Part shown: one piece after another, positions 1 through 64,000 of the stretch
How the letters are laid out: every line of letters begins with the position of its first letter
How positions within the stretch are numbered: position 1 is the first letter of the stretch
Assembly: GCA_017654855.1 (NCBI GenBank)
Contig: CM030332.1
Location: 7,254,001-7,318,000, forward strand
Source of the DNA: Podospora anserina
Taxonomy: Eukaryota
Length of the DNA: 64,000 bases
Reading direction: 5' to 3'
Translations under genes and position numbers: made by a program
The notes under the pieces: generated by a model
The model's database searches: none
Seen by the model: only the letters and a program-made list of their open reading frames with translations
Told to the model about the DNA's origin: nothing

Positions 1-1485
1 GGTCCCCTCAGTCTCCCACTTGGCAAAAAGACACAAGGGCACCATCACACTGGCGAGTACTGCAAGTGTCGCTCATATACCGGGACCGACAATCACCAGG
101 GCGACTGTGAGGAGGATCGATGCGGCAGGCAATCCGTATGAGCAGACGATCACATTGAGTGAAGGACAGCAAGTCGACGGTGAAATCATTCGCACGACGG
201 TAATGCCTGCACCGGTTGCTGCGGCTGGCGAGGCGCTTGGGCAGCAGGCGACACCCGTCAAACGGAGACCACCGCCGCCTAAGAGGAAGGCCAAGGGGCC
301 GGGCAGAGGAAGGAAGAAGGGAAGCGGGAAGATTGGTCAGTTGCCTTTGCCTGCCACCAGGTCACAGCAACAAGCAGCTGCTGGGGGCGAGGCTTTGGCT
401 GAAGCCACGGTTGAGGGCGTACTCGGCGAGGGTCCACCAGGGGTAAGTTCTTACCATCCGCGGCCAGTCGGGTATCAGGTCGAGTGGCTAACAACGGGCA
501 ACAGGTTGTCATTACGTCCGAGGAGAACGGCGATGCAGCAGGCCAGGACACCGAGATGGCCGACAACTCGGTCATTCCTTCCGATGAGGAGGACGGTGAC
601 GAAGGGGACGAAGGCGACGAAGACGGTGAGGAGGAAGGTGGCGACGAAGAAGCCGGCGATGAAGAGTCAACAGCGACCCCTGAAGTGGGCAACGCTCCAA
701 GTGATGTCGAGCAGGTTACAGAGCAAGCTCAAGGTCAGGATCAAGATCAAGAGATGCTCGGCTCAGACGCTTCGGAGGTTATCCGACCAAGCTCGATTGA
801 GGAACCTGAAGACGAGCAGCTGCCTCGTCGCGCCACCCCCGAAGAGGAGGTCACAGTTTCCAGACCACGGTTCCAACTGGGTCCACAATTTAACTCTCCC
901 CGCGCGGAAGGCAGTCCCCTCAAGAACGTCATGGTCGTGTCGCCCACCGAGCCAGCGACCGCGCCTGCTGCTGCCAGCTACCTCGACATCCAATCTACTA
1001 CCGTCTCCATGGACATTGACCTTGGAAACACTCAACCAAACATCCCTCTTCCATCCTCATTGGAAATATCAGCTACGGTGCAATCAGAAACAGCCGTTAC
1101 CTCTGAAACATCATCCGCTCCTAAGCCCAGCGCATCTACGCCCCCAATGGCAGATCAACAAGCTTCTGTGCCCGCAGAATCCATCTCTGAAGCTCTCACG
1201 ATGCCAGAAGAGCAGCCCCCGTTCTCGGCGCAGACAACCGAGCCTGTCACCGCACCCGAAGCTTCTGTTTCGCTTGAGGTCCCAACGCAAATCCCAGAGG
1301 TCTCTCTCCAGACATCAGCCTCTCCTACTCTTCCTACTGCTTCCGAACCCCCTCAGGCATCCGAAGCAGGTAGCCCCGATCTTTTAGGCAGTCTTGAGGC
1401 CGAGCTCGACAGGGAAATGTCACTCAACAATCGATCCCCGCCGCCTGGTGAGCAGGAAAAACCATCCGCAACAGAAGCCCAGTAG
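1..1485 (+). CDS. 3' part of a hypothetical protein: basic segment ([19 protein letters not shown]) followed by an acidic, Pro/Ser-rich disordered tail; 5' end outside the window
   Basis: The ORF 20.. frame joins the ORF 484..1485 frame through a GT-AG intron at 443-504 (gtaagt...gctaac...cag). Stop TAG at 1483-1485. Confidence 0.75.
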
Positions 1486-2446
1486 GATGGCCTCGATAAT
1501 GACGTCAAGAATACTGTCGACAAGCTGCTTGAGCTTGTTTGTAGTCGCGGTTTTCAGCCTGGGCTATGGTCGGCGACAATTGAGTTGTATGGGTACGGCA
1601 CCCGTGATTACCGGGGAGATTGCGATCCCTTTGGGGACGATGATCCAATTGAGGAGGAGGATCCCATTGAGGAGGGGGATCCCATTGGGGATGAGGCTAG
1701 TCGTGACTGGCCTGATCACGATACCACCGATCACGATACGGATGGTTCAGACGGATGGTTCAGACGGAGGTGACCCAAACGGTGGTGGTCCAAATGGAGG
1801 TGATTCCGGTGGAGGTGATTCCGATGGAGGTGATTCCGATGGAGGTGATTCCGATGGAGGCGATCCAGACGGAGGTGATCTAGGCCGAGGTGATCCAAAC
1901 GGCGGTGGCCCAAACGGAGGTGGCCCAAATGGAGGTGGCCCCGACGGAGATGATCCAGATGGAGATGACCCTGACCATTATGACGGCGACCGCTTTGATG
2001 ATATATTGCCGCTTTCACTCTCGCCTTGCTCCGCACGCTTCTGGGTACGCCTCCGTCGCCCACACCGACGCTCATGGCGCCGCAGACGTCAGCTCCATTT
2101 TCCTCGATACAGCCCCAACCCACGATGGGGACAAAGCGTCTGGGATTGGGTTGATGGCACGGCTCGCACGGCTCGCAGTGGCTTGATTGGCTCTGCCTTT
2201 TGGGCTTGTCGAAAGTACCTCGATGCCTTTCGCGAAAATGCGGGCACGGACGGGATCAAGACGCAAACACGGTTCTTGTTTCTCAGGGAAGTTGGGGGTT
2301 TTCTTTGGGGAATCTCGGGCGTTCCACAATCTTTTCATTCGACTGGATCAGAAATACAATTGCAGCAGATAGATAGATGGAGAGATCAGAAGGCGGAAGT
2401 AAGGGAAGCGTCTTCAATTTTTCTTGTTTCACTCAGTTGGAGTTGA
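1486..2446 (+). pseudogene. Possible frameshifted Gly/Asp-rich repeat coding remnant (GDPNGGG/GDSDG repeats)
   Basis: The acidic reading (DDDPIEEEDP...DGSDG) continues into the GDPNGG/GDSDG reading only across a 13-nt tandem duplication at 1741-1766. No recognised domain. Confidence 0.35.
1765..1975 (+). repeat. Degenerate 15-nt tandem repeat (ggaggtgattccgat-like), about 14 units
   Basis: Visible periodicity, encoding GGDSD/GGPN-like pentapeptides. Confidence 0.85.
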
Positions 2447-2660
2447 AAGAGGGACGAGCAGACAGCGTATACAGGGTTATATATTCAAGAGAACCCTTTC
2501 TTCTCTTTGGCACGTTTGCAATGATGTCTTTAGTGGCGTGGAGGTTGACGAGTTAGACGACTGAAGAGTAAGCCCGTTGAACTCTTCAAAGCGAATGATG
2601 GTAGGTCACCACGTCGAATTCAGCGAAAACCCGGAAAATAAAAGACTCAACGAGAAAACA

Positions 2661-3981
2661 TTACATCACCGCCGCCAAAACCACCGCCCCAGCCGCCAAC
2701 ATCACCCCCGTCGGCACTGCCGCAAAGGCCCCCTTTCCCGCTCCATTCAGGGGAACCGTCACTGGCACAAATGTCGTCGTGGGGACGATTCCCGACGTGA
2801 ACGGTATATCTGCCACCGGAGTGACCCCGGCAAAAGCAGGAGCTTGGGTTGCTGCTGCTGGGTCAGGGGTAGCCGATGTGTTGGATGGGTTTAGGACACT
2901 GCCCATCCTCAATGTCAGCAACTTGCGATACCCAAGAGAGGTGGTGGGTAGGTAAGTTGGGGGGAGGGGGGGTGTGGGCGTACTTATCTATAACATGCAC
3001 CACCCCGTTTCCGACAAGCACATCCCCCAGTATCACCCTCGCCGAGTTGACAAACAGCTGGTTGCCGTCCCGTCTGATGGTCAGGTTGGAGCCTTGGAGC
3101 GTCGCCAAGACGATCTGGTCTTGGGCTAGGAGTCGCGGGGAGAAGAGGATGCGGGAGGGGACGAGGTGGTAGCCTAGTATGTTGGCTAGGTCCGTGTCTG
3201 AGAGGCCGCTGGCTGCTGAACCGATTGCCTGGAAGGCGGGGTTGGATGGGGCGAAGAGGGTCATGTCTTGGAGGGAGGAGGTGCCGGAGGAGAGGCGGGC
3301 GGTGGTGAGGGCGCCGACCAGAGAGGTGAGGTTTATGTTGGACAGGGTTTGAGAGAGGGGCGCTGGGACGGTGAGGACGGAGGAGATGATGTGGAGGGTG
3401 TTGTTGCTGTTGGCGAAGGTTAGGTCCTGGTAGGGGTTAGTATGAGAGGTATATAATGGGCCAAGGGGGGAAACATGCGGGGGTGATGACAGAGGAGGCT
3501 TGCTTGTAGCCTGAGAAGAGGCTTGCTGTTTCGTTGAGGAGGGTCAATTGGAGTTTTTGGCCTCCGGTGACGTTGGCGAAGGGGGTGGAGAGGAGAGTGG
3601 AGGGGAAGATGGGGCTGGTGGTGAAGTCTGTTGAGAGGGATTTTCCAGAGAGGACGTGGTACTGAAGAACGCCGGAGAGGGCGCGGGGGTTGGTCATGAG
3701 TTCTGCTGAGCGGGGGTTCCGAGACAAGAGGTTGGTGAAGGCTTCGTTGGAGGGGGCGAGGAGGGTGATGTTTTGGGCGGTGGAGAGGGTCTGGAATAGG
3801 TCCGGGACGAGTTGGAGGAGACCTTAGGGGTCAGTAATTCTGAAGCTTGCAGGGTCAGAAAGAGGTCAGTCATACTTGTTAGTGTGCTTAGTGTGGCATT
3901 ATTCTGTGCGAGAATCTCAGTTAGAGACTGGGCAGAGGCATATGCTGCCAGTGCTAGGGGAAGTAGATATGTGAGATACAT
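2661..3981 (-). CDS. Secreted, probably GPI-anchored fasciclin (two FAS1 domains) protein
   Basis: Signal peptide MYLTYLLPLALAAYASAQ. FAS1 motifs TLFAPSN, LQYHV/LGYHL and NGVVHVID. Hydrophobic C-terminus. Introns 3823-3875, 3427-3478 (GC-AG) and 2899-2983. Confidence 0.9.
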
Positions 3982-5052
3982 TTGGACTAATAACAACACA
4001 AGGTTACAAAAGAGAGTTCAAGAACCAGAGAGATTGAACGAGATGAGTAGGAACATGTCAGCTCAATATGGTGTTCGTCTTAGCAAGCACTCGGAACGTG
4101 AAGACTGTTGATGCCGTGCCATGATGGTCAACGAGTAGGAAAGCGGTGGAAATGATGTTTCTGGTATGAGAATCTCCACTGACATCAGGCTGAAAGTCAT
4201 GATGCTCAAACATGTATCGAACGGCCGGATGGTGTAGATCATGCCCCTTCGTTTTCCAAGGGCCAAGTGCGTCTGGCTTCTCAACATTTGGTTGAGTTTC
4301 TTGTCACATATATAAATAAGTTGGAGAGCCTCAACGGGATCTTTGCAAGAGCTCAATGTCGGCGTGAATAAAAGTTGAAGGCAGGTTGAGGTGTGAGAGG
4401 ACGTTGGTGATAATCGGGGAAGCCGATCAGAGGCAGGGAAACCTGACCATCTTTGTGATCAGGGCTCAGCGCGGTCTGTGCGCGTCAGGAATTCCAGTAA
4501 GATAGAGAGATAAGAAGCAGCGAATGAAGCTCTACAGGTCGAGCATCAAAATATCTTGGAACAATTCTTCTGCTTCACAGGCCAGTCTCTGAAACATTGA
4601 TTGACCAATAACCATGGATCCTCATTGGCTTTCACGATACTCCGCACGAACATGGCGTCCTGATGGGTCACTCCAGCACCCCTCATCCAATCACAGACCA
4701 GCCCAACTTCCAAGTTGACGATCGGCTTTGCACCTGACCAAGACAAGCAACTTTCACTCAAACCCGACGATGTTTTGAACATGTTCAATTCTGGTATTCT
4801 ACTCTCTCTCGCCAGCGCTGAGCTAGCATGTCACAAGATGCTAGCAATATGCAGTCTAAAGCAACAATGTCAATCCCCCGATGATGTCCTGACGGGCATG
4901 CTGCGCCCATAACGCCGTTTTCCCAAGTCGCCGATAACTCCTATTCATATGTTGTTGTATGCAACGCCCAATCCTTTTCCTCGTCGTACTCCTGATCGTT
5001 ATTAACTCCATCGTGCTTCTACCCAGCTACCCAGCCACCCAACACAGACCAC

Positions 5053-5961
5053 TCAGGCAGCGACCTCCTGACTTGGCTGCTGTGTCGTCGCCGTTGCGGT
5101 CTGGTTGAGCCACTGAGCATACCGGCTCTTCTTGTTGTGGATGCCGCACTCAGTCTTCTCCTGGCCCTTCCACCGACCGGCACGCTCATCCTCGCCTTCG
5201 GCAACCGGGACTGTCGAATGCCAGTCACCAACAGACTTGTACCCCCGATCGAGGAGGGCATTGTATGGCACATTGTTCTCCTTGATGTAGTCGTTGACTT
5301 GCTTGAAGGTCCAGGTGACGAGGGGGTTGATCTTGATGATGCCTCTCTCCTCGTCAAGCTCGATGACGGGAATGGCACCACGCTGGCCACCCTGAGACCG
5401 GCGACGTCCAGTCAGGACGGCGCCAACCTTCAGTTCATCGTATGCTCTTTGTTGAGGCTCGACCTTGGCGACCCAGTCGTACAGCTCCGAGGACATCTCA
5501 TACAGCTTCTCTCCGTATGTGCTCTCAAACTCCTCTACTGTCTCAACGTCAAGTGGCTTAAAGACATGCATCTTGAGCCCATAGCGCTCCTTGACAGTGT
5601 CAACGAGCTCATATGTCTCCTTGAAGTGGTAAAGGGTGTCCAGGAAGATGAGGTCAATGGGCAGCGAATGAGGGTTCTCCTTCTGGATCTTGGCCAGCAT
5701 ATCGATGGTGACGAGACCGGTGAGGCCGAAGGCTGTTGTCTGGTACAGGTTGGGGAAGAAGGCCTTGGAGAACCTGAGGATGTCCATGGGGTGCATGTGC
5801 TCCAGTTGCTGGTTGAGGTGCTTCAGGTGTGCTGGGGTGAGCGAGATGGCAGGGAGGTTGGCGGTGGAATTGCCAGTCGAGGCAAAGCCCGAGTCGACGG
5901 AAGCGTCGTCGCCATTAGACGACGAGCGAGAGGAAGGGGCCCTGGACTCTTCGGTGGACAT
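5053..5961 (-). CDS. MET16: 3'-phosphoadenosine 5'-phosphosulfate (PAPS) reductase
   Basis: Motifs TTAFGLTG, FLDTLYHFKET, TGRRRSQG, GYKSVGD, ERAGRW and ECGIH. Start taken at MSTEES (5961). Confidence 0.95.
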   Translation of the reverse strand: MSTEESRAPSSRSSSNGDDASVDSGFASTGNSTANLPAISLTPAHLKHLNQQLEHMHPMDILRFSKAFFPNLYQTTAFGLTGLVTIDMLAKIQKENPHSLPIDLIFLDTLYHFKETYELVDTVKERYGLKMHVFKPLDVETVEEFESTYGEKLYEMSSELYDWVAKVEPQQRAYDELKVGAVLTGRRRSQGGQRGAIPVIELDEERGIIKINPLVTWTFKQVNDYIKENNVPYNALLDRGYKSVGDWHSTVPVAEGEDERAGRWKGQEKTECGIHNKKSRYAQWLNQTATATTQQPSQEVAA

Positions 5962-7804
5962 GATGGCGGATTGGGTGGTTATAACACGTTTTGAGTGTTT
6001 GTGGATATGTTGTTGAGTGGATGCCAACGTTTCGTGCAAGAGCGAGGAAGAGAAGAAGTAAAGACGGGACACCAGATGTCGTGATTAAGGCGGGGAATGA
6101 GGCCAACAGAGGGGTTGCTCAGAGGGAATGGGGGGGGTTTGGTAGTATCGATGAGGGATATTGAATATGGAACAAAGTCGAGCTTTGGGGGTGGGAGGGG
6201 AGTGTTCACTACTAATAGCTTTCCAGTTGGAGCGTTTCGAGGAAAGATCCCATCCGCCGTTTCGGAACGAAAGTCGAAGGACCACCCTGTAGACCGACGA
6301 CCGACCGACATCCGGGATGGGGGGAGCAAAAGGCACGTTTTCACTGTTCATGGACTAGGCTCATTAGTAATTATGGATGCTTCCACGATCACTTTGGCCC
6401 TGGAGGACACAGACGGAACCCAGGGACGGCCTGGCATTGGCTCCTGCCTGTCTAAACTGGGCCATCGCAGCGGATTTGGGAGGGCTGCGGTCGCCCTTTG
6501 CAAAGAGCGCACTCTGACGAAGCTTTCCCTAGAGTGGTGGTGTTTTCATGGAGGCTGATCACGACATCTGGAGGCATTTTCATTGGTCAATTTGGCCCAT
6601 TTTCTGTGGGGGTCGACTCGTCCCCAAGTCGTTCCGCCCGCCCCTTTTGTGGCAAGGGGGCCGGGGACAAAACACCCATTGTCTTGTGTCGACATGCCAC
6701 TGTGCGCTTCTCGAACTCCTCATGGGCGTCAATTCGAGGTGTTGTCGTCATGGCAGGGCGTGAGTTGCACGACATCTAGCACCAGAACAACGGTTGAAGG
6801 GATATATCTTGATCTACTTAGTCAGCCGGCAGTCGTCGATGTGAATCTTGAACCATGATGTCACTGTAGTCAACGTCTCCATAAGAATCTCAACCCCAGA
6901 AACTGTCAAAAACATGGTCTCTCCACCCCCCCCCCCTCCCCAAAAAATAACAAGAGTACGGTGATGAACCGTTTGAAGCTTATTTCTCAATCTCTTCAAC
7001 AGTTACTCAGCTCTCCCACGGCGATTTGTCAGAGTATCTGCTGCCGACACAAAGCTGGGCAACCTCTTTGTAGGTGGCCTCCAATCAACCGTTTCACGGC
7101 CGGACAAAATCATCGAAATGGTGGGTCGCGTGCTGACGGGGCAGGCAACAACAGTTATTAACAGGACCTTCTTCATAGTTAAATATACCGCACCGGAGAC
7201 GTCTAAACGGTCAACGGCTGTCGGGCTGACCCCGCAGTAGACAGACAAACAGGCAGACGATGAAAACCGGCGCAAGGTATGGCAGAGATATTGACCATAT
7301 CCATTCTTTACCCCGGAGTTTCGGAGGTCTACATGCACTACCTTCCGGTGAAGGGAATCCACCTGACAGACGGGTTGACGGAGAGCTTTTTCTCGGTGTG
7401 GTTGGCCGATCTCGGGTGCGGGCGTGCCGGATGGAGTTCAAATGCCCCTCACCTTGCAACTGATGGCGGGGTCTGCCGACTGGCCAAAATCGGATTCACC
7501 GTGGTGAATGGTGGGGTTGACAACTTCCTTGTTTTTTGGTGCTGCCGTCCGTCCATTGAACAAAAATACTTGGCCGCCCTGTTCGCGCAAGCATTCCTGC
7601 CCATTTGTCTGTTGGGCGTTCTGTCTGTCGTCGAGGTTCACTTTGCTCGGTGTTCTGTGGTAGCGCGCGTGTCGAAGATTCGAGTCCAGGGTATCCAAGG
7701 TACTGCTTCTTTGTCGTCGAGTCGCTTTGGTCGAGTTTGGACGTCGTCACTAAAACATAACCTCCAGATCACAATTTGCAGCCTGCTGTGCGCGATCCGC
7801 AAAC

Positions 7805-9280
7805 ATGTCTCAGGAACCTCAGTCTCCCACCCGTCAGGGTCGCCCCTCCATAACTGCTTCGATGCGGAGCAGTTCGTTTCTTAGAGAGCATCAGCAGTAC
7901 CGTCCTCCAAGCAAGCCCGAGAACCACTACGGAATCGACACGGTTGTGGAGGATCTCCAAGCCACCAGCGTGTCCCCCCCGCGCGAGATCTCTCCCTTCA
8001 AGGGAATCCCCTCGGCTGAGAACCCGCCCAGGATCGTCGATGGCCAGAGCCATGAGCTGTCGCATCCCAACTGCACGCCTTTGCCTGGCGCTTCCACCAA
8101 CAGACTGATCGCTACTCTGTTTTACAAGTCCACTAACCCCAGAGTATCAAATGCTATCCCCTCACCGCAGCGCAATCCGTCTCCCAAGGGGAGCGGTCAG
8201 TCGCCCTCGGTCCGCGCCGCCGACTCGGACCTTCCCCCTACCATGGCGCCGACCAGCAAGCTTGACGACTTTCCCCTCGAGCCTCCCGCCACCGAGCCTG
8301 AGCCCCTCGACCACCTCTACGGCGCCAACGTCTCGCCGATGTGCATCGCCTCCTTCCTTCACCTCATGTCTACCTTTCCTCTCCCTGCCGGCTCGACCGA
8401 CCTTCACTCTTCTCACCGCTGCCTGAAGATCGACCAGTCTCACCAAGAACACCATCCCACCGTCGTCGAGCTCACCCTTTCCCCGGCGCCCGCTTCCGAC
8501 TACCTTCCCCTGAAGGACCTCCGCAAGCACGAGCTCATCTACCGCTTCGAGAGAGAATGGAACGTCGACGTAGCCCTCCGAGCCGATACCCTCTGGCGCC
8601 GGTACCCCCGCTTGGTGGTGTTCGACATGGACAGCACCCTCATTACTCAGGAGGTCATCGATCTCCTGGCTGCCACCATCAAGGACCCCCCTGATCTTGC
8701 TGCCCGTGTGGCAGATATCACCCATCGCGCCATGATGGGAGAGCTCGAGTTCGACTCTGCCTTCCGCGAGCGCGTAAAGTTGCTTGCTGGCCTCCCAGGG
8801 ACGCTCTTCAATGAGCTTCGCCCTGTACTTGACGTTACAAACGGTGTCAGACCGTTGATCAAGGCTCTCAAGAGGCTTGGCGTCAAGACCGCCGTCTTGT
8901 CAGGTGGTTTCTTGCCCTTGACCAGCTGGTTGGCTGGTGAGCTGGGAATTGACTATGCTCATGCCAACGAGGTTGTCATCGATGAGCAGACCGGGAAGCT
9001 GACCGGTGAGGTCAAGGGGAGGATCGTCGGGAAGGAGAGAAAGAGGGAGTTGTTGATCGAGATTGCAGAGAAAGAGGGCATCGCACTTGAACAGGTTGTT
9101 GCGGTCGGTGATGGAGCGAATGACTTGTTGATGATGGAAGCCGCGGGCTTGGGAGTGGCGTGGAACGCGAAGCCTATGGTGCAGATGGAGGCAAGCTCGA
9201 GGTTGAACGGGGATAGTCTTTTGGATTTGCTGTATTTGTTTGGGTTTACCGAGGAGGAGGTAAGGCAGCTTTCAGCTTAG
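7805..9280 (+). CDS. SER2: Phosphoserine phosphatase (HAD family, SerB) with a long N-terminal extension
   Basis: HAD motif I FDMDSTLI, SGGF, and GDGANDLLM. Single-exon ORF of 491 aa. Confidence 0.95.
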   Translation: MSQEPQSPTRQGRPSITASMRSSSFLREHQQYRPPSKPENHYGIDTVVEDLQATSVSPPREISPFKGIPSAENPPRIVDGQSHELSHPNCTPLPGASTNRLIATLFYKSTNPRVSNAIPSPQRNPSPKGSGQSPSVRAADSDLPPTMAPTSKLDDFPLEPPATEPEPLDHLYGANVSPMCIASFLHLMSTFPLPAGSTDLHSSHRCLKIDQSHQEHHPTVVELTLSPAPASDYLPLKDLRKHELIYRFEREWNVDVALRADTLWRRYPRLVVFDMDSTLITQEVIDLLAATIKDPPDLAARVADITHRAMMGELEFDSAFRERVKLLAGLPGTLFNELRPVLDVTNGVRPLIKALKRLGVKTAVLSGGFLPLTSWLAGELGIDYAHANEVVIDEQTGKLTGEVKGRIVGKERKRELLIEIAEKEGIALEQVVAVGDGANDLLMMEAAGLGVAWNAKPMVQMEASSRLNGDSLLDLLYLFGFTEEEVRQLSA

Positions 9281-12200
9281 GATAGGGAGGGAGATATGAA
9301 TCGAGTATAAAAACAAGGGATGGGCCACAAAAAAAAAGGAATAACACAGTGCCAGAGGATAAGGCTTTAGATTATACATCTAGCAGGTAGAGAGTGTACG
9401 CTGTGGGATGGTAGAGGTATAGCTATACACGCATGCCTGTGGCATTGCCTTGAAGACGAAAGATGGGTTGCTTGTCTCGTGTGATAATGCTGCTCTGCAA
9501 TTGACAGACTGCCCTGGGCGGTTGAAACTGAAGAGAGACGAGGCAGGTATGAGTTTGGAATCCTTTAGTCCCAAGATATCGATTCCAACCGTTAGGTATT
9601 CACTGTGTTCCCGATATGAAGCTGGAAGATTGCAGATCGTTTATCGATACCAAGCCTGCGTGGTTCAAAACGCTCCACCAATAGTATCTCATCTTGACCT
9701 CATAAAAAGTTGTGAGCAGGGTTTAAAGATCATGTCTCGATTAGTTTGTTCGTCTGAGAAAGCGCTTGCCATTATGATAGACTATTATTCTCCTGACAGC
9801 CCTAGAGTTATCTTTGTTGAACGCATTCTCTACCAGCCATCTATGCCCTCGAGACTTAGAGTTACTTGTCAAGCTTGATACTCGGTGCGTTCTATGGGTC
9901 CTAGACTTGGGATTGCCCCCATACGGTTGGTTGAGCTGAGGTTGAGGGCGGCTGGTCTGTGTAGATTGGAGCATGATACATGCCGAAGTTGAGTTGATTC
10001 GTGATTTGGTGTGTCATGGTGTGGGCACTGTTGGTAGGCAACGGTAGGGTCAAACTCAGGGTTTGTGTGGTAACCTTCATCTTGGAAGCGTTGGCAGGTT
10101 TGAGGCCGTTGAACGCTGAGGACGGGTCGTGGTGACTTTGGGTTGAAGATGAGTCAAGCTTCACATCCTCATGCCGTGGACAGAAAACGGTTTTGTCAAT
10201 GGGGAAGCACATGATTCCCTTGAGAAATATGCTGAAGAGTATCCATAGGCCCCAAACACGATAGCCCTTCGGTGAGAGATATGGATAGCTGTGAATGGAT
10301 CTATTATGCCTTCCAGGCCAGCCAACAGGCTTTCAACCATAGTTGACAGGTTCATTTGATATTTCAGAAGGCCCAAGTTAGATACCTGAATTACCTGACG
10401 TAGAATGGCTGCAGTGTTGTCCAGAGCGTATATAATCCCACGGGGATAGGTGATGGAAAAGAAAAGCGGGGAGAAGGCCACCCGTCTGGTATACAGAGAT
10501 CTGGCTCCCAATAACTGGGTCACGAGAGAAAAGCCAAGCACAAGAAACCGCAGACAGCTATGCCGGTGAGCACGTCACTGCCCAAACCAATGGGCCGGAA
10601 TCCAAGTCACTCCTCAAGTGGACCGGGGCTCTACACCGACGACTAGGCTAAGGCAGGATCATGTACAAGCATTCACATAGGAGAGCGCCATGCTGGAGAG
10701 CTGTGACGAATCCAGAACCCTACACGCAGATCTCCCGTCCAGTCAATGGCCAACCGGGCTGACGGGAGGCTTTGTGTCTCTCTCGGGCCGGATGACTCCT
10801 CAGGCCTCGAAAGCCACCCCCGTCCTATTCATACCCGAATCGATAGCCTTTGTCCACAACGGGAGGGACGGGTAAGGTAACTCCAAGACTTTAGCTTCAA
10901 AGTGGGGATCTTGGGTCGAGAAAAAAGAAAATTCGAACCCAGCCAGGTGCCGCTGCAACATCGAGCATGGTTTCTCGGGTATCTTTGTGCTCCCATCCCA
11001 TCCGATACTATCTTGTAAGGTGTAGCCACAGCGAAGCATACTTGTCATGGACCAAAGCCACCACAGGTCTTGCTCGAGATCTCGACGTCGATGGCGCCGC
11101 CAAAGGGTGTGAGATTTCCCTGGGCAATCCAACCATTGAGGTCGGTGAAGGGTGGAATCATGCTTCCAGCAAACTCCCTGGAGAGTTGGAGGGTGGCCCG
11201 GCAACACGGTAGGCGACCCCCCTGGAAGGGGCTCGGTGGGGTTTTCGAAAGCAGAGATCTCTTCTCGAAAAAGCTTGACGAAGCGTTGCCGTTGAGAAGC
11301 TTGGCAGCGGGAGCCCTGAGCCTCACAGGGACTATTACATAATATCAGTCGTCGAGGTCACATCCAAGGCCATGATCGTACCTCTGTAGGGAAAGGACCT
11401 TGCCGTGTTCGATGCAGGAAGACGCACCTTTACGTTGCCCCCGACCTCCTGGAAATCTCAGAGCAGGTCATTGGAGAGCTAACAAAGGCCTACCCTGAAG
11501 CTGCCGGGGAGCTACGTGGGATTCTTGGGTTGGCATCACCAAAGCTGTGTTCGTGTTGCCATGTCAACATCATGGTGATCGGGGAAGCCACCCTGAAAAA
11601 AAGATTTGCAAGAAATGCCTCTGTGAACTTGACAAATGGACTAGCTTGGGGTGGGCTGGCAGGCTGGGTGGGCTGGACAACAGCTTCGCAAGCGGCCGAC
11701 GTCAATGTCAACGTCAAGATGGGATGTCACAGACTCCAGATGGCACATTCGTATCGCACGCAGCATTGTGGGTGGCGCGCTGTCGGCGGTTTGGTATTGC
11801 ATTCGCCTCGATGAAACTGAAGCAGTTCTGCTATTGGCCCAGGCCAAAGCATTGGACGTTCTTGCCACCGTCCCCCGCGGCAAACCGTTCATGAAACCCC
11901 GCTTCAAACCCATTTTGAGAGGTGCCAATTCACGAACGAGAGAGGTTCGTGGTAGGGATTGTGGAAACAAAGTTCTAAAGCTCGGTGCCACCGCAACACG
12001 CCGTGTCTGCCAAGCTGGGCTGGCTCGAGTGAGAGGCGAATCGAAAGAATCTCACGATTGACTCACGCGACAAGCAAATCAAGCCCTGGAGCAATTGTCG
12101 CATGGTGTGTCGTTGGGCTGGAAGCCAGATGCAGCAGAGAGAAGCCCAAAGATTTGACAAGCAAACACCCCTCCCACCTTCCAAGTACCTCAGTATCTTA

Positions 12201-12840
12201 GCCATGTACCTCGAGCGGTCGCACGACCATTGGAACCACCCGGGCATCCTGGTGAGGACGGAAAATATCACAGCAAGGATTAGCATGAAGGAGGGGCTTA
12301 TCGTCGTGGGCGCCAAGTGAGGGGCAGTCTGAAGCATCGCCAATGTCTGAGAGGGGCAGCTCCGTGCCTCACGGCAATAGAATCACCACTCGCCGGACAC
12401 GTCACAAGGGAAGAAGTCAAGGGAGCACAGAGAGTAGTCACAAGAGAGAACTCGAGATGATATTATTTTTTTGAAAAATTCCAGCTGTTTGTGATCGTGA
12501 TCAACAGAGCCCTCGAGTACTTTGGTCACAGTAACCCGCTACAAGACGCAAGCTGCTGCAGTGAAGGCAGCCTGACCGGCGGGGCGGCAAGGCGCGGCGT
12601 TCCATTCTCCAATCAGAGGCCGTAGATTTCGAGGGCTTGACCCGCTTCCTGCTCAAAATTTTTGTGGTCTGTAGTGGGACCCACTTAAATTCTGCCTCTG
12701 CTGTCTTTACCCCACCAACCTGCCTCGCCCCTCCTCCTCTTGCCCTTAAAAACTTCAACCCCTCCAGAAATTCTTGACTTCCTCTCCCTCTTACTTCCTC
12801 CGTCGGCATACCTGATTCGAGCAATCTTACTGCCACTTCA

Positions 12841-12914
12841 GTACGTTACCCTTCTCGCATCATCAACAGTCACCCTCATCGAGAAGAACATCGCCTTCTA
12901 ACATCATCGCGCAG
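12841..12914 (+). other. Probable 5'-UTR intron of TEF1
   Basis: gtacgt donor, ctaac branch and cag acceptor, ending 44 nt before the ATG. Confidence 0.7.
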
Positions 12915-12942
12915 CGTATCCCTCAAACTTTTCGATCTGTGA

Positions 12943-14799
<1,857 letters not shown>

Positions 14800-15603
14800 A
14801 TCATTTCTTCCACCTAAACAGCAAAAACAAAAATTCGCTTCCAGGGACACAGGTCATTGGCCACCGAAAGGAAAGCGTCACGCGATGTGTGTTGGCGCTA
14901 CGGATCTCTTGGCTCAATTTGAGCAATCGGTTATTTGGTATGGGGCACAATTTTGAGGAGGGAAAGGTCATGGGTTTCTGCGGCAAAACTTTCTCATATG
15001 TGCTTTAGTACAAAATAGAGTCCCTTAGAGGTGATCACGAACGTTATGATCTTTTCTACTGTGAATATGTGTGCTTTGGTGTTGCTTGTGATTGTTACTC
15101 TCTCTTGATATGTTGTTGCCTGAGGTCATCACCTTTGCCTCTCTGAAGGTGGTGATGCTTGTCCATGGTGTTGTAAGTTGCGTGCTGGCAAGCAGTTCTC
15201 CAATGATGTCATGCCGTTCTGTGGTTCCACGCCATGATCTTGGCTTGTCTCTTCCCAAGCATCGACTCTCCCCACGTGGGGCCAACAACGAATCCGACAG
15301 GCAGACCGACCTCTTGTTCACCGACGAGTTGAGACCCTCATGCCAATACAAAAGAACACCACCGCGGTCCAGCCATGCTCAAACATGATCGACCGAGCGT
15401 TACCCCTCACTCGTTTGCTTCTCTATACTGACCGCCCAGAAAAATAGCCCTCGAGATGCATCACTATCCACGTCAGCCTCGGGCTTGGCTTCTCGACATG
15501 GTGTTTATAATATTCTGCTGAAGCAGCGTCGATATCCTCCCAGGCTGTCCCAGTTCCTATCGACATGAGCCTCATCTGCCAATAACACCCATTTCGTGTC
15601 TAG

Positions 15604-17431
15604 ATGGCCAGGCAATCTTCGTGGTCCTCGAGGACTCTCGCTCACTTTCGTCAAGGCGGCAAACTGGAGCCGTTCAGACTTCTCAGGCAAGATGCTCGCA
15701 ACCTTCGGAGGCGATGGGTGTCGGACTGGACAGTCTTCAACCAGCTCGTGGTAGCCAGCGCTGTCTACGTCTTTTTTACCAACATCCTGCCCGGCATCAC
15801 TTTTGCGAGTGATCTGTACGTTCTCACTGGGAGATCGTGGGGGACGATTGAGGTTGTTTTTAGCACTGGGTTGTGTGGTGTCATCTTTGCGGTGTAAGTC
15901 ACTGTCTGGTAGGAGTTGGTTATGGGTTTGGGGACTAATGGGATGTGCGTTGTGGTAGGTTCTCTGCTCAGCCGTTGACTATTCTTGGGGTTACTGGGCC
16001 GTTTTCGGTGCTGGCCGAGAATTTGTACGAGTTGTGCAGTGATAGCTTCAAGGTATGGTTGTTTGTGTATATATATATAGATATATATATTTCTTTTTGA
16101 GAAGCTCAGTCTGACTGGATTAGGTGCCCTTCCTGCCTGTTATGGCCTGGTCTCTTATCCATTCGGCCTGGATGCATTACCTTTTGGCCATCTTCAACGC
16201 CCACGACTGGACCATGCAGTATGTTACAGACTTCAGCGCCGATATATTCTCGCTGCTCAACAGCATCATCTACTTCCACAAGGCCGCCATGGAGCTCAAG
16301 CGGACGCACGAGCAGATGCCGCTGGACTCGTTTCTCTACGCCATGATTGGCGCTGTTGGGACGTGTTTGGTTGCTATACTCCTGTCCACGGCTACAAAGT
16401 GGAAGCCCCTTTTTGGGCGTGTCATCCGGATGGGATTGTCTGAGTATGCAGCTGCGATATCGATTATTCTGTTTGTTGGGATTCCGTATATTGGAGACCT
16501 GGCCGACTTGGATCATGGCCGGCTTGCGGTGCAGACTTCTTTCCGGCCGACGAATCCAGAGCGCGAGGTGTTTTTTGTGAGGTTCTGGGAGCTGCCTGTG
16601 GAGTGGGTGTTTATCTCGATCATCCCAGGGGCGATCATCACGATACTTTTCTATTTTGACCATGAGATCAACAGCATCATCTGCACTGTCGACCGGTACG
16701 GGGTGAAGAAACCTGGAGGATATGCTTGGGATATTGCCTTGCTGGGCACGACAACGGCCTTGTGTGGGATATTGGGTATCCCGCCGGCCAACGGGCTGTT
16801 GCCACAGGCACCACTTCATTCAGAATCCCTGCGGCATTGGGTAGTTGATGAGGATCAAGTTGTTCCGGCCCCCGAAGAAGAAGAAGGAAGCGGCGCCCAT
16901 ACGAACCTTGTTCCCAGGGTCTACGAACAGCGATACTCCCACTTCCTGCAAGCAGCCATGATAATGGTGTTTGTCAGCCCGCCTTTCCAGCGAGTCTTGG
17001 GTCTGACACCGACTTCGGTGTTGGCGGGATTGTTCATGTTTATGGGTTATCAGTCCCTCAGTGTGAACCCTATGCTGACGAGGTTCTTTCACTTGCTCAC
17101 ACCGCCATCTGAGCTGCCCGAGTTGCCTGCGGGGGTGGGTTGGGGAGGGGTGCATGCTTATACTGTCACGCAGATTTTGGTCACGGTGGGGATCTTTGCC
17201 GTGACGCTTACGGTTGCGGCGCCGGGGTTTCCGCTGTTGATCATCATCTTGGTGCCGGTGAGGTTGTGTGTGATGAATCGGGTTTGGGGGAGGGAGACGT
17301 TGAGGTTTGTAGATGGCTGGGCCTGTCGGGAGGGGAAGCCGGAGGATGATGAGATGGTGGGAGGGGATGAGGGGTTTGTGGCCGGGGGAAGAGACGTGGA
17401 GGATGGAGGGGAGAGGTCCAAGAGTCAATGA
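15604..17431 (+). CDS. SLC4/HCO3- cotransporter family protein (BOR1-like borate exporter)
   Basis: FFTNILPGITFA, QPLTILGVTGP, LFYFDH and PPANGLLPQAPLH motifs. Introns at 15894-15958 and about 16053-16123. Confidence 0.9.
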
Positions 17432-17895
17432 CAGCAGGGGAGGGAGGTGTCTGGATGCCGAGATTGGACGATGTTTGGGAGTCCATTCAGTTTCGGGGTC
17501 CGGGAAGAGATGCCTTTATCATTCTTGAGCTCATTTTGTCACTGTCAAAGGTCGACATCAAGCATTAGAATAAGCACTTCGAACTTATTTGGCAGTTTTT
17601 TTTTTTTTTTTTTTTTGCAACTATCTACCTAACCGAACACCCGGCTCCCAAGAATCGAACAGCCAGTTCTCGAGAAGGGATTAAAAGAAACTATGAGAGA
17701 AAGCCAACCGAAAACGCCTTGGTGTCAGTATCTGGTGTACACAACTTCATACCCATCGCTTTGAAAATGCAAACATCTATCATCTTTGCCCCGCCCCCAT
17801 TTACAAAACAGTCGTTAATCCTTGGCAACTCGTGTACATCTTGCTTCAGACTCAAAAAGAAGGAGAGAGAAGACAAAAGAAAAGGCGGGCATGTT

Positions 17896-19092
17896 TTAAA
17901 CATCACCATACCGGCTGTTCTGGTTCTGGTTGCCATTGTGATGCCCCTGGCTCTGGTAGTACCTCTGGTTTCCGAAACCGGCTGCCCTCCTCGAGCCCTG
18001 AGCGGACTGCCGGAGGACGTTGAGCTCCTCGTCGCTGGAGGTGGTGGCCGTGCTCTCGGACTTTCTGAACCCGCCCTGCTTCCTCCACTTGCTGCTCATC
18101 ATGACACCGAACACCATGCAGGGGTTGAACACGTTCATCACCACCACGGCAATGAGGATCATGACCGACTCGAACGCGATGAAGAGATCCTCCCTCGCCA
18201 TGAGGGGGCCGTTCCAGCCCTCGGACAGCTCCGCGACACGGAAGCACGACCGCCAGAAGATGGCAACGGTGCTGACCGCGAGCGCGATCATGATGGCCTT
18301 GAACATGAACCCCTGACGGATGGACTTGGCAGGCTCGGCTTGCTCGAACCCGGCGTCGGGTCCGTAGGTCTTTTTGCGGTTGCGGACCCGGAGGAGGAAC
18401 TCGCCCGACACGGCGAGGAAGACGGCGAGGATGAAGACCTGGAAGGAGAGACCGGCGATCATGATGTTGTTGCCCATGTTGAGGAGGTCGATGTCGTCCG
18501 AGGCGGCGGCGATGCCACCTCCCGAGGCTTGGAGGACAAGAGAGACGACGTCGCAGGGGATGAACTGGTTTTGGTCAGCACTCTGGCCTTTCAAGATGTG
18601 AAGAAAAAGTTGGGGCGGGCGACTCACGATGCGGGTATACCAACCGGCGGGCAACCTGCTGCTCTCCTCACCATAGACGCTCACCACCTTGGCCAGGCAA
18701 GTGTAGATACCTGCAGCCAAAAACGCCGGTCCAATCGTCAGAGTCACAATCTGAATCATGAAGCCCATGTCGTCCCAGGGGTTCTTGGCCGATGCGGCTC
18801 TCCCGGCGTAACCGATGATTTCACACAGCAGCCCAAGACACATCATGACGGTGAAAAAGGTGCCCTGGCGGCGGGAGCGGAAGTAGGTGATGATGAAGGC
18901 GATGAAGGAGACGCCGAAGAGGGCGGCGAAGATGGCGTTGGTGGTGAGGGAGGGGATCTTTTCCCAGACGCCCTCGATGGGAGGTTGGGCGTCGAAGCAG
19001 AACTGAGCTGTTGTGGCGGCGCAGTATTTCTCCCACGTGTCGTAGCCTTCGGGAGCAGGCCCGTGGTTGTCTTCGTTGACGGTGGAGGACAT
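17896..19092 (-). CDS. RTA1-like (lipid-translocating exporter family) membrane protein
   Basis: EIIGYAGR, IGPAFLAAGIY, DVVSLVLQASGGG and RSCFRVAEL motifs. Probable in-frame intron at about 18567-18628. Confidence 0.9.
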   Translation of the reverse strand: MSSTVNEDNHGPAPEGYDTWEKYCAATTAQFCFDAQPPIEGVWEKIPSLTTNAIFAALFGVSFIAFIITYFRSRRQGTFFTVMMCLGLLCEIIGYAGRAASAKNPWDDMGFMIQIVTLTIGPAFLAAGIYTCLAKVVSVYGEESSRLPAGWYTRIVSRPPQLFLHILKGQSADQNQFIPCDVVSLVLQASGGGIAAASDDIDLLNMGNNIMIAGLSFQVFILAVFLAVSGEFLLRVRNRKKTYGPDAGFEQAEPAKSIRQGFMFKAIMIALAVSTVAIFWRSCFRVAELSEGWNGPLMAREDLFIAFESVMILIAVVVMNVFNPCMVFGVMMSSKWRKQGGFRKSESTATTSSDEELNVLRQSAQGSRRAAGFGNQRYYQSQGHHNGNQNQNSRYGDV

Positions 19093-22000
19093 TGCGGCTG
19101 TTGGTGGTGGTGATCTGTTGGGAACGGTGTTGGAGACGGTGGGGATTACGGGCTAGGCCCAGTGGATAACGATGGTTGGGAGGTTCAAATACTGCTGTGT
19201 GAAGGTGTCGTTGCCTGTCTCTTATGTCCGATGAGTGGAAGTTGAAGAGATGGTTGTATACGGAGTTCAGGTTCTTGATCCCAGGCGAGAGGGAGATAGA
19301 GGGGGTATAAGAGTGATAAGTGGAGGGGAAAGAGACTGATATCACAGCCTTCTTGTTGTGCCTGAAGGTTATAGTTTCAGCTGGAGCATGTCTCGGAGGA
19401 CCGGGTGTGGTAGAGATTCAGGAGGAAGGGTCTTTTATGAGAGGTATGTTTGTCCATTGTCTGTCTCCGGTCCAGCCCCCCGTTCCCTTCACCATCGGAC
19501 CCCGGGCTCCAATTCTTTCCTTTTTTGACCCGTTACCACACACGAGGGATTGTTCTTTTGTTTGGTACCACCGTGACGTACCCCCCGTACCTGCCCCCGT
19601 TGGTGCCGCCGAAGGGGAGGGGGTTGTCCTTGTCTCGGGAGGGCTATGCTGTCTGGGTGAGATACAGGTCTCACCTATCAACGGGCAAGGGTCTTGGTCA
19701 TCTTGGGTCCGGGCATTAGGGCCTTGTAGACGTGGGCATGGGGAAAACAGAGAAAGGTGACGCAAGCAAATGCAAGCAGATGAGAGGTTGGCTTGTTCCG
19801 AGCCATTGGATCTTCGTGTCAGGTAGGGTTCTGACGAGAGGTTAGTTCAGTACAGTAAAGTGTATTGCGTTTGTAAGAAACAAACAGACGGCAGGTTCTC
19901 AAAAAATACACTGCCTCACTGACCGACCGACGCAACGGGTCGTGGCTCGTGGGTGAGACCCAGCCTTGTTCGCCTCGTGGACGTTGCAACCTATCGACCC
20001 GGTACGGAATCAACGCGCGCCAGCTTCCTCCCGTTGGTGATGTCGCACGGCGTGATGCGCTGAGGCTGCTTGAGCGTTGGATAGGAATTTGCTGGTGTGG
20101 TGCGATGGGATTTCCGAATTCACGTCCGACCAATCCTTCCTGGGACGACCGCAAAGAGATCAACAGGGGGCTCTCGGATGCATTGGCTCGCACTTTTGTC
20201 CGGCTCTTTGGGTATCAGTTGTCGAAAGTCTTCCTCGAGCGGCGGTGTATGTGGCACCGTTGCTTCGGCGCAAAATGTTGCTGTAAAAGCGGGAGTTCCC
20301 ATTTTGCGTGGGCGTGGGCGCGGGTACGGAACCGGAGTGCTATTGACATCTGCAGGGCCGAGACCAGCCGTATAATTGTTCGCCAGGCCCACGTATCTGA
20401 TTCTAAAATTCCGATTATGCCACATGGCGGCGTGTCATCTCCCAAGCGCGGAATTAGTCCTTTGTTGGCGTGGTGAATTCCGAGCAGGCGACACCTCTCA
20501 TAGGTAGTTCAGCATCGTGACCATCGAGTACTAAATCGTTGATAAGAGAAGAAGAAGATCATCACCCAAGTGAGCCGCAAAGCGCTCTGGGTATCGGTAA
20601 TCTGTAATACCTGATCATCCTCTCATCAGAGGTCAGTGTCGACGGAGGTCGCGGATAACAAGGCGCACGTAGCCAACACAGGCAGATCCGAATGGGGTCA
20701 CTTTTGGCAACAGAAGGATTCCCAACCGGGCTTACTGACATGGCAAACTGAAAGCCAAGACATCTATAAGATACCCTCGCTCACCGTCCCTCTCGCCTGC
20801 TCTGTCCTCGATTTCTTCAGCTTTTGTTCCTGTCTCACACAGTGCCTCCATTCCTCTCCCATACTTCCCGAAAGGACCGACAGTTCAAATCCTCGCTGAG
20901 ACCCCGAAGAATAATAACATGCACTGGAAATGTATGTTTCTTCCTGATCTACACACCAACGTCTTCCACCACTTCCATGGAACAGGAACCAAAAAATAGG
21001 AACAGGCATAAGATCATCCCCTTCCACATGTCAACCGGGTTTAGGCCTCTCAACACAATGCATGCGATTAACCTGAGACATCACATTGGAACAGAAACTG
21101 AGATCCGTCCCCTCTCCAACACAAGGTAGGGTTCCATCTTCCCAGATCTGTTTGCGTCACCGCACCAAGCAAAGACCCTTGATCCAACCACCACCCAAGT
21201 ATCAACTCGAGTTTTCTTCTGTCGGCCCTAATCGCCGCCCCCATTGCATGGAACGGAGCCGGAGCAACACCTCGTGCAACCCGCTCCCGCCTCTTCCCGC
21301 CGCCCAGCTGTGTAAGCTGAGCGCCCATGCCGCCCACCTGATTGGCCAACCCGACAGGTTGGGCTCTCACTGTTTCATCCTGCAGTACGTACACACTATC
21401 AGTAAGGCTGGCGCAACAGCCAACTCTGCCTGTAATGACACATACGGTATTTTACCCCATCCTTGAGCCGGGAATCTCTCCTAGATCTCCTCACCCCCTC
21501 CCCACCCTTCCAGTCGAATTCCGCCCCGTTTCCCCCGGTTGTGTGTAGGACGAGAGCGTATCATCTTCGGCCCGAACGAAAAAGCAAAGCACAGAATACA
21601 GATTCAAGATAAGATCTGGCAGGCGGAAAGGAAGGATCTCGTACATTCGAGATCTGGTGCGTGGCACAACTCGCTTGCCTGAACCGTTCAGTGGTTGATA
21701 TGGCTGCCTGCCCCGACTCACGCCGTCTTGTCAATGCCCTGGCAGGGAGACATGGTGATAAAGCACATCAAGTTCCCACCGCTTCTTGACTCTCCTCTCT
21801 CCGATAAAACCGATGACACCCAAAACTTGGAAACATCTCCATTCAACTCCCAGCATCGCACCCACGTGGACTTAATCATGGCTGGAAAAGATAACGGTGA
21901 AGCTCGCTACCTCGCTACCATGGTCTGGGGATGGCACCCTCTCAAACTTCTCTTCTCTTCAGCCAAAAGAGCCACGGGGCCGGAGGGTAAATTGGAGGTA

Positions 22001-22719
22001 CAAACAATAGGCAGTGAAAACAAAACCGCGAGGACCGGGACCCGATATCATCATCCATCTGTCGGTCTTTCTGGCCGAGTTCCAGACGATGACGATGAGA
22101 CAGGCCAGATGTCTACTCTATCTCGCGTCTCAGATCTCAGATCAGATCTTCAAATCCCAACTAACCCTCCCGCTCTCCTCAAAGGGCCACTGAGACGTAA
22201 ATCTTCAAATCCACTTCCACAGATCTTGTCCATGAATATCGCCCGACTGTCATTACTCTTTGCATGCGTATGTCTGTATCTATCCAACTGTAGTAACCAT
22301 GTATACCTATGCAAAACAAGACAAAAAAAAAAAAAAAAAAAAGCCTCGCAACCAGCAGTTCCAGGCCACAATGCCCAGCGACCAGATAGCGTTCTGTTAA
22401 TCTCGGTCAAAGGCCTTTCCCATAGGATTATTTGTCACCCCCCTGACTGTTCTTTTCCCAATCTAGAACCCAAAGAAAAACCAATCTTGAATGAATGAAA
22501 CAGCTCATAATCAAACGCCAAAATGCATCATCCTAATCAACCTCTCACTTCTTCAACCCAACGCTTGCAGCCGACCCCTTCCTCGAATGCACCGACCCGC
22601 TCCCACCACCCTCATCCGAACTTCCCGCTCCACCTCCCGGACTGCTAGCAGTCAACCCAGCAATATCATTCGCGCTCGTCGTGACCCCCCCGACGGCCTT
22701 ACCTTTGCAACATTCCTCG

Positions 22720-25067
22720 TCAGTGTTCTTCTGCCCCTCCTTCCCCATCAAGAACAGCAACAGCGTCGGAGAACTTACTGGCACCCAGACTAATTCCCCT
22801 CCCTCCCCTCATAGAGTCAAAACTCATATGACTCCCTCCCGTCCCCCTCCTCTTTGGAGTAGTCATCATGTTCATCATCCCCGTCATCCCCGTCGTGGCG
22901 GCGTGAGGGCCAGTGTCGCCAGCTGGACTGTCTGCGAACCCGTCCGTCATCTCCGCTTTGGACACGGGCGTGTGCGGGGAGTTTGGGTAGTCCTCGCCAC
23001 CGGAAGCAGCTATCTCGGCAGCTAGGTTCCCCTTGCTAGCCCTCGGCCTGGCAATCCTACTTGTCCTAGGTGGCAAGACGGTGGGTTGGAGCTGTAGCTG
23101 CTGCTGTGTTGTCGGCGAAGGGATGTGGCTCTCCCTCGACCATGGCCTCTCACGGTCCTGAAACTGTGGCAGGCCCTTCGACTCAAACTTCAACGGGCTT
23201 TCTAGCCTCTTTGTAGGTGACACCCCCCATTCACTTTGCGCCTCCTCCATCTCCTCCCCAGTCCCGGCCGCGTCCTCATTTGAACTCCCATTCAACTCCA
23301 CGACCCTCACTGTTTCTTCCCCAACCGCTGTGCTGACATCACTATCAGCCACATCACTTCCCCTAGCCAGGTGGCTTCCCCTTCTTAGCCCACTCTCCAT
23401 CTTGACCAAGTCTGTGTGCTGTTTTCTGACAGTTCTATACCGCTCATACTCCTCCCTCGTATGCTCCGCCCCAGTGAAACTCTCCAGCGCATCAAAGACA
23501 TGCTGGAAAACCAACTTGTCCACGTCCCTCGCCCACAAAAAGTCCAGGTGCTCATAGTGTGGGATCTCGTTGGCTAGCGTTTGACTAGGAAGCTCCTTCA
23601 GCATGGCCTTGATATCGACCAACGAGTCACTACCTCCGTATACGAGCACGATCGGCGTCTTGATGTTCCTCGTCGGGTACCTAGCGACTTTGGTGTACTT
23701 GTTGCTGGTGGCTGAGATCAGGGGCCGGTGGACATCGTCATCATACATCTGGAAGGACTTGGTTCGTATGATCTGGAACCAGTGTACCACTGATTTTGTT
23801 GAGGTGAACGAGTAGAGATGAGGGTAAGCGGCCAGTTTCTGCGAAGTGCTGATGTTTTTGGTTTGCCAGTTGAAGAGAAAGGAGAGACCTAGATCGATGA
23901 GCTTGGTGAACAGTGGTGGATAGAGGATTGACTGCCACATGGTGGCCGAGCTGAGTATGGACCGCCGGCCGAAAAGGAGGAACAGCACCTGTGGCGAGGC
24001 CTTGACCAGAGCGTCAACTATGCCGTTAGACAAGCCCGCTGGCGACATGGCTGGCGCCAGAGCGATAAAGACATTGACCTGCTCGTTGAGCTTGGGGTGG
24101 ATGGACAAGCTGGCAAAAGCCTGCGCGGTGCCTTGGGAGAAGCCGATGTAGGAGAGGGACGGCTGGCCGGTGATCTCGAGAATGTAGCTGATGCTATTAG
24201 GAATATCGTGGAGGGCAAATTGGTCAATGGAAAAGTTCCAAAACTCAGTCGTCGTGGGGGAATATCGGATCGACTTTTTCGAGTACTTGTTGCCCCTGTT
24301 GTTTCCGAGCTAGAGATATGATCAGCCATGTGCCCTCTCCTCGGCACCCCATTTTGAGGTTACCTACCCAAACGTCAAAACCCTTCTCCACCAACGCAAA
24401 GGGCAAAGCGCGCTGCTCATCCGTCAAGCAAACCCACACCTCGCTGTTCATTAGCAGCCCATGGTGCAGGTAAACCACCTTCTTCCTGACGCTGGTCGGC
24501 CCGCGATTCACCCTCCGTTCCTCCTCCCCCTTCCGCCATGCAAGTCTGTGTATTCCCAGCAAATACCCATCCTCGGTTCGTACCACGTGTTCCTCGGCGG
24601 TGTAGCCAAACATGGCACATAAATCGACGAAATCGGAGGCATCGCGAATCGAGGCCGAGACCGCTGGATTTCACCGTCAGTATTGTTACCCCTAGCATCT
24701 TCCAGCACAAACAACATGCATTTTCTCCTCTGCTCTGCCCGCTTCTGCGCTGGACTAGTCCACCTATTAAACAGACGTCTCGAGATCCCGTAACATAGCT
24801 GTAATAACGACGGCGCTGAACAATATGATTAGCTCGGGAGCTCAATCTGGGTGGAGATCAAGATAGGGGGCCGTCTCACGCAAAGCAAGCGTAAATATTC
24901 GAATAAAGGCCTCGAGCCCTACAAGCAAAAAGGATCCAACAAGGGCGGCATATTCGGTGCTATTTCTCCCAAATAAACCATCTTATCAGTAAATTGTTGT
25001 TGTCTCTCTGCCACCACGGGGTGTGAATGTCTCACGGGTTAAGGCGCCCCAGAAAGGGGACAGGCAT
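22720..25067 (-). CDS. AB-hydrolase lipase / sterol esterase (TGL1/YEH-like)
   Basis: Spliced N-terminus MPVPFLGRLNPTEYAALVGSFLLVGLE. Motifs EEHVVRTEDGYLL, HHGLLMNSEVW, nucleophile GFSQG and YEHLDFLW. Several GT-AG introns between 24310 and 25035. Confidence 0.9.
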
Positions 25068-26109
25068 CTTGGCGGGCTTGCTGTATTCCACTGGTTGGCT
25101 CTTATCTGACGACCATTGGCGCGCTTTTCGTATGCCGGACGTTGTTTGGGTGAATTTGTGTAAATATCAATCAATCTGAAAACAACTTGCAAAAGGGAAA
25201 CATTCCTATATCGTACAAAAGGACCGTAACAATCTTCTCGGAGCGAGCCGATTGGGGGTGCGAGGCGAGGATCGAGGGAAGCTTGCTCCACCGCCTGTCA
25301 GAAGGTTGTTAGTTAGGTGAAGGCTGCTGCTGAAACGGGGCGATGTGATGTCACAGGTGTCAGAGCGTCACATGCAAAATTGTTGGAGCTTGCTGTGCCG
25401 TCCCGCAATGTATGTACAGCTTGCATAGTACTCCGTAGTGTGGAAGTCTTTATATTGAACAACTGGCACGCTGGGTTCTTTTGCAACGAATTCAAAGTTT
25501 GGAGGCAAACATTGTCTTTTCATTATTGATGCAGGGCGTAAGCCTGGGATGATACGGATGATATCAGGGTTGCGTGTGGCCAGGGTTGTATATGGCATGC
25601 AATATCCACCCTGTCATGGTTGTTGTCACCCTCGGTGTGGCTAAATAAAGGCGTACCCAAAACATGGCCTTCTGAGTAAAGTTCATAAACAGAACACGAG
25701 CAAATGGCGTAAACGCCTATCTCTCAACAGCTAGTGACTCCGATGGTGTAAACCACCGCCTGACTGGCCCGCAGGGAAAATAAATATCTTCCCCGACGCA
25801 CATGCAACAGGGTAGGTTGACCACAACCATCATCACCATCAACCCTTGTCATTGATTCGGCAGAGTGGATCTTGAGGATTCATCGAAGAGGGAAACCATT
25901 AAGAAGGTGTTTGACTGTCAGCTACGGGTCAGAGCCTGACAGAGATGAGCAACCTCCTCACTGAAGGGTGCTTTTAGTTCTTTCCAAACCAGTCCCCTTC
26001 AGGTCAAATCATCTGCCAAACTCGGTTGAACGCCTTCGTCACGTCGAGTATTCTCTGGTATCATCAAATCCAATCCATATCGCCATTACTCCTCTGACTA
26101 GTGCTCATT

Positions 26110-27588
26110 ATGACTTACGCATCTTCTAACAAAATTCCTCGCTGGCGGCCGTTGACCCTCACGCCTATCAAGGTAAAGGGCCGCGGTCGCAAGCCGAAGT
26201 GGCAGCCCCCCAACCCTGCGCAGCTTCAGAGCTTGATGGAGGAGCGCCGAAGGAAAAGAGAGGAGGAGAACGGCCACGATGATGTCGACGGTATTTCATC
26301 CAGGTCTTCCAAACGGTCCAAGCAGTCCTTCCCACCGAAGTCTAGGCTCGAGTCGCTACCCCCCGAAATGCTCTGGCCCATAGCCGTCAGGTCACAGAAC
26401 CTGCATCTCCTGAGGGTCAGCAAGTTTCTTCGAGGTCTCTTGTCAGACAGATCATTTGAACTCGAAATGGCTGTGGCGGCATTCGGCCCAACATGGGATA
26501 TGTATTTCGGCCGGCCGAGGAGCACTACTGGTAGCCCTCCTGAACCTGAACAGTTTCCCGGGGACCCCAAATTCCAGGTCAGTGTTATGCTCTATTTTGA
26601 TTAGCGAAGCGTGTCTCCGAAAGCTTGCTGCCCTCTTAGCCATCCTTCGAAACCGGTTGGCTATTTGAAAGAGTTTCCAGGATCCTTTGAGGTGTGGTTG
26701 AGCAATGCTATCCTACTTTTTAACATCTCGACCCAGCCGTTCCATATTATGACATCGCCTTTTGACCGAACACAGCGCTGACACGTCTTTCTATAGGGCA
26801 ATGTGCTTGCTGCGCGTCTCATGCATGACACGCGCTACATGAATGTTGATTTCATCCTCAAAGCCCAGCAGGTCTGGTGTCGCCAAGAGCGCACAGAGAG
26901 GCACATGGAAAAAGCGGCGTGCATCTTGTGGAAACCGCCGACCCAGGTACAGCCAAAACAAGAGGGATCGGAAGCCAACAAAGACCAGCGAGCTGAAGAG
27001 AAGCAAGAACTTGGATACAGGGAGCGAGAAGTGGAGAAGATCAGGGAGAGGTTCGACGAAGACTGGCAAGAGTTTTGCGACGCCTGCCCGTTTAACAACA
27101 CAACGAAACTCGAATATGAGATCGGAACGAATACGCAGGGCCCTAAAGGCGGCTATCTGGACCTCCACCCTTTGACACCAATTCCCGATCGGATCTTGAA
27201 AGGGCCATTTGACTGGGAATCAGTCAAATTACTCTTCTGGCTGGTTCGTGGAGGGGCCCGCATATTGCCCGAGCACAACTGGGAGGCCACCAAACACGGA
27301 TTCGAACAGATCATGAACATGGAGAGTCGGCTGGGCATCTATGTGCTCACCCTCTTCGACATTCTCGGCGTGTTCAAGAAGGAGCATTGGCCACCATTTT
27401 TGCTCGACGAGAAAATGAAATGGGTCAAAGAGACAAGGCGGGTTGAGATGTCTGCTCAATCGTGGAAGTACCGTCTGTCCATTCTTGCGCATCGCATGTT
27501 TTTGTCGCGCCAGGAACAGGAAGAGAACTCGCGCCTGGGACGGGATAGTTTGAATAGTGAGAGGAGGGACAGGGGACCGAGGAGGTGA
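26110..27588 (+). CDS. Hypothetical protein with a possible F-box-like segment (SRLESLPPEMLWPI)
   Basis: Two ORFs (26101.. and 26803..) join in frame through an intron at 26578-26796 (gtcagt...gctgac...tag). Confidence 0.7.
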
Positions 27589-27786
27589 GACTGCGGCGTT
27601 AATGACCATCCTTTGTCTCCAGCGGGTTGTTCATAGAAATAGCTCTTTTGCTGTATGGAAAAGCGTCAATATAATAATTGCAAGCTTACTGGCTCTCTGT
27701 GGCACCCTCCCCACAAAGTGATTGGCACAGCAAAAGTAAGTTAACGCATATCAGACTACAAACCATGCCTCTAAAGCAAATCAACG

Positions 27787-27844
27787 GGCCTATTAACTAT
27801 CCCCGAAGGCCTGTTAACTATCTTGAAAGGCCTGTTAATTATGC
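27787..27844. repeat. 21-nt tandem repeat, about 2.7 copies (ggcctRttaaYtat...)
   Basis: ggcctattaactatccccgaa / ggcctgttaactatcttgaaa / ggcctgttaattatgc. Confidence 0.75.
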
Positions 27845-28521
27845 TTCAAGACATGATGTGGTCCAGATGGGTAAACCTACTTTTGTGTGCCAATTATTTT
27901 GTGGTGGAGGTGACTCTCAACATATACACATGGCATCCGGGCCCATAAACCACCAAGTCACAGGCAAGTATATAGCCAAGGATCCCTTCCCTTCCTTGTT
28001 GGCATTTCCAGCTCACTGACGTAGCTTTCCTTCGCTGGTAAACAGGCTGTATCATTTGGCTTGCAGGATAGAAGACACACAGCGGCTTCTCTCATATCGG
28101 ACTGTCTCGTCACACGCTATAGGCAAGTAGGCAGTATCATGTCGCAAAGAAGAAAATAGACCCAGATATACCATTTCCCGTTTGCCGAAAGAAAATAAAA
28201 GCGTGCAAAAATGACATCCCATGCTCTGTGTAAGCCATGATTTAAATGACCCCCATGATGATGGTTCGGGGATTGGTCTTGATTATAACGACCTTCTCCC
28301 AAGCTGCCAGATTTCTCTTTCGCCCATGATTCGCAAAGCCAATCAATCCATAACATCATGAAAAGATTCCCATGTCTCCCAGTTTTGGTTCCCTCTCCTG
28401 GTCCTTACCCAAAGACAAAAGCTCCCGACATCGCTGCTGGTGACCGATCTTGCTTCAACTCAGAAGGAGCCGCGAACAGGGTATCGAGAAAGGTTCATCG
28501 TTGTGTTGGTGGTTGGGTAAT

Positions 28522-29057
28522 TTAAGCAGTGGGGTTAGGGTTCATCTATAGTTGTGTTGTCAGCCCAGGGCCCTTGTATGGTGATGGTTTGCTGTTCGGG
28601 ATGGTGGTACTGACCTTGCGCTTGCCACCAGTCAAGGTGATGTTGACGAAACGGCGAGTGTAAGTGAGTCTCTTCTTCGCACGGCCCTTGCTATTTCAGG
28701 TGTCAGAATGAATGTTCCGTCATCGTCAAAACCCACCCATGGGTTGAAGTCGGAAAAATTGCGGGGGTGGAACATACGGAGTCTTCTTCTTCTCCTGCTT
28801 CTCGACCTTAGGGGTCTGAGACTTGACCTTTCCTGTATCCCAGAACCGTCAGAACCCGTGTTTCGATCCATAGCTGTTCAGGCACTGCTGTCGACAAGAA
28901 TTTCTCGAGCAAGGTTGTCGTCGCGGGAGGCGACAGCGGGGAGAGAGACATACCGGCACGAGCCAAACTGAGGAGAGAACAAGTCAGTAAATCAGTCCAT
29001 CATCACAATACCTTAGACCAAGTCAAGATTATCGTACCTTCCGTGAACCTTTCCCAT
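28522..29057 (-). CDS. RPS30: 40S ribosomal protein S30 (eS30), 62 aa, 5 exons
   Basis: Exons 29057-29038, 28967-28954, 28832-28778, 28690-28615 and 28545-28522 splice to [62 protein letters not shown]. All introns are GT-AG. Confidence 0.97.
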
Positions 29058-30472
29058 TTTGAATGATTTGTGATGGGTGTTAACTACTCAAAGTCGGGGT
29101 CTTGGATGGGAGCGGGAGGCGGACGCAGCAGAGGAAGGTTTCGCAACTCGATGCTGTCGATTTCTGTGTGGATTAGGCTGATTAGCTAAGGAATTGTGGG
29201 CGTGGCGACCTGCCCCGCAGGGCTTTGAAGTGACTGACCTCTGCTGTTGCGTGGCGCAGTCCACACAGGTGAATGGCGCTGTGGGTGTATTATGTGGCTG
29301 GAGAGCTGATCGAGCTTGTGGTCCGGGCGTGTGGCTTGATCCACCTGGAGGGGGAACTGCGCACGGATCAGCCATCACAGCTGCCACAGATGATGAACGG
29401 CTTGGCAGAAGCGACAAAAGCATCAGCTCGCCGAACGAAGGGGACATGGTCACGTGGCTCGATTCTCTCACATGGCCGCCAACGCTCGTGGTAAGGGTTG
29501 CCGCATATGTTGAATGCGATCACAACAGCTGCAAAGAAGAACAGGATGATCAGAGAGGAGATCACCCAAGCTTGCCAGCGATTGCTGGAAGTTGGGGGTG
29601 CTTCCAAGTCAGAGCCCATTGTGTTGTTGTGAGCGCTGGTGACAGAGCCCAGGCTCACGTGAGCCACACGTGACTACCCTACATCATTCTGCCCCTTCGG
29701 CTCGCCTTTATGGCCCCGTCTGCTCGCCCTGGACTACTACCCATCGAACACTTGCACACAATGCTTTCAACCAGCGAACGAGGGCCAATTTCACACTTGC
29801 ACATGCTGTTCTCCGTCAGCATGTGAGCTTTGGCGGTTTGGCTGAACAGACCTTGTGTACGTACCTTCATCTCCTCCAGAGAACCCCGGGACTGGATGGC
29901 GTCAAAGCCCTGTGCTGTCAAGAAGTTGACCTCACCCATATCATCAAGCAATCATTATCTTGAGTTGAACACTTTCATTCTCTCGACAACCCACCACCAC
30001 CGCAACTTATCTGCTAAGATATCTTCAGCCAAGATGGAGAAAGCCTCAATAGCCTGAGGTTAACTTGGCCTTACGTGATAATAGAACTCTTCTCAACCAA
30101 TGACACTTCTATCTCAAGTCTCCTCCAGTTGTTCGTCCAACTTGGGACATTTTACCATCAGTCGAGGTGATGAGGGATTATCAGATCAGATTGATAAGAA
30201 GTCTTGGCCCTCGCCTCTGCAGCTGTGTTTCCACTTTTCCCCACTCCCCTGCCAACGTCAACGCTTGATCGTTCGACTCCATAGTCTTGGCCCAGGGTTG
30301 TGGTTGGTGCAACCAAGGTCACCCGCTTCCGCACTGGCATCCACCCCATTGGCAGGCAAGAGCTACAAAGACCCTTTACAAAGACCGCCCTCTTGTTTGA
30401 TATCGTTCCCCTTTCCGTTTTGACCCTCTTCATCTTTTACTCTCCATTAAACCACAAATCCCCCCCTCCAGA

Positions 30473-31243
30473 ATGAAACCCACCACCCTCCTCTCCACCT
30501 TCCTCCCCCTCACCTCGGCCTACTCCATCCCCAAGGACTCAACCGCCCCCAGCAGCAATGCCTTCAAGATCCCCACCGCCCGCGAATCCGCCATCCTCGC
30601 CCGCCGAATCCTAACCCTAACCCCGCTAGGCACCATCTCGACCATCTTCCCCTCCACCACCTCGTCTCGCAACCCCCCAGGAATTGAAGGCAAACCCCAC
30701 GCCCTAATGGAATACATCTCCGCCTGTGACCCCCTCGCACCCTCCAACCCGACCCTCTTGTCCCTCAACATCTCCTCCACCTTCCGCAACGCAGCCAACG
30801 CCAACCTCTCCCTAGCCATAACCTGGACCCCCCCTCCCCTCCCCCCTCCCTCAAGGTCCTTCCTCTCCCATCTAAACCCCTTTTCTTCCGAACCCCCCGT
30901 TCAGCCCCAATCCTACAGCGCCGCCGCTCTCCCGCGGTACTCCCTGATGGGGTATCTCGAACCCATCCCCGGAGCGGACGACCCAAAGAGTGATGTGGGC
31001 AAGCTGGTTCAAACTTGCTACACCAACACGCATCCGGACGCGAAGTACTGGCTTCCGGGAAATAGGATTCACGAGAGCCACTTTGTGAGGTTGGTGGTGA
31101 CGGAGATTTACTGGGTGGGCGGGTTTGGGGATAGGGCGTATATCGGGTGGATTGACGCCAAGGATTGGGAGAGTGTGACCGAGAAGGAGATTGAGGGGGC
31201 GAGGTTGCCTGGGGAGAAGCCGCTTGAAGGGGGGGATCTTTAG
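30473..31243 (+). CDS. Secreted CREG-like / pyridoxamine 5'-phosphate oxidase-like split-barrel protein
   Basis: Signal peptide, plus HPDAKYWLPGNRIH and IYWVGGFGDRAYIGWI motifs. Confidence 0.8.
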   Translation: MKPTTLLSTFLPLTSAYSIPKDSTAPSSNAFKIPTARESAILARRILTLTPLGTISTIFPSTTSSRNPPGIEGKPHALMEYISACDPLAPSNPTLLSLNISSTFRNAANANLSLAITWTPPPLPPPSRSFLSHLNPFSSEPPVQPQSYSAAALPRYSLMGYLEPIPGADDPKSDVGKLVQTCYTNTHPDAKYWLPGNRIHESHFVRLVVTEIYWVGGFGDRAYIGWIDAKDWESVTEKEIEGARLPGEKPLEGGDL

Positions 31244-31809
31244 GGGTGGTCTTGATCTTCTGAGAAAGGGGTGGAGGGTTGAAGTTGGGATTGGGGATAG
31301 GTGTGGCGTAACTGTGGCGTTGACAGGTGCGTGATTTGATGGATGAGAGGAGTATGAGGCAGGCATGGATGAAGCATTGGACTATTATGAATTGGTTTGA
31401 GGGAGCATACGTATAGGTGTCAATCAGTGGTGGGTGTGTTTCAGGTTGTGGCAGCGGGTTGGCGAGTATTGTTCATTCAGGGCAACCAGAAATATACACA
31501 TACCAAATCTGAACCCCTTTTCAACATATCCTTACACTGTATGTATGGTCTCGTATTTTAACAAAATGCTGAGTTGTCCGGTGGTTGCCATCAAGTCCAA
31601 ACCTTCAAGCAAAACCGACCCAAAATCGGGTATCAACACCATCATGTTCAATCCTATAAAACCTAAATAATAGACTCATAGAAACTCCCTCCCCAAAACC
31701 CCGACTGATAATTAAACTCGATATGTTTTAAAGTGGTCAAGTGTTACCCTTCTTCTTCCTACACTCTTCTCCAAACCGTAGCATGTCATCAATAGTCATT
31801 AGCCCATCT

Positions 31810-34800
31810 TCAGTCCACTCTCAAAATCACCTTCCAACCCAACGCTCCCGCCTCCCTAATCGCGCATGCCAGACAGCCTCTTCTTCTCCGACTAACAACC
31901 ACATTCCACCCCCTCTCTGCACACACCGCCCGAGCCAACATCTCCATGTCACTGCCGAATTGCCGTCTTCTACTCTCGCTGTGCATCTTCTTCGAGGCGC
32001 TCTCCAGCTTTCCCTCAAAAGTACCTCCAACTGGGGAGAGAGGGGAGTTCATGCTGTAGCTGTCTGACCGGCTGATAACCGGTGACAGAGGGATCTCGTG
32101 TTCTTGAGGTTGGGGCTGAAAGCCAGTGATGCAGTCTACCACGAGGAATTTTGCCGCAGGAGGGGAGGACGAAGCAGGTGTCTGGCTTGGTTTGTGAGGG
32201 GCGTTGGAGTAGTCACCCAGCAGAGCTTCAAGTGTAAAGTCTTTCTTGGAGAATAGCAGGTCCGAGAGATGGAGCGCAGTGTATGCGAAGTACTTGTGAA
32301 GGGGATGGCCTGCCGTATTGTTAGTTACCAACGATAGGAGTGACAGACAGAGAAACCTACCAAGAACAGTAGCAGCCTTACCACTACCATCACCATTCAA
32401 ATCCACCTGCCGAATAGTCGGGCTGCTTGGCGACTTCATAATCTTGACGTGCTGCGACGGCACACACGGGTGTGCAGTCACAAAGTTGATATCCTTCGCC
32501 AGCGAGAAGGTGTGCTCGGTCACCTCCTCCGTGTCCATATCCGTAACCGTAAAGCTAATGGCCGCCGGATAGGTGTGAATCTCGGGAGGCCGGCTGCTGA
32601 CTTCTGAAACCGGTGTTACTCCGTTGCTCTCACTAGGTGTGGTGTGCACCGAATCGGCCGGCGCGCAAAGCTGCAATGCCTCGAAGCCGATGTGAATCAT
32701 AGGCGGGACCCTGTCCCGGTAAATGTTTTCAAATGGAATGATAAAGTCCGCCGGCAGAACAGAAGAAGGGTCGGCGTCACCGAGAACGTTGGATTCGTTT
32801 TCAATGGCGCGCTTGCCCCAGAGGCGAGCCTTCTTGTCGACATGGAGGGCGTCTTCGGCAGTCTCTTCGACTTCGATGTTGACCCAGCCGTCTCCAAGCC
32901 CAAGAGGTGTGACGTCACTCGAAATCCATCCCATGCATTCTACGGCACCCTTGCCTGCAGCGAGCACACGGCCGACGATGCAAGCAGTGCTCCAGAAGCT
33001 CTTGCCAGAGTAGACGAACCCAGCACAGAGGTTTGCCATGGGGCCCAGCCTCGCCATGGCTTCTGGGTCGTTCTCCAGCAGAGTTGCCATCAAGAAATGG
33101 CACAGTCCTTCCCCGGGCAACATCAGGCCGGACACATAGCTCTTGGAAAGCCAGCCAGAAGAGTGCAGTGCAGCCGAGATCTTTCTTCGTCTGGATGCCG
33201 CCCGACGAGACTTCGAATTGGGTCTAGGGACCGTAAAATACGACGAGCGTTGACTGTCGGCTCGGCTGCTCGGACTGGCGAGGGGTGTGGTCAACGGAGT
33301 GCCTTCCACCACGGCGCGGCAGTTGTCAGAGATTGTCGAGACATAGGACTTCTCATCCGGCCACCACAATCTCCTGGCAAAATGCTCCAGGCCCTTAAGC
33401 TGACGCTGCACGTGCTTTCCTCTGATGAGATAGGCCGGATCATGGTGATGATTTTTATGGCCATGTCCATGTCCATGCCCGTGTTCGCGAGACAGAGACA
33501 TGCGTTTGGTCAACGAAGCCAACCACCCAGAAGAAGGCTTCTCATCTGATGACCTCTCCGCGCCCTCTGTCTTGACGACCTCGATGTTTTCCAACCAAGC
33601 TCTTGCAAGGATGAGCGACCACTTCACCGACTTGTTCGCATCTCTCTCGAACCGCAAAATCTCCGCCGGTCGAATACTCTCCACTCCCAACTCGTCTCCC
33701 TCCGTGATTGCATCCAACCTGATGAGCAACTCACAAGCCAGCAAGATCTGCATCAGCAACCAATACCTCTCCTCAAAGATGTCGCCCGACGAATCTCCCG
33801 TCCCGATCGAAGCCCCATCATCCACCTCATCCCCCAAATCATTCCCCCACAGCAGCTGTCCCAACCTGATTCTCCACTCCACGTGCGAGAAATCAATCCA
33901 CATGTTCGGGGCCGCCAGCACCTTGACCAAGGCCGAAATCTGCACGGCAAGACTGTACGGATCCCGGTGGTCCAGCACCTTCGTCGGCGGGTGGAGAATC
34001 TGGAGGAACAACTCATTGTAAAGTTCGCTCGAAACCCTCTTCTCCCGCAAGTGCTTCTCCGTATACCTCGCCCCATTCTTGATCAGCTGCTCCATGATCA
34101 GACTCTCCTCAATATGTCTCAGCCCGTCCTTGGACGTCAGCATCTTTTGCCTCTGCTCAATCACCGCCGGGGTCCTCGTGCCAATGCTCTCAAACCCCCA
34201 TTGCTCTTCCTGGAGCGCGTCTGCTACCGACAGCTCCAGTGCGGCTTGGTATCCCAGGCTGCCCTTTTCCAGCCCAAACATGCTCAGCATGTTCGGCCGC
34301 TCGCGGCAGCGGGGGTAAAAGTGAGCTCGGCGTTTCTGCTCCGAGGCCCGCTGGGCGGTGGACCGGTCGGCGTGGACATCGCGGGTGATGTGAGGCCAAG
34401 CCGTGACGCAGCCCCAGGCCTTGTCTTCGATCTGCGTGTGGTCTGTGAGATCCCTGATCTCGAGAGACTCGTCCCAGGGAAAGGCAACCGAGGGGTGAGG
34501 TGCGCCGGTGTAGTGGCCCTCGGAGCGGGCAAAGTACTGAGGTGCTCCCGAGAAGAGCTTCTCAACCTCCGAGTCTGTGAGGGTGGCCATGATGCGGGCG
34601 ATCTTGAGGGTTGGCTTTGGGGGTGGAAACCGGGCCTGTTCGCTACCAGGCGGAGGTGGTGAGGGGAGCGGCTTGTTCGGGTTGATGGGGGAGCGCGGGG
34701 ACAGCGGCGAGAGGGGTGAAAGTGGTGTGGACCGTACCGATGTCTCCAAGGGCTGGGTTGTGTATCACGAATTGGTCAGCCAGGAACACTCATTGCTTCC

Positions 34801-35695
34801 AAGTATGGTCATGAAGAAGGACAAATGTATCGTTAGAAGGAGTCTGGAAACTATCCAAAAGTCTTTGTTGAGGTGGTTGAGGTTGTCTGGAGTCCCGCAA
34901 GGTCCCCAGTCTGCCCTCGTACGATTGGCGCAGGAACCAGTCTCGGGAAGACGTCGAGGTCACGCGGTGTCCCTCAGGGGTGACGACACTTCGAGCTGTT
35001 CTCTACTAGCAACCCTAGGGGCACCCCTCCGTCGGTGGCTTGGCTTTCCAGATTCTCCAAGCTGCAGGAAAGAGGCCATTCGGGTTGTCACCTCTTCAGA
35101 ACAACCTGGAACCAAGTGTTTGCACTGGACGCTCGGCGGGCAAGCTAATTGACTGACTGCCTTGTTCCCTTTTTCCCTTTTTCCCATTGTTTTCTGCCAT
35201 TTGGCCAGAGCAAACAAGACAATGGAAATGAGGGGTAAGAGACACACCCAACGGCTATCGATTACCCAACAGTGCAGGTTTCCCCAGACCGGCAATCAAT
35301 AGGGAAAATCTGGGGAAGGGCGGAGGTCTGGGTCGGGGCTTGCTTACCTCTACCGCTGTGCCTCGTCTTGGGGGCCATCTTCCCCGCTGAGGGGTCAACT
35401 CTGATGGTGCTGGTGGCTGCTTTCCCACGAGTCGGCTTCGAAGGTCGTGCAACAGGTCTCTATTGAAGCCCCGCCGTTCTTTCCTGCCGTCTCTATTGTT
35501 GACGTCTGACGGCTTGGATGCTTCGGGTTCGGGGGTCGAGCTTGTTGTGCTGTTGATGCGACTTGCAGCGGATGGTGAGGGGCTGCTGACGTCGCTTTCC
35601 TCTGGCGTTGACGAGGTCTTGGCGTCGTCTTGCACTGGGGGATCACCCCTCTTGTGGCCCTTTGGCGATCTTCGCAATATCGAGAACGAAGGCAT
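31810..35695 (-). CDS. Large hypothetical protein with C-terminal SRRRRGCLACAIREA motif; 5' exon structure uncertain
   Basis: 979-codon open frame at 31810-34749 with a probable in-frame intron near 32312-32359. Likely first exon MPSFSILRRSPK at 35695 with a gtaagc donor at 35347. Confidence 0.7.
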
Positions 35696-36775
35696 GGTGC
35701 GGAGTATGTAATATGTGCTCGCAGTGTCCTCGCAGTGTCCTCGCAGTGTCGTGCCCGCTTCTTGGGTCTGTACTCCCCGGTGTGGTCAGGTTTCATCCAA
35801 TACTGCAGCCAACCCAACTCATGCCGGCCGTCGTGTCTGTGGTGCTTGTGCTTGTGGCGGCCAGACGGCTACTCGCAGGACACATTGGAAAGAGTTCATA
35901 AAAGAAAAATCCCGAGTCGATCACAGGAAAAGAGGGGACCCAGGATGACCAGGAGATCAAATATCAAGGCAGTAGAAACCTTGAGACGGTAGATAACAAC
36001 CTGTTTGAGATGGGCCGAAAACGGACGTCACGGAGCGTGGGAGCGAGATACAAGAACCTGGGTCTAATGTCCGTCAGTTATATCATCAAGCCGCCCTTCC
36101 ACGCGGAACCCAAGCGATGAGTTGGAAACAAGGAAGCCAATCGCGGACCCAAAGAGGCAGGTCTCTGCTTCGATTCGCAACTTGCTGCATTATTCTGCTA
36201 TGGTTATTACGATGGGCGAACCCCTCCCCACTCTCCCCACGCTCCCAAAACACCCAAGATACATTGTACACGGTGTATTAGGATCAAGGATCGCGGGAGT
36301 TATGCGCATTGTTTGAGAGTTCGAAACCCTAGTACCAGCTTTTGATATTCCATGAATGACCTCAGGCGAGGTCTAGTGTGTTTCGTCGTGGCTGACTGAA
36401 CCAAGCCTGGAACTTACACGTGTCAACGGCGACATCTGATTTGCTGGTTTTGATCCGTAGCCCTTGGGTTCACCGTCGATTCTCTCTCGTTGAATGGGTG
36501 AGCAGGAATAGCATACGGGTGATTCCGTCGGTTTTTGTCCGAATTGAGCGGTGTCGTACTAACTTTGACACAACTGCTAAGATTGTTCGTCACCGCGGTG
36601 GAAGTTTTAACGTATTATCAGCCGCCTCGATGGGAGGGTAATCTCGGGGTATCATTTCAAGTTTTCAGTAAACGCCAATAACCTCAACTCCTGCTGCCAT
36701 GTTTGAATGAACCGTATTCATGTTCAGAATGCCGGATGCAAACCAGCCAGCCCTCCTCGCCCGCTTCCTCATTGT

Positions 36776-37326
36776 TCAGCCGCTATTTGGCTTGTCATGA
36801 GCGACAGCCAGTATGAACTTGGGGTCCGTGATGATGACAAGTTCTTGAGTGGCGGTACGCAGCCTTTGCAGTCGAGCTGTATCCTACAGAAACATCAGCT
36901 TCAAGCGCAAAATCCCAACAGCATCTCAAAACCCACCTCCTTATTCAGGTCTTGCACGAACTGTTCTGTTACGTCGACATAATTCCAAACAAGGGTTGCA
37001 AGCTCGACCACGCCCTCCCTATCAGCAGTTGAAGGTTCGGCCGCTCCGTCGCTTGGTGCATCATTGGAAATCGATGGCTTTGAAGATTCGGAGCTCTCCT
37101 TGCGGAATAAATCCGTGTTTCCGCCTGTCTTCAACACATTGCCCGTCTCGCGGTCAAGGACTAGAATTGCCTTGACACCCGGTTTGCCCAGTAAACGGTC
37201 AAAGTTCTTGCTGATGTATTCAAAATCCGTCTATCCAGTCCTCTGTCAGATTGGTAAAAGGTCGCCATCTTGGATGCCATCAAGTGACTGGGCAACACAA
37301 CATACCATTTCCGAGTGGTCTGCCAT
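36776..37326 (-). CDS. Roadblock/LC7 (dynein light chain roadblock-like) domain protein, 3 exons
   Basis: Introns 37231-37305 and 36884-36936 give MADHSEM-TDFEYISKNFDRLLGKPGVKAILVLDRETGNVLKT...LVWNYV...DTARLQRLRTATQELVIITDPKFILAVAHDKPNSG*, a typical roadblock pattern. Confidence 0.85.
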
Positions 37327-37803
37327 TGTTTTTATGACGGAGCAATGTCGTGACGGGGAGCGGTGAGACACAGAGTGTTTGTCTTGCGCGTAGAGTTATG
37401 TTTCATGAAATCAGATCAGGATAAAATGAGTGTATCCATGAAGCTGCCGAGCGCTCTTTCAGTTCCTTGTTTGCTTTGAATCTGGATACTGTGGACGTGA
37501 ATCCGAAGCTTCTCCATATCATCAAATGCCAGCTCTCAGCGATCAACCCCAGGACGACCCACTGTGGTCTTGGCCCCACACACCCCCTGCCTGCGGAAAG
37601 AGTCTGTGCTCCAGCTGGGAGTGGGCCCCCCGCATTGGCGACAGCTTGTCAACGAAGGGCGGACCATTCTGCCCGGCTTCACCGCTAAAATTTCCAGTCG
37701 ACCCTACCTTATCTCAACGTTCACATCGACATCGTCGCTGTTTGCGCCAGCCACTTGATATATTGAGAATTTTGAGGGTCGTCCATCACCTTAAGACGTC
37801 AAG

Positions 37804-38929
37804 ATGGGTTCGAGTATGAGAAAGAAAAGGGAGAAGAAGAGGGACTTCAATGTACGATATCGCAAGTCGTTTCAGTCGCAGGAACACAAACTGATTGATG
37901 CATCCTAGAAAGCCAAGTTGAAAGTGGGAAGGGAAAAGGCGAAGGCGGCCAATTTCACAGACACCAGCTTCAAATCAAAATGTACATCTCTCCACGTTCC
38001 CAGATCTACCATACATGTGCTAATACACCGTAGCCATTCACATCAATCAAGGAGCCCTCACATCGGACGGCATAGACTCGGCCGAACAATTCAAGCAGAA
38101 TCTATCAATGTGTATCTCGGCGAAGTCTGATACCCAACGGCGCGAAGCCGTCGCCTACATCACCAACCAAATATCATCAACCCCGCCAAACAATCCAGTT
38201 GGGACGTCAGGAGTCCTGAGCAAGCTGCTTCCGCTGTTATCAGATGCGTCAACGTCGGTACGCGCCCAGCTTCTGAAGCTGTTCCGAGCATTGCCGCCAT
38301 CAGAGGTTGGGGCGCATGTGGAGAAGATTCTCATGTACATCCGCGGGGGCATGACCCATCTTTCACCAGATATTCGCACAGACACGCTCGCCGTCCTGGA
38401 TTGGCTTCTCGATGTGGCAGGGGATGAAGTGGTTTCTTGTTCAGGAGGCTGGTTGAAAACAATCAACAGCTTCAGCTCCATGCTCGGGTGGAATCCCAGT
38501 GTTGGCTCAGCCATGACCAGCAAAGGCTGGACGACGGCATCCAAAGCCACTCTGGGTACTAAGAAGGGCCCTGAAGCTCAGGCGAGACAGATCCAAGCTC
38601 TCGCCAGGTTTCTCGAAGTCGGCTTCAAGCCTGAAGCTCCGATTCCTGTCCAATCTGCGGCTTACTGGGACAGCATATATCGCCTGCCAACCACACCAAA
38701 TCCCTTTGCATATCTCAACCTTTTCGGGATACCGCGAGACGAGGAAAACGAAATGTATCTCGATCGTGGGTCGCGGCAGCGTGTTTTCGATGCCAGATGG
38801 AGAGCCACCATCGCGACTGGTATGGAGGGTGCCAGGAAGGAGGGGGGAACGGTTGGGAGGGCTGCAGCTGCGCTGGGGAGAGCCTTGAATGGCGGGTTTG
38901 ATGGTCCTGAATCTGGATCTGAAAATTAG
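37804..38929 (+). CDS. IPI1: Pre-rRNA processing protein Ipi1 (Rix1 complex)
   Basis: MGSSMRKKREKKRDFN-KAKLKVG...ANFTDTSFKSK and GMTHLSPDIR motifs. Introns 37852-37908 and 37982-38033. Confidence 0.92.
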
Positions 38930-40736
38930 CATTTTGTGGAGTTTGTTCTTTGATGTTTTCGGATTCCTTTTGACTTACGGAGTACGGCATGGGATCTAAG
39001 CGGCGACCCTGCTTTTTTTTGTTTGCTTGGGCTTTCGCTGCTAAGTCACTTTATATCAGGGCTGTTGTTTCTTCTGGCATTTTCAACCAGATGCGTGTCT
39101 GCTTTCTCTCTACCTCACCTCCTGCCTCTTTATCGCTGCAGGCTGCGGCTGGCCGGTCCTCTGCTTTCCCGTGCCATAGAACAGGTTATGTGCCTTCCTT
39201 GGGGCATGGAGGGCAGCGGGTTCTGTTGACTGGGAACTGTACAGTTTGGATGAACAATGCAGTTAGTGGTGGGACAAGCATTCGTTTCGATGCCAAACAA
39301 CCCGCGAGCCATGTTCTGAGGTGCTGCCTGTCGTTATGAACCAAAACATGCTTGCAGCAACATAGGAAACATACCTAGAGCTCCATCGCAACGCACAACT
39401 CCTGAGACCCCTGAGCCTATCCGTTCCCATCCCTTGATTGCATATCCTCAAGCCCAAACGAGGTGTGTATAACAAATCTGTTGGCCACCATAGAATACCA
39501 CCAGATTCCGGCTCAGGCCACAATAAAGAAGATTAGAATCTCCAAATGCTGCCGTGACTTCGCACCATTGCCGCCGAGACTTGGAAGCGGACCCAGCCGG
39601 AGCAGGTACACATCACCAACGTCGCCGTCGTTGACCTTGTTCTATTGAGTTCCGGCCCCAAACAAAGAATCTTCAGCGCCAAACGCCGGTCTTCAACAAC
39701 CAGCCCATCAAGCCCTAATCTGCCGCCGGCCCCGTCATAGGGTCCCGTAATAAAGGCACATAAAAAATCCGAACCTATCCGGAACGTGCCAGTTCCTTCT
39801 CAGAGAGCCACGGTCACTATAAGCGGGCCATCACTGCTGTTTGCCGGCATTTCTCAACTGTCTGGGTATAAATTCCTGGTCACGTTGCCCTCTCCCAGAT
39901 CTTTCTTCCTTCACCACACAACCACCATCCTCCGACAGGCCTGTTTAAAGACAGAACTTCACACCACCACTTCTCCAGTATCTATCAGACAAGACTGTCA
40001 ACCCACAGTAAGTACATCTCATTCTCACCACCACATCAGCTTTCCTCTCCTCACCTTGTCCTCTCCCTCCCTCTTCCTCACCACAGCCAGTCTGTCAGTC
40101 TTCTGTTGGCAATAACACCGAGGACGTCATCACTCTAGAGACTGCACTGCCCTTTAACTCCCTCGACCAGTGTCAACGACTTTTAGTCACGCCAGGGTCA
40201 GTCATATTCTTGTCCTTGGGAAGTCCGGCAGGAACGACCTGTCGCTGCTGCCAGGGTTAGCACCCGTTTCCCGCACCTTCAAACCTATTCCACTTCAGCC
40301 AGGATGGTCGGTCCTTTCGTTCCTTCCTCAACACCACAGGGTAACCTCACCATACACGTCATATAAGAGGCGTTCCTTCCCCTCAAACCAGCCTCAAGCA
40401 CCTTGATCGCCTGGATTCCTTGTTGCCTTTCCGTCCTTTCACCTTCCCACTGCCCACCTTCTTCCACGTAGGACTTGGGTTCTTCTCCCTTCTGCCCTCT
40501 GCCCTCTGCCCTACCTATTACCCTTTTCCCCTCCCGGCCTGACCGCCTCCCACTGTTGTCTGCCTTCCACCTTCAAATATTTCCCCGCTCTCTCCTCTCA
40601 TTTCTCATCCCTATCTCTTCTTCTCCCACCCTCACTCTCTTCGAAGACCTTTCTTTGGTCCTCACCTTCAATGCCTGTCCTTCTCTAATTGTTTTGTCAG
40701 AACCTCGTCGGTCTACCACTCTCAATCGCCATCGCC

Positions 40737-42765
40737 ATGTCTGATTGGGACAACAAGAACGACCAGACGACCTCCAACGAGGTTGTCAACTCCTTCGCCA
40801 CGGGCGATCTTGCCGCCGCCGTCCCCGACCTTAATGGTGACGGTGAGACCAAGCCCAAGCCCAAGCCCAAGCCCGCAAAAAAGGTCTACAGCGAGGCCGG
40901 CTCTCAGTGGACCCAGCAGGTCCCTTACAACTACAACGAGTTTGGTGATGAGGGACACCACGACTGGGAGCACAATGCTGCCGTCTACGAGTTCGACGGC
41001 GAGATTGGTGATGTTGGCCCTGAGCATCCTGCTCTCGAGATCCAGCTTTTCGGCGAACCCGAGACTCGCAAGAAGCAGGGCGTCGACTTTTCCAAGTAAG
41101 GTTTTTCGACTCTTTCCTCACCTCTCACATCGCCAAGCTGACTTTCATGTAGCATTGCTGAACTCGAGGTCTACCAGGAGGGCCCTGCTCGCGTCGACCC
41201 CATTGCCAGCTTTGAGACCGCTGGTCTCCATCCTGCTATGCTGAACAACGTTAAGCTTGCTGGTTATGAGACCCCGACTCCCATTCAGCGTTACTGCCTG
41301 CCTGCCATCAAGATGGGCTATGACGTGGTCGCTGTCGCCCAGACAGGTAACTATCCTCTTACTCTGTGTTTCTGAAGACAGATTGACTGACCGTCTTGTA
41401 CAGGTTCCGGCAAGACTGCCGCCTATCTGATTCCCATCCTGAATCAGTTGATGGGCAAGGCTAAGAAGTTGGCCGCTACGCGTCCCAATCCCGCCGCCTT
41501 CCGCGAGGGTGTTGACCAGGCTGTCCGCGCTGAGCCCCTCGTTGTCATCGTCTGCCCCAGCCGTGAGCTGGCTGTTCAAGTCTTCACCGAAGCCCGGAAG
41601 TTTTGCTACCGCACCATGCTTCGCCCTTGCGTCATTTACGGTGGCGGTCCTTCCAGTGAGCAGCGCGCCCAGCTCCAAAAGGGCTGCGACGTTCTCATTG
41701 CGTCTCCCGGTCGTCTGATCGACTTCATGGACGATACCAGACTCTTGACCCTCCGCCGTGTTCGTTACATGGTCCTTGACGAGGCTGATGAGATGCTTCA
41801 CGATGACTGGAAGGGTGACTTCGACACGATCATGTCTGGTGGCGGTGAGTTACTTCCCATCCAACGAGTTGGAAACAAGATTATGTGTCTAACTCGTGAA
41901 CAGAGATCGAGGAGGGGAATGTGAGATACATGTTGTTCTCGGCCACTTTCCCCAAGCAATTCCGGGACTTGGCCAAGAACCATCTGGCCGAGACTCATGT
42001 CCGTCTGCGCGTCGGTCGTGCCGGTAGCACCCACCGGAACATCAAGCAGGTGGTTTACGAGACGGCTCCTTTCAATAAGAAGTCGGCTCTCATCGATCTT
42101 TTGGAGTCTTTGCCTCCCACTCGCACCATCATTTTCGTCAACAGCAAGCGGACTGCTGACGAGTTGGATGACTTCCTCTACAATTTGAAGTTTCCCTGCA
42201 CATCGATGCACGCCGACCGCACCCAAAAGGAGCGTGAGGCTGCATTGCGTGGTTTCCGCAGCGGGTTGGCTCCCATTCTGATCACCACTGGTGTCACTGC
42301 TCGTGGCATCGACGTGCGCAATGTAATGCACGTCATCAATTACGATCTCCCCTCGATGGACTACGGTGGCATTGAGGAGTACACTCATCGCATCGGTATG
42401 CTGACAACCGTGATCCTGAGCACCTTGCATGTTGCTAACCATTTCTAGGTCGCACTGGTCGAATCGGCCATCGTGGCATGGCCTCGTCTTTCTTCACCGA
42501 GCGCGATGAGCCCATTGCCTCCGTGCTTACCCGTACCCTTCTCGAGACCGGCCAGGAGATCCCGGATTTCTTGGCTGGCTACATCCCGGAGGATGTCGCC
42601 CATCTCCGATTCGAAGCTGATTCAGACTTCGATGAGACCGAAAACGCTGCGGACAACTTTGGCGGTGATGCCAACGATGGTGGTGATGGCGGTGACGACC
42701 CCTGGGGCGCCGGTGATGCTGCTCCGGTTGCCCAGCCGGCCGCCGAGAAGGATTCTGGTTGGTAA
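40737..42765 (+). CDS. DEAD-box RNA helicase of the Ded1/DDX3/Vasa group
   Basis: Q motif GYETPTPIQ, then AQTGSGKT, PSRELA, SPGRL, DEAD, SAT, ARGID and HRIGRTGRIG. Introns 41096-41152, 41347-41403, 41845-41903 and 42396-42448. Confidence 0.93.
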
Positions 42766-43327
42766 ATCAGGGATGACTTCACATTTGTTCTTTTTTTTTT
42801 GATTGATTTTGCCTGGGGTAATAATCTTGGAGGTTTGTCGGATGGGTTCGGAAGTCTACCTGGAAATTTCTGCTCATATGACCGACAACTTGGGATGGGA
42901 TGATACCTTAGCATAGCTGTTGCGATATGCTTAACCAACAAAGAGAACTAACTGTTTTCAGTGATCTGCCTGGTCTCTTGTGATGTGATCTGTGATTTGG
43001 TGATGAGAAGAAGCGTTTCTGGCCCTCCCACCGACAGGACTTCCACCAAGGCTGGTTGATGCCCCTCGGCATCATCAACATGGGAGGTAGATATTAACAA
43101 CCTTGGTGGCATCTTGCACTTGATCAGTGTACTATTTTCATACTCAGGTTCATAGCATGGCAAGGTCGATTGCCAAGATGACATTTCCTGTATTTTCTGC
43201 TTCGACAAAGTTCTCCCGGTTTGGGTGGGCGGTAGTGAGCACAAAGTCTCATTCGAAATTGAAACTAGCATCATTTTATTTTTTTATTTTTTTATTTTTT
43301 TACATGTGAACAACAATTCACCTCTGC

Positions 43328-45082
43328 TCAGTGTTTTACTGGCGACCCTGAAGCCAACCTCCAAGCCCTCAACGGCAGGGCTTGCAGCTGCAAGACCTTG
43401 GGTCTGATGTACAGCACAAACGTGACGACGCCTATCGCGACGCACAAAATGTTGACAACATGGTACCCATCCCTCTGCATCTCGCATATCCCCCCTCCGG
43501 CCAGACACGTCTCCTTGTCCGCCTGAACAGCACACGAGAACGGCTCCTTGATCAGGGGCGCGCCCGCCAAGGCAATTTTCTCCCGCTGGGCAGCGGTCAA
43601 GTTGTCCAGGTTATTCGGCAGACAAGTGGCGCTGGTGAAGTAATCTACCAGCCTGAGGATGAAGAACCTGGGAAAGGTCCCGCCCAGGTTGCAGACCGTT
43701 GCCAGCAGTGTCATGTACGTGCCGCCAATGGTCGGGTCGGCAATCTTGGCGTGGAAGGCCGAGACGGCGACGAACATGATTGTGTTTGTGAATGTGGAAA
43801 AGACGTGTTGGAGGATGACCATGAGGAGGTAAGTCGGGGTGACGGTGCCAGAGGCGGGAAACACCGAGACGGTGAACTGTGCTACGAGGGCGGCGACGAG
43901 GCGGCCGGCGAAGCCCCAGGACCAGAGGCGCATGGGGGTGAACTGCTGGGACCACTTCCCTGCGTAGTATCCGAGGCCGATCTCAAAGGGGAAGTCGATG
44001 AGGACGGTGAGGGCCATGTTGCTTGTGCCGAACCCCTTGTCCAAGAGCTTGAGGGAGGTGACGGCGTCGTTGGCCTGGAAGCCGATTTTGGCAATCAGGT
44101 GGACGACAATGATGGTCTGAATGTTTTTCAGGTTGAGGATCTTCCACATGGAGGAGTAGACGTCGAATATGCCGTCTTCGTTCTTCGTGCGCTCTTCTCG
44201 TTTGAAGAGGAAGAGGCCTAGGGTGACGAGGATGTAGGACCAGCCCCAGAAGGTTAGGTAGCCTCCGAGAGACATGACTCCGTGGTCGAGGGGGATGGGG
44301 CGGATCCAGCGGTTGGCAAAGTCAGGCGAGTTGAAAGCCAGGAAGACGGTGTAGGACATGAACTGGCCGGCGGTCAGGCCGACGGTTTGGGCGGTGGAGG
44401 CGTAGGAGATGTTGGCTGGGGAAAGGAGGGTGAGGGCCCAGCCGTCGACGGCGATGTCTTGAGTCGCGCACATCAGGACGAGGAAGAACCACCATCCTGT
44501 AAAGCCCCAGACTGTTGGGCCGCCGGGTTTGCCTGTTGTTGCCATGAGGGCTTCGACTTCAGAGCCGAGCCAGAGCATGCCGATGCCTGAGAGGAGCTGG
44601 ATGGGGAGGATCCATGACTTGCGGCGGCCGACCTTGGGGGACCAGACTGCGTCGACGACGGGGGACCAGAAGAGCTTGAGGGAATAGGGGTAAGAGGCCA
44701 AGCTGAAGATGCCGATTTCGCCGTAGGACATGTGGTTCTTGAGGAGGAACGGGACGGAGCCGGTGGCCAGGCCGAGGGGGATGCCCTGGAGGAAGTATAG
44801 GAGGACGAGGAGACCAAAGTTCCTCCTGTCTTGTCTCGGCAGATCAAAGAAGCCATGGCTGCTCCCGTCACGGTCTTTCGGCGACGGGTCGTTGTCGAGG
44901 GAGAAGGATTCGCGGGCCATGAGGCTGGCGGCGGCGGCTTCGGAGGAGGAGTCTTGGGATTGGGGGATGTTGCGACGCATCACTTCGGTTGTGTTCATCG
45001 TGGAGGAGGTCTTCGCCTTGCCTGACCCGGGGGAGCCGCTTCGAGTCGTCGGCGATTTGGCGCGCCGGGCTTTGGCACCCAT
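43328..45082 (-). CDS. Acetyl-CoA transporter (AT-1/SLC33A1, MFS)
   Basis: LLYFLQGIPLGL, YPYSLKLFWSPVVD, ATQDIAVDGWALT and IGGTYMTLLAT motifs. Start taken at MGAKARRAK. Confidence 0.92.
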   Translation of the reverse strand: MGAKARRAKSPTTRSGSPGSGKAKTSSTMNTTEVMRRNIPQSQDSSSEAAAASLMARESFSLDNDPSPKDRDGSSHGFFDLPRQDRRNFGLLVLLYFLQGIPLGLATGSVPFLLKNHMSYGEIGIFSLASYPYSLKLFWSPVVDAVWSPKVGRRKSWILPIQLLSGIGMLWLGSEVEALMATTGKPGGPTVWGFTGWWFFLVLMCATQDIAVDGWALTLLSPANISYASTAQTVGLTAGQFMSYTVFLAFNSPDFANRWIRPIPLDHGVMSLGGYLTFWGWSYILVTLGLFLFKREERTKNEDGIFDVYSSMWKILNLKNIQTIIVVHLIAKIGFQANDAVTSLKLLDKGFGTSNMALTVLIDFPFEIGLGYYAGKWSQQFTPMRLWSWGFAGRLVAALVAQFTVSVFPASGTVTPTYLLMVILQHVFSTFTNTIMFVAVSAFHAKIADPTIGGTYMTLLATVCNLGGTFPRFFILRLVDYFTSATCLPNNLDNLTAAQREKIALAGAPLIKEPFSCAVQADKETCLAGGGICEMQRDGYHVVNILCVAIGVVTFVLYIRPKVLQLQALPLRAWRLASGSPVKH

Positions 45083-46000
45083 ATGTACGTGTAGTGTCTT
45101 TGTTTTCGGCGTGTGTATGATATTCGGGGGGTCTGTTCGAGACTTGTGATATTCTTTGCGGATGGCGCAGAAAGTCGGGAAGCGACTGGTGTGGGTTATG
45201 TGTAGATTCAATGACAGGACGCGCGCAGAGCAGAAGGGCTCATGTGACAGCAAGATCGAAATCGAGGGATGAAAATACTGAGGTCTAGCCTCTTGTTTGG
45301 AAACGGTTAACGAGAGACGAAGTTGACAAATGAGGCACCGAGGTTGTTGTTGCTCCCAACGGCCTCTTTACAAAACTGGCCTCTTCTCAAGGCTCCCCTG
45401 GCGCTCCAACAAGGACCAAAATCAAGCCAAGCCACGTTACGCTGGGCCCGGGGGCTCGGAGCCTGGAGGCGACCCCCTGAAAGCGGTGGAGCTTAACTGT
45501 TTCCAGCAGCAGATCGCGGGGGAGCTAACTGTGGCTTGACTGCCAAGTTTCAAACCTCAGATTTTCTTCCAGAATCTTTTCCTCAAGCATCGCAATGAGG
45601 ACCAAACCCACTCTCACCGACTTCCTGCTGCTCCCAAACGCCTGAGCAGCTGCAACTGCATTCCCCAAATGCCATGTTCAGGTTCAGTTGGCAGTTGAAG
45701 GGCGCTAGCCGGTTTGGTTTAGCGTCCGGCAGCCAAAAGTTCTTGAAGTTCTGGAAGCCCCATGGCGGGGCGGGCGTTGCCAAGCATTATTGGTGAGAGG
45801 GGTCATGAATGGCATGGTCTTGGACTCAATTGTCAACAGTGAGTTTTTTGACTGAACAAATATCTTCGAAAAATCAACAAGGATTCTCAATCATTGAATC
45901 TCGCTTTTACAGCAGCTCTAGTCCTCTTGTGACTGATATCATTTATATCGTCCTCTTCAGCTTCCACTTCCGATCAATATCTACGCGACACCAACACGCG

Positions 46001-46093
46001 TCTCACTCATCCTCTCACTCATCCTCTCACTCATCCTCTCACTCATCCTCTCACTCATCCTCTCACTCATCCTCTCACTCATCCTCTCACTCA
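46001..46093 (+). repeat. 12-nt perfect tandem repeat (tctcactcatcc), about 7.7 copies, directly upstream of the CENP-O ATG
   Basis: Directly visible in the sequence. Confidence 0.95.
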
Positions 46094-46101
46094 CCATCAC
46101 A

Positions 46102-47017
46102 ATGTCCTCCCCACTACGAACCTCACCTCAACCTCCAACCCTCGACGATGAGATATCCGCCCTTCAATCCAAAAGTAAATCCTTCCCCCATTCTCCCGTT
46201 ACCACGTCACTAACATCGCCCAGTCAAAACCCTCAAATCCGCCCTCGCCCTCCAAGCCTCCACCCTCCTCACCAGCCCCTCCACCCTCGCCCTCCTGTCA
46301 TCCGACCCAAAACTCACCTCCCAATCCTCCCTCCACCAATCCCATCACCTCCAAACCCTCTACCGCACCTGCGCAACCCTTACCCTCTTTCGCGCTCAGG
46401 ACCCCGACCCCAACGCCGTCGACGCTGGCTCCATCCTCGGTCTGAGGATAGAGGTTGTTTCGAGAGCTAAATTTCTCAGGCCGTACTATGTCCTTTTCAA
46501 CCGCCCCTGGGCGTCTTCCTCATCCCTCCCAGGGCCGCAGAGGAAATGGCTTAGGGTGCACAGACATACTGTGCCAAGCTGTATCCCCCTGTCTGGGTTA
46601 GCAGCGAGATACCTCCCCTCGCCGGATAAGGATGATACAAGGAGGAAGCAAGATCTGGGAAAATTTGCCAGGGGAGTGAGGAGAGAGGTGGTGAGGTATC
46701 ATGCCAGGTTGGGGACAGTGGCCGATTTGAGGAAGGCTGCTGGGTTAGGTAGGGGAGGGGATGGTGGGGATAAGAGTGGACTGGTGGATATCAGTCCGGC
46801 GGATGCGGAGGTTAGGCATGTGAGCGTTGAGTGGGGGGACGGGAGGACGGGGAGGTTGGTGATTGGGGATGATGGGGAGGTGGAAAAGTTGGTGGTGGTG
46901 GGGGAGAATGGGAGGGACAGGGAGGCGGGGAGGGAGTTGCTTGGGGGGTTGGGGCTGGCGGGGACGGTGAAGGCGGAGGAGGTTGTGAGGAGGTTGGCGG
47001 GGACGGGGGGTGCCTGA
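46102..47017 (+). CDS. Kinetochore protein CENP-O/Mcm21-like
   Basis: After an intron at about 46175-46223: LYRTCATLTLFRAQDPDPNAVDAGSILGLRIEV...RPYYVLFNR...VHRHTVPSCIPL...QDLGKFARGVRREVVRYH. Confidence 0.85.
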
Positions 47018-48254
47018 GGGAGCGTACAGAAGAACGTGGGAATGTGAGCAGATGGGCTTCAGACACATAATGCGCATATTGGTATGTGTTGTTTACATTC
47101 TAACTATAGGGCATGCCGAGAGCATCGCTAACGTTGATTTAGAGAGACGCTATGCTATACTTGCCGCCTCACCCCGCAAGCTCCTCACCAGCTACACAGG
47201 ACACACCAAGCCTTCTGGTCGATACCATCGATCAACCCGACAAGCGGGAGCCACCAACCTACTTCTGAACCCTTTGACCAAAAACGGCCCCAAGGCTGGG
47301 CAATTTATCTCCTCCCCTCGATACGAACTTTTTGACCTGCGTCATACTAAGCGACTCGATGTCACCGCACTGCCCACCTTCCATGCCGCCTCTCGCTTGT
47401 CACTCTGTCGACCACGGCGGACCGAATGTTTGGATGAGAGTGACGCCAACGGGCGGGCTTGGATCACATTGGAGGGTTGCATTGCCGAATGGTCAATGTG
47501 CCGCTGGGCATACATTGGGCGGGTTGGACGGCGGGTAAAAACGGTGGGTGGGTGTCAAAAGGTGGCGGTTTGTCGTCCTGTCAGCCAAAGGCTGCCGAAC
47601 GGCAGAATGGCAGAGAAAGGTGTGGTGCATGTTGCTGTCAGGGGCGGGCAAGACTCTGGGGCGGTTTGGAGGGGAGTTTACTGGCATCTTCCATGCTCCA
47701 TGTCTGCGACGAGAGGGCTGGGAGGTGAGGTTTGTCTCGGTCTGATTTTGTTTTGTGTAGCTGTTGATTGTGGCTTGGGTTTGTCCGGGGTTGAGGTTTC
47801 GTATAACGTGCATCTTGGGAGAAGAAAGAGATGAGGTTGGTATGTTTTGTGGAAACATTCTTTTCAGCATTCTCTTGCGATGTGGACACAATACATACCT
47901 GGCATAGATGGGTCAAGGGGCATTGGGCAACAGCATCACCAATTAAACCAAAGTAAAATGTGTGCAAAATACTAAAAGTATTACTGTTCTCATGATTTTT
48001 TTTCCCCCTTCCCCTCTCAAGTAATCACAAGAAACTACCCATTCAGAAGGAAAAAACATGTCTCATATCTATGAAGTTTTGCTTTTGCTGAACTTTGCTT
48101 AGGTATAAGCCCAACGCTCGCTAGTACATGGCATGAAGAAAAAAAAAAGTGAATAATGTCGGTCCATCCATCATCAATCCAATCCCGTGGAAAATCCCAG
48201 TCATTAATCCATGAGCCTTTTCATATCAAAGCCGAAGAGGTGATTTTGCTTTGC

Positions 48255-48908
48255 TTAAAGGAGGGCAGCGGCGACGGCGATGACAGCCAGGGCTCCGCCT
48301 GCCTTCTGCATGGTTGCAGCTCCGGCGGTAACTGGCCTTCCGGTTGTGGTTGTGATAGGAGGCGGGATGATGGTTCCGATGGTGGTAGGAGGAGGAGGGG
48401 CCGGGGTGGTGACCGGGGGAGGAGGAGGAGGAGGAGGGGGAGGAGCTGGGGTTTCGGTGACCGGAGGAGGAGGCGGCGGGGGAGGGGCCGGGGTCTCGGT
48501 CACCGGAGGAGGCGGGGGCGGGGGAGGAGGGGGGGGAGGAGGGGCGTGTGTGGGCGTGGTAGCCGTGACTGTCGAGGGGGGAGGTGGAGGAGGAGGGGGC
48601 ACCACGGTCGTGGGAGGTGGAGGAGGGGGAGGAGCCTCGGTCTCCGTCACGGGGCAGATGGTTGTGCTGACAGGAATGGTAACAGTGGTGAGAACCGTCG
48701 AGTGAGCCGGGCAGTCGGGGTTGACTGGTGGGCAAGAGGTGATGGTGCGGGTGGTGGTCGCCCAGACGGTGCTGGTGGTCCACTTGCCCACGAACGGGTT
48801 GTCAACGGGGCCACCGAGAGAGAAGGAAGGTGCCTCGTCGTGATATTCATCTCCGTGGGCCGCCACATGGGCAGCCAGAGTGAGAAGGGTGGCGACTGTG
48901 GTCCTCAT
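48255..48908 (-). CDS. Pro/Thr-rich secreted, probably GPI-anchored cell-wall protein
   Basis: Signal peptide, TITSCPP...CP and TTICPV motifs, polyproline repeats, and a hydrophobic tail after VTAGA. Confidence 0.88.
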   Translation of the reverse strand: MRTTVATLLTLAAHVAAHGDEYHDEAPSFSLGGPVDNPFVGKWTTSTVWATTTRTITSCPPVNPDCPAHSTVLTTVTIPVSTTICPVTETEAPPPPPPPTTVVPPPPPPPPSTVTATTPTHAPPPPPPPPPPPPPVTETPAPPPPPPPPVTETPAPPPPPPPPPPVTTPAPPPPTTIGTIIPPPITTTTGRPVTAGAATMQKAGGALAVIAVAAALL

Positions 48909-50845
48909 TGTGATGGTAGATACCTCTGTTGAAGAACGAGAGACAGGAACGAGTGAATGGTACCGTAGGCACTGAGGGTTAGGAACAGAAAAAGCAGAAA
49001 GGCAAAATCAGAAGAGGGGATGCCCTCTAAAATACTCGTGCGAGGGAACTCCTGGTGGGGTGCTAAGGGGCTGGGAGAATCAGCAACTGCAGCACGGCAG
49101 ACAACAGCAAGCAACAAGGGGCGACGATCGGGACCGTCCCTCCATCACCAAGTCTGTCCAATTCGAAAGCGCAGATCTCTCAGGGGAAGGGGGTAGCAGG
49201 TTTCGCACGAACTTGCTGTGTAGTGTGGTGTACATCATGTATGCCACCTGGTTTGGTGAGATAAACAAGGCCAACAAGGTACCCTTTGCATGTGGGAGCT
49301 TGGCGGCTAAAGAATATAAGGTGTGCCTGGCAATCAACTTCCATATTAAGCTGATCCATGGCCCCAACAGACAAGAAAAACCGACTGCATGACGGAGAGA
49401 GACATGCAGAGCAGCCTGTCCTGGAGGGGGAAAAGACAAAGAGGGAAGAACAGTACCCCTGAGTGGCGTCTTTCGGCCCTTGCGTCAGCTGGTGAGTAGA
49501 GGTGCCGGATGACGCGACGGACGAAGCCTCCCAAACGATGTGACCCCCGATCGTCCAGTCGACAATCGGTGCCTGCATTGGTTGCTCTGGGGCCAGCGTT
49601 GGTGGAGGGCACAGCAGTGTGCCCCTGCATTTGAACACAACCCAAGCTCACGGCGGATGGCTTGAGCTGAGCTTGTTTTCCAACTTCTTCCCTCCCGCCC
49701 CCCCTCGGAAGCAACTGCCCTGGCTTCCCATGGCTGCCGGAGGTTGACACAACGACATCGGCAGTGGTCTGAGAGCAGAGACATTGATATCAACACGGCC
49801 GACCGGGTTGACCACGACACAACGCCGTGGATTATGGTCTGCTTGAACCCGTCATCAGCCTCCCCAAAGTCTGGGGGAAGTGGTTCACCGCAGTCGGCAG
49901 TGCTGTCCAGTGGGAGTTGGACGGCATCCGGTCTAGGAGCGGGGAATCTGCCAGACAACCATGGATGCATCACATTCGTCAGCCAAGGGGAAACACACCA
50001 CCACCACGCAGTGCAGAGCAGGCACATCAACACCCTAAGAGGAAGGAGGGGAAACGACGGCACAAGTGTGATCAGGCACAGTCGACTGTTCGTTGGCTGG
50101 CGACGGCGCGTGGTAAAACCCAGTTGTCCTTCTCCTCATAAGAGGCGTGGAGGCGAGCTTCTCCATGAATTCTTCATTCATCCAAATGGGAATGACGGGA
50201 CCATAGGACGACATGGGCTCAACATTCGGTCGATCAAAGACATCATCTGGGTAGCACAACCATGAGGGCCACCAGTTTCGACGACCAGGTGACACAGTGG
50301 AAGCCTAAGAACACCTCTGTGAAACAAGGGCTTCTGGCGTCTTTTCGGCGTATCCCTGAGGCCAGAGACCGGATACTGAACTGACGTGGCTGATAGAAGA
50401 TAAAAGATTGGGATGAGAAGAAGTTGTCTGCCATGTCTCTTCGCTCGTGGCTGGCTTACTCACCAGGCACCACCCTGCTGAAGATCAATGTGGCTGAAGG
50501 CTCAGAAGGGCCAGCGGGGCGCTGTGGCTGATGCTATGCTCCGCGCCATTGACAGACAGCTTGATGCTGCGACAATTCGGCCACATATTGGTTTCCATGT
50601 TGGCAGATCTGTTAATTTGATGCGCCCGGGTTTCCGGTAACTTGGAATGTTCTGTTGCCCTTCTACACTATCATTAACTGTGCAGGGCGAGATTGTACGA
50701 TTACACAGACCTGCTTATTCAGACACTCCCTACATCATCACCGCCGCTCATCACTTTGCGACTCGCCAAGTTGCGACACCAACATCTGGCAAAGTAAGCA
50801 AATACAGAAGCACAGCAAGAAGGCCTGCCCCGCGGGTTCAGGGAC

Positions 50846-52350
50846 ATGGCACCAGCCGTAGATGCCGCGACCCGGAAAAGGGTTTTGAGGGTCATCTTTG
50901 TTTCCCTGCTGTTAGACTTGGTAAGCATAACATTTTATTTTGTCTTGGGTCTTGGGGGTGCCTGGCACTTGTACGCATGCTGACAGCTCTTACTTGCCGG
51001 CAGCTCTCCTTTACCTTCATCCTGCCCCTGTTCCCGAAACTGCTCGAGTTCTACCGCAACGCTGAGGCACCGCTCGATGCTTCCGCCCCGGCATCCAAGA
51101 CTCTGCTTTCCGGCGTGCTGGGCTACCTCAATGCGTACAAGGCCGCCTTTGCGCGTCCGATTGAGTCCCGATATGATATTGTGCTGCTGGGCGGGGCTCT
51201 GGGAAGCTTGTTCTCGTATGCAACCCGCTTTTTTTGCTGGCGTATGAGTTCTCCTGTGTTGACATTTTGTGTACCCTTTAGTCTTCTCCAAGCTTTTGCC
51301 TCCCCCATCATTGGTCACCTATCTGATCGCCATGGCCGGCGCACTGCTCTTCTCGCCAGCATGGCAGGCAACATTCTCTCTGTCCTTCTTTGGGTTGTTG
51401 CTGTCGACTTCCGAACCTTCCTCGCCTCCCGAGTTGTAGGCGGTCTCTCCGAAGGCAACATCCAGATCGCTACCGCCATTGCAACCGACATCTCCGATGA
51501 CACCTCCCGCGGCTCCACCATGGCCCTCATCGGCGCATGCTTCTCCATTGCCTTCACCTTCGGTCCGGCCCTGGGTGCTTACCTCTCTACGGTTCCCACC
51601 GTGGCAGCCAACCCTTTCGCTACTGCTGCCTCGTTCTCGCTCTTCCTCATCGTTACCGAGACCGTCTACCTCTGGTTCTCTCTTCCCGAGACCCTCCCCA
51701 AGTTGACCGGCGCAGACAAGAAGAGCACCAAGTCGGAGGCCAAGCCGATTCGCAGAACCAACTCTCACTTTCTCCTCAACTTTATCCACTTCACTTTCTT
51801 GCTGTTCTTCTCCGGCATGGAATTCTCTCTGCCCTTCATGACGTATGATCTGTTTGGATATTCCTCGGCCAGTAATGGTCGCCTGCTTGGCTATGTTGGT
51901 CTTGTTGCCTCTCTCCTCCAGGGAGGTGTCACTCGCCGTCTTCCACCGCTCCTCTCGGTCAAGACTGGCGTGTTGGCTTGCCTTGCTGCCTTTGCCATGC
52001 TCGGTCGCATCACCACCGTCGGTGGTCTGTATCTGGCTGCGACATGCCTCGCTACCACTTCGGCTACTGTTGTTTCTGGCCTGAACGCCCTGAGCAGTTT
52101 CGAGGCGAGCGAGGATGAACGCGGCAGGAAGCTGGGTGTTATGAGAAGTTGGGGCCAGCTCGGAAGGGGCCTGGGGCCAATTCTGTTCACCAGTGTGTAC
52201 TGGTGGGCCGGGAGAGGCACAGCCTACACCCTCGGTGCGACGGGCATTGCGGTGGTGAGTGCTCTGGTGTTGTTCGGGTTGAAGACGCCACCTGGGTCGG
52301 TGAAGGCCAAGACCATGACCTCGTCGAAGGTGGAGAAGAGTGAGCTTTAG
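50846..52350 (+). CDS. MFS transporter (tetracycline-efflux/MFSD10-like)
   Basis: MAPAVDAATRKRVLRVIFVSLLLDL spliced (intron 50921-51003) to LSFTFILPLFP. MFS motif A GHLSDRHGRR. Second intron at about 51217-51280. Confidence 0.9.
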
Positions 52351-52742
52351 TTGGCCGAGGGGAAGAGGTGAGGTTTCGTTGTATCTATTCTCACGTGAAC
52401 ATGTTGACCATAGACATCTAGTGTGACATTTGGACTGTACCTAAACATGAGGAAACAACAAGGGTTTTTTGCTCTCTCTCTCTCTCTCTCTCTCTTTGCG
52501 TGGCTCTCTTCAGGGCTTCCAGAACGACAGACGAGGTTCCAAGTTGACACCTGCGGAGAAAAGATTAGGTTCTGCCATACATGCCCCCCTATCCATTCTC
52601 AAACACCAGAATTTGGACCCCGGGAAGCCTCTCAGCGCCCCATTATCCATTTTATAGATAAGGTACACTCTCCACGCTCTTCCCCATCCCAACCAGCCAG
52701 CCGTGCCTTCCACCTGACCAAGTGTCGTCGTTTCCACCAGGT

Positions 52743-52820
52743 ACCACGTTCCATAGACTCACCACGTTCCATAGACTCACCACGTTCCATAGATTCACCA
52801 CGTTCCATAGACTCAACACG
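52743..52820. repeat. 18-nt tandem repeat (accacgttccatagactc), about 4.3 copies
   Basis: Directly visible. The third copy has one C>T change. Confidence 0.95.
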
Positions 52821-52875
52821 GTACTTAAACTCTAGCACCCGCCACCCAAAGCAACAAAAAAGTGGTCTGCGTGCA

Positions 52876-53010
52876 GCCCTCGTGGAGAAATGGTAACTCG
52901 TCAGCCTCCTAAGCTGAAGACTGCGGGTACGTTAGGGGTTCGATCCCAGCTGGCACCACATTGAAAATTGACCAACAGTTGAGAAATAGGTTCGAGTCCC
53001 GTCGGCGGCG
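52876..53010 (+). tRNA. tRNA-Arg (anticodon CCT) interrupted by a 63-nt intervening sequence in the T-arm
   Basis: Exons 52876-52926 and 52990-53010 form a 72-nt cloverleaf: acceptor GCCCTCG/CGGCGGC (one C:C mismatch), D arm GAGA-AATGGTA-ACTC, anticodon arm TCAGC-CTCCTAA-GCTGA, variable loop AGACT, T arm GCGGG-TTCGAGT-CCCGT, discriminator G. Confidence 0.88.
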
Positions 53011-53023
53011 GTGTTCTTCATCA

Positions 53024-53028
53024 TTTTT
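53024..53028 (+). terminator. Pol III oligo-T terminator of the tRNA-Arg gene
   Basis: TTTTT starting 14 nt after the discriminator base. Confidence 0.65.
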
Positions 53029-53692
53029 GACTCTCTCCTTGTGTTTCTCATACAATTCATTTTTGCCTGCGCCCAAGTCTTGAGCCCGTTGAAGAATCGG
53101 GTGCTCACGTGAGCTCCTTGTCGAAGCTTACATAATGCACTACCTTCCAAGACTGCTGGTTGGCCAAAGACGAACCACCACACCACACCACACTAGCTTC
53201 ATCGGGAAGAGAGACCGAATGGACATTGACAACTGATACGATGCCTTTGTTGAGGCTCATGTTCACATCACATATTCCTTCGGCTCTTTCTTTACGGCCC
53301 ATGATGACACAGCGGATCTTACGAGCTTCCCCATTCGACGCTTCAACCACGCCTTTGCTGACCCGCGAGATGGACTACAAGTGGTGATCCACTCATCACG
53401 GGACGATTTCGGTCCATACGCCGGGCAGACTCGGCCCCCACGCCGAAGCGTATCACCACAGCTCCCATCATCGGAATCACATCTTGATCCGATTGATGAG
53501 TGACTCTGGATCACTGCGGGGCGCTTACACTCCTGGACGGACAGCCACCGCATATCGCAAACCTAAGAAGCAACATTTTGGACGGGCAGGTTCAGCCATA
53601 AAGGTCAGTCGTAGTCCTTGGTTACACGTTAGAATCATAGAATACAACATCTTACACCTTCCAAGATGGCAGCTTGTTCCATATCACGAGTC

Positions 53693-55339
53693 ATGAACCA
53701 TCTTCTGATCCAACTCGTAGCCTTTGCTTGGCTTTCTGAGTCTCCTGCATGGGCGCTCAGCAATGCGTTTGATGTCCGAGAAGCTAGTATCGACAGTGTG
53801 CACAATGCCTTGTTCACCCAAATCACTACCTGCAGAGAGATTGTCTCGGCGTTCATCGCGCGTGTCGAGGAGTTCAACCCAACTGTCAATGCCATCATCT
53901 CGCTGAACCCAGAGGCGTTGTCGATCGCGAACAAGCTGGACGAGCGGATTGCCGCCGGCAACGTCACGGGCTCGCTTTTTTGCATCCCAGTGGTGCTCAA
54001 GGATAACTACGATGCTGTCGGGACGAACACAACGGGGGCTTGCCTTGACCTTGCCAACAGCAAGCCGTTGGAGGATGCCCCGACCGTCACAGCTCTGAGA
54101 AACGCCGGTGCTGTCATTCTCGGCAAGGCAAACCTCCACGAAATGGCTCTTGAGGGCTTGACCGTCTCGTCTCTGGGCGGCCAGACCGTCAACCCGTACG
54201 ACAAGACTCGGACGCCAGGAGGAAGCAGTGGGGGGGCTGGAGCAGCGGTGGCCTCCAACTTCGCCATCTTTGGCACGGGGACTGACACGGTAAACTCGCT
54301 GAGAAGTCCTGCCAATGCGGGCTCGTTGTTTAGTTTTCGCCCTACGAGGGGCCTGATTTCTCGTGCCGGAGTGATCCCCGTCAGCTTCACACAGGACACT
54401 GTTGGCGCGATTGCTCGCAATCCGAAGGATCTGGCTGTTGCGCTGACTGTTATGGCAAGTGTGGGATTTGACCCCAATGATAACGTCACGGCCTTGGTCC
54501 CGCCAGAGGTGCGGGGCAGGGACTATTCAGCCTCGTTGTATGGTGGTAGTCTGACGGGTCGACGGTTCGGTTTTCTAGACGGCTTCTTGAACCATACCGC
54601 CTCTGCCGAGACGACTCCGGTCAACGATGTCATGGCTGACATGGTAGAAAAGCTGAAAGGAGCCGGTGCCACAGTTGTCAACATCACCGAATCCATCTAC
54701 AACACTGTCACCCTTGCAGCCCTCGACGTCCAAATCTACGAGTTCAGGGAGGTCCTCGACGCCTACCTCGCCCGGCCACGACTCGGCGGCTCCCCTCGCC
54801 CAGGCAGCTTCGCCGAGCTGTACAACAGCGGCAGATTCCTCGTCATCCCGGGCCAGTCAGGCATGATTCGATCCTCCCTTGTCTCCTCCACCGCTAACAC
54901 AGCCTATCTCGACTCCCTCCGCAAAATCCAGGACCTCACCCAAGCATTGGACGCAACCTTTGTCAGGAACAACCTCGACGCGTTGATCTATCCCCAGCAA
55001 AAAAACCTCGTCGTCAAGATTGGCTCCCCGTCTCAGAGCGGGAGGAATGGGATTCTGGCCGCGTTGACTGGGCGGCCGGTGGTTCACGTACCGGCGGGCT
55101 TCTCGCCTCCGTCGGAGGACGCGCCGATTGGTGTGCCGATAGGGATGGAGATACTGGGGAGGCCGTTTGCGGAGGGGTTGCTGTTGAATATCGCGAATCA
55201 TATTGCTGAGAAGTTTCCTGTGAGGAGGATGCCGCCGTTTACTAATGGGACGGTGGAGGCGAGGGCGTATGAGAGTGTGCCGGTTATCAGGCCGGATACG
55301 GGGAATATTCCGGGGGTGTATCCTATTGGGGTGTTCTGA
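53693..55339 (+). CDS. Secreted amidase-signature family enzyme
   Basis: Signal peptide, PVVLKDNYD, GGSSGGAG and GTDTVNSLRSPA (Ser-cisSer-Lys triad). Confidence 0.93.
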   Translation: MNHLLIQLVAFAWLSESPAWALSNAFDVREASIDSVHNALFTQITTCREIVSAFIARVEEFNPTVNAIISLNPEALSIANKLDERIAAGNVTGSLFCIPVVLKDNYDAVGTNTTGACLDLANSKPLEDAPTVTALRNAGAVILGKANLHEMALEGLTVSSLGGQTVNPYDKTRTPGGSSGGAGAAVASNFAIFGTGTDTVNSLRSPANAGSLFSFRPTRGLISRAGVIPVSFTQDTVGAIARNPKDLAVALTVMASVGFDPNDNVTALVPPEVRGRDYSASLYGGSLTGRRFGFLDGFLNHTASAETTPVNDVMADMVEKLKGAGATVVNITESIYNTVTLAALDVQIYEFREVLDAYLARPRLGGSPRPGSFAELYNSGRFLVIPGQSGMIRSSLVSSTANTAYLDSLRKIQDLTQALDATFVRNNLDALIYPQQKNLVVKIGSPSQSGRNGILAALTGRPVVHVPAGFSPPSEDAPIGVPIGMEILGRPFAEGLLLNIANHIAEKFPVRRMPPFTNGTVEARAYESVPVIRPDTGNIPGVYPIGVF

Positions 55340-55544
55340 AGGGGCCTTGGAGCTTACTGCTTTTGGTATGAGCGGTGTAAGGTTAGTTTGTATGGAGAGT
55401 GTTGTGAGTTATCAATCAAAAATGTTGTTTACTTTGGAAAGTGATGCAGCGACCTGCTGCTGGACTGGTCAAGGTATAGGGCTGGGTGGTTGCCTGTGTG
55501 GGCGCCTCTGTGGGTGTGGAGTTGCTCCCGGGGATATAACTTAA

Positions 55545-55730
55545 CGGTCGAGTTCGAGAACAACTCTCACGAGGGACGCCTCCAGGGTTGGGTGGCGTAG
55601 TGGTATGAGAGGACGCTCTGCATACTGCTACGACCAACGCACCCGGAGAGATTCCGCAGACTGACACCAGATCTGAGCGCACCCTACGGGTTCGACTCAA
55701 GACCGGGTCATGCTGCGGAACTCTTTTTTT
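55545..55730 (+). ncRNA. Candidate Pol III-transcribed structured ncRNA of unknown family
   Basis: A box TGGCGTAGTGG at 55593-55603, B box GGTTCGACTC at 55689-55698, two hairpins, and a long T run from 55724. The 5' end is uncertain. Confidence 0.55.
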
Positions 55731-55820
55731 TTCTTTTCTTTTCTTTTTTTTTCTCTTTTTTTTTCTCTTTTTTTTCTCTTTTTTTTCCTCTTTTCCCCCC
55801 CCCTTTTTTTTTCTTTTTTT
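55724..55820 (+). repeat. T-rich polypyrimidine tract
   Basis: About 97 nt made only of T and C. Confidence 0.9.
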
Positions 55821-56682
55821 ATATCTTGCGATTATCTTTCGACTTTTCTTTTTCCTGAATATCGATTCTTTCTTATGAATGCAGAGACCCACGAGCCGAA
55901 GTAATTTACTTTTAACCATCATGATGGATTATTAACTAACAACGAACGATCAATAGAAAAATATCTTTCAACCCTTTGCGAAGCTGCCGCGTCTCTCTCC
56001 CTCTCTCCTTCTCTCTCTCGACTCTCAACTCTGAACGTCAACTGCTTCCCATCACCCCCATCCCACCCGATGCCCTCCAGCCTCGCCGGGTGCATTCTCG
56101 ACGGATGCTGCTCAATACACTCCCCCGCCCTTCTTCTCCCAACTTGGCGGCCGTCTCTCGACATCCATCCCGACCACCTTTCTCTTCAGCCTTCCACCAC
56201 CCTCCCTCTCCCAACTCCTCATCCAGTATCTCGGCCGACTAAAGCTCACGTTAAAGTTTCACTACCGAACATCACCAGACACACAATGGTTCCTCACATA
56301 TCGGACGATGACACCAAGCCCTTCTTCTTCGGTTACTTCTGGCACGAAGTCAGGGGGCTACCTGGCCTACCAAGCACTACGGCCTTGGTCATGACTGTGT
56401 GAGGTCATTTTTGCTGTTGGTTATTACGATGTAGTGGATGGCGGAGACATGTCTTGCTCAGAAGATGCGATGAGTTGTGGTGATGCCTTCAGTCCCATGT
56501 TTTCACCCTAAAGCCTTGGCATTCAGGGGCTACTGGCCTCACGGATACAATACCTCGATGAACAGCTTCACATGTCATATGACACCGAAACCCGAAACTC
56601 AAAAACCTCATTGCGCTCGCGCTTAAATAGCCATACAAAACCCAGTCATCCAAGCAAATTCAGTCGCTTCCTCACTTCACCC

Positions 56683-59600
56683 CTAAAGAAACCTCGCCAA
56701 CTTCCCCAGCGCTGTCTCCTGCTTCGGTACCACAACCACCTCCTCATACTCAACCTCCTCCTCCTCCCCCTCCGACTGCTCTCCAATCTCCTCCTCTTCT
56801 TCCTCCTTCTTCACCGCAAAGAAATCCCCCAGCGTTGGCGGAAGCATCTTTTGCTTCCCTTTACCCTCCCCAACCCCAACCCCCAAACTCCTCACAGTAA
56901 CCGGGCTCGAACTCAGCAGATCATCCCCCGGCTTCACCGTCCCTGTATCATCATCATTCAGCAAATCCCTGGTTACCGTCCCCCTATCATCCTCACTCAA
57001 CAAATCCTTCTGCTCCTCCACCGGCACAAGCAGCTCCTCCCGCGGCGTAATAACGACAGACTCTAACCCCGCAATCAACTCAGCCTCCGACGCCGAAGTA
57101 GGCTCCCCTTCCGTCTCGAACTGAGCAACGCTCTCCTGCTGCTGCTCATCACCATCATCGTCGTGCTGAAAGAAATGCACAATCTCCCCCCGGTGCACAA
57201 TTCTCCCATCCGCCATCTTGAGAAAGTCGATATCCCGGAGATCAGACTGATGTTCATCATCCTCCACCACCAAACCCTCCCTATTGACAACCTCCTGCGT
57301 CCTCGGCATCTTGAGTTTATTCCCCATCCCCAAATCAATCAAACCATTCTCCCTCCCATTGACAATCCGTCCCAGCTCATCGGGGAAAAGCCAAGGAAAC
57401 GTCACCAACGGCATCGACCTCGCCGTGATCCTCCTCGCATTGATCGTCCCATCTGCGAGCACCTGCGGCTGACGAGCTTGATACAGCGCAATCCGCATCT
57501 CCTCGCAGGTGACCTGGTACATGGCCGCCACAAACGGCCCCAGCTTCTCAAAGTGCCGATCTCCCGCCGCCTTGATGCACTCGGCCCGGAACTGCTCCCT
57601 GAGCGCGGCTGCCTCCCTGCCGACTTTCTCCTGAACCTTGTAGTCGGACCCGACTCGGGGCTTGAACATGACGAACCCGGTCCAGACTTCAAACTCGGTG
57701 CGGATCTCGAGCATGCCGAGGATTCTACGCATGGCAATGTCGTATTGCGTCTTGATCTTGCGTGCTGTTTTCAACACCTCCTGATCGAGCATATACCGAG
57801 ACAAAATCCGTCTGTCAAACGGCGACTGGTAGTTCTTCGTCGAGTCAAAGTCTTGCGTGTGAACCATGTCATAGAGCTGTCCCAAAGCAGTCTTGGAGTG
57901 GTAACTGCCCTTCTGTCTCTCCATGAAGTGAGGCCACGATCTTGGATTTAGCTTCTTGCTCCATTCTGCCGGGACGCCCGTCTTGACATAGTCAACAGCG
58001 ACCGAGTGCTACTATCAGTTAGCAGCTACCCAACATTCAACAGCCACAACCCACAACCCAAACATACCATCTCGGCAAGCTTCAAACACTTCTCACTCTT
58101 CGCCCCCTGCGGCTCCGCATCCGCCGTCGCAAGATGAGCGTGCGCAATAAAAGGCAACCTGTCGTTCTTCATGAACAACACAAAAAACGAGGCCAAACTC
58201 TCCATGATCGACTTCTTCGAGTCACTCGTCACAGGTGGCTGAGGCGTGTGGTCCATAGGAGGATGCGACCACTCCGTTGGCAACAGCTTCTCGTCCCAAA
58301 TGACAAAAAAGTCATCCCCGTCCAGATCACCCCCTGAGCACATGCTCGGCACATCTCTGTCGCCCTCGAGGGGAAAAACCACCACATCACGAAGATGTCT
58401 CAACGCCGGAACGTCCACCGCTTCCACCACGCGAATATCCCCGGGGTGCAGAGAAGGGTTGCGACCAATAATACACAACCCAGCAATAGCCTTGTATCCG
58501 CTCGGATCATCTCGATCAGGAATCTGCAAAAAGATCTGAGGAAGTTGATCCCGCCGTATCCTCTGCCTCCCCTCCGTAGCCTTCGAATGCCCCCTCAGCG
58601 TCCCCGTCTCGTCCACACACCCCAGCACAAAAGCCCCCTTCTCCACCGCCAGCCTCGCCTTCTCCTTGAGCGTCTTCAAAGACCAAGCCCGCCACAGCTG
58701 CAAAACAGTCTTGACAAACGGCTCGTTCGAGTCCATAAACCCGCTCTTGATCATGCGCGCGATGCTAACCGTGGTCATGTTCTCGTCCACAAACGACGTG
58801 AGCATGTCCACCGCGCTCTTCCCGTCCGTCATGGCCCTGTCAAATCTGGATAGCTGCTCGCGCATCAGATCAACGAACACGTGGTCCGGGACACCCAACG
58901 ACGACAGGATCGTGATGGTCTGCCGGTTGAGCGTGGCGCATGAAAAGCTGGAACACCGGACGACCTCCAGACCATTGTACGCAGCCGAGAACTTCTCCTG
59001 AGACGGCCGGATGTGAACCTCCGTTCCCTTGGCGTGCTTCCAACCAACCAGGACTCCTTTGCAGCCGCCCATGCGGAATTGGTACGCTGACGGTGGTGGA
59101 TATACCTGCCAGTCTTCGGCCACCAGCCTGGAGAGCAGAGGAGAAATCCTCCCCACACCATCAGTAAAGCAGTGCTTGCCGTCCGCGGTGTTGATGTCTT
59201 CGATCTCGACGATGGGCGGGAATGTTCCACCCCTCAACACACGCGTGGTCGAGAAACACTGCCCTAGCCGGGCCGCATACTTTGCAACCACCTTGATATG
59301 TTCAAAGTTGCCCATCCACCTGCGAATGTCATCACAACTGGGCACCATGTCCCCCGCATGACTATCAGGCTGACAAAACATGAAAGCTCCATTTTCTCTG
59401 ACTTGGGAGTTCCCAAACGCCAGAAACTTCCAGTGCCACTTCCCCATGCGAATGCCCCAAAAGAGGACTCGATAAACGCGGGTATAGAGGTCATCATCCC
59501 TGTCAGCATCGCTCCCTCTCACCCTCCCCTCCAGCTGCTCATCCGTGAACTGAATGCGCATAAAGTAATTCTGAAAAGTCCAGTAATGCCGAATGACTCG

Positions 59601-61250
59601 GTTGGTCGTCTCGACGGTGGGAGTGCTGAATATGATCTTGGTCGGCGTAACCATAACCTTCCGCACCAGAGCGCAGTAATGAGGCAGCCGGAGTGTGGTC
59701 GGGTAGTAAGTCAACGCCCCTACATCGGTAAGCAGACTCACCGGATCCCAGATCTTCCTTCCCATATCCGCGGCATACTCCAGCACCAAACGTGCTCGCT
59801 GAGGGTCTTGACCCTTAGGATCTGCAAGCTCGAGCAGCTTCTCCAGAAACTCACGCCCAATGCTGTATTCGCACAGGATGCCCTGGGAGATGCAAACCTC
59901 CAGCTGATACCTGACGTCGAACGGGAGAAAGATGGTCGTGTCAGGCCCAAGAGCAGCCAAATCTGCCGCCCATGAGTTTGCCTGAACAGTTGAAGAAACC
60001 ACTTCGGACTCTCTGAGAATAGACCAAAGCTCAGGCTCTCGGTTTGGTGTCTGCGTAAAAGTGGCGTCAGTCGTCTTGATGTTCCAGTCTCGGAGGTCAT
60101 GTTCAATCTTGCTCCACGTGGCGAGGTTGGCATAGCTCAGCTCGATCCAATACGTCGTCCATCGGCCAAAGTCGATTGTATTGGAATACTCGTCAAGAGA
60201 CACCGGCTTTCGATCGCTGCTCTTGTCATTCCTGTCGGTGACATTGACAGCCCGGCACCACATCTCATTCTGCTCCCACGTCGTTCGATCTGCCCAAGCA
60301 GAACCATCCTCGTTCGTCCTTCTCTTCCAGAAGAGCGGGGAGTCCACCAGGGTCAGAACCAAGACGGTGCGCTCTGGGGCGGCATCCACCCGATAAATAT
60401 GCTTGATAACTCCAAACTTGATCTCAATCCGGAATGCTTCCCAGTCCTGCTCAATCTTCAGCGGAAAGCTGATAACGAGCTTCTTCCGCTTAAAGTCCAC
60501 CTTGAGACTGAGACTGGCAGCACGAGGGATCTCCTTCTTCCCCATGTAAACCGTAGGCTCGGTCAAAAGCCCGAAAACAAACTTGTCAAGACCCAGCTCC
60601 ATCTTTTCCGCGCACACGTTTCCCAGCGGTGACTTGATTGTATTCGATTCGTATCGGTACTGAGAGGCAAAATGGGCGTCTATAGTGTGAGGGATGCCTT
60701 TGACCAAGATCTTGCACCTCCCATTATCTATAAAGCTGGTGTCTCTCGGGGGAGGCTCGAATCGTACTTTGCCCGCCCTGGGTCTCCTCACGCTCTCGTC
60801 CAGCTCCACGTAGATAACGTTGCCGTAACCACTAAAGTACTGCTTCAAATCCCAAGGAGAAGTGCCCTCGGGGACATCGCTAAGTATGACGAGGACATTC
60901 TTTCGCTGACCCCATTCAAGGGGAATAATGGCTGGCTGCCGGGGGCCCATCACGGTTGATGCACGCTGCTTGTTTTGGTTGTACTGTGGACGAGACGGAC
61001 GGAGGGCACTACGAGATTGTCCACCGGACTGGTCGCTGCTACATCGACTCCAAGCACCGGCAGCCCCAGGTCGCTGTTGGCGAAACGGGCGCTGGATAGG
61101 CCCTCTGGTGTGGCGAATCATCGGGGGAACATCCTCCGAGGTAGAAGATCGTGAACTCCTGTCAAGCTCGACATCCGCACCCTTTCCGGACTGACTTGAG
61201 GAGGGGCCCACGGATGGTGGTCGCCCTTCAGCGATGAACGAGGGGAGCAT
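56683..61250 (-). CDS. sad-1: Eukaryotic RNA-dependent RNA polymerase, SAD-1/Rdp1-like (RNA silencing)
   Basis: FLAFGNSQ, KYAARLGQCFS, FTDGVG, QFRMGGCKG, RNPSLHPGD and catalytic SGGDLDGDDF. RRM-like N-terminal segment. Intron 58009-58067 joins to HSVAVDYVKTG. The RdRP call is firm; the sad-1 orthology is inference. Confidence 0.9.
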
Positions 61251-61525
61251 TGTAGGAGTTGGATAATAGGGCGTGCCGGGGGGGGGGGGTTGGAGAGAGG
61301 ATGAGGGCTTTAGTGATGATCGGGTGAAAAGATTGAAGTAAAAAATAAGGTGAGAGGGAAGACCATTTGAGGTAGTAATCACGCGCTTGCCAACTTTGAG
61401 ATTGGATCGTTGTTTCCAGGTCGATGGGAAGGAGCGTATCTGTAAACTACTAGGTAGGTCTTGCAAGGCAGTCACCACCCGTTTGCCTGCGCAGTTTGTG
61501 TCGCATAATCTGCAAGTAACCGCTC

Positions 61526-61533
61526 CCTCTCTC

Positions 61534-61592
<59 letters not shown>
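61526..61592. repeat. (CT)n microsatellite upstream of the RdRP gene
   Basis: About 33 CT units with two G interruptions. Confidence 0.95.
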
Positions 61593-62074
61593 TAGCCCTC
61601 CAGGCAGTATCAATCTGAATTCCATTGCGATAACATACCTAAATTCACAAAAGCCACCCGAATCCTTCCTGATATCCCTTCTCTCCAAATTCCCATCTTC
61701 GTCTTCTGACACCTAACAGTGTCCAAGAGCACTCTTCCAGCTCTTGATCCAACGACAGCAACACGGCTGTAAACAAGACCAAAATAAAAACACCCAGTTC
61801 CAATATAAAACAAAAAGCAAGAACAAACAAACTTTTGGGATCTGCCCACCCAATGCTGAAAGCCCCCATTGACGACTGTGCATCCAACACCTCACCAGCC
61901 CGCTTCCATTGCCCCCTATGCTCTTCCACCGAGCCACCAATGTATGCAATGCAGACCCTTCTCCTCTTCGCTATCACCTCCAATGCTCCGTGATCAATGG
62001 TCGCCCAATGCCGTATAAAAATGCTCAGAAACATGTTCGTACTCCGTATCTCGTATTCCGTCGATGCATTTTTT

Positions 62075-64000
62075 CTAGCTTTGCCTGTCAAAGATTTTGC
62101 CCGGATTCATAATCCAATTTGGGTCCAACGCCATCTTGATAGCCCTCTGTTGGCAAGTCAGCTTACACATCCATTGAAGCATTACAAAATTAAAAAAAAT
62201 TAAAAAAAAATAATAAAAAAATAAAAATAGAAAAAAATAGAAAAAAAACTCACCATCACCCCCAATGTATCCTCTCCCACCTCCCAAAGCAAGCTCTCCT
62301 TCTTGCCCCACCCGATCGAATGCTCTCCCGTACACGTTCCCTCCATCTCCAACGCCCTCTTCACCATATTCTTCACACACGCCTCCACCTTCTTCACCTC
62401 AGCCTTGTCCCGCCGATTATAAATAATGCTCTCGTGGAAATTCCCATCCCCAATGTGGCCCAATATACTCGCAAACAATCCCAACTCATCCATCTCCTTC
62501 TTGCTCACCTCAATGATATCCGCCAACCGGCTAAATGGCACCGCCACATCCGTGCTCCAGACCTCCTCCCCTTCCTTTCTGAGAGCCAACATACTCCACA
62601 GACTCTCCTTCCTCGCTGACCAAAGCAACTTCTGCTCTCTGGCATCCTTCGCAAACTCAAAATTGCTCCCCTTATTCGCCTTTGTGATCTTCTGTACCAG
62701 ACCAATATTCTCCCTCACTCCTGCCTTTGTCCCAGAAAACTTGAAAAACAGCGTCGGCATCTCCTTCCACACCCTCGGCGCGGTGGCACCACCCATATTG
62801 ACCACTTTCATCTGCACCTCGTCCATGATCTCCATTGCCGCGACAGGAATGCCCGTTTGCATGACCTCTGCCGCCGCGGAAGCAGCGTCACGAATGGAAG
62901 GGAAAGTCACGACCGCTACCGAAAACTCCTCCGGGATGACAGCGAGCTTAAGCGTGGCTTCTGTGACAAGACCCAATGTGCCCTCCGAGCCAACAAACAG
63001 ACCGTTGAGGTTGTACCCAGCAGAAGACTTGCGCGGACGACGCCGCGTTTTGATCACTGTTCCGTCTGCAAGAACAACAGTCAAGTTGATGACCCAGTCT
63101 TTCATCGTGCCGTACTTCACCGCATTGGTGCCTGAGCAGTTGGTGCCAATCATGCCGCCTATTTTGGCGCTTGGCCCTAGATGGCTGTCAATATCTTTCA
63201 CATTCAGAAGCAGTGTTGTTTTTGAAGGGGGGGGGGAAATAACTCACCAGGATCAATAGGAAAGAAGAGCCCGCTCTCCATCTTGGCCAGCTGCTCGTTC
63301 AAATCCTGCCAGCCAATGCTCGGCTGCACCACCACGTCCATGTCGTTCTTGTTGAACTGGACGATCCTGTCCATGTAGGCAAAGTCGACGCTGATGCCCC
63401 CGAAAGGTGCCGAGAAGTTGCCCTCGAGACTGGAACCGCCAGAATACGGAATGATTGGGACACGATACTTGTGACAAATGCGAGCGATAGTGGATACCTG
63501 CTCTGTAGAGCGCGGGTAGGCCACCGCGACTGGGAGCCCCTCAGGGTTGGAAGTCGACCATTCCGAGTACCCGTGAGCGTGGAGGTCGTCGGGGTCAGTG
63601 GATATGATGTCTTCCGCGCCGCCGATTTCTTGTCGGATTTCTCTTAGGGCCTTATCCTTGGTCAGACGCATGACGTGTGAGCTGGATGATTATCAAGAAC
63701 GTACCTGCTCCATCTCATGCATGCTCGCATACCTAGGATAGGCGTACAAGCTATCAAACAGCATGGTCTTGGGAAGACTCCCATGCCGGAACTCAGACAT
63801 GCCCCATCCAAACAACCCGGCAGTCGCCGCAACGGCCATGACACCCGAGTACGACCATACTGAAGCTTGCCTAGGCTGTTCACTGCTGCCGGAGGTGGAA
63901 GTGCGACGAATGGCACTTGTGCTGAAGCGTTGTTTGCCTGTGCTGTTCAAGCAAGTGAGAGAGCGGCCAAAGGGCTTGGCTGCCCTCGCAAGACGGGTTG
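62075..64000 (-). CDS. DLD1: Mitochondrial D-lactate dehydrogenase (cytochrome), FAD-linked oxidase; 5' end outside the window
   Basis: YSGGSSLEG, FFPIDPG, GTNCSGTNAVKYG, GSEGTLG, GHIGDGNFH, GTCTGEHSIG and LDPNWIMNPGKIF across several introns. Confidence 0.93.

Follow-up and report, generated by a model that had tools for sequence, protein, structure and literature searches.

A genuine mRNA-type intron of 63 nt (U2-type, GT-AG) splits the T-stem of a tRNA-Arg(CCU) gene in Podospora anserina, and it is missing, to the nucleotide, from contigs of two presumed RNA sequencing runs. The gene lies in a stretch of 64,000 nt from contig CM030332.1, to which we refer as a whole as the window, and its features are collected in Table 1. 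We found no prior description of a spliceosomal intron excised from the body of a tRNA gene, for any tRNA. Whether the locus produces tRNA-Arg(CCU) by a route that depends on the spliceosome is a separate matter, and we regard the chances as evenly balanced. The spliced molecules seen are long transcripts that run into a neighboring amidase gene, and the evidence has to be weighed with this in mind.

Table 1. Features of the interrupted tRNA-Arg(CCU) locus and its surroundings (positions are those of the window unless a contig is named)
Feature	Position	Strand	Basis or remark
MFS transporter ORF	ends 52350	+	upstream of tRNA
Long transcript containing the tRNA	52764..54000, continuing past 54000 into amidase gene	+	RNA contigs; strand inferred from two GT..AG joints
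tRNA-Arg(CCU) exon 1 (acceptor 5' strand, D-arm, anticodon arm, variable loop, T-stem 49-52)	52876..52926	+	ARAGORN on joined form; Rfam RF00005
A-box-like element, tRNA positions 8-19	52883..52893	+	read by eye against the consensus
Anticodon CCT	52908-52910	+	within exon 1
GT-AG intron in T-stem, 63 nt, between G52 and G53	52927..52989	+	RNA contig joints, absent from DNA run X1
5' splice site GTACGT (context CGG GTACGT)	52927..52932	+	sequence; Fusarium consensus
B-box motif GGTTCGANNCC, perfect, inside intron	52937..52947	+	strict motif search
Branch-site-like TTGAC, TTRAY class, predicted branch A at 52971, 18 nt before 3' splice site	52968..52972	+	sequence
3' splice site TAG, then G (YAG/R)	52987..52989	+	sequence; RNA joint; Fusarium consensus
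Gene's own B box, completed by the intron's last G	52989-52999	+	strict motif search
tRNA exon 2 (G53, T-loop, T-stem 3' strand, acceptor 3' strand, discriminator G73)	52990..53010	+	ARAGORN on joined form; motif search
T5 run, Pol III terminator-like	53024..53028	+	13 nt after G73
Second T5 run	53060-53064	+	sequence
Second leader intron, 62 nt, GT..AG, ends directly at amidase ATG	53604..53665	+	joint in 3/3 presumed RNA runs
Amidase-family gene	53666..55339	+	Pfam PF01425, E 4.5e-77; ORF
Uninterrupted tRNA-Arg(cct) gene	L001 1250-1323	-	AT-rich metagenome contig, unrelated context, another organism

Joined in silico, the two exons give a molecule of 72 nt that ARAGORN calls as tRNA-Arg(cct); its anticodon stem and its T-stem, the latter around TTCGAGT, are each of 5 bp, and the anticodon loop reads CTCCTAA. 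The anticodon sits in a loop of 7 nt, and the invariant nucleotides U8, A14, G18G19, U33, U54U55C56, A58, and G53-C61 are present. An initial annotation, made from the sequence without database searches, had placed the insertion between G52 and G53 of the T-stem and had described a clean 72-nt cloverleaf once 52927-52989 was removed. The placement is borne out by the sequence and by the call on the joined form, and ARAGORN accepts the spliced sequence as tRNA-Arg(CCU), but the cloverleaf is not entirely clean, since in the acceptor stem C4 is mismatched with C69, beside a U5.G68 pair. The annotation had also expected standard tRNA finders to miss the gene or to call it a pseudogene. ARAGORN in its default mode makes no tRNA call on the unspliced DNA of the window. 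The Rfam model RF00005 reaches 30.9 bits over 52876-52940, against a gathering score of 29, with a T arm improvised from intron sequence onto the intact 5' two thirds of the gene.

An uninterrupted counterpart supplies the state before the insertion. Scanning metagenome contigs with a pattern taken from the end of exon 1 returned a single locus, L001, where an unbroken tRNA-Arg(cct) gene is identical to the joined tRNA over 40 contiguous nucleotides, from position 24 to position 63, spanning the junction after position 51. The two genes have the anticodon arm, variable loop, and T arm in common and differ in the acceptor stem and D arm. Because the identity crosses the junction, both parts belong to a real tRNA-Arg(CCU) sequence into which, compared with L001, the 63 nt have been inserted. 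The same exon-1 pattern turned up no orthologous locus among the metagenome contigs. The tRNA reading is more than a chance resemblance, since it draws on the identity to L001, on a gathering score reached by the 5' part alone, and on the presence of the joined form in RNA contigs.

The insert has the signals of a short fungal intron. We took as marks of a U2-type fungal intron a 5' site of the form GTRNGT, a CTRAY or TTRAY element 10-40 nt before the end, a terminal YAG, and a short length, and against the Fusarium consensus the insert shows GTACGT, TTGAC at -18, TAG followed by G, and 63 nt. The consensus comes from 2022 curated Fusarium introns, for which the available part of the source gives 5' site frequencies of G100 T99 A74 A42/C32 G93 T66, CTRAY branch sites in 91% and TTRAY in 4-5%, YAG followed by R in 94%, and lengths from 42 nt upward (PMC5677156); the TTRAY branch class is thus a minor motif. 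The GTACGT start, the TTGAC with its A at 52971, and the TAG end had all been read correctly from the letters in the initial annotation. It had also noted that four registers give one product, and contig alignment agrees, as three letters fit on either side and the GT..AG register lies at cut +1. Its remark that the donor is common to a TEF1 5'-UTR intron stands in part, in that GTACGT does occur at 12841, which is about 240 nt before the EF-1alpha G1 motif (13084), but the TEF1 intron itself is only a candidate. In length, the insert is close to the neighboring leader intron of 62 nt. Introner-like elements, which multiply, would be expected as several near-identical copies in a genome; further copies of this insert were found neither within the 64-kb window nor in any other contig of the DNA run X1.

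Evidence for excision comes from assembled public sequencing runs. The stretch is contained in 20 runs of one organism, of which 14 hold all sampled words, one a fraction of 0.93, and five a fraction of 0.68. We aligned to 52000-54000 the contigs of X15, X16, and X18, which come from three studies and are presumed to be RNA, together with those of X1, a run of DNA size; the RNA status of X15-X20 is a guess, and X17, X19, and X20, which stand at 0.68 like the intron-lacking X16 and X18, were left out of the counts. Contigs from X16 and X18, from two studies, join 52925 to 52989 and so skip exactly 63 nt, with GT..AG at cut +1, while the X15 contig retains the intron. The joint is therefore present in two of three presumed RNA runs and in none of the one DNA run. 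A second joint, 53600/53663 (62 nt, GT..AG, cut +3), is found in all three presumed RNA runs and is absent from X1. Two GT..AG segments that are kept in DNA are thus lost, one of them only in some runs, and for this reason we take X15, X16, and X18 to behave as transcriptomes and the joints as splicing. The GT-AG excision that had been predicted at this junction is accordingly seen in two independent studies, and we infer that the intron is removed by the spliceosome. The X15 contig, in which the intron is retained, shows that this removal is not uniformly efficient.

A joint of this kind might instead reflect strain DNA that lacks the 63 nt, or an assembly artefact, rather than RNA processing. 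The kind of material in X15, X16, and X18 was guessed, and contigs drop variants, show no transcript ends, and cannot separate one transcript from several overlapping ones. Yet X16 and X18 lack the second GT..AG segment as well, the one that ends at a start codon, and X15 lacks only that second segment; two independent studies agree on the joint; and words from the intron are present in all 14 runs that hold every sampled word (X1-X14). The contig totals point the same way, at 18-28 Mb for the presumed RNA runs against 37 Mb or more for the DNA runs. We consider this explanation very improbable.

Eukaryotic nuclear tRNA introns normally lie at position 37/38 and are removed by the tRNA endonuclease, and two readings of the locus would bring it closer to that norm. 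Under the first, the endonuclease would remove the 63 nt at a bulge-helix-bulge, and the GT-AG ends would be a coincidence. Introns at non-canonical sites in the T region of tRNAs are described for C. merolae, C. crispus, and the G. theta nucleomorph in the available part of one report (PMC13578239). We searched for two 3-nt bulges flanking a 4-bp helix at the cut sites. None was found over the four registers, the finding that the initial annotation had said would count against spliceosomal excision being thus absent; the central helix reaches at most 3 of 4 pairs, and in the minimum-free-energy fold the cuts do not fall in paired bulges. The 5' site, branch, and 3' site moreover match the spliceosomal consensus, and excision occurs in a long RNA together with that of a second GT..AG intron, so that the endonuclease is a most unlikely agent. 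Under the second reading, the gene would hold a canonical intron of 65 nt after position 37 (52912-52976), as in the tRNA-Arg(cct) that ARAGORN calls with the -i option over 52876-53010, its anticodon loop interrupted by 65 nt. The product of that call, however, has poorer stems (a G.T in the anticodon stem; one A.C mismatch plus one T.G pair in the T-stem), the call discards a stretch identical to a bona fide tRNA-Arg(CCU), and the joint in RNA is at 52925/52989 rather than 52911/52977; we give it scarcely any credence. Even when these two readings and the artefact are taken together, they seem to us quite improbable.

The spliced molecule departs from what the initial annotation had pictured, a spliced Pol III pre-tRNA, and is instead a long + strand transcript that reaches the amidase gene. 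The joined contigs, of 2.5-5 kb, start no later than 52764, which puts at least 112 nt ahead of the tRNA; they traverse the tRNA and enter the amidase ORF. The upstream limit is set by an assembly break in a tandem repeat and is not taken for a transcript start, and X16 is uncovered over roughly 52663-52745. From 52764 onward, the leader measures 777 nt after splicing and contains nine upstream ATGs with short ORFs of 5-81 codons; the first upstream ATG, at 52890, falls inside the tRNA D-arm. Such a leader would be a poor one for a messenger, and the transcript may be a non-coding or regulatory isoform. Since splicing is seen in a long + strand transcript that loses a further intron as well, the tRNA gene may simply be embedded in a normal Pol II RNA on which the spliceosome works. 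Perhaps the long RNA, with its nine ATGs, is a by-product and its intron just a leader intron, unrelated to any tRNA function.

Some smaller features of this region were also recorded. The second leader intron ends in AAG, which belongs to the rarer RAG class of 3' sites. An 18-nt tandem repeat, ACCACGTTCCATAGACTC, occupies 52743-52820 (4.3 copies, 95% matches), 56 nt upstream of the tRNA, and all assemblies break within it. The X18 contig is one 18-nt unit short, so the copy number varies between strains; the repeat could be a promoter element of the long transcript. A CACCA repeat of 3.6 copies lies in the leader at 53176-53193. X15 departs from the window at two sites, 52652 (T>G) and 52845 (one nucleotide deleted). 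Across the four aligned runs (X1, X15, X16, and X18), there are zero differences within the tRNA or the intron, over sites too few to speak of constraint.

The signals expected of a Pol III gene are all in place, and the B-box motif is present twice. The T5 terminator that the initial annotation had placed after the tRNA is there, and no run of four or more T lies inside the intron. A strict search with the B-box motif GGTTCGANNCC gave two occurrences on both strands of the 64-kb window, both of them in the tRNA locus. One is the gene's own B box. The other lies wholly within the intron, a feature absent from the first description of the locus, about 10 nt further from the A box than the B box of an uninterrupted tRNA. 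By chance, the strict motif would be expected in 63 random bases about 2 times in 10,000. The intronic B box may support the synthesis of a Pol III pre-tRNA.

If the gene works, its maturation could proceed along the following lines. A nuclear tRNA-Arg(CCU) gene with A box, B box, and T5 in place, its T-stem split by a U2-type intron, would be transcribed into an RNA from which the spliceosome removes the intron to give a complete cloverleaf. RNase P and RNase Z would then cut the cloverleaf out of the spliced RNA. A Pol III pre-tRNA could be spliced likewise, as is pre-U6 in Schizosaccharomyces pombe. The tRNA would be produced only after spliceosomal splicing, and intron retention would block it.

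Alternatively, the tRNA gene may have been disabled where it lies in a leader. It would have been struck by an insertion, or have gained an intron, as part of a Pol II transcription unit, leaving an ordinary leader intron and a young relic, with AGG read by other tRNA-Arg genes. The host unit might be the long amidase leader, a non-coding RNA upstream of the amidase gene, or a transcript reading through from the MFS gene. We hold this to be a substantial possibility, if one somewhat short of even. The spliced molecules seen are long transcripts only, and the junction words could derive from the long RNA alone. Active tRNA genes act as roadblocks to Pol II; seen against this background, a Pol II transcript that crosses the gene unhindered would suggest that the Pol III machinery occupies it only weakly. 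Retention of the intron in X15 and the nine upstream ATGs of the leader are likewise in keeping with a relic, as is the acceptor-stem mismatch, since C4.C69 beside a U.G pair could mark early decay or destabilize the tRNA. Against this, the exons are otherwise intact, with their 40-nt perfect match to a gene of working type, and so are all Pol III signals. In the DNA run X1, a single unbroken contig of single-copy depth spans the tRNA and is the only one to match the exons, so an identical uninterrupted copy elsewhere is unlikely, although diverged paralogues may exist. Cleavage of the spliced RNA by RNase P and RNase Z, driven as it is by structure, would also probably be hard to avoid.

The origin of the insert bears on the same question. 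A piece of the intron at 52935-52958, from the B box onward, is laid out, as read by eye, like positions 52-73 of another tRNA, with a T-loop, a 5-nt stem strand, a 7-nt acceptor strand, and a discriminator. A direct repeat of 3 nt, GGT, flanks the 63 nt. Because of this layout and the flanking repeat, it is reasonable to suppose that the insert is filler DNA copied from another tRNA gene during the repair of a break, and both features would fit the disabled-gene reading. Tandem duplication was considered separately as a source of the intron. A scan of offsets 50-79 gave no signal at 63, and the scores for a duplication from exon 2 with its trailer and for one from exon 1 were reached by 254 and 475 of 2000 shuffles, respectively. 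Only the B-box core stood out (53 of 2000 shuffles), and duplication was rejected beyond the B-box motif.

Codon usage in the window gives some idea of what such a tRNA would be worth. In the long ORFs of the window, AGG is the commonest arginine triplet, at 159 of 637 in a crude stop-to-stop sample that includes some non-coding frames, and a CCU tRNA should therefore be useful. The EF-1alpha ORF (13630-14800, + strand) uses only CGT and CGC for arginine (13 of 13), with no AGG. With AGG the commonest arginine triplet of the other long ORFs, an EF-1alpha that keeps to CGT and CGC is what a scarcity of the AGG-reading tRNA would lead one to expect. Among the other ORFs of the window, one of 250 aa at 48255-49007 (- strand) has extended runs of proline (PPPPPPPP with TT/VT spacers) where the GC fraction is 0.71, and it resembles a secreted or wall protein carrying a proline-rich repeat domain.

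A bolder version of the working-gene reading would make this the fungus's working, spliceosome-dependent tRNA-Arg(CCU) gene and would treat splicing or retention in the amidase leader as a switch that inversely couples the supply of the AGG-reading tRNA to amidase expression. If so, the spliced leader would fold as a tRNA and be cut by RNase P and RNase Z, releasing the tRNA and beheading the mRNA, while the leader that keeps its intron would stay whole. We think this unlikely. Were this the working gene, with its tRNA formed only after removal of the B-box-bearing intron by the spliceosome, tRNA would become the second Pol III-type class of RNA, after U6, known to need mRNA-type splicing.

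A tRNA gene with an excised spliceosomal intron would join two splicing systems that are taught as separate, and an intron in the T arm would explain why such a gene is missed by standard tRNA finders. The locus provides a natural setting in which to ask whether tRNAs can mature with the help of the spliceosome. Even as a relic, it would offer a dated and clean spliceosomal intron whose ends coincide exactly with an insertion and whose ancestral state is known, which makes it useful for the study of intron gain. To our knowledge, it is essentially only for fungal U6 that mRNA-type introns have been described among Pol III-type genes, and a full-text literature search, with most subscription journals and supplements outside its reach, returned no published spliceosomal intron in a tRNA gene.

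Several known systems resemble this locus in part. The U6 snRNA gene of S. pombe, a Pol III gene for a small structured RNA, likewise contains a spliceosomal intron with a B box in it, according to the available part of a later paper (PMC5855946, citing Tani and Ohshima 1989 and Frendewey et al. 1990). Here, in contrast, the host is a tRNA, with no link to the spliceosome's active site that might explain the insertion by reverse splicing, and the spliced RNA is known from a long transcript of Pol II type alone. Ectopic tRNA introns of red algae, cryptophyte nucleomorphs, and archaea lie in the T region, as this one does, but those described in the accessible text (PMC13578239) have motifs resembling a bulge-helix-bulge and are cut by the tRNA endonuclease, whereas the present intron has GT, branch, and AG signals and no such motif. 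With respect to the transcript, the mascRNA of MALAT1 is a tRNA-shaped unit in a long Pol II RNA from which RNase P cuts it, an arrangement like the one seen here, where release is a possibility. The tRNA-Sec of Trypanosoma brucei, made by Pol II, is also a tRNA unit in a Pol II RNA. As far as the partial accounts at hand describe them, both of these are without a spliceosomal intron, unlike the gene in the window. Fungal U3 snoRNA genes, in the portion of the source available (PMC5832005), share with it an mRNA-type intron in the gene of a structured non-coding RNA, though the class of RNA differs.

Follow-up and report, generated by a model that had tools for sequence, protein, structure and literature searches.

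A spliced mRNA-type intron in the T arm of a Podospora anserina tRNA-Arg(CCT) gene carries a second B box and a probable tRNA-gene 3′ end

How does a tRNA gene come to hold a complete B box within the sequence that interrupts it, and does that box do anything for the gene? The question is raised by positions 52876–53010 of a 64-kb window (the whole stretch of Podospora anserina DNA that was analysed, 64,000 nucleotides), where a tRNA-Arg(CCT) gene is split by 63 nt. An earlier reading of the letters, here called the original prediction, held that this interruption carries its own B box and T-loop mimic, which might restore promoter spacing for the transcription factor TFIIIC or might be the remnant of a duplicated tRNA 3′ half that acquired splice signals. 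All positions given here are those of the window, and the exons, intron, promoter elements and tRNA-like block of this gene all lie on the + strand.

The host gene is made up of two exons. Exon 1 (52876–52926) supplies the acceptor 5′ strand, D arm, anticodon arm, a 5-nt variable loop and four of the five T-stem 5′ bases, while exon 2 (52990–53010) supplies the last T-stem 5′ base, T loop, T-stem 3′ strand, acceptor 3′ strand and a discriminator G. Both were delimited by alignment and by ARAGORN, run with introns allowed and on the spliced form, and an Rfam tRNA match also begins at 52876. When 52927–52989 is left out, ARAGORN returns a 72-nt tRNA-Arg(CCT) cloverleaf with a perfect anticodon stem, a variable loop of 5 nt and a T stem of 5 bp, the sole blemish being a C4.C69 mismatch in the acceptor stem. 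The unspliced locus (52876–53010) is an annotation blind spot: ARAGORN under default settings reports no tRNA across the 64-kb window; with introns allowed, it finds tRNA-Arg(CCT) at 52876–53010, wrongly forcing a 65-nt intron to position 37/38; and Rfam gives a truncated tRNA (52876–52940, 30.9 bits against a cut-off of 29) with the T arm collapsed in the alignment.

Comparison with uninterrupted genes places the insert in the T arm. A metagenome scan with an anticodon-arm pattern of tRNA-Arg(CCT) gave at least 120 loci, mostly prokaryotic; one of those listed (L105), an intron-less tRNA-Arg(CCT) gene, is identical to the T-arm-spliced form over 37 nt from anticodon stem to T stem. In a MAFFT alignment of the locus with five intron-less tRNA-Arg(CCT) genes, a single 63-column gap falls in the T-loop region. 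No close fungal orthologue was found among the matches listed (from at least 120 metagenome loci), and exon 1 followed by GTANGT had no match in the metagenome scan. Because of the C4.C69 mismatch, this copy may be decaying or under relaxed constraint, in which case any promoter role would be moot. Other tRNA-Arg(CCT) genes may exist, since the genome account PMC2441463 credits P. anserina with 361 tRNA genes and sorts them into 48 acceptor families, with up to 22 members each.

Removal of the insert is directly established in RNA. Four sequencing runs (X1, X16, X18 and X20), guessed to be RNA, were compared with positions 52300–53700. A 2,520-nt contig from X16 has the joint 52925>52989, omitting exactly 63 nt, with 162 nt on its shorter side; a 187-nt contig from X20, which belongs to a different study, has the same joint with 44 nt on its shorter side. 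Exact removal is therefore seen in two of the four runs, from two studies, while X1 retains the 63 nt and X18 covers the tRNA region solely with an unspliced piece (52938–53104) that leaves exon 1 uncovered. That X18 contig begins one base past the first base of the intronic B box, for which low depth or an internal start may account.

The X16 contig also omits a second GT..AG intron, of 62 nt (53604–53665), which ends right before the ATG of an amidase open reading frame, and then continues through the amidase gene; this second intron is skipped in X1, X16 and X20, so the contigs from all three are RNA. The amidase is 557 aa long here against 593 aa in sister-species records, and its true start codon may thus lie in an upstream exon. 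Clustered at 90% identity, the amidase protein groups with proteins from the Podospora anserina species complex. The runs represent two haplotypes at variant sites 52652 and 52845 (T>G and a 1-nt deletion), with no haplotype difference among them inside the tRNA or the intron. A strain deletion was considered as the cause of the 63-nt skip and rejected, as the alleles do not track it: X16 has the window’s alleles at both sites yet lacks the 63 nt, and X1 and X20 share the other alleles, X1 having the 63 nt and X20 not. The spliced RNAs begin 85 nt or more ahead of the tRNA and extend past the T5 run downstream of it; they belong to the flanking MFS and amidase genes, as read-through products or untranslated regions, and are not Pol III pre-tRNAs. 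Five tandem copies of an 18-nt unit, ACCACGTTCCATAGACTC, occupy 52725–52832 and end 44 nt upstream of the tRNA, and the RNA contigs break at this repeat. Further along the window, on the − strand, an open reading frame of 1,228 aa (58026–61712) has a cellular RNA-dependent RNA polymerase domain (PF05183, E 1e-173), which marks it, by domain content, as an RNA-silencing gene near the locus.

By its ends, its exact removal from RNA, its splice and branch consensus and its length, the insert classes as a spliceosomal (U2-type GT-AG) intron of 63 nt (52927–52989), the length of the neighbouring validated intron being 62 nt. The fungal 5′ splice-site consensus is GTANGT and the branch-site consensus YTRAY/CTRAC. 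The intron, read as GT..AG at the RNA joint, starts with GTACGT (52927–52932) and ends with TAG (52987–52989), and a candidate branch site, TTGAC (52968–52972), has its A 18 nt before the 3′ splice site. By chance, GTANGT would stand at the start of an insert once in 1,024 cases and YAG at its end once in 32. A 3-nt repeat, GGT, at both intron ends makes placement of the junction ambiguous by that much; the intron sits between the T-stem 5′ strand and the T loop of the tRNA, and its removal rebuilds a normal tRNA-Arg(CCT) cloverleaf. No second copy of the intron occurs in the 64-kb window (best other match 13 nt), and Rfam searches with the intron alone and with intron plus exon 2 gave chance-level matches only (E 0.72 to 9.5). 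The 3′ end of the intron, GTTGAGAAAT (52978–52987), agrees in 9 of 10 letters with GTGGAGAAAT (52882–52891) in the A-box/D-arm stretch, a borderline likeness in that 42 of 2,000 shuffles reach its score.

Could the insert instead be a canonical tRNA intron, cut by the endonuclease at 37/38 (52912–52976, 65 nt), with the mimic simply lying inside it? This is exactly the model that ARAGORN proposes with introns allowed, but the program can place introns nowhere else, and the 70-nt product has a variable loop of 3 nt, a G.U pair in the anticodon stem and a T-stem mismatch. The joint in RNA is 52925/52989, not 52911/52977; the intron-less relatives align with the T-arm model; and there is no 4-bp helix between the two junctions of the 37/38 model, hence no bulge-helix-bulge. 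We regard this reading as very improbable. A bulge-helix-bulge intron at the T-arm position was likewise rejected, with no complementary 4-mer between the junctions and no such motif in the folds.

Within this intron, a pattern scan of the window found a B-box match without mismatch, GGTTCGATCCC, at 52937–52947. The original prediction had named GGTTCGATCC at 52937–52946 as a consensus B box, correctly in both coordinates and letters; together with the next C it fits the 11-nt consensus GGTTCGANNCC in full. The exonic B box, GGTTCGAGTCC (52989–52999), also matches the full consensus; the intron’s terminal G serves as its first base and so keeps it perfect in the DNA. These two matches, both on the + strand and 52 nt apart, are the only ones on either strand of the 64-kb window. 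With 0.79 matches expected per window, two or more anywhere arise in 20 of 100 shuffles, while for a single match within a chosen 63-nt stretch of one strand the expectation is 0.79 × 53/128000, or about 3e-4.

The consensus of the A box is TRGCNNAGTGG. The A box of this gene, TGGAGAAATGG (52883–52893), corresponds to tRNA positions 8–19 and agrees with the consensus in 9 of 11 letters, counting the two N. The intronic B box is 43 bp away from it and the exonic box 95 bp, a gap that would shrink to 32 bp if the intron were absent. Nowhere inside 52876–53010 do four T stand in a row, and a T5 run resembling a Pol III terminator (53024–53028, + strand) follows 14 nt past the tRNA end. Human tRNA genes are described in PMC11811891 as having A and B boxes 30–67 bp apart, a range that takes in the 43-bp gap and leaves out the 95-bp gap. 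The same source describes high-affinity binding of the tauB part of TFIIIC to the B box as the anchoring step, after which the A box is found. The proposal that the intronic box restores the A-to-B spacing for TFIIIC therefore holds as to geometry (43 bp against 95 bp, with 32 bp in the intron-less gene), and the idea is mechanistically sound and use of the box by TFIIIC plausible.

The B box proves to be the beginning of a longer tRNA-like block. Positions 52937–52958 correspond to positions 52–73 of a tRNA gene, in the standard geometry for those positions: T loop TTCGATC (52939–52945), T-stem 3′ strand CCAGC (52946–52950), acceptor 3′ strand TGGCACC (52951–52957) and discriminator A (52958). 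This register is directly established by an exact 22-nt match to two tRNA-Phe(GAA) genes (locus L121). In a scan of 185,579 prokaryotic species, one genome each and 596 billion bases in all, the exact 22-mer was found in a single species, Sphingobacterium hungaricum, at the ends of two tandem tRNA-Phe(GAA) genes, where the match runs to 24 nt with the next CA and then stops. Over both strands of 596 billion bases, chance would yield a random 22-mer 0.07 times, but the true significance is weaker, because the first 11 nt are a common tRNA motif; the decisive part is the last 11 nt, for which the rough chance may be as high as several per cent. An 8-bp palindrome, CCAGCTGG (52946–52953), lies inside the block.

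Likeness of AGCTGGCACCA to a tRNA 3′ end had been suggested before, and rightly, although the register differs from the one implied, since the CCA is not a tail. Counted from T54 (52939), a CCA tail would be due to end 23 nt on, whereas that of the block ends after 20 nt. The CCA at 52956–52958 is thus 3 nt too early for a retro-copied mature tRNA end, which we rejected as a source, and consists of the end of the acceptor strand plus the discriminator. It is out of register, too, for the minus-strand primer-binding site of an LTR retrotransposon (TGG plus the complement of a tRNA end). Horizontal transfer from bacteria was also considered and is unsupported: the match ends at 24 nt, and similarity of the flanks to the Sphingobacterium locus is at chance (719 and 830 of 2,000 shuffles). 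We therefore take the exact match as proof of register and tRNA-likeness rather than of bacterial origin.

As RNA, the block lacks partners. The original prediction had noted that neither a T stem nor an acceptor stem pairs up between it and exon 1, and this is borne out: GCTGG and GGTGCCA would be needed, and in their place AGGGG precedes the loop and GCCCTCG forms the 5′ end of the tRNA. Tested in register as a T arm, the block makes two of five stem pairs (G53-C61 and G52-C62), so that no T arm is formed, and with the partner strands missing the fragment does nothing tRNA-like as RNA. The small hairpin also proposed for it does appear in the minimum-energy fold of the intron, with GGG/CCC closed by UUCGAU and five further pairs (−8.6 kcal/mol), but is unexceptional, 164 of 200 shuffles being at least as stable and the centroid leaving it unpaired. 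For the precursor, 176 of 200 shuffles are at least as stable as the native sequence, and the frequency of the minimum-energy fold in the ensemble is 0.007.

What, then, is the block? The reading we prefer, with a probability of roughly 0.55, is that it is a passenger: a fragment from the 3′ end of a gene for a tRNA other than the host, carried inside a spliceosomal intron. Bases 11–32 of the intron would on this account be a sense-oriented tRNA-gene 3′ end (positions 52–73) that most likely came with the DNA that turned into the intron, either as filler DNA taken up when a break in the T-loop region was repaired or within an intron that moved in from elsewhere. The suggestion of a duplicated tRNA 3′ half with added splice signals would survive in its general form, a tRNA-gene end in exact register, and fails in that shuffle tests speak against the host’s own 3′ half and the end is not a CCA-tailed retro-copy. 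The block resembles exon 2 in the T loop alone (98 of 2,000 shuffles reach that likeness), and beyond the T loop the similarity is at chance (1,568 of 2,000). The direct repeat GGT that flanks the insert has a chance of 1/64 given GT and AG, and counts as weak evidence. As DNA, the passenger would have brought a full-consensus B box to a place 43 bp from the A box. TFIIIC should occupy this box no less readily than the exonic one 95 bp away and would thereby allow normal initiation by Pol III despite the interruption, an effect that, like any benefit from it, is hypothetical and may not be under selection. This reading leaves the near-canonical distance of the intronic box from the A box unexplained, and it also has against it that the block’s sole exact match in the prokaryotic scan is bacterial.

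On the main rival view, the intronic B box is a selected second promoter element, favoured because the exonic box had been pushed to 95 bp, with TFIIIC anchored on it and Pol III transcribing the whole gene as in the Schizosaccharomyces pombe U6 gene. Its perfect consensus match, the 43-bp gap inside the human range and the 95-bp gap beyond it, and the anchoring role of the tauB contact (PMC11811891) would all suit such a function, as would the documented U6 precedent (PMC5855946), the lack of any four-T run in exons or intron and the T5 run 14 nt downstream. Against this, the exonic B box is equally perfect in the DNA, 11 nt suffice for a B box and the further 11–13 nt of tRNA-end identity go unexplained, and the C4.C69 mismatch hints at relaxed constraint; we consider selection for a promoter element possible but doubtful. 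A bolder reading takes the locus for a functional nuclear tRNA gene that needs the spliceosome in order to mature. It would be transcribed by Pol III via the intron-borne B box, in the manner of the S. pombe U6 gene, and/or by Pol II read-through, then spliced, with RNase P and RNase Z releasing tRNA-Arg(CCU). This we judge unlikely on present evidence.

Decidedly improbable is a tandem duplication of the gene’s own sequence across the T loop, which would make the mimic the host’s decayed 3′ half, the GTTCGA of the first copy having become the 5′ splice site GTACGT and the T-stem strand of the second copy the AG acceptor. GTACGT differs from the T-loop start GTTCGA at just two positions and MAFFT aligns the two, the blocks 52937–52954 and 52989–53006 are 72% alike, and the 3′ end of the intron can replace the 3′ strand of the anticodon stem, which is why ARAGORN builds its canonical-intron model. 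Nevertheless, likeness at chance beyond the T loop (1,568 of 2,000 shuffles, as above) tells against a duplicate; seven duplication models yield 12–20 identities out of 63, equalled by 91–248 of 500 shuffles; and the offsets disagree, the T loop calling for 52 nt and the stem strand for 65 nt. We give still less credence to two other accounts. If the intron were an ordinary one with a B-box-like string by chance, it would be in keeping with folds of intron and precursor that are no better than those of shuffles (164 and 176 of 200) and with the chance-level Rfam matches, but an 11-mer of this kind is expected at about 3e-4 in a 63-nt stretch, and this one is located in a tRNA gene, in sense orientation, and continues in register as a tRNA end: coincidence on this scale is hard to believe. 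An RNA-level role, in which the T-loop mimic pairs with the exonic T-loop region and so brings the splice sites together, or else recruits tRNA-binding proteins, could appeal to the pairing of about 52935–52943 with about 52992–53000 of exon 2 in the precursor’s minimum-energy fold; that fold is matched or beaten by 176 of 200 shuffles and has an ensemble frequency of 0.007, and such a role seems highly unlikely.

The passenger reading, and the intron itself, can be set against known systems. A full-text literature search turned up no tRNA gene with a spliceosomal intron. PMC12530127 keeps the tRNA introns of eukaryotes and spliceosomal introns apart as separate systems, and the fungal spliceosomal introns in non-coding RNA genes listed in PMC5855946 are those of U1, U2, U5 and U6 snRNA and of ascomycete rDNA, tRNA genes not figuring in that list. 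Like these, the Podospora intron is a GT..AG intron with canonical signals in a gene for a conserved, structured non-coding RNA; unlike it, none of them is reported in that source with a tRNA-gene fragment inside. The closest parallel is the S. pombe U6 snRNA gene, whose mRNA-type intron carries the B block (Frendewey et al., 1990, as cited in PMC5855946), so that the precedent invoked by the original prediction is real. In both cases a gene with a Pol III-type internal promoter has a GT..AG intron with a B box downstream of the A block. According to that source, however, the intronic box is the only B block of U6, whereas the Podospora gene has a perfect exonic one as well; the Podospora host is a tRNA and not a spliceosome component, so the rationale of ‘reverse splicing at the catalytic centre’ is inapplicable here; and the RNAs that show splicing in Podospora are not Pol III transcripts.

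Removal of a canonical tRNA intron (position 37/38, endonuclease and ligase) likewise restores the cloverleaf of a nuclear tRNA, but the Podospora intron lies in the T arm, has GT..AG ends with 5′ splice and branch-like signals, and is joined elsewhere than at 37/38. Bulge-helix-bulge introns at non-canonical positions are known from archaea and from Cyanidioschyzon merolae. They show that T-loop introns of tRNA genes exist, and differ in having no GT..AG ends or 5′ splice-site consensus and in relying on a bulge-helix-bulge, a motif that cannot be drawn for the Podospora intron. T-loop insertions occur in six of the at least 120 metagenome tRNA-Arg(CCT) loci listed (L101, L035, L029, L116, L095 and L074); these loci look archaeal, and their insertions are presumably bulge-helix-bulge introns near the position at which the Podospora gene is split.

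Isolated consensus B boxes around which no tRNA can fold may still be bound by TFIIIC, without Pol III; extra-TFIIIC (ETC) sites, as these are called, are named in PMC11811891. The Podospora box, a candidate for such binding, differs in lying inside a tRNA gene and beside a second box. As to the manner of gain, introns in Daphnia have reportedly arisen through double-strand-break repair with filler DNA, leaving short flanking direct repeats. The Podospora case is similar in its short insert, its 3-nt GGT repeats at the ends and its apparent content of DNA from an unrelated gene.

The locus thus presents a tRNA gene with a demonstrably spliced mRNA-type intron in its T arm, in which a piece that probably derives from another tRNA gene doubles the internal promoter. 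A spliceosome-dependent tRNA, if it proved true, would link two intron systems thought to be unrelated and would assign a promoter role to a tRNA fragment borne by an intron. An active gene would add an independent second example of the U6-type ‘B box in the intron’, along with a tRNA that needs the spliceosome; a dying copy would instead offer a dated view of how a non-coding gene gains an intron, caught while the filler DNA can still be recognised.
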